From Botryllus schlosseri (Eukaryota), in assembly GCA_051294905.1 (NCBI GenBank), contig CM119371.1, positions 9,610,001 through 9,674,000 on the forward strand: a DNA stretch of 64,000 bases, in the 5' to 3' direction. The translations under genes were made by a program, and so were the position numbers. Under the pieces are notes generated by a model, which saw only the letters and a list, made by a program, of their open reading frames with translations, was not told the DNA's origin and searched no databases. Of this stretch, positions 1 through 64,000 are shown piece after piece. Position 1 is the first letter of the stretch. Every line of letters begins with the position of its first letter.

Positions 1-1461
1 TTAATTGAGTGGAAATGTAAGGCGTTACCTCTGCTTCTTCTTGGTAGCATTGCTGACTACTTTGATCACATCTGACTACACATGACATATTACTGTTCAG
101 ATTAGGAACAGATGAAATATTATGGCGGGTTGGATGTCAATATCCATGCCCAATGCGTTGCAATCTTTTTATATTTTTCATAACTGAAAGATGAAGAAGA
201 AAATGCTAGTAGTACTACGAAGTATCGGTGTATTCGTGTAATTGTATTGCGTAGGCGTGAAGTTTGAACCGGTGGTTCTGAACCTTTTTTCTTCATGCCC
301 GCCCATGATTTAAGAGTCGCACCAAAGACAATGCGGTAGATGTCGAAGTCTGGTCGGGTTTCGACTTTACTATTTGAACTATATCATGTATGAATCACGC
401 TCGATAACAACTCAATTAATCAAGTACTATTTTTGGGATCAAATCAGGGTGTTATAACAACTGTTGGTAGCTGGCTCATTCATATTGGGTTTGAATCCAG
501 TGTACACAACTTGATTCCACTTCTGTGATAGGCAATACGGTGAATTTGTTTTGTTTTATTGCTTTTTATATTGACTGAAAACGAGGTACAGACTCCCGCT
601 GTATGCTCACATTGAATTAAGTTGAGTATACCGCACCCAGTTCTATAAATAAGCATGTCCTCAAAAACAACACATTTTATATATTCTTTATGGTTCCATT
701 ACAAGAGGTAGATAATGTAAATTCAATTTTGTACCTCTCCAATACAAGGGTACACAGTTTATCATTTTGGCCAGAAAGCCTCAAAGCATGTTTACTCTAC
801 AAATTGCTTCCACTCCGTTTCCAAACTTCTATGCGCAGTGTGCTGCAAGATACAATACCTGGTTTGAAACATTTTGTCAGGAATACCCTTATCTAGTGTA
901 AATGAACAGTGTTAAGAGAGACCTTACAATGTAAAAGCACCTGCATGAAGCATAAAACCCACATTTTACAAGAATTATGGCAACCACTGCATTTATGGAA
1001 CAAATCCACACACCTTTGGCACACTTCGCGCGAAACGTAACTAAATATTTGGTCTTTCATGAATTTTGTCAAGAGTGGGCTTGCAACGAGATCTCAGATA
1101 TATATCATTAAAATTTCAATATACAGATTTGTATCACTACTACGCCATGTATACATCCATCGCATTTTTCTTCTACGTCCCAGTGCCCCCCATCTGACAA
1201 CAAGGTTAAGAACTACTGTTTTATAGCATCTTTTACCTCCGGGCTGAGTTGAAATTTAGAAAATTGTGAGGTCTAATGTCACATGTTGATATGTTACTAC
1301 CAGAGGCGATCAGGAGCTAGTGACGTCTATTTTTCTGACTACTCCGAGAGCATTTGTCTGCTCACTTGGCTGGTTGCCTTATCATACTACTTCCACTTTA
1401 ATCAGACAGTTTCAAGGCAACGCAACCTAGTTTTTACAGAGCGATGTTGCAATCGAGTCAC

Positions 1462-2755
1462 CATAGGCGGTCAGTAACGAAGTACTTCTACTTTTTCGAA
1501 GCACTCAAGTACTTTTCCTCTAGTTCTGGTACTTACTCAAGTAGATATGAATTTTAATACTTCTACTTCTACTTCATATTATTTTGTGATTTACTTACTT
1601 ACTTTTCGCTATTTTCAGTTTGTCAAGTAGAAGTAGTTTAATCCTCCAATCAGGAAGATAGCCTGAGAAATTTCGGGGCTGTTTTCACGGAGTAACGACA
1701 TAAAAGTCGAGTTAAGCCTAGAATTTTGGTCGCGCTTCGCGCGCAAAGAATGCAGAGTATCCAGCGTGATTTCACGAAAGTGTCCGGTGAATATAATTCA
1801 GGTAGCGGGTTGGCGTGGTTCCGTTCACACCGCATTGTCAGCCTTCGCCATATCAAATATTTCATCACAGTATATATGGCTTATCATACTGTTTGAAACT
1901 GATGTTTTGCAATCTAGCATTTACTTATCATATCGTAATCTAGCTGTCCATGGCGTGTTCTAATCTGGAAAGATGGACTCTGACTTTTTCTTTAGTTTTA
2001 GAGCTGTTTTAGCATACCAATCTTCGAAACTTTCTGGACTAAAGACATTAAATACATGTTCCGTTTTTAGATTTATATTTCACTTTCAATTCTCAGTAGG
2101 CTACCATATATTTTGATTTCTAATTAATATCAGTTCTTTTGTGTGGATAACGTACACGTTGAAGTATATAAGCAAGTGTAGTAATGCCTTCAATTTCCAT
2201 AAATAAAGCTACTCAATATAGCATTTTTACGGTCCACCATATTTTTTATTGACGTTTACTAATCGCACAATGTGTTTACACCGTATCCAACACACCATCT
2301 TCGTATTGCTCTTCGACTAAACTACAGGCCTTTTAATATGGGGGAGTGCACAATACATGATATTTTCTAAAACGTGCTGTTTGAGTAAACAGAGGATTAG
2401 TATCGCATTTCCATAGCAATACTATCATTTTTATCCCATGATGTGGACAAATGCTTATCCTTATGTTATCGAAAATTGGATGTCTGCTGGTTTGCATCGA
2501 TATGAATCAAGCTCGTCACCTTTCGCATAGCTCAATTTGCACGTTTTTACAATCCATGTGAACAAATTAGGATTGTTTTCACAACTACCGTACTTACTTA
2601 CTTGAGTACTTTTAAAGTCAGTCAATTCTACTTCTACTTCAAGTAGTTTTAGGTTCCTCATGGAAGAAGTACTTCTACTCGTACTTGAGTAGATTTTTTC
2701 GTCGCTAATTCTACTTCTACTTGAGTAGCTTTGTTGACTACTTTGACCACCTCTG
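1462..2755. mobile_element. Non-autonomous hAT element (CTACTTCTAC-rich family) inserted into a GACTCGAGTC-rich MITE
   Basis: Imperfect TIRs CATAGGCGGTCA / TGACCACCTCTG; exact 8-bp TSD CGAGTCAC at 1454-1461 and 2756-2763; related partial copy at 41545-41837. Confidence 0.85.
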
Positions 2756-2763
2756 CGAGTCAC

Positions 2764-3418
2764 TAACTTTGAGTCAGCTCGAGTCATTGCACATTTTGAC
2801 TCAAGTCAATCGATTTTTTAAGGTGACTCAAATCAAGTCACTCGTTTTTTGGAGGTGACTCGAGTCAAGTCAAGGCACAATTTAAGTGAAATTAAATTTT
2901 CGAAGTATGAGTGATCATACAAAGTCATTACATTTTGCTAGCTGTGTTGAATACGGATTAATTGACCATTTATCTACAATCAGATAACGAATATAAAGTT
3001 GAATACAAATACAAAAATGCATTGCATCGCTCCTGCACACGTAGAACTGCTGAAAAATGCGTCAGTAACTGTATAGCTACATCAGATGTCAAACATACGA
3101 ACCGCCAAATGATTTCATCGGGCCCGTGAAGAAATTCTGAGTATGAATTCGAACATCTTTTCCAGCACATTTAAGTGAGAAATATTTCTAAAAAATATAC
3201 CCTCACCTCACGATAGCATCAAGTATTTGTTCATAGGCCACGTTATAACGGGCTATGCATGTCGGCTATGTCTACATATGTCTACTATGGTCGGGGAGAG
3301 GGATATTAGGGTTGGGGGAGGGGGATAGTAGGGCGTGAATTTGGCTCAGAGTCAGTCCACATATTTTGAAGCGCCAAGTCAAGTTAAGTCATTTTTGCGA
3401 AGTGACTCGGCACGTCTG
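2764..3418. repeat. GACTCGAGTC/AAGTCAAGTC-rich MITE family member (host of the 1462-2755 insertion)
   Basis: Same subterminal motifs as copies at 7533, 46120 and 58106; ends not resolved. Confidence 0.5.
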
Positions 3419-3523
3419 GGGCATGTGCAAGCTTTGCTGCTAATATTGCAGACAAGATTTTTGATGTCAGCAAGGATATTCACACGGAGTTCGAAGTGAC
3501 TGTCCCGAGTAAAATGTCTCCCC

Positions 3524-4156
3524 TCATATTCCACATTTGTGATTTTTCATGCAAGCATGTATCCGCATATGTCCGGTAAGGGTTGTCTTCTGAGCAAATG
3601 CTTTCCCACACACATTACATTCATGATTTTTGACGCCAGCATGCATGTCCATATGCTGCATGAGCACTCCCTTCTGAAGAAATGCTTTTCCACACACAGT
3701 ACATTCATGATTTCGTATGCCAGCATGGATTTTCATATGAAGCTTGAGGCCTGCCTTCTGAGTAAAAGATTTTCCACAAACATTACATTCATAGTTCTTG
3801 ACGCCAGCATGCAACTCCATATGAAGTTCCAAATGACCCTTCCGAGTAAATGCTTTCCCACACACATTACATTCATGATTTTTGACGCCAGCATGCATGT
3901 CCATATGCTGCATGATCACTCCCTTCTGAAGAAACGCTTTTCCACACACAGTACATTCATGATATTTTACGCCAGCATGGATTTTCATATGAAGCTTGAG
4001 GCCTCCCTTATGAGTAAAAGATTTTCCACAAACATTACATTCATGATTTTTGACGCCAGCATGCATCTTCATATGAAGCTTGAGGTTACTCTGGTGAGTA
4101 AATGATTTCCCACACACAGCACATTCATGATTTTTGACGCCAGCATGCATCTTCAT
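3524..4156 (-). CDS. C2H2 zinc-finger array, distal part (fingers 18-24), out of frame with the proximal part
   Basis: Seven C-x2-C-x3-F-x5-L-x2-H-x3-H repeats in the ORF; continuous 84-bp periodicity with the upstream ORF across a 7-nt deletion at 4164/4165. Confidence 0.9.
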   Translation of the reverse strand: MKMHAGVKNHECAVCGKSFTHQSNLKLHMKMHAGVKNHECNVCGKSFTHKGGLKLHMKIHAGVKYHECTVCGKAFLQKGVIMQHMDMHAGVKNHECNVCGKAFTRKGHLELHMELHAGVKNYECNVCGKSFTQKAGLKLHMKIHAGIRNHECTVCGKAFLQKGVLMQHMDMHAGVKNHECNVCGKAFAQKTTLTGHMRIHACMKNHKCGI

Positions 4157-5658
4157 ATGAAGCTACCCTTCTGAGTAAATGCTTTTCCACAGACATTACA
4201 TTCATGATTTTTTACGCCAGCATGGATTTTCATATGAAGCTTGAGGCCTGCCTTCTGAGTAAAAGATTTTCCACAAACATTACATTCATAGTTCTTGACG
4301 CCAGCATGCAACTCCATATGAAGTTCCAAATGACCCTTCCGAGTAAATGCTTTTCCACACACAGTACATTCATGATTTCGTACGCCAGCATGGATTTTCA
4401 TATGAAGCTTGAGGCCTGCCTTCTGAGTAAAAGATTTTCCACAAACATTACATTCATAGTTCTTGACGCCAGCATGCAACTCCATATGAAGTTCCAAATG
4501 ACCCTTCCGAGTAAATGCTTTCCCACACACATTACATTCATGATTTTTGACGCCAGCATGCATGTCCATATGCTGCATGAGCACTCCCTTCTGAAGAAAC
4601 GCTTTTCCACACACAGTACATTCATGATATTTTACGCCAGCATGGATTTTCATATGAAGCTTGAGGCCTCCCTTATGAGTAAAAGATTTTCCACAAACAT
4701 TACATTCATGATTTTTGACGCCAGCATGCATCTTCATATGAAGCTTGATGCTACCCTTCTGAGTAAATGCTTTTCCACAGACATTACATTCATGATTTTT
4801 GACGCCAGCATGCATCTTCATATGAAGCTTGATGCTACCCTTCTGAGTAAATGCTTTTCCACAGACATTACATTCATGATTTTTGATGCCAGCATGCATG
4901 TCCATATGCCGCTTGAGCACTCCCTTCTGAACAAATGCTTTTCCACACACAGTACATTCATGATTTTTTACGCCAGCATGGATTTTCATATGAAGCTTGA
5001 GGCCTCCCTTCTGAGTAAAAGATTTTCCACAAACATTACATTCATGGTTCTTGACGCCCGCATGCAACTCCATATGAAGTTCCAGATGACCCTTCCGGGT
5101 AAATGCTTTCCCACACACATTACATTCATGATTTTTGACGCCAGCATGTATCTCCATATGCCGCTTGAGGTTACTCTGGTGAGTAAATGCTTTCCCACAC
5201 ACAGCACATTCATGATTTTTGACGCCAGCATGCATCTTCATATGAAGCTTGATGCTACCCTTCCGAGTAAATGCTTTTCCACAGACATTACATTCATGAT
5301 TTTTGACCGCAGCATGCATGTTCATATGCAGCTTGAGCACTCTCTTCTGAAGAAATGCTTTTCCACATACAGCACATTCATGATCTTTAACGCCAGCATG
5401 CATGTCCATATGAAGCTTGACGTTACCCTTCCGAGTAAATGCTTTTCCACACACAGGACATTCATGATTTTTGACGCCAACATGCATCTCCATATGACCC
5501 ATGAGGTTACCCTTTTGAAGAAATGCTTTTCCACATACAGCACATTCATGATTTTTAAAGCCCGTATGCATATCCTTTAATCCTCCACTACTCTCGTAAA
5601 TATCACCTAAACGATATCTCAAGTCATGATGAATAGTTTGAATATTAGAGTCTGTGTC
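4153..5658 (-). CDS. Tandem C2H2 zinc-finger protein, proximal part (16 complete fingers plus a frameshifted 17th); true 5' end unknown
   Basis: 28-aa repeats such as HECNVCGKAFTRKGHLELHMELH with AGVKN linkers. The predicted ORF extends to 5814, but 5659-5760 is MITE sequence and the Met lies in a TSD. Confidence 0.9.
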   Translation of the reverse strand, partial: DTDSNIQTIHHDLRYRLGDIYESSGGLKDMHTGFKNHECAVCGKAFLQKGNLMGHMEMHVGVKNHECPVCGKAFTRKGNVKLHMDMHAGVKDHECAVCGKAFLQKRVLKLHMNMHAAVKNHECNVCGKAFTRKGSIKLHMKMHAGVKNHECAVCGKAFTHQSNLKRHMEIHAGVKNHECNVCGKAFTRKGHLELHMELHAGVKNHECNVCGKSFTQKGGLKLHMKIHAGVKNHECTVCGKAFVQKGVLKRHMDMHAGIKNHECNVCGKAFTQKGSIKLHMKMHAGVKNHECNVCGKAFTQKGSIKLHMKMHAGVKNHECNVCGKSFTHKGGLKLHMKIHAGVKYHECTVCGKAFLQKGVLMQHMDMHAGVKNHECNVCGKAFTRKGHLELHMELHAGVKNYECNVCGKSFTQKAGLKLHMKIHAGVRNHECTVCGKAFTRKGHLELHMELHAGVKNYECNVCGKSFTQKAGLKLHMKIHAGVKNHECNVCGKAFTQKGSFI

Positions 5659-5760
5659 TAGGGCCATGGGCAAAATGATTCTAGTACTCGAATCTGCATC
5701 GAGTATCAAGTTTAATGATTTGAGTCGAGCAGTAAAAGACGATTTTTTCGAGTACTGAAA
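5659..5760 (+). mobile_element. MITE terminus (TAGGGC...GAGTACTGAAAT family)
   Basis: Aligns by eye with the reverse complement of about 44950-45052 (TAGGGCTGGGC...CGAGTACTGAAAT). Confidence 0.65.
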
Positions 5761-5817
5761 TAACATGCTTGTCGCAACTTCATACATGTCTATTGTCCCC
5801 CTAGAAGAGGTCATTAG

Positions 5818-6652
5818 TAGGGCGGATTTTTTTTTACCTGAAAAAAGGACAATTTTGACCTAAAAAATCCAAATTTTGACTTTTGTTGACCTAAACAAAC
5901 TAAATTTTGACCTAAAGTATGCAAATTAGGTGTTTTCCCACATAATGTTAAAATTGTACCACTTATCTTCATTTCTGGTTAGAACTGGCTGTCCTAACGA
6001 AGTGGTTTGGCATGGAAAAGCGTTTAGGGCTTAGAAACAAGCAACTTATTACATGAAAAAAACAATATTTCAACGAAATCTGGCCCTATGATGAATTCAA
6101 GTGGTTACAATATGTATTATGGTGGAAATAATGAAAAAATTTTGTAGTACGAGAGATACTTCCCTACATTACTGGGTAGAAAGTGCATGTCCTTACTAAG
6201 AAACTTGCCAAGGACGTTCCACTGCAGCACTTGTTGGCTGACAACACTCAAGTTGTGCGTACACTGCTGGTGTCACACCGTGTTGCTTCATTCTGACAGT
6301 GTTGTCTACATCACAATTTTTCATCATGCGCTTCTTGATGTAAGAATGATGCAATGCCCAAGAAGTCTTTCTTCAGTTAGAATATTGCGGTACGTTGACC
6401 ATATTATCATGCCTACATATTTGTTTTATTTGACCGTTTATGATTCACAATGAGCAGACAATTAGCCATTTACAACGGTAGGCCTATGAAGTAGGCTGAA
6501 AGCTGTGAAATATCAAATGATATGTTCATCGACAGTGCAAAATCTACGATACAAACGAAATGCAGAAGTCGAAAAAATTTGGACTTGATGAACAATTTTG
6601 ACAAATGTTGACCTAACGCTACAATTTTGACATGTCAAAAAAAACCGCCCTA
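5818..6652. mobile_element. hAT MITE
   Basis: TIRs TAGGGCGGATTTTTTT / AAAAAAAACCGCCCTA; exact 8-bp TSD GTCATTAG at 5810-5817 and 6653-6660. Confidence 0.9.
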
Positions 6653-6835
6653 GTCATTAGTAATGCAGTATTTCTGCTTTTCTGTAGTACTTGGGTGGAT
6701 TTATATCTGCTAGTTTCACTTGCTCAAGTAGTCGTTTTTATATACCAGCCTACTTCTATTTCACCATTCACTAATGCTGAAATACGGTACCAATTTGTGC
6801 GTTGGGGCTGTTCAAAGAAAAACCTTTTTCTTCAA

Positions 6836-7265
6836 ATTTCACTGGCTACGTGAAAAAATTGTCAGGTTGGCTAATAAAACGCTGTAAACCAAATTTGGCT
6901 CAATTCCAACTGGTAGAAGCAAAATTCTTATAGTAGAAAAATTAGGATTTATTATCCAAAATTTCAAATTTTTCTGTCCACCCCAAAAAATTGTTAGGCT
7001 GTCAGTGGAGATGACGCACTCCAAGTTCGTCTCAATTCCCATCACGCGAAGTATTGGTAAGGTATTGCAGTAGAAAAATTTCTAATTCTATAATAAATAA
7101 TGAAAGAGTTAGTTAAATTAAATATTATTTTCTTCCAATCCAATTTTTTCTAATGCAATAACTTCGCTTCTACTGGTTGGAATTGAGCGAAATTTGATGT
7201 GCAGCAAATTTTTGGACAGCCCTATTGGGCATTCATAGATATTTGATGTGCACGTCAAAGTGAAA
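6836..7265. mobile_element. Foldback-type MITE, family unresolved
   Basis: Inverted arms GCTCAATTCCAACTGGTAGAAGC (about 6897) / GCTTCTACTGGTTGGAATTGAGC (about 7165); related sequence at about 60495-60720. No clear TSD. Confidence 0.5.
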
Positions 7266-7532
7266 TAAACTTCATAAACAAGTTCAATGCGTGTAATGCA
7301 GTAGTTCTCAAACTTTTCAGAACTCAACCCGAGGTTCATTATTAACTCACGAACCGAGCCTCACACGTCGACAAAAATGAAAATGTTAGCAGGCTACTTT
7401 TTTGTGGGCATGCATGATATGCAGACAACCAGCTGTAGGCTAATTGATTCATTACAATCAAGGCCATCGATTCAGCGAGGTCAGTGTGACTGAAATTTCC
7501 CCTTCACAGTATTTTACTGCAGTACTCTTTTG

Positions 7533-7677
7533 CAGGGTTGTAACCAAGCCGCAAGGTTCCAAGTCACGAGTCAATGAGTCATTCTACGCATTTGAGGAAA
7601 TGAATCCGAGAGTCAAGTCGAGTCACCAAAAAAATCGTGACTCGAGTCGAGTCGTGACTTGAGTCATTTCAACCCTG
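7533..7677. mobile_element. 145-bp hAT MITE
   Basis: TIRs CAGGGTTG / CAACCCTG; exact 8-bp TSD CTCTTTTG at 7525-7532 and 7678-7685. Confidence 0.9.
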
Positions 7678-7944
7678 CTCTTTTGTACTGTGCGGCACAA
7701 TGTAGGCTACGCGTTAATGGTTTCCATTTGTTCTCTAGTCACAGACCCATTGCAAGGAATTTTCAAGCTAAATGACACTTGAATTATCAAGATTTGTGAT
7801 TTAATTTAAAATAAACACGCACTAAACATGTTAACAAGGCTACTATAAGTTATGTGTATGCTTCAACCTGTTACCGGTACCTAATTTTACCCGGTACAGC
7901 AGTAACTGCTGACCATCTAGTTGTAAAACGTCTCTATTACAACA

Positions 7945-8113
7945 CCAGGTCTGTTGGAGATGCGACTGATCACGCAAGCGATTATATCTTGCGCACATGG
8001 CCTATTACAGATGCGATTGCTCAGGCCAACGGTTATGTCGTGCGCGCCAGGTCTGTTGGAGATGTGGCTGACTATGCAAGCGATTAGGCTATATCTTGCG
8101 CATATGGCCTGTT
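7945..8113. repeat. Tandem duplication, 102-bp unit (about 1.7 copies)
   Basis: CCAGGTCTGTTGGAGATG...GCAAGCGATT...ATATCTTGCGCA begins at 7945 and again at 8047. Confidence 0.75.
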
Positions 8114-8652
8114 GTATATGGGATTGTTAAGGCCTGTCGATGACGCGATGAATTAACGAGGGTTGCCGCGCGTGCGTGCAGCAATGCTCGTGCTCAGTGA
8201 ACTAATTTCACTCGCGTACAAACGGCAAACTAACTCAGCAGGAGGCTGCTGGCTGTGCTGCTCGTTATTTGGCAACACGCTTCTCACTAACTGGCAGCGC
8301 GTTACACTGATAATACGAATTACTGGGCACGATGGCTGGAAGTGAAGCGCGATTGGAAACAAACATGAAGAAAGGTGTGATTTCAAGTTTTTTATCGACG
8401 GAGATTTTTTCAAGGCTTGATGTACCCATGTATAATACATTAATACACACCCCCTATACCCCCTCTAAAATTTTGCGCATTATACATGGAAAATTACGGT
8501 ATCATATAACCACTAAACATATGCAAACATGATCACCGATGGCATGCAAAATTGTTTCCTTGTGGTACAGCTCGAATTATTCACTAAGCAATTAACATGA
8601 AATATTGCATTTCTAAATATCCTTCCTTCATATTTGATGAACAACTCTTAAA

Positions 8653-8842
8653 CAATGTTCCCTCTAATTTTTCACGACTTTACGCGCAGTCACCAACTCA
8701 CTGCGAGGTCCCTTGGACAACAGGTCGTGGACGACTAAAAATAGGGTCATCACTTTGAATTTTTGTGCGCCGCACCCGCAGCATAGATTTTCTTTGCGCA
8801 GAGACCGTCATAGCGCAATTGCGCAGCTTAGAGGGAACAATG
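8653..8842. mobile_element. hAT-type MITE (CAATGTTCCCTCTAA family)
   Basis: TIRs CAATGTTCCCTCTAA / TTAGAGGGAACAATG; degenerate flanks CTCTTAAA / CTCTCTAA; relatives at about 16680 and 37510-37686. Confidence 0.75.
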
Positions 8843-11150
8843 CTCTCTAATATTCTAATATACAGCATAAATCATTCAAAAATGACATACATCCAATCCT
8901 ATATAATTAAAATGTCGATAAAACAATCACAGTGTAGCTCTTGTGTATGAGTCAGCAACTGATACAGAAATGTAACTTAGTATTTTTCTCATTACACACT
9001 ATACTGATTATGGGCACACATACTCTTACTACTAATAGACATTGGGCATTAATGAAATTTAGGAAGGAGTCAAATAGCATAGATTACATGCACTTTGGTC
9101 AAGTATTCCAAGACTAGGACTTGCAGTCTTTCATTCATAATCATTTGTTCGGCCCAAGCAGCTAAACTACATTACAAATATCTTCAATTTTGTCAAGTGG
9201 GCAGCAGCGTTTGGTTATATTAACATCAATTTTACAAATCCAGACGATGTATTTACTCTTCCACAGTATCAAGGTATAATTCAAAAAATTGCATCAATTT
9301 ATGACAGCATCGCGAAGATGCATATTGCAAACCTTTTCGGACAAAGGGCCACATGATATGTATACGAACCATTGCGCGGGCAACTGGAATGTTGATAAAC
9401 TTTTGTTAGCCGTCTGATAGGAGCGAAGAGCGAATTGAACTAAGTAACATTGAAAACAAAGAGTTATATTACTACGCTTCAAAATTCACAACAATTATGG
9501 CATGCAACTGTGCAGTGTGCAGTATTGGCCTGGTCGCGCTAAGCGCGACCTTTTTATCAAAGGTAATGAATGAATTCTGTCAATAAATATGCTACTCACA
9601 TTGGGCTCATTTGGCAGGGACAGGATTATTCGGCTTTTTCACATAGCAATATCGACGGTTGCGGTGAACATGCCTCTATCATTTTGTTGCAATTTTCTAA
9701 TTTCGAGAATTACCTCGCAGGCCACACAAAACCATCTTGCGGGCCTCATTTGGCTTGTGGGCGACGAGATGGCACCCTCGATCTGTACCGTTATAAAAAA
9801 CGGTGAGGTCATTTTCACAAACTCCGACTCAAGTCAATATTTTTTCCACGATTCCGATGCCAGCCAATATTGTTTTCACAACTCCGACTCCACAGCCCCG
9901 CTTCTAAGACACGTTGTGCTTATTTAGACAGTTTTTGATTCATCCGTTTTTTTTTGTCTTGTTTTCAAGACAAATTTCGCTAATCAAGAAATAACATTGG
10001 CTGTGGTCTTAAAGTTGACACGGGCCAAGAGCATAAGACATACCGGTAACTAGCTTTTTGAGACAGTTTTGATGTGTCAGTATTTTTGCTCTTGTTTTTA
10101 AGACCCATTCACTCCAAATGCTAGTATAGACACAGACAGGCGTATATATATTGTTCTGAAGATTTTTTGATGAGTGATAAGTGGCGTGTACCTCAAAAAC
10201 GTTATCTAGTCAATTTCTTGTCTTGTTAACTCCTTAGTACATTATCATCCCAACACTGCAATTCAGGTCTATCTCATGCTTCCCATCCACTCCACTCAGA
10301 ACCCAACACTGAAACTGCTCCCAAAGCACTGCTACTATTTTCAATTAATTTGAGTCTTACTTTCGAGACAGAAAGTACAGGTACGGTAAGACACGGTACT
10401 TGGTCAGACTATTTCGTCTTTAAGACTTTTTTGCTACAAAATCGATTTGAGACAAAAGTACTTGGTAAGACTAATTGGTCTATGAGACATTTTCTGCTAA
10501 AAATTCGATTTGAGACATTAAGACCAAATTTGTCTATTTTTTTGTAGTGAAAGACATTAAAGGAAGAACCGATCGGATAATTGACATTTCAAAAGAACGG
10601 GGTTTGGAGTATGAAATAGTAGAGATTCCGACCCCAAAAAGCCACCCACTGGCTACGCTACTGTTAGCAATGATAATGGCTCTGAGCGAGAAATGTGGCT
10701 ATACAAACATCATTCAATTTCAATAGAAAACCGGCATCTCAATTCGCCAAAAACCACGAAACGTGTTGTTCGGCAACCAATATTTTTTACAAATGTTCAA
10801 CTAGAACTAGAACTACTGAATTTTTCAAATTTGCGACTAGAACTAGAACTACTCAGTTTTCAAAATCCGCAACTAGAATTATATAGAAGTAATAGAATCA
10901 CTGAATTTTCAAAATCTGCAACTAACTAGAACTAGGCTACTTTATTTTCAAAATCAGCAACTAGAACAAGAACTACTTAAAACCGTTAGTTAGTTAGTTG
11001 ACCTTCAACTAACTGAATGTTTAGTTTGTGTACAAGTCTGTAATCGAAGCAACCCTCCTCGTACTGTACTTAACTACTTTACCATTTTCCATAGTATCCA
11101 CTTCACGATATTGTTGTTAATGTAATCATAGTGTCCTATATGGTGTCGAC

Positions 11151-12141
11151 CAGAGATGCCACTGAGATATTTTGGAAAAACCCAGATTTGGACGTTGAAA
11201 AAACCCAGATCCTATATTTCACTCAAATTTATATGATATAGCTGCAAAACAGTGACTGAGAGTCATCAATGACAGTTATACGGACATAGAAAAAGTTTTA
11301 GCCCTTGATATTGAAATCCCAACTGTTCATTTTCATACTATACATTTTGCTCAGTTAAATGAGCAAATCCATCGAAATATGATGCTTTCCTCTCGACACA
11401 TCGCTACGGGCACTCGTAATGTTTGTCACAATGACAATCCCCACCTATGATGAGGATGATTTTAGGGTAGTTCCAGTGACTGTGAGCTGACCAGATAGAT
11501 TAAAAATAGATTTCGATTCATTAAACCTGGGACAAGCACTTTTATCTGGGATGTTTAGTCGAAAAAGAAACTGCCAGATCATGAAATTAAGGGTACATTT
11601 GAATTTGACAAACCCCTCTCCCTCTGAATAACTTGCCCGGGTGCCCAAACTGTCTCTTTGAGTGTCCCTGTTGAAAGTGAATATACTCTGATGTCAACAT
11701 GGTAAATTAGTTAGATCAACATTTGGTCTTTCCATGTGCATTAATTGCATACTTTACAGCAGTTACATACTATTTACTGACACACAACGAATTTGTTGCA
11801 GCGCTAGCATTCAAGTCCTAAATCGTTTTGAATTGCAAAACAAATGCTCCAGAGTTGCCTTGTGAAAATGACTTTCTGCGACCTAGTAGTCAGTATTCAG
11901 CTCTCTCATCACGCCAAGACCTCTCCTTTTAATAGTAAATGGGTCTCTTTAGACTCAATCACAGTAGAATCCGTCGATATTATAAGATCTTACTAAGCTA
12001 ACAATCAATTTTGCGCCGTAAAATTGACCTGACAAACATGATGTTGAAAAAAAAACAGATTTCAAGCACAAAAACCCAGAAACCCAGGTGATGCTCGAAA
12101 AACCCAGATCTGGGTGGAAAAACCCAGGAGTGGCATCTCTG
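11151..12141. mobile_element. hAT MITE nested in the left TIR of the foldback element
   Basis: TIRs CAGAGATGCCAC / GTGGCATCTCTG; exact 8-bp TSD GTGTCGAC at 11143-11150 and 12142-12149. Confidence 0.92.
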
Positions 12142-12508
12142 GTGTCGACACAAGCAAATCTCACGGTTCAATGAAATTGTATCACGTCACAATTTCCATT
12201 TGGCTACAGGCAATTTACCGGTCATTTTTGACCGGCTTGCCGAGCATTAAATTTGATGAGTCGGGTATCAATCGAAAGCTGACTCTGCACTGATTACGAA
12301 AATATAAATTTTATTCCACTCATGGCCCTGGAACCCCCACAATCAGCCCCAAATTATTCATTGTTAAGTAGGTTGGCAGTGTGACGCAACAAGGCTGTCT
12401 GGCGAAACGAGAGACTAGCTCAAGAGCAAGGATGCGGCCGAGCGGCGAGGGTGGGATCAGCTGACGTCGCGGCAATAGCTATGTGCAATCGCGTCGCAGA
12501 GAAACCCT

Positions 12509-13125
12509 GCGCTGTTGATACTTTTCTACAGGCGCTTCGGTACAAGCGAGCACGCCTTATCAGCCTTTCCTTGACTTTAAAGGGTAGAACTGGGTCCACA
12601 GAATGTATTAGGGCCCTACAAATTTTCGCGCGTTATCCTTCAACTGATAGAGATATTTAGGCTACGTCTAAATAGTCTACATTGGATATGTCACATTATT
12701 ATGATATCGATTGCCTTAGCCCGCTAGTTGCGTAGGGCTCCAGAGACGCGTGGCGCTGTTGATACTTTCTATAGGCGCTTCGCTAAAAGCGAGCACACAC
12801 CAGCCTTTCCTTGACTTGTAAGGGTAGAACTGGGTCCACAGAATGTTTTTGGTCCCTACCAATTTTCGCGCAATATCCTTCAGCTGATAGAGATATGTAG
12901 GCTACGTTTAAGTAGTCTACATTGACTATGTCAGATTATTATGATATCGATTACCTTAGCCGCTTGTTGCGTAGGGCTCCAGAGATGCGTGGCGCTGGTG
13001 ATGGCGGGTGTCGATACTTTCTATAGTCGCTTTTATGGTTAAGTGTGAGCAATGAGCATTGAGCATTGGCATACATTACAAGTTTTTGTTTGATCCGTAA
13101 GGGTAGGACTTGGTCCGCGAATGCA
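12509..13125. repeat. Internal tandem repeat, about 240-244-bp unit, 2 full copies plus 1 partial
   Basis: GCGCTG(T/G)TGAT... unit starts at 12509, 12753 and 12992. Confidence 0.85.
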
Positions 13126-14439
13126 GCAGGTAAAATGTTGATTGTTGAATAAAGTTCAACAGCAGTAGTGTCGAATTAAACTGGGATCTTTGTCCGGATT
13201 CAATCCGTTATTGGAAAGCTTGCGGGCCAGACCTGCCAAACGACTCCAAAATGTTACCACCAAATCCATACCTTTGTTTTTCACTGGAATATATCTGATA
13301 TCACTATTAACGTTGACGTTCGAATTTGGTGTATCATTTTTCAATCACCGAACAGTTTTTTGAATGCCGGGGACCTTTTGCGTCAAAAGTAATACAGTGG
13401 TATCACAGATATTTGAATTATATTCATTCTGTAGCCTGTATTTATATTCCTAATGTAACTTACGTAAAACGGATTTGCATTATTTTTTTAGCATCTGTGA
13501 ATAACTGAATGTCCATTGTCCATTCGGCCCAACAGAGTTTGCATAGAAAGCGCATAGAAAAGTATCAACAGCGCAGGGTTTCTCTGCGACGCGATTGCTC
13601 ATTGCTATTGCCGCGACGTCAGCTGATCCCACTCTCGCCGCTCGGCCGCATCCTTGCTCTTGAGCTAGTCTCTCGTTTCGCCAGACAGCATTGTTGCGTC
13701 ACACTGCCAACCTACTTAACAATGAATAATTTGGGGCTGATTGTGGGGGTTCCAGGGCCATGAGTGGAATAAAATTTATATTTTCGTAATCAGTGCAGAA
13801 TCAGCTTTCGATTGATACCCGACTCATCAAATTTAATGCTCGGCAAGCCGGTCAAAAATGACCGTTAAATTGCCCGTAGCCAAATGAAAATTGTGACGTG
13901 ATACAATTTCATTGAACCGTGAGATTTGCTTGTGTCGACACCATATAGGACACTATGATGTAATCACATCATGGCCAAACACTAAACGGCGAACCGCAGA
14001 CCAGGCGTAAATTGTTATGCTAAATACTAAATACAGCGGACCGAGCAAAGCTGCATGCCATTATAGAGGATCCTCTATAATGCCATGACAAAATCGCTCA
14101 GACTTTCAATACTGAAAGGTTAACGACTGACCAGGCAAGCCTGCGGATGGATAGACTCTGACAAAATCACTCAAGACTCTGAATATAGATAACTAAGGTA
14201 AAATTATAGAATATAGTAAAACTAGTAAGTATAGTAGTAAAACTGCCGCTGTGATCACTCGTCCATGATATTTCGCTATGTCTCGGTTAAGAAACTACTT
14301 CTTGTCGTGATTACTCGAGAGTCGAGACTCGTATATAAGTGTTTTGAGGATTATTATTGATTGAGACTCTATACGCAATAACTGCAAACGTCTGAATAAA
14401 CCGATTGTATTCAGCCTATATACATATACATTATACATT

Positions 14440-14525
14440 TTATTAATATATTCATTGTGGAGATATATTAAAACCCTAAGCTTTTCGAGCTGACACTCTT
14501 CAAGGGCAATCGTCAGCAAATGGGT
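14440..14525 (-). mobile_element. Penelope-like element terminal fragment
   Basis: Reverse complement matches 41430-41510, the 3' end of the Penelope-like element (CCATTTGCTGACGATTGCCCTTGAA.AGTGTCAGCTCGAA). Confidence 0.6.
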
Positions 14526-14790
14526 CAGTTCAAGCCAGGTGGCCATGCCATATTCCCACCATCTCAAAACGTCATGGAAATTGGCATGCTTGCAGAGCTT
14601 TGTTTTCTGATTTCAGAAATCCAAATTTCATTAAAAAAGGTCGACTAGAACCTAAGGTATGACCGTATAAAAATTGCCATTTTTCTGATCGCTCAAGCGG
14701 AGAAAATGTCCGAAATATATACATGTAATTTAAATTTGCCATAATTCATTCAAATTAAGGCTGTTGAGGGTGAAACTTTCACACTTGGTC

Positions 14791-16144
14791 ATTTACAGCA
14801 CACTTAATACATTCTCACCTTCTTTGACACCTGGGGCTGCCTAGTTTGACCTTTGAACCCATGGTTCTATTTGTAACTTTTGAAGGCACTCATGCGTGAC
14901 GTCAGTTTTAATTGCAGATATCTCTTGGCCAACAGGTGGAATCATCAAGTGTAAGGTATCATTGGAAAGCCCTTGGAAAGGCTTTCAAAATCAACAATAG
15001 AATTAGTGGATATCTCATCATCATTTGTTGTATACCAGTGTTGAAAAAAGTTATTGAATTTCGAAATTTTATTATAATTTTACTTTTAGAGGTTGCACGG
15101 TATTGAATTAAGTCTTATGTTTGTAGAATGGATACTTGTAGTATAGGCTGTGTTTTGGAAGCTGATTGTCACATAAAGGCCTACCGATATCAAAAGCAAA
15201 AATTAGAGTCACTGGATGATCTAACTGATGAAGAACGAGAGCTTCTTTAAAATCCAGGTTGGGGCAGAATGCAACATCAGTACAAGACCCGGTACTGATC
15301 TCCTGACTACTAGTACAATTTGCACGTTTCACAAGTATAAATGTGTTGACACTTATTCTGCATCATATAAATCCTGGTGTGATGTATTTCAACGCCACCA
15401 AAGACCTATCAAAAACCATCCACGCATCATTACTTTGAACTGGTTTAAACGATTCAAGCAACACGACAGTAGTTCGAATATCATTCCAGGGAGGAAACTG
15501 TGCAGCAATTGCAGAAACAAAATGGAGAAAAAGCTTGTAGGCGATCCTGATATATCATTGAGTACTAGTGGAAGTGAGTTGGAAGAAATACAATCATAGT
15601 TTGAAGCAGATTCCTACAGCAATGGAAAGTCTGAGACGCCCACTGACTGATCAGATTTTGAATATGGAAGGAATGATGTCTTACTGCGTGCCAAACCTTC
15701 AAAAAATTAAATTTATAAATTTGCTCAAAGACGAATTGGATGATACAAAACATTTTTTGAAGTATTTTGTGTATTCACCACAAACTGCGTACCGGTAGCA
15801 GAATTTCCTTCAATATTTGAAAATCTGTTTGTTCCATAAGTACGCAATGTGAGAATTTTTTATTAAAACATGCTATTTTCAGGTTAGTTTCATGGCACTC
15901 TTACGGTATGTAATGATTGGATATCCAGTAATTCTATTGTTGATTTTGAAAGTCCTTGTCTAGAGCTTTCCAACGACACCTTACACTTGATGACATCACT
16001 TCTTGGCCAAAAGAAATTTGCAATTAAAAATGACGTCACGCGTGAGCGATTTTTGAAGACGCGAACAGAATCACGGGGTTTAAGGTCAGACTATGCAACC
16101 CCAGGTGTCAAAGAAGGGGGCAAAGTATCAAGTAGGATGTAAAT
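14791..16144. mobile_element. Long-TIR DNA transposon remnant (family unresolved) with a decayed Cys-rich ORF
   Basis: Diverged inverted arms at about 14791-15008 and 15912-16144; internal ORF pieces 15228-15599 (PGRKLCSNCR) and 15568-15798; right arm cut by a hAT insertion. Confidence 0.6.
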
Positions 16145-16758
16145 CAGTGGTTCTTAACCTTGCCCCCAGCGCCCCCCAGGGGGCGCTGGCGATCTTGAAG
16201 GGGGCGCTGGGCTCAGGGGGCGGTATGGGGGGCGCTGGAGAAAAATGGCTTCGCAGTAGATGATGTGGTGATAGGACATATCCTTAATCAGTATTCAGAG
16301 CAAATTAACACCGAAAACTTCGTTACATATAGCCTTCAAAATACATATAGGTTTAATTGTCCATGGGCGCCTAAATGACTGACACCGAATGTTCTTGTCT
16401 TGGCAATCTGAACCCCAGAAGACGAATTCCATCTGGCAGGGAAAAATTATATGTCAGTGAAGAAATACCAATCTGAAATCGTGTGCGTCTTTTAGGTTAG
16501 TACGATTGGGCGACATGGATATTCCTGTTGGGCGATATCCCCATTGAGCGATTCTATATTTTTTGATATTGCAGACAGGGGCTCACGAAATAACATCATG
16601 CAACGAAGTCATACCAACGGGTTCGCCCGCCCGAATATGTTAATTATTAGTAACGGGCCCTACAGTTTCCAAGAAACCTCACAATGTTCGCTTTAAGTTT
16701 TTCTGAGTCTGTGCACACTCAACAACTCACTGCGCTGGCCCTTGGACAACAGTGCGTA
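16145..16758 (+). mobile_element. 5' part of a Buster/Charlie-like hAT non-autonomous element, truncated by pogo insertion at TA
   Basis: Highly similar to 36938-37585; similarity stops at GTGCGTA (TA at 16757-16758). Confidence 0.85.
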
Positions 16759-18189
16759 GGGGGGGTGTGGGAACTTGAGTAGGTAGGGAAATTTGAGTAC
16801 ATTTGGCTAAAACTTCCGCTGGTCCAACATTTCTGCTTCAAATTTGTCAGTTCTGCCTTCATTCAGTAGCTCACTATGCAAGCTATAGATAAGACTAATA
16901 ACCAATTTCCTTGCAGGAAAATTATAGCTTACACATGCAATTGAAAATTTGTGACGCATTTTTTCATTTTTAACACTGTTTTTCAACTTCTTCACAGGTG
17001 ACATAAAAATGGTTGTTGCAAAACGATATACCACTCAAATAGTGATAGTTGATCATACTACAGGGTATAGCTATGGATATTGTCAATGGTGGTGTCAGTA
17101 AGTTTTAATTTACAAAATAATTTTTTGGGGTATTTTGGTTATAGTATGCCATAAGTGGCGGGTAAATTGAGTGTACCATTGAATGCGGAATTTCTCTGTC
17201 CCACGATTATCAGAGGGGTTGCAAATACTCAATTGAATCTTGTTATGCAGGTTTTGTTAAATATTAGAGAAATCAATTGTTAAAACAGTCAAAAGATATG
17301 CCCAGGAATTATAAGAAAAAGCGAACTCCTACATACACGACACAGCAATTGCAACAGGCAGTAAAGGAAATTAAGGGAGGAAAAAGCTGTTATACAGACT
17401 GGAAAGAAACTGGAATTCCATATGAAACTCTCAGGAGAAACTCAATTCGAGAAATGCAAAAAATTGGAGCCCCAACCGTACTTAGTAGTGAGGATGAGAA
17501 ATTGATCGCAATTGCATTGGGAACCCTGGCTGATGAAGGATTCCCATTTGATAGGAAAGATCTGAAACTGATGATCAAATCGTTCCTGGATTTGAATGGA
17601 GTTGAAACACGATTTGTGAACAATATACCAAGTATTGAATGGATCAGGAGCTTTGAGAAGAGAAATTCAGGGATCTCGAGAAGGAAGTCGGAGATTTTGA
17701 CGAAAGCAAGAGCAGAAGGCCTGTCATGTGAGGTAATTGATTCTTTTTTAAGTAAATACCTTGACATTCTGAAACAAAATAACTTGGAAAACCAACCCAC
17801 ACGTATATTCAATTTGGATGAAACTGGCCTAAGCACTGACCCCAGGTCTCAAAAAGTTTATGGGACAAAGGGAAGGAAGCAGTCATACATGATGCATTCA
17901 ACCTGTGGAAAAACAACATATTCCACACTATTTTGCTGCTCAGCCGCTGGATCCTATCTGCCTCCCTTCGTAGTCTACAAAGGCCTCAATATCTATGATA
18001 CTTGGACGTCTGGAGGCCCAGAGGGAACACATTATGCTGTTACTCTAAGTGGGTGGATGCAAGATTGTGTATTTGAGAATTGGCTCAAGGAATTTGCAAC
18101 TCAAATACAATCGTTGGATAAACCCTGCCTACTTATTCTGGATGGTCATGGCAGTCATATTACATATAAATGCTCTGAAATTTGCCGAG

Positions 18190-18323
18190 TGTGGTTTGCA
18201 TGCGTTGTATGTGCACCGGGACCTGCGAGAGGCACTGGTGTGGGGAGAACGTGAGAGCGGCGGCGGTGGTATGTCGGACTAAGTTTGCCTGTACTGATTC
18301 TGTTAATACAATTACTATCTACA
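18190..18323 (+). repeat. 5' LTR (134 bp)
   Basis: TGTGGTTTGC...CTATCTACA; identical by eye to 22222-22355. Confidence 0.95.
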
Positions 18324-18335
18324 AGCTATCGCGGC
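18324..18335 (+). promoter_or_regulatory. Non-canonical primer-binding site AGCTATCGCGGC
   Basis: Immediately follows the 5' LTR; lacks TGG; reverse complement GCCGCGATAGCT fits tRNA positions 1-12. Confidence 0.55.
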
Positions 18336-18338
18336 AAT

Positions 18339-19115
18339 ATGTCGACGGTGAGGATAACGGACATTATGCCTATGTATGTGGACTTCGCTACTTCGGGGGA
18401 TGTGGCTGTGTGGCTGGATAAATTTGAGACCGTTATGAAACTGCGAGGTAACAAGCCAGAAGAATATGTTCCTCTATTGTTGGACACTGCGGCGTTCTCA
18501 GTATATAGGCAATTAAGTGATGAGGATAAAAAGGAGTACAGTAAAGTAAAGACTGCTCTCTTGGCAGCATTTGGCGTCAATTGTTACGATGCGTACTGCC
18601 AGTTTCAGCGCAGGACTCTTCAAGAACGTGAGAGTGTTGATGTTTTCGTAGCTGACCTCCAGAGACTGGTTACTCTTGTGGGTATGGACCCTGCTGCTTC
18701 TGAACCGATAGTAAAGTGCGCTTTTGTGACTGGGCTGCCGATCGATGTGGCATGCCAGCTAAAGTCTCTTGCTGAAATTGAGAAACTGGAAATTGGTGAA
18801 TTGGTGGTACGAGCTAGAATGATCATGCCCACCAGGGTGCCCGTTGGCATGCTCTGTGCAGCTGGCACATACAAAGGAAAGACTTTTGAGTGCTTCTCTT
18901 GTGGGAAAGACGGACATATAGCACGCGAGTGCCCTAATAGGGATATTGGGAGACGGAGTTATGGCCGTGGGCTGCCGCCAATAAAGTGTTTTGAATGTGG
19001 TAACCCTGGTCATATAGCTCGGTTCTGCAAGAACGGTGCTACATGGCCAATCAATCAGGGAAACGGCAATGGGGAACGGTCAGCATCGGATGGGTTCCCC
19101 AGCCACCGACAGTGA
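18339..19115 (+). CDS. gag: Gag with two CCHC zinc knuckles
   Basis: First ATG after the LTR; [14 protein letters not shown] and [14 protein letters not shown]. Confidence 0.93.
19058..19101 (+). promoter_or_regulatory. -1 ribosomal frameshift signal (G GGA AAC plus stem-loop)
   Basis: In-frame X XXY YYZ heptamer at 19058-19064; stem TGGGGAAC (19070-19077) / GTTCCCCA (19094-19101); pol lies in the -1 frame and is open from this site to 19153. Confidence 0.75.
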
Positions 19116-22100
19116 GGAAAGAGGTGCTGCCAATCATTTCTGTAAAAATATTTTGAATATCTGTAGAAGCTCTCGTTGATAGTGGTTGCCAGAGATCAGT
19201 GGTGCGAGAAGACGTGTGTAAGCAATTGGGCGTGCCAGTGAGGGGACCAAAGCTAGTTGTGGAAATGTTGAATGGCGAATTAACATTTTGTCATGGTGAC
19301 GCGACAGTCAAACTGGAAATTGACGAAGTTGACCTCTGTATGGAAGTTTTAATAGCAACTCGTCTGGTTTGTAATGCAAAGGTGATTCTGGGGACGGATG
19401 TGATCGAGAGGATGGATGGGGTGTTTGTTGGTCCAGATCTTCGAGTACGGTTTGGTGCACTTCCCGCATATGTTGCTGTGGGAGTGAGTTGTCAAGAAGA
19501 AAATGAGAAGTTGAGTGAAGAAGAAGTTGAGAAGCCGATTGAAGTAGAAGAAGTCGAGAAGTTGGGTGAAGAAGAAGATGTGAAGTTGATTGAAGAAGAA
19601 GTCGAGAAGTTGAGGGAAGAAGAAGAAGATGAGAAGTTGATTGAAGAAGAAGTGGAGAAGCTGGTAATCGATGATAAAGATTTTAACGCTATTTTTGATG
19701 GTTCAAAGTGGGTTGTAGAGTGGAAATGGACGAATGAAGAACCAACCTTGTCAAACCGCTGTCCAGGGTACGCGATTCCACCTGAGTGCCAAGAAGAGTT
19801 CCATCATGAAGTGAATCAATGGATTCAAAATGGCTGGTTGGAAGAATACAACCCAGACGTTCATGGACGTCAAAAGGGTCTGATCCCTCTGATGGCAGTA
19901 AAACAACCGAACAAATCAAGAAAGGTGCGGCCAGTTATGGATTACCGCGAGATGAATAGGCATGTGATGAGTCATCCCGGTGCAGATGTTGTGGTGTGCC
20001 AGGAAAAACTGAGAGAATGGCGGAAGAAAGGCACACATGCGTATATGTTAGATCTGCAAAAAGCATATCTACAAATTCACGTTTCAGAGCGCTTGCACAC
20101 ATTTCAAATCGTGCAGCATGGCGAGAAGAAATACGTCATGACGCGTATGGGATTTGGCCTCAATGTTGCGCCAAAAGTAATGTCAAAGATCCTGTCGGTG
20201 GTGTTGTCGCAGAGTCAAGAGATGAAGCGTGGAACAGATCATTATATCGATGATATATTTGTTGATGCCAGTATTGTGGATGTGGAAACGGTGAGGAGGC
20301 ACTTATTACGGTATGGACTAAGAGCAAAGGAGCCTGTCCCATTGAACGAAGCACGGGTATTAGGACTGAGAGTCACTGCGACGGCTGCGGGGTCGTATGA
20401 ATGGGCCAGAGATGGAATCCTACCAGAGCCTGCTAAAGAATGGTCAAAGAGGCAGCTCTTTTCTATGTTCGGTAAACTTATCGGTCACTACCCTGTGGCA
20501 GGCTGGCTGAGGATTGCTTGCAGCTACGTAAAGCGCCTTGCTAATGAAGTGACATGGGACGAAACAGTACCACTTCATGTGTTACAACTAGCTGGCGAAA
20601 TCCTTGCAAGGGTGAAAGAGAAAGATCCGGTGGGAGGAATTTGGCAAGCTCCTGCTGGAGGAAGGGTGCAACTTTGGTGTGATGCGAGTAACCTAGCAAT
20701 TGGGTGTTGTCTAATGGTGGATGGCCATGTAGTGGAAGATGCGGCCTGGATGAGAAAGCAGGATGACGGTGCTCACATCAACGTCGCAGAATTGGAGGCT
20801 GTGGTGAAGGGACTGAATCTAGCGCTAAAATGGAAGGTAAGGAAAGTAGAGATTATCACTGATTCCGCAAGTGTCTACAATTGGGTGAGATCAATTTTGG
20901 AGGATTTGAACCGGCCAAGAGTGCATGGCTTAAGTGAAATGATTGTTAGAAGAAGGCTGGGATTGATGGCGCAGTTGATTGAAGAATATGATATGAAAGT
21001 CAGCATTCGTCTGGTTCCCTCTGCAAAAAACATAGCTAATGCTTTGACACGGGTACCACGGAGCTGGCACCCAAAGATTTGTGTGGGAGTTGCCACGCAA
21101 AGTCAAGCGGTGGAAGATCGTGTCAAGAGGATCCACGAAAAGCATCACCTGGGAACAGACTGAACATTGTATGTAGCAGAACGCTGCTTGGGGCGGGAAG
21201 TAAGCCTGGAAATGGTTAAACAAGTTGTTGACAATTGTAACATATGTCGCCAAATTGATCCTCATCCAGTCAAGTGGGAACACGGGCAGTTGTCGGTGGA
21301 TAAAGTATGGAGTAGGCTGGCATTAGACATTACATACGTTGGTGGGCAGCCTTACTTAAGTATGATTGATTGTGGTCCAAGTCGATTTGCGATATGGAGG
21401 AAAATAACAACCGAATCTACCGAACAAGTCATCCAGCATCTAGGCCAAGTGTTGCTGGAGCGTGGGGCTGTCGACGAAATTTTGAGTGACAATGGTAGTT
21501 GCTTCAAAAGTCACAAAATGTCACAATTTTTGTGGAATTGGGGAATTGGCCATGTATTCAGCTGTGCTTACAAACATTCCGGAAATTCGATTGTTGAAAG
21601 AAATCACAGGACCATCAAACGGATGGTGGCCAGGACTGGTGGTAGTGTGAGTGAAATGGTGTATTGGTATAATAATACCCCAAACGTTGAGAATGTCGTA
21701 CCAGCTGAGAGGGTATTTCGTTATGAGTCTACTCTTCCAGATGGAGAGCGGGGAGTAGCAAAAGACCGCAATTCCAGAAAGAAACATTTAAACCCATACA
21801 ACATCGGAGAACGTGTCTTTGTGAAGCCACCTAATGCGAGGTGTACATCTGTGTGGAACAAAGGAACTGTGACGGATATTGTATCGGACTCGGTTGTTGA
21901 AGTGAATGGGACGAACCGTCATATATCACATATAAGACGCGTAATGGGTTGCGGCCCAGATCAGGAACGAAGCCAGAGCAGAATGCCACATCTGATTGAC
22001 TTATTTTCAACTGATGACGAAAATGCTAGTGAATCGAGAATGGCTTCGGAAGGTGAACCGTTGGGGGAAGAATTGATGCCAGAAGTAGAACAAAGACCAT

Positions 22101-22150
22101 CTCGCAGAAGGGCACAACCCGGCTGGTTGGCAGACTTTGATATGGGATAG
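19064..22150 (+). pseudogene. pol: Pol (aspartic protease, RT, RNase H, integrase) with two in-frame TGA stops
   Basis: ALVDSG (PR); DLQKAYLQI, GFGLNVAP, YIDDIF (RT); WCDAS, ELEAV, ITDS (RH); HHLG...CNIC, LALD, SDNG, VERNHRTIK (IN). TGA at 19154-19156 and 21161-21163. Confidence 0.95.
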
Positions 22151-22212
22151 CATTATATTCTAGTTTGTTGCATTGTTTAGTGATTTGTTTCATTTCTTTT
22201 GATCTTGAGATC

Positions 22213-22221
22213 AGGGGGGTA
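22213..22221 (+). promoter_or_regulatory. Polypurine tract
   Basis: AGGGGGGTA immediately before the 3' LTR. Confidence 0.8.
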
Positions 22222-22355
22222 TGTGGTTTGCATGCGTTGTATGTGCACCGGGACCTGCGAGAGGCACTGGTGTGGGGAGAACGTGAGAGCGGCGGCGGTG
22301 GTATGTCGGACTAAGTTTGCCTGTACTGATTCTGTTAATACAATTACTATCTACA
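22222..22355 (+). repeat. 3' LTR (134 bp)
   Basis: Direct repeat of 18190-18323, followed by TSD CCGAG. Confidence 0.95.
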
Positions 22356-23389
22356 CCGAGATAACGGCATAATCTTATTTTGTCTTCCACCTCATTCGTC
22401 GCATGCTCTGCAGCCACTGGACGTCGGGGTTTTCAGGCCTTTGAAAATAGCCTGGAAGAATATTCTGAAAAACTGGGCCCGAGAAACACGAATGCAATCG
22501 GTATCAAAAGCCATATTTCCGACCCTACTGAAAAAATTGATGACTGAATTACAATCTAACTGGGCTGTGGGGGGGTTTAAAGGAAGTGGACTTTACCCAG
22601 TCAATGCTGACATAGTAAAAACAAGGCAGTTGATCGTGTTCAGCATGAAATTGTCGAAGAAAGCGATGTGGTGAAAAATTTGACACAGGCTATTACGAGA
22701 GTAGTGTCACTAGCAATTTCAAAAGAAACAAGAACTGCTTTAGATAATCACAATGCGAAACGGAGACTTGTTCAGGCCAAAACTGGTGAGGTGCTGACAT
22801 CGGAAGAGAGCATGGCCAGACTTCAAGAGGAGGAGACAGTAAGAAAGCTTAAGCGCAGAGGTGGAAAAACCAATAAAGTTGTGGCCATAATTCCGACGCA
22901 ACTTTGAGAAATACATGAAAAATCGCCTTGAACGCCATTGAAACAAGCACTTGAGCTATCCTGTTTTGGGTGGATCCATCTGACCGTGACCATTCTGCCG
23001 GCTAACAATGGGAGAACAATCGAGTCGTCACTCCAGTCATACTCTACAGTGCCACTGAAGGAGACCATTGATATTTGTGCGGACGGGCTATTTTAACGAA
23101 ATATATTGGTATAACGCCATTTTATTAATATTCAATGAAGAGTTGGTAAACCGTACGTAATTCCCTGAACTGAGACCCGATAAGACCTTTGTGAGTCGTA
23201 TATTTGTCGTGTGAACGTAGATAACAGAATATGAAATCGTGCGATGTTTTGTGCATGTACTCTCTCGCAGCTATGATAAATATGCGTATGTAATACCACG
23301 TAGAGATTCATTCATTCATTATTCGCTGATTCGGAAGTCCGTTGCATTGTCGTACGTGCGATACAGCTGATCTCATCTGTACCTTTACG

Positions 23390-23628
23390 TACCAATTTAT
23401 CGCCTTACTACCGTAAGCATCGAATTTTGCGAGTTGATGAACTATATCGCTTCGAAGTATCAAAAGTTGTTCACAAATATTTTTCCAATAGTCTGCCTAC
23501 TGTGTTTGATGACTTTTTCATACCTGCTAAACATGTCCATTCCCATTACACGAGATCCTCGTCTAAAGAAAACATCTACTTACCCCCACCCAATAGCAAC
23601 CTAACTAAGAGATCTATCGACTACTCGG
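23390..23628 (+). mobile_element. 5'-truncated CR1/L2-group LINE, ORF2 C-terminus (part 1)
   Basis: LYRFEVSKVVHKYFSNSLPTVFDDFF...HSHYTR...SIDYS; frame continues at 32494 as GPIIWNALP after removing the hAT insertion. Confidence 0.85.
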
Positions 23629-25443
23629 CAGTGATGAGCATCGGACGGACTCGGATGGCATTCGGACCGGATATTAGACGATTTTGTGGCAGTCGGATAG
23701 GACTCGGATATTATCACAAATATTTTTTCGGATATTGTCGGATAGTTGTAACTTTTGATAGGATATTTCCGGATAGTTGTAACCTTATGTGAGATTTGAT
23801 TACAGGCCTATAGAAAGAAGTCATCAATTCAATAACCAATTTCAGACAGCTGACACCTTGCGATATGACTGGTAGCAGTCTAAAAATGTTTGTCAAGAGT
23901 CCAAGATAATATAGATCAACTATTGCCACTACCATTCTAACCATTCAAGAATAGACAATACTATAAGATCAGCCATGTTATCAGATTTATTAGCTAAAAC
24001 ACAAAGTATACCATACTTGCCAGTCTAACGATATATAATATGTGAACTGATAAAAGATGGTATGATTGGACATGAGCTCGTCTGATATGGTTATCATCAG
24101 TACGGTATTCTCGCAGAGCAGTGTCTGAAGTTCGCAAAATTAAAGGTATGGTTTCAACATCAGTCACAAAACTGCGTTTGCTTCTCGCCTTCACATGTAG
24201 TTTTTTAACCCATTGCTGATGAATGTCACAATAGGGCATACAATTTCTAGAATCCTCAAATTGTTGTTGTGGCAGTCTTCTGTAGATTAATATAGCGGTA
24301 AGTCAAATCCCTCTTTGCGTACTTGTAGCATGAATGATTTTCATGCTGCCACAGTAGCCGTATGATACCCTTTCGATCAACACTATACAGCGGTGCTTGT
24401 GCTATGGCACAATCTTTGGCTACCATGAGTCTTTCAGCAGTTCATGATCATAACGGAATATATCCTGATGACGTTCAACAATGTAATAACTCCATTCTGT
24501 GAGAAGGTATTCCCAGTGTGGACTTGGACTTCTTGTCAGCTTGGCACATCGAGTTAACAGCTATTCACACACTTGCAGCCCAGTCAACCAAATAAGAATA
24601 TGCAGACAAACATGTACAAGTAACTTTCTGGAGTCAGATAATTATATAGAAAATTATGTAAGAAGATATATAGATAAAATGTATGATAATTAATATAATG
24701 ATGCCTTGACGATACAGCAGCCTACCAGCCTCTTTGAAATCATTCAAGATACATGCATATCATACTAAGGCACACTAACAACATATAACAAGGCTATAAA
24801 ATCCAGAATTCCTATATACCGTTACAACGAAAGCAAACCTACTCAACTGTCCTGCTTACTCTTCCCTTCCTTCAGCTGCTGTATTTTCTCCAATATGATT
24901 GACGGAATCAATCATCCAGAGCCACTGAGCCATACAAGAAAAAGCTGTTAGTTTTTTTGTCAAGCAATGGTCTGTTTAAGTAAATTTGATTTCAGTTGAA
25001 GAATTGTGAAAAAAGACTTTGGCGGTGATTATGGTGCTTTTCCATATGATTTCAACGAGAGACCATGTAAACAGTTTGAAAGTCAACGCCAAGGAGTGTT
25101 GATCAGTACGTTAGTGATGCGTCATATCTCTTGAGTGGAGCTCCATCAACTAGTGCATAGCATCATGGAAAACTGAATGGGATAGAACGGTAACTGCGTG
25201 GCCTGTCAATCATCCATGGTTGGATAATAATCAGTAGACCAAATTCCCGCGATACACAAAACCTTGGCGCACTCAGAAAGTTTATCTTGTCTGCCGTCGA
25301 TCGGGTGCGGCATTTGACCTCATTTAATGTATATCTTTTGCAGAACTACTTGGTACTCGGTGATATTAGTATTGTTAAAATCGTCGTCGTCTTAATTTTA
25401 TCCATTGCACGGCCTACACAATTATATTGTTTCTTTTGGAATT

Positions 25444-26358
25444 ATGGCCTCCCAAGTCAGTGACGTTGTTGAGGAATGGTACGATATTCCACCGGAAATT
25501 GTCCATGAACTTCTCTTCAACGACTTTGATGAAAGCATGGCCACTGTAACTGTTCCAAATATTATACAACAACCGGTTGACCTCACACCGTTGTTGCACT
25601 CATTGGATTTCAAAGACCCACCAGAACTCTCCGAAAAAGGTATTGAACTAGCTACCGGATGGATTATCAGTATGAATTCCAACGGAAATCCAGATGATAT
25701 TGTGATTAGTTACAGTAAAGTTTGCGTTGATCCTATAATATTCACAAAATCAAACGATAGGCTTTCCTCTGCCAAATTTTTACTCGAGCTCATGGAAAAA
25801 ATAATTGATAATGGGTTGAAGCCGCCTCAGTCAGAGTCATTGGTGTCTGCGAGTATTTCTGAAAGGGAGAACGATATTCTAGAATACATTGCTGGTTTTA
25901 CTTTGAGAAAGGCAATTCGAAAATTTAATGACCAGCTGGACCGTTCCTTGCTTGAATATCTATCAAATAACCGTGGTAAGGCCTTCGGCAAATTAATCCC
26001 CTTGATGGAGCGAAAAGCCGGGGTGCTTATATATCCAAGCTCAGAGCTACTTTTTCTTTTTAGGAGAGTCTACAGAGAGTTTACGAGAGAATGCAGCAAA
26101 TCGCCAAATTTAATAAACTTCTCAATTTTGCAGGACAGAGTTGTGAAAAGTTCCTACGTATTCAACTTTATATGCAGCATAAACAAAGCAACATGTCCTG
26201 ATGACCATTCTAAACTAGTAATAGATTATATCATTGGATTGTTTCTTAGAGTGTTGGGTCACTCTTTCACAAAGAAGCTAGTTCATAAACTTTGGAAAGG
26301 AAATGAATCAAATAAAGGAAGCCAGGGTACACGTGGTGATTTGAAGGGAAAACCTTGA
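25444..26358 (+). CDS. Uninterrupted 304-aa ORF with a domain resembling the P/THAP9-type transposase C-terminus
   Basis: ENDILEYIAGFTLRK...GVLIYPSSEL...LFLRVLGHSFTKK recalls the YIAGY/GGL-x-PS C-terminal region of P-like transposases; ATG at 25444 (track ORF starts at 25405 on TTG). Confidence 0.65.
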   Translation: MASQVSDVVEEWYDIPPEIVHELLFNDFDESMATVTVPNIIQQPVDLTPLLHSLDFKDPPELSEKGIELATGWIISMNSNGNPDDIVISYSKVCVDPIIFTKSNDRLSSAKFLLELMEKIIDNGLKPPQSESLVSASISERENDILEYIAGFTLRKAIRKFNDQLDRSLLEYLSNNRGKAFGKLIPLMERKAGVLIYPSSELLFLFRRVYREFTRECSKSPNLINFSILQDRVVKSSYVFNFICSINKATCPDDHSKLVIDYIIGLFLRVLGHSFTKKLVHKLWKGNESNKGSQGTRGDLKGKP

Positions 26359-27299
26359 GTAGAGTAAAAAATCATGAAGTATTTTCTTGGTAATTTCAGA
26401 GCTATTAGTATGTAACTTGCCTCTAATTTGCTTTCCATCTAGTTGCTATGAATCTGAATAAGACTAGTGCCATTTTTCCTCTCTAATATGCTATATTTTT
26501 CGGATTACAGGTTCTGTCTGCACCGCCAACTCTCTACACTGTAACAATTGACATCGCAGGGTCACTAAAGAAACGTTATCAAAAGTATGACGGTTCGATG
26601 ACGATGCGTATATCATCAAACCCTCTCTACCACACGGAAGGGATGGCACAATAATACTGCATAGTGTATACATAGTCACTAGGTATTGTTAACTACTATT
26701 ATCATGTATCTGGGCATGCAATCCTTTCTCAAGCAATAAACAAATTTCAACAGTCATTTCTGGTATTGTGTATTGACCATTATCAACCATTTGCTAGATG
26801 TTAGCCAGTTATGCAAAACTATCCGGGGCACAACTGGAAATAAACTGCTCGGTGTATGAAGACACCGTGGAGACCAAAGTATAAACCCGGTTAAAATGAA
26901 AGATCTCCGGGTCGCCATGACCCTTTCATAACTAGCAAATGGGATTGGTGTCGGTGACAGTTCTGCTTTATTCATCCGATTTTGTAATCTCCTCATCCTT
27001 CGTTACACGGTCCGTGGTGTTGCGGCTTGTCAATATGGCACATTTTCATCTGTATCTGGAAAATATAAATCTACGGCAGCATACGATGTGGTTGATAATA
27101 AGTGTACTGGACAAGGTCAGGATCGGAGCAAGCCATGCGTTGACATTGAACTGAGTGGAATTTTCTTTCAGTCTCAAACTGAACCTTTATTATTTCTTAG
27201 TATGAGTACCGCACTTAATTGAGCACCATCCTTAATAATACATATTTCAAGAGGGCAAAGCTTCATAGGAGATTAGCAGACTGATACAAATATACAATA

Positions 27300-27661
27300 T
27301 AGGGTTACCATATTTTGGAAATCTGAAATGACGACACTTTTTTAAATGCTCAGACATAATACTGGAGTAGAGTCCGGAGACTTCGTTGTTGGTTGACTAA
27401 AAAAAAGGTCATTTTTCCTACTCGGCTGCTGAAATTCACACTTTTGCTGAATTCCTCCGCTAGTTGACTAAAGCAAAATAGGTCAACTTTACGACTCAAA
27501 TCCCGAAATAGCAGCCGGAGTGTTGCTTAGGTGCTGATTTAATTTATCTCAGTCGAACCAAAATGCTCAAAAAAGAAAACATTTAGGGATCCTCCGAGGA
27601 CGCTTTAACAAAGTTTAGAAAGAGGACAAATCCTCTTAAAAGAGAACGCATGGTAACCCTA
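27300..27661. mobile_element. hAT-type MITE (TAGGGTTACCAT / AGAGGAC family)
   Basis: TIRs TAGGGTTACCAT / ATGGTAACCCTA; same family as 45091-45464; TSD not preserved. Confidence 0.8.
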
Positions 27662-27879
27662 ATTAATATAGGTTGAAAAAATGTATTAGTACCTTCTATG
27701 GACAGCACCCCACACCTTCATCCATGATGATTATCTATTATCGTCACTGTGGCAATCCTTGGTCTAAAAATGATCACAGCTATGCAAAAGTCTGCGTGGA
27801 AAAGAAAATATTATGATGCATGTCTCAATCTATGCTAATATTAATGATCCTACAACTATCTCACCTCACGCTGGAATGA

Positions 27880-28440
27880 TTACGAATCACACTTTTTCTT
27901 CTTGACAATGGGTTCTTCATAGATGGTAGTCCAAACATTACTAGTGCCATGCGTGGAAGAGGAACCGGCATTGGACCCTTTGATTTTCTTTATGGACTTC
28001 CGCTGGGTCTGGTGTTGCAGCCCATAATATGCCTGCGAAGCATCCGGATGACGAGATCGATAAGCTTGCATTCTCTGTTACAGAGGATGTATTGGAGAGA
28101 TCAAATTATGCCACATGCTGTAAAATTAAAACAGACCAGATTTCCAAAACAAGCCTCCAGAATGTCCTGAGTAAATGACTTGAGCCATAAACAGGGCATT
28201 ACTTCGAGAAATATTTCGGCCAATTTGACCAGGTTCAATGTCGTGAAAATGAGTCCCTCAAGAGTTGGACGAGCTATTATCCTTTTTCTCTCTCCTCTAT
28301 GATGCTTGGATACATCCTCCTTAAAATATCCAACAAAATCGAATGAAATTGCCAATTCATCAAGATGTACTTACTTCCCAATCCAACAGCGATTTCACAA
28401 ATTCATCCTGAAGCCACGTCAACCGGTCAACGGTCAAATG
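27880..28440 (-). pseudogene. P-element-type transposase fragment (catalytic E region) with two short introns
   Basis: Exons 28440-28375, 28319-28137 and 28074-27880 splice in frame (GT-AG introns of 55 and 62 nt) to DRLTWLQDEF...FTQDILEACFGNLRMQAYRSRHP. Confidence 0.85.
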
Positions 28441-30604
28441 CTAGACCTGATCAGCAACATACAAGAAACAAGTTTCTGAATGCCAATTGCCAGGATTTGT
28501 GAAGCGCGCGAATTTGGTCTACTGATTATCATCCAACTGTGAATGATTGACAGGCCACGCAGTTACCGTTCTATCCCATTCAGTTTTCCATGATAGCATA
28601 CACTGAGGTATATAAACACTGGAGTGCGCAACTTACCGTGACGGCCGAGAAAATTGAAAAACAGCTCTGGCTACCTACTTGCGCACTGGTGCTTATGGTG
28701 AACTATTGGGATTCTCCGTGTTTTTACGCTTTTCGTGGGATTTTCTTCTGGAATAAGTATGTTTTATCACAAAACTAACACAGAACATATTCATAAACTA
28801 TAGTATACTCTTTCTAATAGGTATGTCAGCCTTGAATGACGCCATGGATTGCATTTGCGACTTCCGTATTCATAGTTGGATGGAAAACGGCGAAGACTCG
28901 TGTGTAAATTCAAGGGATACTGCATTGCAACGACATGCCGACGCGAATATTTCAACGATTAACTTCTGACTACATCAAACTCAACGTGCAGCAGTCTTAA
29001 GTAGCAGTGATGCTAATCGCCTTCGGTGATGTTAGCTTGCGAGTACTGGAACACAGCAAGTTTGCTGTCTCAAGAAGTTATCTAAACCTAAGCTGCTTCT
29101 GCCCTGTCCATGATTTTGCCATAGTTATTAAACTGTAATTGCACTATCGGTTCTATGCATCAGAAATATATCAACGAGATCATTGTGATATACGGTACTT
29201 TTATTTTAGCGATCCAAATAGCAAGAGTATGGTTTAACTGGGAAATTCATAAATAGTTTTCAATATTGCCGGAGATATGCCAGTCTTTTGTGCCACCGAA
29301 ATAAAGTGTGCCACCGAAATAAAGAAGGATAATCAGTTTCTTGCAGATTGAGATGACCAAATAGACTTGTCATGGAATATGGTACACTGTAAAACCAAAA
29401 TATCAGAAACAGAACAACAAAACTAATTCATGTAAATTGCTGGAGCATCAGGAATACTGAACACTTTCATTCAAAACAGAACTAGCCAAGAAAGAAACAT
29501 GTTGACATTGATGCTACTGAAATAATTCCTGGTGGAGTCCAACAGTCCATATAGTTGCAGATTGTCAACATGGTCAATTCACGAAATCGACAAAATATAT
29601 ACGTCAATTAAGAATGTCGAAATAGAGTCGGCCTGAAATACCAGCCTAGTGAGCCTGCCACTTTTGGAACAGAAAGTATGGGAAACTATCCACGTCATTC
29701 GGAAGGTAGTTGCTGACGGCTGATGCCATCGCGAAATCGCTAATATTAATCTTCACTGACGCATCGAAAGAAAAAAGTTATGATCGTGTACAGATATCAG
29801 CAACGGTGCATATCCATCCATAGCTATGTCATAAGTGACAATATGTTTTGAAATCTTGAAAATTTTCTCGTATTTATTTTTATGTTGGTGTCGAGTAAGG
29901 GATACTGCAGAATCAACAGTTGGCTGATTACAAATGAACAGAAATGCTGAATCTGATAACACTTGAGCTCGCGGTCAAAATAAGTAGAAAAGTCACCTAT
30001 CCTTTTTGCTGGATAAACTATTTGATGAAAAATTCGCTGCAACAAACTGAGGCGATTAAACTCAAAACATCAACTGCAACAAACTTTTCAATTTGAAATT
30101 TTTCAAAAATTAAGATCCAACTGAGTGATTCCCAGCCGGGGGGATTTTGAAATCTTTTGGGGGAAATCTAGCTTTATGGTTGTATCGGAAGATACACTGG
30201 GTTCACGAGTTTTCAAGTTTTTTATGGTAGCACTGTTCGGAATCAGTTATTTATAATTGTATTTTCTTTTGACGATTTTTAGCTAGATGTATGTATGTAT
30301 AGTATAATTATATATAAATGATTTCTGTAGAAATTCCACCCCCTATTTAAGTAAGGGTCTCGAGACGATTTCATTGGGTCTGTGACAGCTTTTCGACCAA
30401 ATTGCTACTAAGCATGGAAAAGTCAGGCCATCAGATTATATATAGTTTCATCTGAACATGACACACGGATAGGAGCATGCCGAACGACCAGTTGCAGTTG
30501 CTCAAACTGGCATCCACCTTGGCCTAGTGCTCGATGTCACAGTTCCTTTCGATGTTAGTCTCTATTCCGCGGCTCTTTCTTGCCCTTTCCATTGTTTGAG
30601 AGCT

Positions 30605-30775
30605 CTTTCCATTCTTTGGAGCAGATCCTTTATTATTTTAAGGGCTTCCAATTTTCTCTCTTGATGTTTTTAATCCATTCGTTCTTCAGAGCATATTGCT
30701 TCCAGGGAAACTGAAGACATACCATAGTAATAATCAGGTGTTCTTGAGCATTCCTTCAGCTGCAAACTATTTCAT
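30605..30775 (-). pseudogene. Degenerate THAP domain
   Basis: LQFPWKQYALKNEWIKNIKRENWKPLK**RICSK matches the THAP FP/W/W-x-P/C pattern; preceded by a pyrimidine-rich TTTACAG acceptor-like site. Confidence 0.65.
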
Positions 30776-31639
30776 CTGCTCATGTATCTGTAAATAGAAA
30801 AATTTTCAAATTGTCAAGCTGGCTTCAAGCAAAGTGTTGGATTTCGACGCTTAAATAAACTGTGTTTCCTCATCCCCACTACCCTCGCTATAACTCCTGA
30901 CAAACTCGATACTGCTTTCAAACGTTTTGTACAGCCATAAGATTATAACTTATAAGCACAGCACATCTGACCAACTGATCCCCCCCCCCCCCCGACAATA
31001 TCTTGGAATCACCTGTACATGGATGTGAAAATGCATACGGATGAAAAATTTAGAAGGATCACCTAGTGATCAGTGATATTAGTTCAGAGTTGTGAATCTT
31101 ACTTCTAAAGCAAACTGCTGTTCTGAGATCTGAGTTATCTCCTGTTCCTATATCGTACTTCTTATTCTTTTCCCACAATCCCCCTATGTTATAATCTGTT
31201 ATAGGAATAAATGGTTTAGTATAAACGCAATATCATAAGATGGACGGCTGATAACTAACAGTTCCTGATTACTAGTCAGTTTTATGAAGGTACAATGCGT
31301 AAACGCATAAGCGCACAGGTAAAACTTCCGACGAGTAGGTAGCCAAGGAGACAAAATGGCTACGCTTCAATTGTCTCCGCTGGAGACAACATTGGGAATA
31401 CGAGATGCGCACCGCTTGATAGCATAGCAATTTACAACGCAGCTACGTGCATAGTGTGCATTGCATTATTTGAAGACCTTGAATGTTGTCAAACTCCTCG
31501 TCTGAGTGTCGATTTGAGCTATGATTCCGTACTGTCGGAGTTTCGTTTCTCAATTATAATGGATTGAAGAAAGTCGACGTCTTGAGAGATAGCACAGCCA
31601 GAGTGGAGTGTAGAGGGATTGCATCCGGATTTATGGGAC

Positions 31640-31990
31640 ACTGGCTCTGCTGAATGCTATAATTTCTATGTTCAAGTGAAACACCACACGTTATCAAGTG
31701 GTACAATGAACCTTACAAACCATATCCAAAAGGCCAAGGATACACCACAGTTAAAGATGAGTTTCTTCTCGTCCAATAAACAAGTCGGCAAGACAACTAC
31801 TAACCAGCTACTGGAGAGGAAATTTGGACAGATTGTGGGACATTCAGGAATCAGGATGGTGCTATTATTCACATCTTGTGTGACACGACTATAAGCGTCA
31901 TGCTCGAAGCTTTGAACTGATTGACCAAAGGTATTATAAGCATCAGCAAGTTGCTACTAAACAGGCCTTCACGCCTTCCAGCACTTGTGG
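31640..31990 (+). pseudogene. Decayed BED-finger / N-terminal hAT transposase remnant
   Basis: AECYNFYVQVKHHTLSSGTMNLTNHIQK resembles zf-BED; downstream DYKRHARSFELIDQRY resembles the hAT P-x-Y-x-x-PSR region; lies inside the hAT element. Confidence 0.5.
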
Positions 31991-32493
31991 GCAAAATGTG
32001 GCTTTTCTGCATCTAATATTGACCATCTCCCGATTGTGAAATTCCATGGTCACAACTTGCTACTATTACTTCTTGATATATATTGGGTGATATGGTTAAA
32101 TGCCTGATTGTTACATATGGCCATGGCCTAATAATCTTTGTCATTTTACATTTGCTTTTGATCGAGATACCACTTTCATTCGCACACTTCAAATTAGTAG
32201 CGTTGTTTCTTTGCGTTAACTTTCCTATAAATGAAATTCCAATTTTTGTTCATTCCATAGATACAATTAGTGATCTTCTAGTGCAGAACTGTAACTAAGC
32301 TCAGCTGTATAATTGATATTCTGCGATATCATTATTCGATAAGGATTTTTCGGATTCTTGTAGGAGATTTCCGGATAAATTCGGATAGTTGGATGAGATT
32401 ATCCGGAGTCGGACGGATAGTTCCGCAGACACATAAACTGTCGGACGGATTCGGATTCTCAAAATCCAACATCCGCTCATCACTGCTACTCGG

Positions 32494-32878
32494 GACCTAT
32501 CATCTGGAATGCATTACCACCACATATCCGTGAATTGCCTTATAATAGATTCAAAAAAGCCCTACTTGATCACCTCTTGTCGTTACACTAACACTGTTGC
32601 CCTACCTCGCCCAGACATTGCTTCATTGATCATTTGCCACCATTGTTTTTTTTTCTATTTTCCTTTAACTAAACATTTCTTTACAGCCAGACTGTTCAGA
32701 GTCAAGTGTACCTGTTTGATGCTGGTGTGATCAGACTAGATGACCTTCGCGGTCTTATCGATCATTCCTATCTAATACCGAATACTGTGCACGCATATTT
32801 TCTGTACCACCATCACTGCCGTTTGTAATGTATTTTGGTTCGATGAAAATAAAGACTCTCTCTCTCTCTCTCTCTCTT
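32494..32878 (+). mobile_element. LINE part 2: ORF2 end, 3' UTR stem-loop, AATAAA and (TC)n tail
   Basis: GPIIWNALPPHIRELPYNRFKKALLDHLL then stop; 3' UTR ends AAAATAAAGAC(TC)n. Confidence 0.85.
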
Positions 32879-34422
32879 CAATAAAGTTAGAAGTCGTGGA
32901 GACAGAAACAAAATATATTCGTCAGTGTGATCCGTCGATGATACGTGTTTAATAGACAGGCTTCGTGGTACGTCAGCCAACAAGGCCGCATGGCGTGGTT
33001 ACGCCGGTCCGTCGAACGCAAGGGAACACGCAGCGAATTGTAAACGCAACCTTCTGGAGTCAGATTATACAAATATAACATCTACCAGGGATATATAGAA
33101 CTCCGGGATGGCTGACTCCGTCGATTGCGTCATCGCGGTCATACACAAGTAGGGTCATTTTCGCGCTTTCGCTTCAGATTGGATTGCTGACAGCGCTTTG
33201 TCTGTGCATAACTTGGAGACTTGGAATTGCCTTTCTAGTCTGATGATTGGGGGTGGATGATTATGTCAATATATAAACGTTTATAAAGCTAGAGGACTTA
33301 TGTGATGTTCAGGTAGTTGATCATTTTAGCAGTATTGGTTGTGGAACTTCAGCTGCAGGTTATCATCGGCACTACCGGTATGCCGAATGCCGGCACGATA
33401 TATCGCTGGTATTCGGAATATCTCCGCTTATCAAGTATGTTTTGCTACATTGATAAGCGTAAGTGCATATCAGGATGTAGCAGATTGTTGAGAATTACAT
33501 TTCAGGATGATTTTAGTATTGATTACGTTATGCTTTTAAGACTGATCTGATGCTATAGAATTGCATAATAAGCTCAAGTCCTAGGCTGTACGGTGTCCAG
33601 TACAGTGACTGCCGCCAGTTTAGAGTGACTTCGTCTGTCAGGATTTTATGCAATAGGTTAATTAATGATTACAATTTATCCATGCTAAGTTCCTAATTGT
33701 AGAACATGATGCAGAACAAGGGAAAGGAAGGAGTATCGAACGAGCCTAACGATTCTATACCTACCCATGGTTTCCCAGAAGACAGTTATATAGTTGTATA
33801 GGGTGAAATGACCAAGAACTGCAGCCTCTAAGTACCAGTATGCAAGTTGCATTGCAGTCAGACAGCCAGGATGTAGAATACAAACCCTTGGGGCATGATA
33901 GTGGTACAATACAATACATGGTATTTATAAGGTTTCATAATTGTATAACAGTCCAAAGCACCATATAAATTCAACCTGTCTTTACAGGTACCGATAGGAA
34001 TAGTGATACATAAATATGTTTGGTAATGACTGGCAATCAAATGCCACTATCCTGGAAAGATACCTCCGTTGCAGTGAACTGTAAGGAATGGCGGACACAA
34101 AATATAGCCATGGCATTTGCTGGCCACTTAAATTTTTCAAGATACAAGACAGGACTATTCATCACATCAATAGACTTGATGTTGGCCACTCCCTCATGAT
34201 CATAACTCTATCATCAGGATGTGGCAATGGGGAAAAGCTTGTAGGCCTATGTGGCGAAGGAAGATTAAACTCTTGAAACTGCATCAAGTTTAAAAGGTTT
34301 TGTCAAATACTTGCAACTCATCCAGGACCTCTCCTCAGCATGCATGGGTAAGTTTGTCTGATTCTGGTGAGCTGTATCAAATGAAGGATTGAAATCCATC
34401 TAAATAAATTGAATATATTGTC

Positions 34423-34450
34423 GTGTGTGTGTGTGTGTGTGTGTGTGTGT
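34423..34450. repeat. (GT)n microsatellite
   Basis: Perfect GT dinucleotide run. Confidence 0.95.
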
Positions 34451-35139
34451 CGAGTGAATCAACTGCTTATGGCTTGAGGCACTATGCTATAGAAAAGGTC
34501 ATCCTGCCATTTTATTAACTGTGCATTTTGTCGACATTATACTCAATAGTTGGAATATTATGGCATTAGTTAAATCAGTGGTTGTCATTTCTCCACCAAC
34601 TTCAGTTTGACTGTTTGATTGCCTTTGAAAAAAATACCAGCAGCTTGCTTATCAGTTTTCTAGCCCTCCTCAATTCTACTGCTGAAGATCCCTAAATTGT
34701 ACTGTCCAAATTTCTTAATAGTCTTATAGCTTTCACATATAACTGCTTCTAAAAGAGGTGTAGGATAATTCATTCCGTACACTTGCAGCATTGCGATGTT
34801 GCATTCTCTAATGGACATGCGTCCAGCTTCATGAATTTGGAATTCAGATATAAAAATCTAACATATTTGGCGGTTGAGAACCACTGGGTTGAATCCCCAG
34901 ATCAAGCTATTCTTAAATATTGTGTTCATGGTTGATTTGTATCTCTAGATTTCTGAAGCGAAAAGCGACGTTTCATCCTCTACAGCACATCATCGGTGGA
35001 TATGCTGCTATACTATACTTGCGTTACCATCTTCATATATTGGCTTCGAACTGGAAATTTGGGTCTTGTATCTCAGCAGCGACACTTTTAATATGTACTC
35101 AGTCCATTGAATCAGTTATCAGCATGTCCAGAAATCTTC

Positions 35140-35414
35140 GAGAGAGAGAGAGAGATGATATTCTTTTTCGCCTGCACCATCGAGATGCTTTGACGGTGGA
35201 GATGCGATACGACCGTAACGTCACCTAGTCTGCACCCACGCATTTTTCTCTCCATGCTACATCCGTGGATGCTGAGCGCCTAGCAGGATAGCCGTGGATG
35301 CTAAGCACCTAGCAGGATAGCCGCGCATACCAGTTTTCGAGTCTTTGGTCTGACCCGGCCAGGAATCGAACCCACGACCTAGCGATCAGAAGCCGGACCG
35401 CATCACCATTACAC
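35140..35414 (-). mobile_element. tRNA-derived SINE with (TC)n tail
   Basis: Minus strand: A-box-like GTGTAATGG, B box GGTTCGATTCC (35362-35372), core GGTCAGACCAAAGACT..AAAACTGGTA (recalled as Meta-SINE-like, unverified), internal 29-bp duplication, LINE-like 3' end. Confidence 0.85.
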
Positions 35415-36062
35415 ATAATTTCCAATACTTGCGAATTAGTATCGAACCCTTCAGAAGCTTGATCCGGGATGTATTGCTACTGCACAGCAAATGACGACAA
35501 AGCTCAGCAATGTCTATCGACAAAAAATGGGGCATGGTGTAGTATTCAAAATAGCGTTTACAATTCATAGTCTCAATCATCATATATTTACTCTTTCCTG
35601 CTTGACTTATTACTTTTCCCCAAATACTTTTCAAAAATATCACCTCCACCGAAAAAGTTTGTAAAACAATGTCTTGAACGTTTAGAAAATCCTGATTTTC
35701 TTTGTTATCCACCTTTCTATGTATTACCCTCTGTAAAGTTAGGCTAATTTGAAGTGTACAACTGTATTCATGATTTACTGCATGAAATTGCTGATATTGA
35801 ACGTTGTCAGAGTTTGCTTATTTGTCTATATAGCATAACGATTGAGGTATGGGAAGACCCATGTTTTCTAGAATGTCTTGCTTGCTCACCAGGAAGGCGA
35901 CAAAAGGTGAAGGAACCTGATTGTGTAATCACCTACATCACTAACTTGCGAAAAAGTGAAGATTTCGAGGTAGATTGCAGCTTGATATATAGCCCTACTT
36001 ATGTATAGGCCAAAAAGAAGTCAGCCCTCCCGGAGTTCTATATATCCCTGACATCTACAAAC

Positions 36063-38840
36063 ATTCGCTCTGCGTTATAGTGGTGGTGATTTAGCACCGC
36101 CTTCCTTCTCGCGTAAAGTATTCGTTGAACTTCTTAATACGGGTACTTGCTCTGTTGAGTTTAGTTTTAACGATACCTTGTACATGCAAACCGACGGTGT
36201 AGCTATGGGTAGCCCGCTTGGCCCGATTTTGGCTAATATATTTGTGGGATTCCATGAAGACAGACTTTTCGCCGCAGATAAAACCATAAGCCTCCATTCA
36301 TGTATCATCGCTATGTCGCCGACACCTTCGTTATCAGTCACAATGAGACGGAGTTCGATGGCTTTTTTGATAACTAGAATTCTCTACACCCGTCTTTAAA
36401 ATTCACATTTGAAAAAGAGCGTGCTAACTCGTTCTTTCGTTCTTAGACGTTCTAGTGGAAAAACGGGGTATTAGCTTTGTCACTTCGGTTTACCGGAAGC
36501 CAACGTTTACAGGTCAATATATACGCCGGAATTCGTTTAGCCCGAATCGCCGTAAACTAAATTTGATTGGCACGTTGGTGCACAGAGCCTTGGTGATATG
36601 TTCGGATGTAAAATTAAACGCGGAGCTAGAATATATCCGCAAAATTCTAATCGATAACGGGTACCTCGAACACATCATCAAGAGTTCTGTGGACAGAAAA
36701 CTCAGTAATTTCAATCTCAGCAAATCACAAAACACGAACACACGGTCTGAGGAGAAGGCATAATTTACCGCGGCTGGGGCCCATCTCTTATCGTTTTGAA
36801 AAGCAATTGATTTCTGCTGTAAATCGCTGTTACGATAACGTAAAAACAAATGTTGTGTTTACCACCAAACAATTATTGCTTCCTGCAACGCGCAAAGATG
36901 TTCTTCCTGCTTCTCAACAATGCAATATAGTCTATATCAGTGGTTCTTAACCTTGCCCCCAGCGCCCCCCAGGGGGCGCTGGCGATGTTGAAGGGGGGCG
37001 GAAACGCTCAGGGGGCGATATGGGGGGCGCTGGGCTCAGGGGGGCGGTATGGGGGGCGCTGGAGAAAAATGGCTTCGCAGTAGATGATGTGGTGATAGGA
37101 CATATCCTTAATGAGTATTCAGAGCAAATTAACACCGAAAACTTCGTTACATATAGCCTTCAAAATACATATAGGTTTAATTGTCAATGGGCGCATAAAT
37201 GACTGACACCGAATGTTCCTGTCTTGGAAATCTGAACCCCAGAAGACGAATTCCATCTGGCAGGGAAAAATTATATGTCAGTTAAGAAATACCAATCTGA
37301 AATCGTGTGCGTCTTTTAGTTTAGTACGATTGGGCGACAAGCTATATTCCTGTTGGGCGATATCCCCGTTGAGCGATTCTATATTTTTTTGATATTGCAG
37401 ACAGGGGGTCACGAAATAACATCATGCAACGAGGTCAATACCAACGGGTTCGCCTGCCCGAATATGTGTAATTATTGGTAACGGGCCCTACAGTTTCTAA
37501 GAAACCTCACAATGTTCGCTTTAAGTTTTGATGAGTCTGCGCACACTCAACAACTCACTGCGCTGACCTTTGGACAACAGTGCGTAACGACTAAAAAAAC
37601 TCCGGATTTGTTGTGCGCAACGTAGATTTTCTGTGCGCAGAGACCGTGTCAGCACTGCACACGTGCGCAGCTTAGAGGGAACTTTGCACCTAACTCAGCT
37701 CTACCGGTAAATGTGTTCACGTGAGCAGAGAGAGGATAAAAATTGATCTCAATTTACATGCAATTCCCGATGATATTGACCAATTCAATCATTAAATAGT
37801 GAAATTTTTCGCACTTCGCGCGACTAGGCGAGAATAGCTCCCTCAGTAAATGTACACCCAATGTAGATACCTAATAGGCTATCAGCAAATAGCGGACAGC
37901 CTAATGGGGGTCTGGGAGCGAAGTCCCCCGGAAGTTTGGTTTATCACCCGATGGGGGCCCAGGACCAACGTTTTATGTTTGGGGAGGGGGGCTGACGAAG
38001 TGCTGTTACGGCCCTGGTAACGAATAATTGTACCTGCGGGAACGCCCGAATATGTTTAATTATTAATTACGTGCCCTTTATTTTCCTATACAACAGCTCA
38101 CTCAGTGCTACTGGTAAATCTGATTACGTGGGCTGAGAGGATAAAAAGTTTATAGCGACTTATAAATGTAATTACCATGCATTATAGCAAATTTTGGTAC
38201 CTAGGGCGACCAGGCCACACAAACTTTGCTGACCATCAAAATCACGATATGGGGTTCGTGGGGGCGAAGCCCTCAGAAGTTCGGTTTATCACGCTATGGG
38301 TGCGCAAGGCAATCGTTTTTAGGGGGGTTGACGAAGTACTGTTACGGCCCTCCCTCTTACTCATTGTCTTTATTACATTCCTTACAATATGAAGTTGAGG
38401 GGGGCGCTGGAGCACGATAATTTTTGAAAGGGGGCGCTGGACGAAAAAAGGTTAAGAACCACTGGTCTATATGATTTCAAGTGCCACTGTGATTGTCGGT
38501 ACGTGGGAAGAACAACTCAGCGCTTGCATGAACGCATCAAACAGCATGTTCCGAGCGTTATTAGATCGCGAACATTGGAATCTGGTGAAGACGCAGCTGT
38601 AACTGATCTACGATTACTAGAACGTAATCAGGCCATGGCTATGAACTCTGCCAGCGGCAAGCATTTGGCTGAGAATGCAACTAGCGCTAAAAACTATCGC
38701 GATGAAAGATTTTCTATATTAGGTAGAGGCCGCACTAATTTCCATCTGGCTGCACTGGAATCGACTTATATTATAATCCACCGACCGCGCTTGTGTCAGC
38801 AGAGGGAATTTTTAGTGAATCTAAAAATTGGCCACTAGCT
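36063..38840 (+). pseudogene. Penelope-like element RT + GIY-YIG endonuclease, 5'-truncated, frameshifted, split at 36937/38473
   Basis: YMQTDGVAMGSPLGPILANIF and VYRKPTFTG (PLE RT); NIVY | CHCDCRYVGRTTQRLHERIKQH ... ALESTYI (GIY-YIG). 3' non-coding part continues at 38841-38918 and 41405-41520. Confidence 0.9.
36938..38464 (+). mobile_element. Buster/Charlie-like hAT non-autonomous element with nested MITEs
   Basis: TIRs CAGTGGTTCTTAACC / GGTTAAGAACCACTG; exact 8-bp TSD GTCTATAT at 36930-36937 and 38465-38472; GGGGCGCTGG subterminal repeats. Confidence 0.93.
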
Positions 38841-38918
38841 GCGCTGGCGTTTTGCCTGTATTTCTTGTTGTTCGTTTCTATGACGTCATAATTGGTTGTA
38901 TACAATGTAGCTAGAATT

Positions 38919-41404
38919 TAGGGTTGCCATACGTCCGGAATTTCCAGGACATGTCCGGAATTTCACCGAAAAATCTGCGTCCGGGAGGAATTTCTAAAAT
39001 ATGCCTAAATGTCCGGAATTTTGAAGGCTTGAAGCAGGCTCCAAAGTTTTTCGTAAATCAACATAAACAATGTTATTTTCAAGCAGATTTATGCTATTCA
39101 AAATTGTTCTTCGCGCCGCGCGCGATTTAATTTAATGCAACGTATAATGATATTAGTATGGGCTTCAGGCACCACCCTCGCCAAAAAAATACAATCAAAA
39201 TAAATATAAATAACCATTATTTACTGAAATAAGTCTGATTGTAATCGCAATTATAAGCTAACGGTATGTTCCTAGAGTTGGTTAAAGCCGATTAGATGCT
39301 TCAATCACAGACAGTGGTTCCAGATTTAGGGCTCGTCCGCCTTTAGGCTATCTGGAGATCGCGATGATGTTGGACGTAATCAGCTTCCTAGGCCGTGAGT
39401 AAGTTTGAGCAAGCTAAATTTTTTTAGTAATCAGCTTCACAAGTTTTGAGCTTTGCCACGGAACTTTTTCAAGTGGTAAACGAGGTCGCGAGCATAAAAG
39501 GTTGGAAATCACCGGATGTGCAACCTGCTGGTGCATTTTATAATAGCCTAATAATATATCGAAGAATCAATATTATTGCCAGAATTCATACATAAAATTC
39601 AACAGCCAAATGCATATAGTAGGTGCCCAACAAGTTAGATAGACTACCCTATGGTGGCCCAAGATCAGTGCTTTTTGGGCGGAAGGGGGGGGGGGAGAAA
39701 AATGTTGTTCCGAACCTGATTAAAACACATGAGCAGATAGCCGGATCGACCTCACTGTATAGCAGGGCTGTCAAACACAATCCTGACAGGCCAGACACGA
39801 CCCGCCAGATGATTTCATCCGACGCGTGGAGGAATATATTGCAAACCCTAGCAAAGCAATCACCAGAGCTCACATTACAGATGGCTCAATTCATGACTTA
39901 TGCTCGACTTCATTCCCGTATAGTGTATATCAGTGGTTCCCAAAGTGGGCGCCAGCGCCCCCGTTGGGGCGTTCGCGAGCGTGAAGGGGGCGCCGGCGAT
40001 GAAATGGGTGATTGGGGGGGGGGGGCGCTGGCTGTAAAATTGGGCGGCAGGGGGCACTGAGTGCATATGGGGGCGGTGAGGGGTTAGAAGGCATTTAGCC
40101 TATCCCGTAATGATGAACGGTTGCTGAATAAAGCAGCTAAATATGTAGTCAAAACGCAAAATCGTTCAACTCAGGGCAATTCAAGGTCACCCGTCTCTAT
40201 TTCATCAGCTGTACCGTAGAAGTCCAATTGTTACTTGACAATGTTGAATCTGTCCATAAATGGACTAATTTAACAGTCGGCAGAATGCCTAGACGGCGTG
40301 GTTCATCGTGTGCTATGAGAACTACGAAGCATATGAGCAGTTTTTGCTATGCTCTGCTCATGCTCACAGTGAGGTGTGATAGCTTTTTGAGAGAAACTGC
40401 CTTGTATCATTTTAATCTCTGCTTCAAACGATCGCGGATTATCCACAGTGCTGCTACCGAGGCCTTCGACACGACGTTCTGATTGCGAGAATCGATATCC
40501 CTTTTGGGCCTACTTGACGGGCATATTCTATAAAATTTATCAGTAAAATTTATCCGTTCCTAGCAATAATGAAACGCGATAAAGACGAAAACGGCGCTGT
40601 CCGGATTCAGTGATAAGCCCGTGATATTGCACCGAAATTTTGCGAGACGTGAACTGTTCCAATTCTCAAGCTTGCATGAGCTATCGGCCCAGCTCGACTA
40701 CCCGATTTTGACGGAGAAGCATAAATCAATCACTGCTCAAGGATATGGTGGTAATATTCCGGGATATATTCCCATTAGAAATTCCTTACAATATTATCAA
40801 TTCATTCTGTAAAGTTTCCGAGCATGAAATGATTTAGGATCTGATTCCATAGTAGTGTAGGTAGAACAGTTTGGAGTTCAATATTGCGAATCAATCATCC
40901 TGGATACACAATTAAATCAACTAGAAATACTCTCAATTGAGTCGGGTTGACTTTTTTGTCGTTGCCCTTCTCCGCTCATATTTGATAGAACGTGTCAAGG
41001 TTTTTGACTCACAGCAGCAGAAACCGACTTGACAGTACAGGACGTGGAGACTGGATATTTTAGAATGAGATTGCTCTTATGAAAACTCAAACCCAATGTG
41101 AAGAGGATGATGATAATAATAATAAACCATCTTCATCCGTCTCATTACTAGCTGTAATAAATGCATAATAGCATTCGTTTAATTTAGGCGTGGTGAGGGG
41201 GTCAGGGGGCGCTGGCACTTTATTCGTTGTCGTGGGAGCGGTGGCTCAAAAAAGTTTGGGAGACACTGGTGTATATAGTCGATGGGCAATGCTTTGCTAG
41301 TGTGACGTCATATTGACGGTCAATGTGTTACAACTCATTTTAAAATTCGCTAGTGGGCGCTAAAGAGTGTCCGGAATTTGCTTCACAAAAATATGGCAAC
41401 CCTA
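38919..41404 (+). mobile_element. hAT-type element (TAGGGTTGCCA / TCCGGAATTT family) in the Penelope 3' end
   Basis: TIRs TAGGGTTGCCAT / ATGGCAACCCTA; flanks AGCTAGAATT / AGCTAGAT (imperfect TSD); relatives at 42570-43895 and 58013-60188. Confidence 0.8.
39931..41268 (+). mobile_element. Buster/Charlie-like hAT element, nested
   Basis: Ends CAGTGGTTCCCAAA / TTTGGGAGACACTG; exact 8-bp TSD GTGTATAT at 39923-39930 and 41269-41276; diverged copy at about 63180-64000. Confidence 0.9.
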
Positions 41405-41544
41405 AGCTAGATGCATGTTTTTGAAATTCTCCATTTGCTGACGATTGCCCTTGAAAAGTGTCAGCTCGAATAGCTTTGGGTTTTAATATATTTTACTATG
41501 AATACATGATTAAAATGTATATTGGTCACTCCAAAACTACAGTG

Positions 41545-41837
41545 CGCGAAGCGCAACAAAATTTCCGGGCTTTACTGGACTTTTATGAATATTAGATGTT
41601 GGTACTCCGTGAAAACAGCCCCAAAATTCGTCAGGCTATCTTTCGTGTTTGGCAATTAAATTACTTCTACTTGACAAACTGAAAATAGCGAGACGTAAGT
41701 AAGTATAGATAACAAAATTTTACGAAGTAGAATTAGAAGTAGATAAAATCAGATCTACCTGAGTAAGTACCAGAAGTAGAGGAAAACTACTTGAGTACTT
41801 CCAATAAATAGAAGTACTTCGTTACTGACCACCTCTG
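41545..41837 (-). mobile_element. Partial copy of the 1462-2755 hAT family
   Basis: Reverse complement matches about 1462-1750, including the end CAGAGGTGGTCAGTAACGAAG. Confidence 0.8.
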
Positions 41838-41945
41838 CAGAAGGCACAGCTAGGATTATCGATCCGGAGAACCCTATTCTGCTGAGGTGGAAATTCAGAC
41901 GATAGTGTCCCGTCCGCAATCTCAATAGAATTGTTTCCACACAAG
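41838..41945 (-). mobile_element. Short fragment of an I-group-like non-LTR retrotransposon ORF2 C-terminus
   Basis: ETILLRLRTGHYRLNFHLSRIG matches the RLRTGH...LNxHL motif near LINE ORF2 C-termini. Confidence 0.7.
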
Positions 41946-42569
41946 GCGTAGCTATAGTTTGTGGCTTGATATATATATATATATATGTGTGGAGAGAACT
42001 GTTTGTAATGGGCTCCAGCGAGAGTTTCTTGGCGGACTTATTACCATTGATTTTAGTTATCTCCGCAACACAATGCAATCAGCCAGTTTACTTCGGTAGA
42101 CGTAAGTTTTATTACATTTCGATCGGCGAATTCATAGGCTGGAGTCTGTTTTGCAAGTCGATCGGTGACTAAATTTCCATACATGACAGACTATCCTGAA
42201 ATCTATGTAAACGAAATAGCGGAATTGCTTCCGTGCAGAAGATGATCCAGTTCAGATCCAGTATTAGCTTCTTATAGAAGTATCTTTGCCAAGATGATTT
42301 TGCACTAGAGTATTTATTCAAAGTGACAACGTGTATCTTACTTTGTAATGCGTAGAAATCCATAGCAATGCATCGAATATTGCTTACATTTATATCAGTC
42401 GAGACAATATATTGCAGTTTAGATATCAAGCTTTGATACTTCAATGTTGCGATCGTGAATATAAAAAGAATATCAAACGCCACCAATATTGTTGGATCCA
42501 TCGGTGAATACAAGAATAGTGTTTGGGTATTGCTCAGAGATCGTCAAGTATCGAGTGGATAACGTAGAG

Positions 42570-43895
42570 TGGAGGGTTGCGTCCGGGGGCTGTATGCAAT
42601 ATTACTTTAGCCATAGCTCGTTGCAATATCTAATGGTATAGATGGCAGATGGATAGATGCCTGCGACATGTAAATCCTCCAGCTATTGAAGTCGAGATAA
42701 ACTAGGCCTATTGAAATACCAGTTATACCCTTTCATTCCCCACCGCATGATGTGCCATGCGATCATCGAAATTGCAGCTGCCGCTGTCCGTCACATGCCC
42801 AGGGTTGCGTTCAAGCAAAGGCCCTGTGAAAATTTCACTGAATATCTCGATCGCTGTAGGACGTTCATGACGCTCAATGTATGATAGTGCTACCCCGGTC
42901 GAATAAATAGCACCGGAAGCAGCTGATTTGACAATGCAATTTGCGACAATGCTCCTACTCATTGATGTTACTTCTCGGACCTGTCCGGAATTTCTCTGTT
43001 GAAACTGCGTCTGGAAGGAAATGCTAAAATATGTTTAATGATAGCTCAAAATTCTTCTTAAATCAACATAAACAATATGCTATTTTGGGCAGATTTATAC
43101 TATGATAAGTTTTGTCGCGCTGCTCGCGGTTTATTCAGCGTCAAATAGCCTGATATTAGTGTGGGTATAACGGGTATTGATTAAGGCCCGTTTGGATGCT
43201 TTAGTTAAACACAGTTGAAAACCCCCAGGCGTGCTGTTGCGGGCCGGCATTTCGGCTCATAAATAGTCTTATTCGTGTGACATGAGCACGACTTGACGAT
43301 GTACAATGTAGGCTACTTTCCTATTCATCACCTCCACCAGCTCTACCGCTATCTCTGATAACGTGGGCGGAGAGAGGACTAAAATGTTAGTAATATAGTA
43401 ATATATGGAAGACCAAGATTATTGACAGAATTCATTCACAAAATTTAACAACCACATGCATATAGTGAGCTCATCAGAAGTTCCATCGATCAGCCGATGG
43501 TGCGCCCAAGGCCAGTATTTTTTAGGCGGTAGGGTGCGGGAAAAGTGTTTTTTGGTCCTAGTTACAACATACAGCCACATAGCTGCCTCGACGTAGCAGT
43601 ATAGCGGGGCTGGTAAACACATTCGTCGTTCCGGACACAGCGCCCCCGACGAACATCCGGCCCGTGAAGTCTGTTGACGACCAAATGTGAATAGCAAATC
43701 TAGCAATCGCCAGAGCTCAAAATAGAGATAATAGTATAGTTTATTCACGACCTATGTTTAAAAATTCACTTATGTATACAGTCGGTAAAATGCAAAGCAT
43801 TGCTAGTGTGACGTCATATTGATATCTTATTTCGAAACCCGCTAGCAGGCGTAAAGAGTGTCCGGAATTTGGGTCACAAAAATATGGTAACACTT
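42570..43895 (+). mobile_element. Older diverged copy of the TAGGGTTGCC/TCCGGAATTT family
   Basis: 42975-43200 resembles 38945-39300; 43810-43895 resembles 41295-41404. Boundaries approximate. Confidence 0.55.
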
Positions 43896-43998
43896 TACTA
43901 TGTGTTTCATGTGCCACGACGTGGAAAATAGTATTGAAACCATAATTCTCAATATGTTTTCCAGCTATGTTTTTTCCACTAAAGTACATAGTATATAG

Positions 43999-44557
43999 CA
44001 GGGGCAGGCAACATACGGCCCGCGCGCTGGATCCTGCCCGCGACGGTATTTAGACCGGCACGCAGAGAGTTTCTACCCTGAAGTGAAGTCCTAATCTGAA
44101 AGTAATGAGAAATTATATGCGTCACAGAATGAATCCAAGTTTGCCAACCTGAGAGCGATGGTCATGAAGCATGATTCAACATTTCCGACTAATAACAATT
44201 GAACAAGACAAGGCTGCGCTCCAGTATAACTGATTCTCAGGTGCACTCGTGCAGTCTTTACTAAGGGTTTCTACATCTGGCATGAAGCCAGTGGAAAGAA
44301 CGTGGTGAGTGGTGACACTTCGATCGCCCACTGATGTCTGATGGACTTCAACAGCAATTGAAGGACAGTCGGTTAATAAATATATTAAATATTGTATCTG
44401 GTTTGTATGTTTCAAACTTGCAGTTTACATTAAATACGATTTATTCATTTTATAGATTGATAAATACGCGATTAATGTGGCGATTTTGTAATCCGGCTCG
44501 CCAAGAACTTCATTTTCCCATGTCAGGCCCGCCAACCGGAGAAGTTACTCGCCAATG
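43999..44557 (+). mobile_element. Diverged hAT MITE (CAGGGGCAGGCAAC family)
   Basis: Both ends resemble 56790-57865 (GGCAACATACGGCCCGC ... GGAGAAGTT); degenerate TSD. Confidence 0.6.
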
Positions 44558-45090
44558 GATTTTAGGCTACTACGTGTTTCGTACGCTAAGATGCGACCAA
44601 TCTAGGTTTACAGCCTTCCACAGTAAAAAGGTTACGAAACTATAATTCTCGCTGATAAATCAGCACCTACTGGCCAGTATCGTGCAATTCAAGTGCTCGA
44701 AAAATCATTTGCGATTACTTCACTCGGCCGGCCCTAGTACTAACACCCCCTCTTGCCTGTGATTGCTTGAACGAGTTGATGTACACTGAGACTTGCAAAT
44801 GTATATTGTAGGGTGACAAATCGATACACCGTTAACATTGAACCTCGTGGTGTCGGACAGCAGGTCGCCTTTGCTAATACAGCCCGCCTCAATCCAACAG
44901 TTTGAAAAAGTACACGATATCTCCACGTCAGCAGGAGCGAGGATCGTATAATTTCAGTACTCGATAATATCGTATTTTGCTACTCGACTCGAATCATTAA
45001 AATAATTACTCGATTCAGGTTCGAGTACTTGGATCATTGAGCCCAGCCCTAGTAATCACATAATATCTGGAGACATTATACAGGATATGA

Positions 45091-45464
45091 TAGGCTTACC
45101 ATATTTCGGAAATGAAAAAAGAGGACACTTTTTCAGAAATTTCAGACATGCAAAACTGGAGAAGAATTCTCAAAAACAGGTAAATTTCACCCGCTTCATG
45201 ATCGGTTGACTAAAAAAAAAAAAAAAGGTCTTCATTTCGCTCAGAGCTGAAATCACCGCTTTTTCCTCCGAAATACCCGCCGGAGCTTCACTTCTGCGCT
45301 AATTTGCGGCATATCACTCTCAATTTCCTCTATATCTGACCTAAATTTTCAAAAAAGAGGACAAAATCTCAAAAAAGAGGACAAAAGGGCGTCCTCCGAG
45401 GACACTTTCAAAAAAGTCAAAAAAGAGGACAAATCCTCTTAAAAGAGGACGTATGGTAAGCCTA
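45091..45464. mobile_element. hAT MITE
   Basis: TIRs TAGGCTTACCAT / ATGGTAAGCCTA; TSD GGATATGA / GGATATTA (1 mismatch). Confidence 0.85.
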
Positions 45465-46119
45465 GGATATTACAACCCAACAGGACATGTTATGTGATTT
45501 GATATGTGTATCGATGGATGTGCGATAGACCTATATGGATGCATGTTATACAACGCTAATTCAGTAATTCGATGACATTCATTCAACGGGATTTTGAAAC
45601 GATTAGTCAATAAGTTTACAAGTGGTGGGGAAAGAAACAAAGAAAGTTGTCCGTGGGATTTTGATATACGTATGTACGAGACAGAATCCGTTGTACGTCA
45701 GACAACGAAGCAGTTCACTGCCGCTCGGCACCAGTCCTTCCAATGGAGGATATACGCAGCGAATCTTACAAGTAAACTTTTGGAGTCATCACATAAAAAC
45801 ATTGCCCTGCGTTATACCCACTGGTTACAGACAAATTGTACAATTGATCAAAAACACCGACCGGCTGCAATTGTGGAGGCGCGGATTTTATTCCAGCCTA
45901 TAGCGTATGTTTGATCTTTCGGATAATAAAAACGCAAAATAAACTATTTTTATGATCGACTTGAAGTTGTGACGTGAAGTTGAAACGTACAATTTACGAT
46001 TACCTTAACATTATAACACAAATAATGCTATAGCAGTGTCGTGTTATTATAGTAGGATTACAGATACGTTTTCATTTGGTTTCGAATCAATTGATTACTG
46101 ATATCTCCAGAGATAAGAA

Positions 46120-46312
46120 CAGGGTTGTAACCAACGCACAACGCCCCAAATCGCAAGTCAATCTCACTTTCATAGTTTTGACTCTAGTCAAGTCGAGTCA
46201 TTTTCAATTCACCGCCGAGTTAAGTCCGAGTCCAAGTCAGCGAGCAAAGCATCGAGTCCGAGTCATGGTATTATGACTCGAGTCCGAGTCCAAGTCATTG
46301 TCAAGTCACTTT
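46120..46312 (+). mobile_element. Partial CAGGGTTGTAACCAA (GAGTC-rich) MITE
   Basis: Same start as 7533; GAGTCCGAGTCCAAGTC repeats. Confidence 0.6.
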
Positions 46313-49300
46313 TTTGAATTAGCAAGTTCAACATACTATCTACGGCCCGGTCAAATAGAAAATATGCTCATGGAAATATGGCAACATACTTCTTAAGGTC
46401 AATCCATTCGCAAAAAATACATACCGCTGAAGGCCAGACGGATAATAGTTGTGCAATTTAAGAAATGAAATCAGTAATTGCCAATCTATTATAAAAACTC
46501 ATACAGTTGTGCATACGATGGGGAGTAATAATTTCAGACTTTCAAGAAAGGTTGCGTATATATGCCATCACAACATGGACCAACTCATGGTAATGATACA
46601 ACGCCGACTAAGGTCATCTAGTGCATGTAAGCTTTCATCGATCTCATTGACAGTCTCAACTAAATGAAACAAAATGAACCAACGGTAAATTTTATAATGC
46701 ATGTTATCCTTGAATCCACTATCACCATAATCAGATACTTCTGCATCTTAAATTGTTTATCGGTAAAATATCAGGAGAGTGGACGCGATGTCTTCTAATG
46801 AATGGCCATACGCCGATGACTTGTTGTGTGACCGTACATCGCCAGAAACACCGTACCATCCTGTAAAACGACAAAATTAAGTTATTGTCGCACATGATCT
46901 GCACAAAGAAAAGCTATTCATGGCTGAGGACGGTCAACGTAGAGGATGAACGATGGCAGGCTACACAGGTAGAAGCGAAAGTGACTCATAAATTTGTAAG
47001 CTAACGTGGTAACATGAGCAAATTTCTTCAAAAGTGCGAGTAGGAAAAGAAGGTAAGTAATATATCTTTATAGTGCTTGTTACACTAGAAAATAAAAAGT
47101 GTGAGCTTCAAGTACTTTTGCCTGAAAAACTTTGGTGTAGAAGTAGACGTAGTCCCAAAATATACCCACCAGAATAAGTACTGCAAGTCAGCAAAACCTA
47201 CTTGAATGCTCCAGGAAAGAGGTACCGGCTACACAATGTACACATGCTTGGTGATAATGTAGCAACAAACATTGCAATTATTTGATATGGTGACGACAAT
47301 ACCAGTTAAGGCCATAATCGTTCTGTTGTGATTTTGGTAAATTTCAACCATCGTTCGTAGTCAATAGTTTCACACAATTCAGTTCATACCATGTGTGATG
47401 GTCTGAGGCTGGCCAATGGCAATATCTGGAATTCGTACTAGGTCATTTGTATGTAGTAAAGTGCAATAAATGCGAAGTAGAATCGAAATGAAACCAATTG
47501 ACAGAATAATAATGAGCTTTTTGCTACTACCAAGACAGCACTTCGTTACCCCCTCCAATACATAAGTGTGTGCTTACGATAGGGTGATCAACCATACTAT
47601 ACATGTATTAAGGTCTCGGTAAACATGCAGTGGGCATTTTCAGCTAAGCTGTTCCCGACGATATTTTGGCAGCACAATTTGCGAAGTCTAATGATGGTCT
47701 AAACTTTATAAGTTTTTGACTGTCGTGGCGTTGTGACGGCCGGCTTGAAATGACATTTACTAAATATTTCATTTAGGAATTTTTTTAATTCTTTTGGGCC
47801 CCCTCTCAGCTAGTCTTTTAATTAGGGGGTTAGGGAGCAAGAGCTACGGTAAAGTTTATATGTTAGAGCTCGAATACAGCATTCGGCATGGTGCCGGGAA
47901 ATACAGTCTGAGATTGATCAAGTCCTTCATCGCAGAAAAAGACACAGGATAATTTGACAGTTGCGAGGATTTTGCGCCAAGCACGAATGGAACAAATTGC
48001 AATATTCTTATTGCTCATCGAGTCATTAACTGTAATAACGATGATTTTGAGCTGTTCAATGAATTGACTCAATACGGATTTGACACTGCACCGTGTTCAG
48101 GCGGATGTCATATTGAAAACAACTACCAATACCAACTACCAATACATTACGATAACGGGATTAGTGAAGCCATCAGATTAGCAGATTCGTGGACCGTGTC
48201 CATCTTAACGTTCTTCCACCAACCGATATTCGGTAAGAGACATTCAATTACCTGCATAATCTCCACATGTGCCGTAAGTAGAGATGTCGTTCGAAACTCC
48301 TCCCACACAAGCATATTCCGGCTGGACGCCCGTCACCCTACAAGGCATTAGGTAAAACTTTGTATATTACAGATCTCAACTGCCTACATTGTCATTCGCA
48401 CAAAGCGGCGTCATCAGGGCGATTAGTGATCTGATGAACGATTTCCGTACTTATGTGTCGCAACGCAAAGTACAGGTCGTCTGCTTATTCCTCTATTGGT
48501 TATAAATCTAGATTTCTCGGAGGATAAAATACAGAATGAAAATGGTTTTGAATATAGTCACGATCGGTACTATACGGCGGTAAACCAAACTTTATGCTGA
48601 TTGGTCGAGAGATAAGGGCCATGGATACTGCGCAACAACGAGGACGCTGCATTTACGTAAGCCTAGTTGACACTACATTGTATTTCCATGGCTAAGTAGA
48701 CGCTATATAAACTGTATAAAAACGACAGGATTACAGTTGAATGTTTATTCCTTCATCAATAACAGTAGTATTAGGAACGTAAACAAAATATTTAGTTAAC
48801 ATATACAAAAGTGAAATACCGAAATACTCATGTGTTTAACTGTTACTAAGTGCAGTGCCACCAATGGCAACGACCTGGGGAAGAACAGATCTTTCCATTC
48901 ATTTCCTTCCAACGCAAAGGACTTCGGATTGGGAATGTAGAGTAAGAAGGCATAACTATTTGTGGCATAGATTTTGGCCTGAATTTGATGCTAATAATAG
49001 TGATTTAATTGTAATTATCCAGCAGCAGTCAAATAAAAACTCCCTTTCTGTGATTTCTGACCCAGTTCGAATTTCATGAACTTATCGACCACAATATTAC
49101 GATATTTCCAGGGACACCTTACCTCAGGCACACCAATTGCAGATGAGGTTTGCTCAGCTAGAATCACTCTATCAGGTTAAGTACACAGATATCCACATGA
49201 AAAAACAAAAACAAGACCAATCTCTGCTACATTCACATGAGTGATGATGCCTAGTAATCTTGTATAGCCCTTTCTTTGTGCGACAACCCCCACAATATTG

Positions 49301-51739
49301 AATCCCTGCTCATACTGCACTGTCCTTGAAGTGATTTGTAAGGAAATGGTGGATATGGAGTACCTGCTGACTTGTTCCCCTCAAAACAGTCCAAAACCCT
49401 ACGAAAATTGTTTCTTGTGAGTCGAAGAGCCCTATGTATTTATAGCCCATTCTGCACATTCTCTCTGTTCTGATGTCATGTGGGCAAAGTAGATAATCTG
49501 CATATGACTAGCTTTGTTGGTTTCTAACCCTTGATTCATGCGATGGCGTTGAAGATTCACTTCAAGGTTACACGATGGGGATTCCATATCTGGATCACCA
49601 GATGACAATGTAGGATTTGTATGTGCAGCATCCATAACATTGGATGAATACAGTTGACACGGCATGGAGTTCAGGGTCAGTCTTCTTGCAATGCGCGTAT
49701 CTTCTGCTTCACCACGGAGATTGTCGCTCCGTAAACGGTGGTTGAGCGTATTTTCGGATCGTATGTATAGAGAGCAGTGATGCAATAAATCGTATACGAA
49801 TGAGGGTCTAATAGTAGAAGCTCATCTCCCCATAGGTTCGGTTTATCACCCTATATCGGGGTTCCAATACCAGCATTTGGGTGGGGTAACAAAGAGCTGT
49901 GTCGGTCTTTCCTACACTATTTTGGCTACTCCTAACAACTGCGCAATATACGACAAGATATGCTTACCTGATACCAGGGCATAGTGCATTTGCATATCCG
50001 TACAGGTTATACGCTCGGAATTGCAGATGTCCGCTTTGGACCTGAGATCGCATTTCGGTTGGAATCTTATCGTTCAAAACATCGGTTGATCCTTGGTCAA
50101 AAGTCACTGGTACCGTGACAGAGTCAGCGTCCGATTGTGCTGCAGAATGAGTTGTTATAACATTGACACGACGAGCACAGATATCGGGCTTCTCTTAGGC
50201 TAAATATTTGATGAATGAGGTCACGCAGTAAATATAGGCCTACTCGCATAACTACTATTGTTGTAGTAGTTGCAAAATCAGAAGATCGTATAGTCTCAGT
50301 GCTCATATATGTTTATGCCGTTTTTTCATTTTATTCAAAATCAGGTATGAAAATTTATCACGGGTATCAATATAATATACCAAAGCACGTCTTTAGCCAG
50401 GTCAGACTTATTTCGTATCTCTTCTTTGTGAACGACCAAGTAGACAGAGCACGATTATTCATGTAAATACGAGACAAAATCCTTACTCAGAGATACTATA
50501 TGAAGAGTGATGATATGTAATGCTACCTGCATGTTATTTGAGGGTAATAGGCTGTTTCACGATTCTCGATATTTCATTGCGGTTTATCCAAGTAAGCATT
50601 GTGCCAAAGTAAAGTTGAGGAACAGAAATTATTCAAGTGGTTATGTAAATTGAAGAATATTTTAGTATATTCGTTTTCGTATGTTCTGGGTATCTTTCAC
50701 GTCTCTCGATCTCTCTTTTCTCTCTATGTCTATATATATACCTTTCATCAGATCATATTGAAACGTGCGGACAGTTTTCAAAATAGAATCTGCAAATACA
50801 TCAAGGTCGGATGTGTCATAAATCTTTCCGTTTACGCTGCAACAACATCAGTGGAAACTTGATTCAGAAAAAATACAGAATTACTCCTGAAAATGTTTTA
50901 CCGAGAAAGTAGTATGTTGCCAAACAGTACTCTGGCGGGGTATCCATCAATTTCGTATTCCACATTCCTATATCCATAATTGTTGAAATATCTATACGTT
51001 TCGAGAATCCCCGATGGATGTTTGGAATTCCACGCCTGTCATGAACAATTATGCGTATAAATTGATATCATTGTATTTCGAGCCAATGGTGACATAATTC
51101 GCAAAATTGAGTTGAGTTGTATATTCGATAGTAGTGCATGGTGGATACACAAGTTCTCTGGTCGACTCCGATCCTAAAACAGGGCCGGATTATTGAAATG
51201 ACCAAGATAATATACGAAAAAAACTCCGATGATAAGGATCTACGAGTAGCTATTTCTTCTGAACTACAAAGACAGTACATCATACGGTACGGATTCAGGT
51301 TAAATATTCAAAATTACAACAAAAGAAACTTGACAAGAAAGAGACACTCACAGGTTTGTATTGGCGGCTACTGGAGTGTGGTTGCTAATTAAAACAGCCA
51401 TGCTCATGAATTGCCCCGATAGTAATACTGACCGCATCAAAAGAGTATAGGAATCTGGCTCCAAACCAGTCAAAATTGAGATTAAACGGCTGGATTTATC
51501 AGCCCGGCTCCGCGGTCTATACTCCGCTCTACTCGCTAGGGATTATTCGGGTATGACAAACCCTTAGCGGTTAACTGTAGAACTTCGTCCGGCTCTTCAA
51601 GTCCACGCTTGGAGCTGTATAGAATATTGCTGTATACCGGCTAATATACTCATATATGCTACCAATATTCAGACTCTTATACGTCACCATCGCAATACAG
51701 GTGAGCATGCCATAAATGTTTGCCTGTGTTAACAAGTTG

Positions 51740-53330
51740 ATACGGTGTAGCGATCCGAGTGATTATCGACTAGCTCAACTTTTTACAGGAATGTGATGGA
51801 TATGTTTATTTTGAATGTGTTTTGTACTAGGGATGGTGTGAACCTCTGAAAGGTTCAGGTTCGTGCGAACGCGAACCTTTTTGAAAGGTTCTGTGTGAAC
51901 ACGAACGTGAACCTCATGACGTCACGTGACGTCATATTGCTAATTCCAACCCCATCCTTCAATGAAATGATAGCCTACAATAATGTGCAGATTGTACACG
52001 ATACCTAGCGACATAATGTCTCAATGCTGAAGTATCCTATACTGACGCTTTAAACGTCGCCAAATGTATCAACTGGGGAAATCAAATGATATAATAATCT
52101 CGTAAAATCAATATCTTCCGCCGCTTTGCCAACAATTTCGATGAGGACTTACCAGGGAATATAATGACAGGAAAGGAAGTAGTTTATTTTTGTCCTTGAT
52201 GGTTTTTTGCCGCATATACACCGAATCATGACATAAATACACACTATCTGCGAATATGCCCACCATGAGTACATGATGTGCATATGCCGCCAGGCAAGGA
52301 AGATGCAGATATAGCCTTGTAGCAGTGTTTGGGATGACTCGAGTCATGATTTTACTTAAGTCAAACTCGAATCACCTTTTCATATGAGACCGGAAAATGT
52401 ATTCGACATCATATATTGATATTGAGCAGAGTGTGAAACGGGTATCTATGCTTGCTACTGATATTATATTACCCCATTAACAATTCATTCAGTCAATCGC
52501 ACCGATTTGGTTTTAATGATACAGTAAACATGAAGTGAAGTTTGACCCCGTAAGCCTGCTAGTTTTTTTACATCAGAAAACGATATCAATCTCATTGATT
52601 GGTTGAATAAGCATCATTCTCTGACTACATAGCTTATTTCGCTCGTGATGTTTGTGATTGCGGGTCAAGCTCGCAGCATAGAGTCATTAAATATTTACAA
52701 ACGGAAAGCAGGATCTTTCGGGCAAACTTTTGTAACAAAGCAAGCAAAACTTTTGAGATTGTCACGATGAATGCTCGTTTAGTGTCGATTTTTTTTTATG
52801 CTGCCAGCGCCATGAATAGATTGGCCTGTCGTTAACATGCAATAAATTTAAACCAGCAATGTTATAATGAAGTGAAAATTGTAACATATGAAAAAGGTTC
52901 ACAGTGCAGAACCTACCAAGGTTCTGTTGTGAACGCGAACCTCTAAATTTCCGAGGTTCACACACAGAACGCGAACGTGAACCTCACGTTCACACCATCC
53001 CTATTTTGTACCGTATCGAGAAGGATGAAGTGATGCGAATATGGAACAAGTCTGCTGTAGATCTATAAACATGTAAATGAATATATGGCTGGCAGTACTG
53101 AACTTGAGTATTGCTTTTAGAACTACATTTCATTGCAGTATAGAATTTATTAACTTGAATACGTTAACTCTTGGTAAGGGGCACACGAAAAGCCTTCGAG
53201 TTGATAAATTCTGTACTGCAATGAATGCAGTTCTAAAAGCAGTGCTCAAAAATGTAAATGTATATATAAGGGCTATATCTAGCCAAAACATCAAGATCAG
53301 TACCAACAAAATTGAACTGCCAAATACGTT
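51740..53330 (+). repeat. Interspersed repeat, second copy at about 56340-56720; this copy is split by a hAT MITE
   Basis: TACGGTGTAGCGATCCGAGTGATTATCGACTAGC... and CCGTATCGAGAAGGA...GCCAAAACATCAA are shared between the copies. Confidence 0.8.
51828..53003. mobile_element. hAT element (TAGGGATGGTGTGAAC family)
   Basis: TIRs TAGGGATGGTGTGAAC / GTTCACACCATCCCTA; exact 8-bp TSD TTTTGTAC at 51820-51827 and 53004-53011; inverted partial copy at 62531 to about 63060. Confidence 0.92.
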
Positions 53331-55010
53331 CCTGAATGTATCCATTATAAATGAGAAAACTGCATTATATATTCCAAAGTACAGGCGCTGTCTTATTTTC
53401 TGTTATAAATAGTAATGTCTACAATAATTGGGCCCTAATAACAAACAATGTTCGTCAGGATGGAAATGTCGATCATTGGTTGTAAATATCTTTAAAGAAA
53501 CATACCTTGGTGTTTGACACATAGAAGTAAAAGCGACACTCTGTCTTTAGTTTCTGACTAGGCTCATAAAACTGAATCCCACGATAATAAATCTCGAAGT
53601 TTCCAAGTTGTCTCTTTCCCGAGAATTCGGTGGTATTACTATCTTCACCATTAATTCTGTATGACCGTTCCTGTTGCATGAACAGAAACAAGATAGGTCA
53701 AGTTTATATTTCGTCTATATCATTGGTAATCTTATATATTGCTAATAATATTTCAAACTTTTTAAACCCATGTGATCAAATTAACCGAAAGAACAGAGGG
53801 ACGTGTTCACTTCCGAAAGCCAGCACAGGACCATAGGCGCCTGTCCATAATGAACAATTGGAAAAATGGACCAACATCCCAGGGTCATTCTCGGCGACCA
53901 AGAATTCATTTTGTAACACACTTCGCGAATGGACATGTTTACGGCAACTTCATAAGTCTTGGAGTGTCGTGTTACGGTAATGGCCGGCGCCGCATTTCCA
54001 CGGATTCGAAAAATACAGGAAAATGAAGTAGGCTACTTCACTTCTTTATTTAAAAATAGGTCCTTCGATGTGAAAAATAAACGAAGTTGTATCAGAATAA
54101 TGCGATTTGGGGAAAACTATAATATGATTGATAAATGAGTTGATTGTAGTCTAATTGAGTGCTCTCTCAAAGCATGTGGGCAAACAGAGCAAGAATATAC
54201 TCACCCCTATTAGGTAGTAACTGCTATATCTAAAATCGTTTCTCACTAATACCAATCCCATCGATGGAGATGTAGAAGTTCTGAATACTGTTGAGAGACA
54301 TGGCAACCTAAATGAATTGATATGTATTTAACTATATATCAACCCTTTGCAACTGCCCTGGGAGACTCAAAATCATATTGTAGACTTGTAATTGACCCTG
54401 ATCACCTTCAAGGCGAAGCATCCTCAATTCATATGACAGGAATATGAACGTTTTATAGCAATGCGCTATCGTACTTATATGAAGGTATACCCGACGGCTC
54501 AGAAAAATATACGGACGTTGGTGCAGCATTTTGTATCGGGGAATTTGAATATTCTCTTTTGGTCTCTCGTAGCAATAAATAATTAATATTTTCGGAATTG
54601 TACGCAATTTGTTAACGTTCAAATTGGGCTAGCAACGTATGTATACTAAGTTTGCTCAGAATTAAGCGACTGTCAATAAGTCGTGGTTTTGCAACCGTTT
54701 TCCAGCCTTTTTTTTAGTGAAAAACGTGTCCTAACTACTGTTTCTTTAATTCATCCCTTGTATCTGAGTGCATGATCAATGATCATAGACCACGTTATAA
54801 CCACCCGACCGCGGCATTGTAGTTTCACATTGGTAAGCATTGGGAACAAGTCAGTGACCCTGTTTTCAGAAGGGGAAAGAGAGCACTGAGTTTACAGTTA
54901 TGTGTAAAAGTGGACCGAAAAGTAGGTATTTATAGAACCGAAAGCGCCAATGCGGAACCGTTATATGCAGTTTACATCAATGAGCTACAGGGAGAATATA
55001 TTAGTTACAC

Positions 55011-55626
55011 CATAGTGTCCTATATGGTGTCGACACAAGCAAATCTCACGGCTCAGTGAAATTGTATCACGTCACAATTTCCATTTGGATACAGGCAATT
55101 TGACGGTCATTTTTGACCGGCTTGCCGAGCATTAAATTTGGTAAAACGGATATCAATCGAAAGCTGACTCTTCACTGATTACGAAAATATAAATTTTATT
55201 CCGATCGCGGCCCTGGAACCCCCACAATCAGCCTCTAGTTTTCCATTGTTATGGAAATTGGCATTGGGACGCAACAATGCTGTCTAGCGAAACGAGAGAA
55301 TAGCTCAAGAAAAAAGGACCCAGACAGCATTGTTGCGTCTCTCGTTTCGCCAGACAGCATTGTTGCGTCCCAATGCCAATCTCCATAACAATGAAAAATT
55401 AGAGGCTGATTGTGGGGGTTCCAGGGCCGCGAGCGGAATACAATTTATATTTTCGTAATCAGTGAAGAGTCAGCTTTCGATTGATACCCGTTTCACCAAA
55501 TTCAATGCTCGGCATGCCGGTCAAAAAAGACCGTCAAATTGCCAGTAGCCAAATGGAAATTGTGACGTGAATCAATTTCACTGAGCCGTGAGATTTGCTT
55601 GTGTCGACACCATATAGTACACTATG
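55011..55626. mobile_element. 616-bp Galileo-like foldback element (almost pure palindrome)
   Basis: Same TIR family as 11127-13957; exact 7-bp TSD GTTACAC at 55004-55010 and 55627-55633. Confidence 0.9.
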
Positions 55627-55660
55627 GTTACACAAAAATACAATTCAAATATATATGGTC

Positions 55661-56083
55661 CAGGGATGTATAGAACTCCGGAATGGCTGACTCCGTCAAT
55701 TGCGTCATCGCGGTCATGCACAAGTGGGGTCATTTTCGCGCACTCACTTCAGATAGGATTGCTGACAGCACTTTGTTTGTGCATAACTTGGAGACTTGGT
55801 ATCGCCTATCAAGTTTGTGATTGGTGGTAAATACGTATGGTGTCAATATAGAAACGTTTATACAGCTAGAAGACTCATGTGATGTTCAGGTAGCTTATTA
55901 TTTTATCAGTATTGGTTATGTAACTTCAGCTGCAGGTTATTATCGCCCGGCACTACCGGTATGCCGGTACGATATATCGCTGGTATTCGCAATATCTCCG
56001 CTTATCGAGTATGTTTTGCTGCATTGATAAGCGTAGGTGCAGATCAGGATGTAGCAGAATGTGGATAATTACATTTCAGGATG
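55661..56083 (+). mobile_element. Truncated left end of the 33086-36050 hAT family
   Basis: Direct similarity to about 33086-33510. Confidence 0.85.
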
Positions 56084-56789
56084 ATGACACATTAGCTTCA
56101 GACATGTCACTGAATGACTGAAACAGTATTAGTATCATATGATGAACTTTGATACCGGTACTGGTTTTTAAATATGATATTATTAATAACTACAGCTCTC
56201 AGTCTATCTATTTCCACTTAGAAATATTTTACCTTTTCAGAATTTTGTGTCGAGGACATGGAGACACGTTAAATGTTGATTGGAGTAAACAGGATTGCTA
56301 ACGGGTGGTTATAATGTCTTAGAGAGCATGTTTGACATTTTCTACGGTGTAGCGATCCGAGTGATTATCGACTAGCCTAACTTTTTACAGAAATATGATG
56401 GATATAATGTTTATTTTGAATGTATTTTATACCGTATCGAGAAGGACGAAGTGATGCGAATATGGAACAAGTCGGCTGTAGATCTATAAACATGTAAATG
56501 AATGTATGCCTGGCAGTACTGAACTTGAGTATTGCTTTTAGAACTGCATTCATTGCAGTATATAATTTATTAACTTGAAGACGTTAACTCTTTATAAGGG
56601 GCACAGGAAAAGCCTTCGAGTTGATAAATTCTTAACTGCAATGAATGCAGTTCTAAAAGCAATGCTCAAAAATGTAAATGTAGGCCTATATATAAGGGAT
56701 ATATCTAGCCAAAACATCAAAACACCGGTATTGTACCAGTACAGTAATTAACGAAGATAGGAAATCAAGTTTGAAGGCAGCAGCTAATG

Positions 56790-57865
56790 CACGGGCGGGC
56801 AACATACGGCCCGCGGACAGATTTTCGTATTACATGATAATGGGGCCCGCGGCCCCAGTCCCCGGGATTCCCCACTACTTGCTTACTATGTCAAAGTTTA
56901 GTGAATGTATGTGATAATATACCTGTATAGTGTATGCTCATTGCTCAGCGTTGCGAGAGTGGAGCTTACGCGTAAGTTCGTCGAAGCGAGAAGACTTGCA
57001 TAATCGTCATTTAAGATGCACTCAACCCTAGTTTCCAGTCGTGGCTTTTGGGGTGGGCGAGGTGGGCGGTCGCCCGGTCCCCCCTGGTCAAAGCCCCCCC
57101 CCCCTATTTGGATTTTGCGCTTTTTTCAAGGATAATAACGAATAAACATGGAACTACGTGTACCAAGCAATACTATGATTCCGATTCATCATCAAATCTC
57201 TGCATTTGTTAGAAAAGTCCTGTATCCCGATAATCATCACGTCTCTGCATGCGGTAGAATTACTTAGTTTTTATGTAGTCTATCCTTGCACACAAGCAAT
57301 AAAAGACATGGCCGAATCCAGCACCTGGCCAAACCTTGCGGGGGTGAAAGATAGACAATAATAACATATGCGAAAGGGGGGTCTGGTGGGCGGATCCCCC
57401 CAAAAGTTACGGTTGGATACTTGAAGGAGGCCCAGGGGTCTCGCCCGGGTCGCATGAATTCAATATCGAGATTAATCAGGCCACACAGTTGAACAACAAC
57501 GCTATCTCGTCACCTACTCCACCCTAATGAATTGATATTTTGGTAGATTAGGGTTACCGGGCTTATCGAACGCCTTGAAATCTTGATCAAGGATTGCACC
57601 GTGTGTTGATTGATCAGAGAGAAGCAGACATGGCGGCGCCTGTATGACAATGTTTTTTTTCTCAAATCCACATTGCCTTCGCCATTATCGGCGAGAAATG
57701 GCGTTGAAGTGACATCGCTATCGTTAAAATACATTCATTGAATACGATTTATTTCTTGTATATGTGTATAAATGGGCGAATAATGTATCGATTGAGTAAT
57801 CCGGCCCGCCAAGTACCTAATTTTTCTATTTCCGGCCCGCCGACTGGAGAAGTTGCCCGCCTCTG
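56790..57865. mobile_element. hAT element with nested GC-rich MITE pieces
   Basis: Ends CACGGGCGGGCAAC / GTTGCCCGCCTCTG; TSD AGCTAATG / ATCTAATG (1 mismatch). Confidence 0.8.
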
Positions 57866-58012
57866 ATCTAATGGATAATTTGTCTCTAGAAATTTCGTAA
57901 AATAGGTGTCTGAGTCTGGGTTTGATTATGGTTCATACTTGCTGCGTTCCTGGTTGCAGGACCGGGTACAGAGCTAAGAAAGGGACATCAAGTGAGGCTG
58001 GTGACTCTATAT

Positions 58013-60188
58013 TGGGGTTACCATATTTTTGTGGAGCAAATTCCGGACACTCTTCAGCACCCACTAACGGATTTTATGATGATGTATGACATATTGTCTG
58101 TCAATCAGTGTTGGGATGACTCGAGTCATGACTTGACTCGAGTCAACTTTTTTGCATGACTTATCTTGACTCGAGTCACTTTGCTAAAATGACTTGACTT
58201 GACTCGGTGTATCAGAAATGTGGATTGACTCGTGACTCGGAGCAAAACTCACGAGTCAATTTCAAGTCATCAATTAATCGCTGTCGATAAAAATCACTGT
58301 ATCTTGCATATGTTCGGATTGTTCGCGAAATGCTGGTGAAACCCATGAGAGCGACCAATCATTCAATGACCGTACATTTACTGGGCCTCCATTGTTCTCA
58401 CACAAATAAATTGGCCACAAATGAAGTGATCGAAGCTTACAGCTCAAGTTGCAGTAAACTAGAAGTAAAGTAATATAATAGAAAATTATATATTTCTGTT
58501 CTCTGTTCTTACGTTTAACCGAACCTCTAGTTTTATTGATTTTGAATTTGAATATAGTTTATATACTCCTCAACCATTGGCGCAGGCTCGAATTGTTTCA
58601 AATCAAAATGTAAATGGGTAAAGAGTAATGTATTGCATCTTATCAATTCATCTTATCAATTCGCGATACATCGCCTTGTTAAGTGTATATTCAACTCTAT
58701 ATTCGTTCATTGGTTCGAAAGCAATGACCACCCAACCTGTATTACAGACAGCTAGGAAAATGTAATGACGTAATCATGCCTCATACTACGAAATAGCAAC
58801 TTGACTTCAATTTTGACTTGACTCGTGACTTGACTTGACTTGACTCGAGTCACCTTCGAAAACCGATTGACTTGACTTGACTCGAGTCAAAATGTGCAAT
58901 GACTCGAAATGAGTCGTGACTCGAAGGTAGTGACTTGATCCCAACACTGCTGTAAATATGACGTCACACTAGCAAAGCTATGTCTATCGATCAGAGGTGG
59001 TCGTGATCCGGATCAAGAGCCGCTATATTCTTATGTCGATGCATTTATGTGGTTGTTCTGTGTGTCGTAACCAGGACCGAAGCAACATTTTCTCCAGCCC
59101 CCTCCCGTCCAAATAAATACTGATCTTGAGCCCCCCATAGGGTAATCGATGCATCTTCTGGGAGGATTACAATATAGCCTACATCTGGTTTCTATATGCA
59201 TCTGGTCATTAAATTTCGTGAATGAACTCTGACTATAATACTGGTTCCCGTGTATTAGCCTACTATAAAATTTTGATCCGCTCACCGCCCACATGCTGAT
59301 TATAGTTAGCGGGAGAGCTGGTGGAGGATGATGACCTCGAAAATGCAAGGAACGTAATTATACATACATAGTAAAGGCATGCCATGTCACACGAATAAAA
59401 CTATTCAGAGCCTAAATGCCGCTCCGCTCCATCAGGTTGCACACCCGGTGGTTTTCAACATTTTATGGTCGCGACTTCATTTCTAATTTGAAAATGTTCT
59501 GTGGCCCAGCTCATTACTGAAAAACGGTCAGCACCTGTTTATCTTAGCGAACCCCCGAATAAAGGCAAACGACTCCCAGGTGACTAAAAAAAAGGTCATC
59601 TTTCTCAGCTCAGAGCTCAAAATAACGTATTTATCTCCGCATTGCTAGGTGGATGACTAAAAAAAAAAAAAAAAAAGATCAGCCGTTTTGTTGCGTCATC
59701 GCCCCCTTGTCTAATTTCGCCTCCTGTCGCCCTTTTTGTCCATTTCGCCCCCCTATCGCCCCCTTCGTCATTTTCGCCCCCTGGACCGCCAAATCGCCCA
59801 CGTTGGGAACCACTGATCCAAACGGCCTTAACCGACTCTAGGAATATACCATTCTCACATAATTGCGATTACAATTAGACTTAAAACAGTAAATGATGGA
59901 TAATTTATTTATTTATTCACAACTGCATGTTTTGCGAGGGCGGTGGCTCACATACTAGAATATATGAATGTGAAACTACATCGCGCACATGGCGCGAAGA
60001 AAAATTTCTAGTGGCACAAATCTGCCCAAAAATAATATATTTTTTGTTGATTTACGAAAAAAAATTATCCTATTTCAAGCCTTCAAAATTCCGGACATTT
60101 AGGCATATTTTAGAAATTCCTCCCGGACACAGTTTGAACGGTGAAATTCCGGACATGTCCGGAAAATTCCGGACGAATGGCAACCCTA
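58013..60188 (-). mobile_element. hAT-type element (TAGGGTTGCC family) inserted in the THAP domain
   Basis: Ends TGGGGTTACCAT / ATGGCAACCCTA; exact 8-bp TSD CTCTATAT at 58005-58012 and 60189-60196. Confidence 0.92.
58106..58949. mobile_element. hAT MITE (GACTCGAGTC-rich), nested
   Basis: TIRs CAGTGTTGGGAT / ATCCCAACACTG; TSD CTGTCAAT / CTGTAAAT (1 mismatch). Confidence 0.88.
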
Positions 60189-62530
60189 CTCTATATCAAC
60201 TTGTAATTTCCCAAAAGACAGTGTTTTGAAAGAACAGTGGGTGAGAGCTATTCCAAGGAAAAATTGGACAGTATCGGGAGGACACAGAGTATGTAAGAAG
60301 CATTTCAGTCCAGAAGATTTTCAATCCTTCACATATGACACTAACACAGCACGTCGACGTAGTCGAGAGTCAGCATCGTTGCGCAGGCCAAATTTGAGTC
60401 CAAATGCATTACCCATATTTTTTTTATTATAATCCTCGGATTATCCTTGATCGGGGATAATCCGCGATTTATCAACGAAAAACTCACATAACCCCGCTTC
60501 TACTGGTCGGAATTGACTCAAATCTGTTTTGCAACATCTTTGATGACAGCTCAACAATTTCATGGGATTTGCAGAAAAATTTGGATTTTTTTTTAATTTT
60601 CCATGATAAATTAATTTTTTTTATTGGATATGCGGAGTCCTATACTTGTTAGAATCGAACCAAATTGCATGTGCAGCGTTTTTTAGGGTAACCTGACAAT
60701 TTAATCAGTGAATGGCAGGAATCCGTAAAAAAAGTTATTTTTGAACAGTTCTAGTGAACAGTGGTGATTGTGCGGATACTACTGCTCATATTGCATTAGC
60801 TATCAGTCATTTGAAAAGTTATGTAATGTCAAGAGACGGCGTCTCGGCCTTTAATGAACAGCCTGATGCTCTCATAAAATTTATAATGGCGCAATTGGAA
60901 ATGATTTCTCGGCCGAAGCAAGGCCGTCGGTACTCGTCAGACATCTTTGTAACGGTATTTCTGTGGAAATTAACCAGCACCAGTTTGTACAAGAAGCTCT
61001 AAACACTTTTTAATTTTGCCATCCATCAGTCACCTAAGGAGCAGTTGAATCGGGCGAGGTTGATATAAGCTAACTGATGGCAAGAACATGTGATTTGACA
61101 GAGTCCGAAAAAGTTGTCAGGCTTGTGATTGACGAGGTCTACACAGCTCAGCGTGTAGAATACACTAATAGGTCTTTTGTTGGATACACAGACGATGCTA
61201 CTCCATCTAAAACGGTATTGGCTTTCATGGTACAGTCATTCCATGGGAATGTTGTATGGTTGATTCCTGTGAGCACATTGGACACTAGCACACTGAGGAA
61301 ATGGTTTGACATTGTGATGAATGCTCTCAACGATTTCCTTTTTGTCGTTTCTTTATCTGTTGACAACCATGTGTGCAATAGGAAATTGTTTCTTGATCTG
61401 TGCGATGGACATCTTCGCCCAAGTGTGCCGCACCCACAACGTTTTGATGAGCAATTATTTCTGATTTTTGACTTCACCCACAACTTCAAGAACATTTACA
61501 ATCACCTCGTCAACAAAAATATCTGAATCTCCTAACCATGAATTTTGAGCATATTCTGGGTGAATCATGTACGCCGGAGTTCAGTCATATAAAAAAGCTG
61601 GAAGAAACGAAGACTCTAAAAATCGCTTCGAACTTGAAAAGGGTTTCACTAAATCCTAGCAATATAGCAAGGACCTCGCCGCAGCATGCATTGAGCATAT
61701 TCAGCGAATCAACTGCACGTGGCTTGCGATTCTATGGCAAGGACCATCCAGCCCTTTTGTCAACTGCACGTTTCATCGAAATCATCCACAATATCTGGAG
61801 CATTATGTCAGTTAAATCTCCAAATATAGTCATCAGAAAGAAAAATTTGATGTTTAAGCCTTTGGAACACATTGAAAGTGGGCATTCTGGATTATTATAC
61901 CTAAAATATGGCCTCCCTGGTTGATTGAATGTGTCACACAGCCCCGTTTCATGAAGTCCAAGTCCATGCAGATGTGCGTTTAGTCTACAATGCCCCGTTT
62001 ATATTCGAATGAGAATAGAGGATCCTCTAGGATAGGGCATTGCTTTTCAACCATTTTGAGCTCCGTTCGCACTTTTAATTGCACAAATTAACCGAAAGTT
62101 GTCATACAAAAAGAAGATGAAGATAGGCCGTTATACTGAACAACATTTTGTTCAGATGTGCAACAGATTGGCTACTATGTAGCTTGAGCTATCAAGTGTC
62201 TCATCATGCTCGTTTTGATATAAACTATATTTCCCTAAAACCTTTCTCGGCGAAGCAAGTTGTTGGGTTTTGTACAAGAATGTCTACTAGTGCTCGGATG
62301 GCCAGGTCTTAAAATATGTTCTGCACTCCTGTCGAAAATACAGCGTATTTTCCGAGAGTGGATAATGCTTGCTGGCAGACATGTTTTTGAGAGCTGACAC
62401 AAAGCTCCTGGAGGCTCCAGTTTGCCGAAAGGGTGAAGAACTCACATGTTTGCATTGAGGATTCTGCCTTATGTCTTGGAACATAAGGTCCAAAACGATC
62501 AAGGAGAGTAGGCACATTAGAGCTCGCTAC

Positions 62531-63060
62531 TAGGGTTGGTTTGAACGTAAGCGTCACGTTCGCATTCTATGTGTGAACCTCAGAAATTTAGATGCTCACG
62601 CTCACAAACGAACATTTGTAGGTTCTGCACTTTTTAATATATTATAATTTCCATTTCATTTTAACATCATTGGTTGAAATTTATTCCATTTTAACTGCGG
62701 GTACCTCTATGCATGGTGCTGGCCACATGGAAAATCAACACTAAACGAGCATGCACCTTTCCAATTTCAGAAATTTCACTTGCTTTGTTACAAAAGTTTG
62801 CTCGAAATATCGAATTTGAATGTTTTTAATGTGAATATTTTATGACTTTCTGCTGTGAGCTTGATCGCAATCACCCACCATCAACAGCAAATATACTACA
62901 TGTATAGGTAGTCAGTGAATGATGCTTATTCAACCAATCAATGAAATTAATATCATTGTCTGATGTAAAAAATCTAGCAGGCGTACGGGTTAATTTCGAT
63001 TTCATATGCTTATTGTATCATAAAAACCAAATGCGTGCGATTGGGGTAGTTGGCTACTGA
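62531..63060 (-). mobile_element. Partial inverted copy of the 51828-53003 family
   Basis: Reverse complement of about 52430-53003. Confidence 0.75.
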
Positions 63061-63179
63061 TCCATACCTTGTTAATGGGGTGAGATCCTTAGCAGGTACA
63101 GAAATCCGTTTTACACTCTGCGCAATATCAACGTAGTAATACACCGACGCTTAATGCATTGTCCGGTCTGTGATTGCTC

Positions 63180-64000
63180 GCCATGAAAATGGGCGATTGG
63201 GGGCGCTAGATATAAAATGGGGCAGTGGGTGGACGCTGAAAGCAAATTGGGGCGGGTAGGTTTAGAGGTCAACTGCTGAATAGTGTTGAAACGACTGATG
63301 AACAAAGCAACCAATTCGCAGTAACAATGCAGAATCGATTCAGTCAGGGCAATTTAGGGCCCTCCGTCTATGCATTCTGTTGTATTGGAAAAGTCCATTG
63401 TCACTTGACAATGTCGATCCTACCCATCAATGGGCTAATTTAGCAGTTCTCAATATATCCCGGACCTGTGTGGTTCATTGTGTGCTGTGAGAACAACGAA
63501 GTATTTGAGGAGTTCTTGCTCATTGGACTTTTCAGGAGATACTGCCTTTCGTTAATTTATTGTCTTTTTCAAACGATTGCGGATTTTCCACTGTACTCCA
63601 ACCAAGGCCTTCGACACGGCGTTCTGGTTGCGACATACGATATCGCTTCTACCTGACCTGCATATTCTCCAAAATTTATGAATAGAATATATCCGTTCTG
63701 TGTAATGATGAAACCTGATAAAGGTGAAAATGGTACTCTCCGGATTCAGTGATACGCCCGTGATATTTCACCGAAATTTTGCGACACTAGAACTGTTTCA
63801 ATTCTCAAGATTGCGTGAGTTAAACCTGTACAGCTCTAGTACCCGATTGTGTTGGAGGAACAAAAGACAACATCTCTGAAAAATGCACGAGTGTATAGTG
63901 ATTTCATTCCAGGACATATTCCAATTAAAAATCCCTCACTGAATAATCAATCTGTTCTGTGAAGTTCCCGAACATCGTATTGTAGAACAATTTGGAGCTC
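63180..64000 (+). mobile_element. Diverged copy of the 39931-41268 family, running off the window
   Basis: Collinear similarity to about 40000-40880. Confidence 0.75.

What the first reader, a model, noticed from the sequence alone, without database searches (positions are those of the whole stretch)
18324..18335. Gypsy PBS complementary to the 5' end of a tRNA: possible new priming mode
Seen: the 5' LTR ends ...TACA and is followed directly by AGCTATCGCGGC, with no TGG. Its reverse complement GCCGCGATAGCT parses as a 7-nt acceptor strand (GCCGCGA) plus U8, A9 and D-stem G10-C11-U12, and the match would end exactly at tRNA position 1. The LTR has no complement, so Tf1-style self-priming is not supported. 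Known: most LTR elements prime from the tRNA 3' CCA end; copia/Ty5 use an anticodon-cleaved tRNAiMet half; tRNA-Phe genes begin GCCG...ATAGCTCAG. Inference: reverse transcription is primed by a 12-nt 5' tRNA fragment, or by a tRNA bound through its 5' end and cut in the D-arm, possibly by the element's RNase H. The LTRs are identical, so the family has replicated recently with this site.
Basis: partly seen in the sequence, partly recalled or inferred. Interest (0 to 1): 0.8.

Follow-up and report, generated by a model that had tools for sequence, protein, structure and literature searches.

The report
Retrotransposon primer site matching tRNA-Phe 5' end
A small jumping gene, like dozens of related families in other animals, carries at its primer site 12 bases that pair with the first 12 bases of the host's phenylalanine tRNA instead of the usual tRNA tail, which suggests a way of starting reverse transcription that I could not find described.

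Summary
A 4166-bp LTR retrotransposon (18190-22355) has identical 134-bp LTRs and a CCGAG target duplication. Directly after the LTR-terminal CA it carries AGCTATCGCGGC and no TGG.

All 68 tRNA-Phe-GAA genes of this genome begin GCCGCGATAGCT.

- **Conservation:** the 12-mer is identical in at least four diverged families of this genome (gag 36-50% identical). Both flanks are unalignable, and conservation stops exactly at tRNA position 1.
- **Other organisms:** about 50 non-redundant relatives all show CA|AGCTA+7. The acceptor-stem bases change with the source. One example is AGCTATTTCGGC in a leafhopper and a bryozoan, which matches the Drosophila and human tRNA-Phe 5' end. One lineage instead matches tRNA-Lys-CUU nt 1-12.
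- **Alternatives:** none of the informative loci has a 3'-CCA site. Self-priming complementarity is at chance level.

Most likely the first 12 nt of tRNA-Phe, ending at U12 in the D-stem, prime minus-strand synthesis. How the cut is made is inferred, possibly a Tf1-like RNase H cut, and no biochemical evidence exists.

The "Gypsy" label is only approximate, because this is a divergent Ty3/gypsy-like clade. I found no prior description, but older subscription papers were out of reach. A word search of this genome's earlier scan notes, the only ones that tool covers, found no such note.

The parts
18185..18189 (.). Target-site duplication CCGAG (left copy)
   Evidence: the same 5 nt flank both LTRs. 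The X1 contig joins 18184 to 22356 with 5 shared letters.
18190..18323 (+). 5' LTR, 134 bp, TGTGG...CTACA
   Evidence: 100% identical to 22222-22355. It contains no complement of the primer site.
18324..18335 (+). Primer binding site AGCTATCGCGGC, the reverse complement of nt 1-12 of host tRNA-Phe-GAA
   Evidence: One search gives the sequence. Searches give the tRNA-Phe genes. Searches show conservation. Searches show covariation abroad.
18339..19115 (+). gag ORF with two CCHC zinc knuckles
   Evidence: PF00098, E 2e-11.
19058..19064 (+). In-phase slippery heptamer G GGA AAC, a candidate -1 frameshift site from gag into pol
   Evidence: This is inferred from sequence only.
19157..21160 (+). 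pol: protease (VDSG), reverse transcriptase (YIDD), DUF7047 and RNase H. In this copy an in-frame stop precedes it at 19154-19156.
   Evidence: The fold is closest to Ty3/gypsy polyproteins and to retroviral RT p66.
21167..22150 (+). Integrase part of pol (rve core), in the same frame as RT-RNase H but cut off by an in-frame stop at 21161-21163 in this copy
22207..22219 (+). Polypurine tract GAGATCAGGGGGG, 2 nt before the 3' LTR
   Evidence: Relatives L091 and L092 have a similar G-run before the LTR.
22222..22355 (+). 3' LTR
22356..22360 (.). Target-site duplication CCGAG (right copy)

Best explanation
The 12 nt after the 5' LTR are the minus-strand primer binding site of a compact Ty3/gypsy-like LTR retrotransposon. 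They pair with nt 1-12 of the host's tRNA-Phe-GAA: the acceptor strand G1-A7, then U8, A9 and D-stem G10-U12. The primer's 3'-OH must therefore be U12, so DNA synthesis starts at the last base of the LTR. The primer is the 5'-terminal 12 nt of the tRNA. Shown: exact complementarity to the host tRNA, conservation limited to exactly these 12 nt, co-variation with source, and absence of any other primer site. Inferred: the tRNA's acceptor and D stems are melted, as in ordinary tRNA priming; the 5' strand anneals; the rest of the tRNA is removed by a cut between nt 12 and 13. My preferred version of the cut (about 35-40%) is one by the element's own RT/RNase H at the end of the 12-bp RNA:RNA duplex. 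This would be the trans equivalent of the cut that makes the 11-nt self-primer of Tf1. If plus-strand strong-stop synthesis copies the primer to its 5' end, that would explain why the conserved block stops exactly at tRNA position 1 and why the site tracks the host tRNA.
For: The host tRNA-Phe-GAA (L012:1501-1573) starts GCCGCGATAGCT, and so do all 68 exact gene bodies. CA+12-mer occurs 83 times against 0 in the control. At least four diverged LTR families of this genome (gag 36-50% identical, RT core about 63-66%) keep 12/12 identity while the flanks are unalignable. Among 55 non-redundant junctions, information content falls from 1.6-2 bits inside the block to 0.4 bits or less at -4 and at +13. 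Position 12 was not fixed by the search pattern and is C in 52 of 55. Abroad, a leafhopper (L092) and a bryozoan (L093) have AGCTATTTCGGC. This is the complement of GCCGAAATAGCT, the tRNA-Phe 5' end shown by Drosophila probes (PMC7038984 and PMC6542536). Other sources carry CTAGGC, CCCGGC, CGCGGC or AGCTACCTCGGC, uniform within 33 of the 35 source accessions that gave a junction, and uniform across deeply separated lineages in one source: JAAUYE01 holds L108/L110 and L125. L133 has AGCTAGCCGGGC, the complement of nt 1-12 of tRNA-Lys-CUU (PMC12140204), and is sister to the Phe-type L125 with 100/98 support. The site type changes at least 4 times across well-supported branches. All of the roughly 58 foreign loci whose sequence reaches the LTR/internal junction show this type of site and none shows a TGG site; 3 further degenerate loci were uninformative. 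The predicted 12-bp duplexes are stable, -18.7 to -25.5 kcal/mol.
Against: There is no biochemical evidence: no primer was mapped and no 12-nt fragment was seen. RNA runs held almost no reads of the element. The host tRNA was verified directly only for this genome, and by literature only for insects in general; the hosts of the metagenome contigs are unknown. No nuclease is known that cuts tRNA between nt 12 and 13. A 12-nt primer is short. RNase H cleavage of an RNA:RNA duplex is documented only for Tf1 (from my knowledge: Levin 1996). In Ty1 and Ty3 the site is inherited rather than recopied from the tRNA (review PMC7472051), so the 'recopying' step may not apply. The three own-genome families placed on the RT tree are monophyletic there, so their shared site is partly common descent.
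Confidence: 0.72

Rival explanations
1. The site and the tRNA are the same, but the primer is a pre-existing 12-nt 5' fragment of tRNA-Phe. A host nuclease makes it and it is packaged into particles. The element's RNase H is not involved.
For: The complementarity data fit this as well as they fit in-situ cleavage. 5' tRNA fragments are abundant small RNAs in animals (for example PMC12140204).
Against: From my knowledge, the described short 5' fragments end in the D-loop at 14-16 nt. A 15-nt fragment would leave three unpaired 3' bases opposite the LTR's ACA and could not prime. No 12-nt species has been reported. Selective packaging of a 12-mer is hard to picture.
Confidence: 0.18
2. The 12-mer binds the tRNA-Phe 5' strand, or is a target of 5' tRNA fragments, for some purpose other than priming, such as packaging, translational control or silencing. 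Minus-strand synthesis would then start in some other, unrecognised way.
For: Complementarity alone cannot show which 3'-OH is extended. 3' tRNA fragments are known to target primer sites for silencing (PMC7472051).
Against: The block sits at exactly the position a primer site must occupy, with no gap after the LTR's CA, in every family. No other candidate primer site exists: there is no TGG and no LTR complement. A site kept only as a silencing target would be selected against, not conserved.
Confidence: 0.07
3. Tf1/sushi-type self-priming: the site pairs with the start of the element's own transcript.
For: Earlier scan notes report other LTR clades in this genome whose primer site appears to pair with their own LTR (s1-234245, s1-268358; not checked here). 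The 12-nt length resembles Tf1's 11-nt primer.
Against: The best complement of the site in the LTR is 7/12 in the window element and 7/12 in L091, equal to shuffled LTRs, and there is no exact complementary word of 5 nt or more.
Confidence: 0.02
4. A chance match or a decayed or deleted ordinary primer site in this one copy.
For: None beyond the shortness of 12 nt.
Against: The count is 83 against 0 in the control. The 12-mer is identical across families and has analogous sites in about 50 foreign families.
Confidence: 0.01

Closest known systems
tRNA-fragment priming of copia, 1731, Ty5 and Tca2 (Ty1/copia group)
   Same: The primer is thought to be a 5'-derived piece of a host tRNA whose 3'-OH is created by a cut inside the tRNA. 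The site has no TGG. (From my knowledge: Kikuchi et al. 1986; Ke et al. 1999. An internal-region site is also mentioned in PMC5445492.)
   Different: In those elements the tRNA is initiator Met (or Arg), the cut is in the anticodon stem at about nt 39, and the site pairs with an internal stretch. Here the tRNA is Phe (Lys in one lineage), the 3' end is U12 in the D-stem, and the site pairs with the extreme 5' terminus, so the whole primer is 12 nt. The elements here have the PR-RT-RH-IN order and a gypsy-like fold, not copia.
Self-priming of Tf1, Tj1 and the sushi group (Ty3/gypsy chromoviruses)
   Same: A short duplex (11 nt in Tf1, 12 nt here) forms between the primer site and the 5' terminus of an RNA. 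A cut at the end of that duplex must create the primer (PMC4600332). In Tf1 the element's RNase H makes the cut (my knowledge).
   Different: In Tf1 the RNA is the element's own transcript. Here the LTR has no complement and the partner is a host tRNA. Neither the cut nor the enzyme is shown here.
Canonical priming by the tRNA 3' CCA end (Ty3, gypsy, retroviruses, most LTR elements)
   Same: A host tRNA is selected by base pairing to a site directly after the 5' LTR. The site co-evolves with the tRNA, and primer switching between tRNAs occurs (PMC7472051).
   Different: The opposite strand of the acceptor stem is used. There is no TGG, and the natural 3'-OH of the tRNA cannot be the priming end.

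Membership tests
LTR retrotransposon (order Ortervirales type) | Two direct LTRs ending TG...CA, flanked by a short target-site duplication | tested here: met
   134-bp identical LTRs running TGTGG...CTACA, with a 5-bp CCGAG duplication.
LTR retrotransposon (order Ortervirales type) | gag with zinc knuckles plus pol with protease, RT, RNase H and DDE integrase, and a polypurine tract before the 3' LTR | tested here: met
   This copy has two in-frame stops in pol.
Ty3/gypsy (Metaviridae) | Domain order PR-RT-RH-IN | tested here: met
   RVT_1, DUF7047 and RNase H precede rve; relatives carry Asp_protease_2 in front.
Ty3/gypsy (Metaviridae) | RT/RNase H groups with Metaviridae rather than Belpaoviridae, Retroviridae or Pseudoviridae | tested here: inconclusive
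   The best Swiss-Prot fold matches are 297, Tf2, gypsy, 17.6 and Ty3 (E 5e-24 to 1e-18), ahead of HERV-K and Ty1/Ty4. Against this, the Pfam gypsy RNase H model RT_RNaseH reaches only E 0.04, RVT_3 and RNase_H score better, and there is no sequence hit to any solved RT. There is no Peptidase_A17 (Bel/Pao) hit. No reference phylogeny was built.
Canonical 3'-end tRNA priming | Site begins TGG and is complementary to the 3' terminal 8-18 nt of a tRNA | tested here: not met
   there is no TGG after the LTR in any family. The expected tRNA-Phe 3' complement is absent.
copia/Ty5-type tRNA half priming | Site complementary to an internal stretch of initiator tRNA-Met ending in the anticodon stem | tested here: not met
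   The site is the complement of nt 1-12 of tRNA-Phe-GAA.
copia/Ty5-type tRNA half priming | Primer is a 5' fragment of a tRNA produced by internal cleavage | not testable with these tools
   The geometry requires it, because the 3'-OH must be U12. No RNA data could be obtained.
Tf1/sushi self-priming | [quoted passage not shown] | tested here: not met
   the best match is 7/12, equal to shuffled LTRs, in two families.

The most novel reading that the evidence does not exclude
A whole clade of compact animal LTR retrotransposons uses a fourth mode of minus-strand priming. The element's RT/RNase H recognises the 12-bp RNA:RNA duplex between its primer site and the 5' terminus of tRNA-Phe (or tRNA-Lys). 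It then cuts the tRNA after nt 12, measured from the RNA 5' end, and extends U12. This would be Tf1-style primer making carried out in trans on a host tRNA. It would link self-priming and tRNA priming mechanistically. It would also make 5' tRNA fragments natural antagonists of these elements.
Probability: 0.3. Interest if true: 0.85.

Novelty: new variant of a known kind. Interest (0 to 1): 0.8.

Why it matters
**A missing case of primer choice.** Primer choice is a defining step of retroelement replication. Only three solutions are established for LTR elements: the tRNA 3' end, an anticodon-cleaved tRNA half, and self-priming. A site that pairs with the extreme 5' end of tRNA-Phe, kept across many families and several animal groups and following the host's tRNA, would be a fourth. 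It is directly testable with recombinant RT/RNase H, a short template and tRNA-Phe.

**Annotation.** As far as I know, the usual annotation programs look only for tRNA 3' ends. If so, they would report this clade as lacking a primer site.

**Host control.** 5' tRNA fragments, whose functions are much debated, would be perfectly complementary to these sites. This mirrors how 3' fragments restrain ordinary LTR elements.

Tried and rejected
- **Self-priming.** I searched the LTRs for a complement of the site. The result was at chance level.
- **The other genome copies of the 12-mer.** Most of the 533 genome hits looked like a possible second element class with a 15-nt match. They are internal to a 1.26-kb DNA transposon with terminal inverted repeats, and to another non-LTR repeat. 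They are unrelated to priming.
- **RNA evidence.** One call of read laying on two RNA runs and two contig sets found almost no RNA reads and no transcript ends. It says nothing on expression or on the R boundaries. The 'empty site' joint may come from a paralogous copy of the host transposon, so I do not claim insertion polymorphism.
- **tRNA genes near foreign relatives.** I looked for them to verify those hosts' tRNA-Phe and found none.
- **Literature.** Ten searches found no description of a primer site complementary to a tRNA 5' terminus. Goodwin et al. 2003 (Yeast 20:493) is cited in PMC4139406 as reporting a 'distinct' minus-strand mechanism in the gypsy-like Tca3, but it could not be read. 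The Gmr1 papers of the same group were also out of reach.
- **Sequence search against solved structures.** It gave nothing useful.

Full report
**What is there**

Window 18190-22355 is a 4166-bp LTR retrotransposon.
- Its LTRs (18190-18323 and 22222-22355) are 134 bp, identical, and run TGTGG...CTACA.
- CCGAG flanks both ends.
- A G-rich polypurine run (22207-22219) lies 2 nt before the 3' LTR.
- The element interrupts a pogo-like DDE_1 transposase reading frame. Removing the element and one CCGAG restores that frame.
- A contig of run X1 joins 18184 to 22356 over a single CCGAG. The host sequence is itself a repeat, so this may be a paralogous copy rather than an empty allele. Either way it confirms the boundaries.

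Inside lie the following features.
- gag (18339-19115) has two CCHC knuckles.
- An in-phase G GGA AAC heptamer sits at 19058 and could shift ribosomes into the pol frame.
- pol holds protease, RT (YIDD), Pfam DUF7047, RNase H and an rve integrase.
- This copy has in-frame stops in pol at 19154-19156 and 21161-21163. Contigs of other copies differ at both codons.

Directly after the LTR's terminal CA, at 18324-18335, stands AGCTATCGCGGC. There is no TGG.

The reverse complement GCCGCGATAGCT occurs 533 times in the 495.5-Mb genome, against 13 for the reversed control. ARAGORN finds tRNA-Phe-GAA genes beginning with exactly these 12 bases (L012 and L013, 1501-1573). A pattern search for the tRNA-Phe body shows that all 68 exact copies start GCCGCGATAGCT.

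The host's tRNA-Phe differs from the form of Drosophila and human (GCCGAAATAGCT) at positions 5 and 6. Published 5' probes confirm the Drosophila form (PMC7038984 and PMC6542536). The element matches the host's own version.

Most of the other genome hits are irrelevant. About 380 lie inside a 1.26-kb DNA transposon with 15-bp terminal inverted repeats. A few lie in another non-LTR repeat.

**Conservation inside this genome**

CA followed by the 12-mer occurs 83 times, against 0 in the control. Of 30 sampled places, 28 are LTR/internal junctions. They belong to at least four families whose LTR ends and leader sequences cannot be aligned with each other.

A search with the window's gag protein finds these families at 36-50% identity. 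Of the 30 loci fetched, 27 carry the identical 12-mer. Two decayed copies differ near its last bases, and one locus was not resolved. The base after the block varies (a, c, g or t), so conservation ends exactly where the tRNA ends, at position 1.

**Relatives elsewhere**

The pol protein has hundreds of relatives, mostly on contigs of about 4 kb from animal-associated assemblies. Named ones come from a bryozoan and a leafhopper.
- In the leafhopper locus L092 and the bryozoan locus L093 the LTR's CA is followed by AGCTATTTCGGC, the complement of GCCGAAATAGCT.
- An unnamed assembly (L091) has AGCTATCCCGGC after a 230-bp LTR.
- A scan of metagenome contigs gave 80 more loci. All loci whose sequence reaches the junction show CA|AGCTA plus seven bases. 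Counted over all 83 foreign loci (L091-L173), AGCTATTTCGGC occurs 18 times, AGCTATCTAGGC 14, AGCTATCGCGGC 10, AGCTATCCCGGC 5 and AGCTACCTCGGC 4, plus a few singletons.
- No locus shows a TGG site.

Over 55 non-redundant junctions the information content is high only from -3 to +12. It drops to 0.4 bits or less on both sides. Position 12 was not fixed by my search pattern and is C in 52 of 55.

**The site follows the source, not the element's ancestry**

Within one source, diverged families share one site type.
- JAAUYE01 has three elements, all AGCTACCTCGGC.
- CAJIBL01 has three, all AGCTATTTCGGC.
- ERZ1740065 has three, all AGCTATTTCGGC.
- Ga0075479 has three, all AGCTATCGCGGC.

On an RT tree the site type changes at least four times across well-supported branches.
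- L096 (CGC type) is sister to L094/L095 (TTT type).
- L125 shares its site with L108/L110 of the same source. Yet it is sister, at 100/98 support, to L133.
- L133's site, AGCTAGCCGGGC, is the complement of nt 1-12 of tRNA-Lys-CUU (PMC12140204).

A switch to the same 12 positions of another tRNA argues that the rule is 'the 5' terminal 12 nt of a tRNA', not a fixed motif.

One caveat applies. Only this genome's tRNA-Phe was checked directly. The hosts of the metagenome contigs are unknown, and no tRNA genes lay on the fetched loci.

**Alternatives**

Self-priming fails. The best complement of the site in the LTR is 7/12 in two families, which equals shuffled sequence. Chance and a decayed ordinary site are excluded by the counts above.

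A role other than priming cannot be formally excluded. However, the block occupies exactly the primer position in every family, and no other candidate site exists.

**Mechanism**

*Geometry.* This follows directly from the sequence. The primer's 3' end pairs with the first base of the site, so the extended 3'-OH is U12 of the tRNA and the primer's 5' end is G1.

*Stability.* The 12-bp duplexes are predicted at -18.7 to -25.5 kcal/mol.

*Inferred steps.* The tRNA must be cut between nt 12 and 13, inside the D-stem. From my knowledge, known short 5' fragments end in the D-loop at 14-16 nt. Their last bases would be unpaired opposite the LTR's ACA, so they could not prime.

*Preferred version of the cut.* I favour a cut made on the annealed tRNA by the element's own RNase H at the end of the RNA:RNA duplex (about 35-40%). 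Tf1 does this on its 11-nt self-primer (mechanism cited in PMC4600332; the enzyme is from my knowledge). A pre-made 12-nt fragment is the main alternative (about 20%).

*Modified bases.* Also from my knowledge, nt 1-12 of eukaryotic tRNA-Phe carry only m2G10, which does not block copying, and both Phe and Lys-CUU have A9 rather than a methylated G9. That would allow plus-strand synthesis to copy the primer to its end, which would explain the sharp edge at position 1. Whether this clade recopies or simply inherits its site is open, because Ty1 and Ty3 inherit theirs (PMC7472051).

**Classification**

- The domain order and an AlphaFold model (pLDDT 79.5) are closest to the Ty3/gypsy polyproteins 297, Tf2, gypsy, 17.6 and Ty3. 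HERV-K and Ty1/Ty4 come next. In the PDB the closest structures are retroviral RTs.
- By sequence the clade is remote. It has weak RVT_1, its own DUF7047, RNase H hits to RVT_3 and RNase_H rather than the gypsy model, no Bel/Pao protease, and no hit to solved RTs.

I call it a divergent Ty3/gypsy-like clade, with its formal placement untested.

**Novelty**

Ten full-text searches found no report of a primer site complementary to a tRNA 5' terminus. The known exceptions are anticodon-cleaved tRNA halves in copia-type elements, internal-region sites, self-priming, and a hairpin site in fungal GalEa (PMC5445492).

The library lacks most older subscription papers. In particular, I could not read Goodwin et al. 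2003, which is said to report a 'distinct' minus-strand mechanism in Tca3. I therefore rate this a new variant of tRNA priming, with about 70-75% confidence that the site works as described. Interest is high because the feature is clade-wide, precise and easily tested.

I did not test either statement. A word search of this genome's earlier scan notes, the only ones that tool covers, found no note of this kind of site.

Noticed in passing
L028:1137-2393 (own genome); about 380 copies genome-wide: A 1.26-kb non-autonomous DNA transposon with perfect 15-bp terminal inverted repeats (CAGTGCTCTTCAACC) carries internally a 15-nt identity to the 5' end of tRNA-Phe (GCCGCGATAGCTCAG). It accounts for most genome hits of the 12-mer. 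Whether this is a captured tRNA piece or chance is unknown.
   Followed up: partly
G000 contig C12, about 26.00-26.16 Mb; L013:1420-1573: About 45 of the 68 tRNA-Phe-GAA genes lie in one tandem array with a period of about 2-2.7 kb. Elsewhere a tRNA-Ile-AAT and a tRNA-Phe gene lie only 6 nt apart, a possible dicistronic pair.
   Followed up: no
window 17277-18189 and 22356 onward: The retrotransposon sits inside a pogo-like DDE_1 transposase ORF. The frame continues across the insertion once the element and one CCGAG are removed.
   Followed up: partly
window 19058-19064, 19154-19156, 21161-21163: An in-phase G GGA AAC heptamer lies 55 nt before the gag stop, a candidate -1 frameshift site. 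This copy has two in-frame stops in pol despite identical LTRs. Contigs from other copies differ at both codons.
   Followed up: partly
position +13 after the LTR in 55 non-redundant families: The base right after the 12-nt site is A in 29 and C in 17 of 55 families, although the tRNA has no base there. This is unexplained. It could reflect the start-codon context or non-templated addition at the primer's end.
   Followed up: no
window 18300-18323 and the LTR ends of L031, L035, L046, L047: An AATACA/AATATA-like hexamer lies 12-20 nt before the LTR end in all own-genome families. If it is the poly(A) signal, U5 is only a few nucleotides long.
   Followed up: no
L099, L100, L108, L131, L133 (metagenome contigs): Many contigs of about 4 kb are circular permutations, with the same LTR-site junction or the same ends appearing twice. 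This probably comes from assembly through collapsed LTRs, though 1-LTR circles are not excluded.
   Followed up: no
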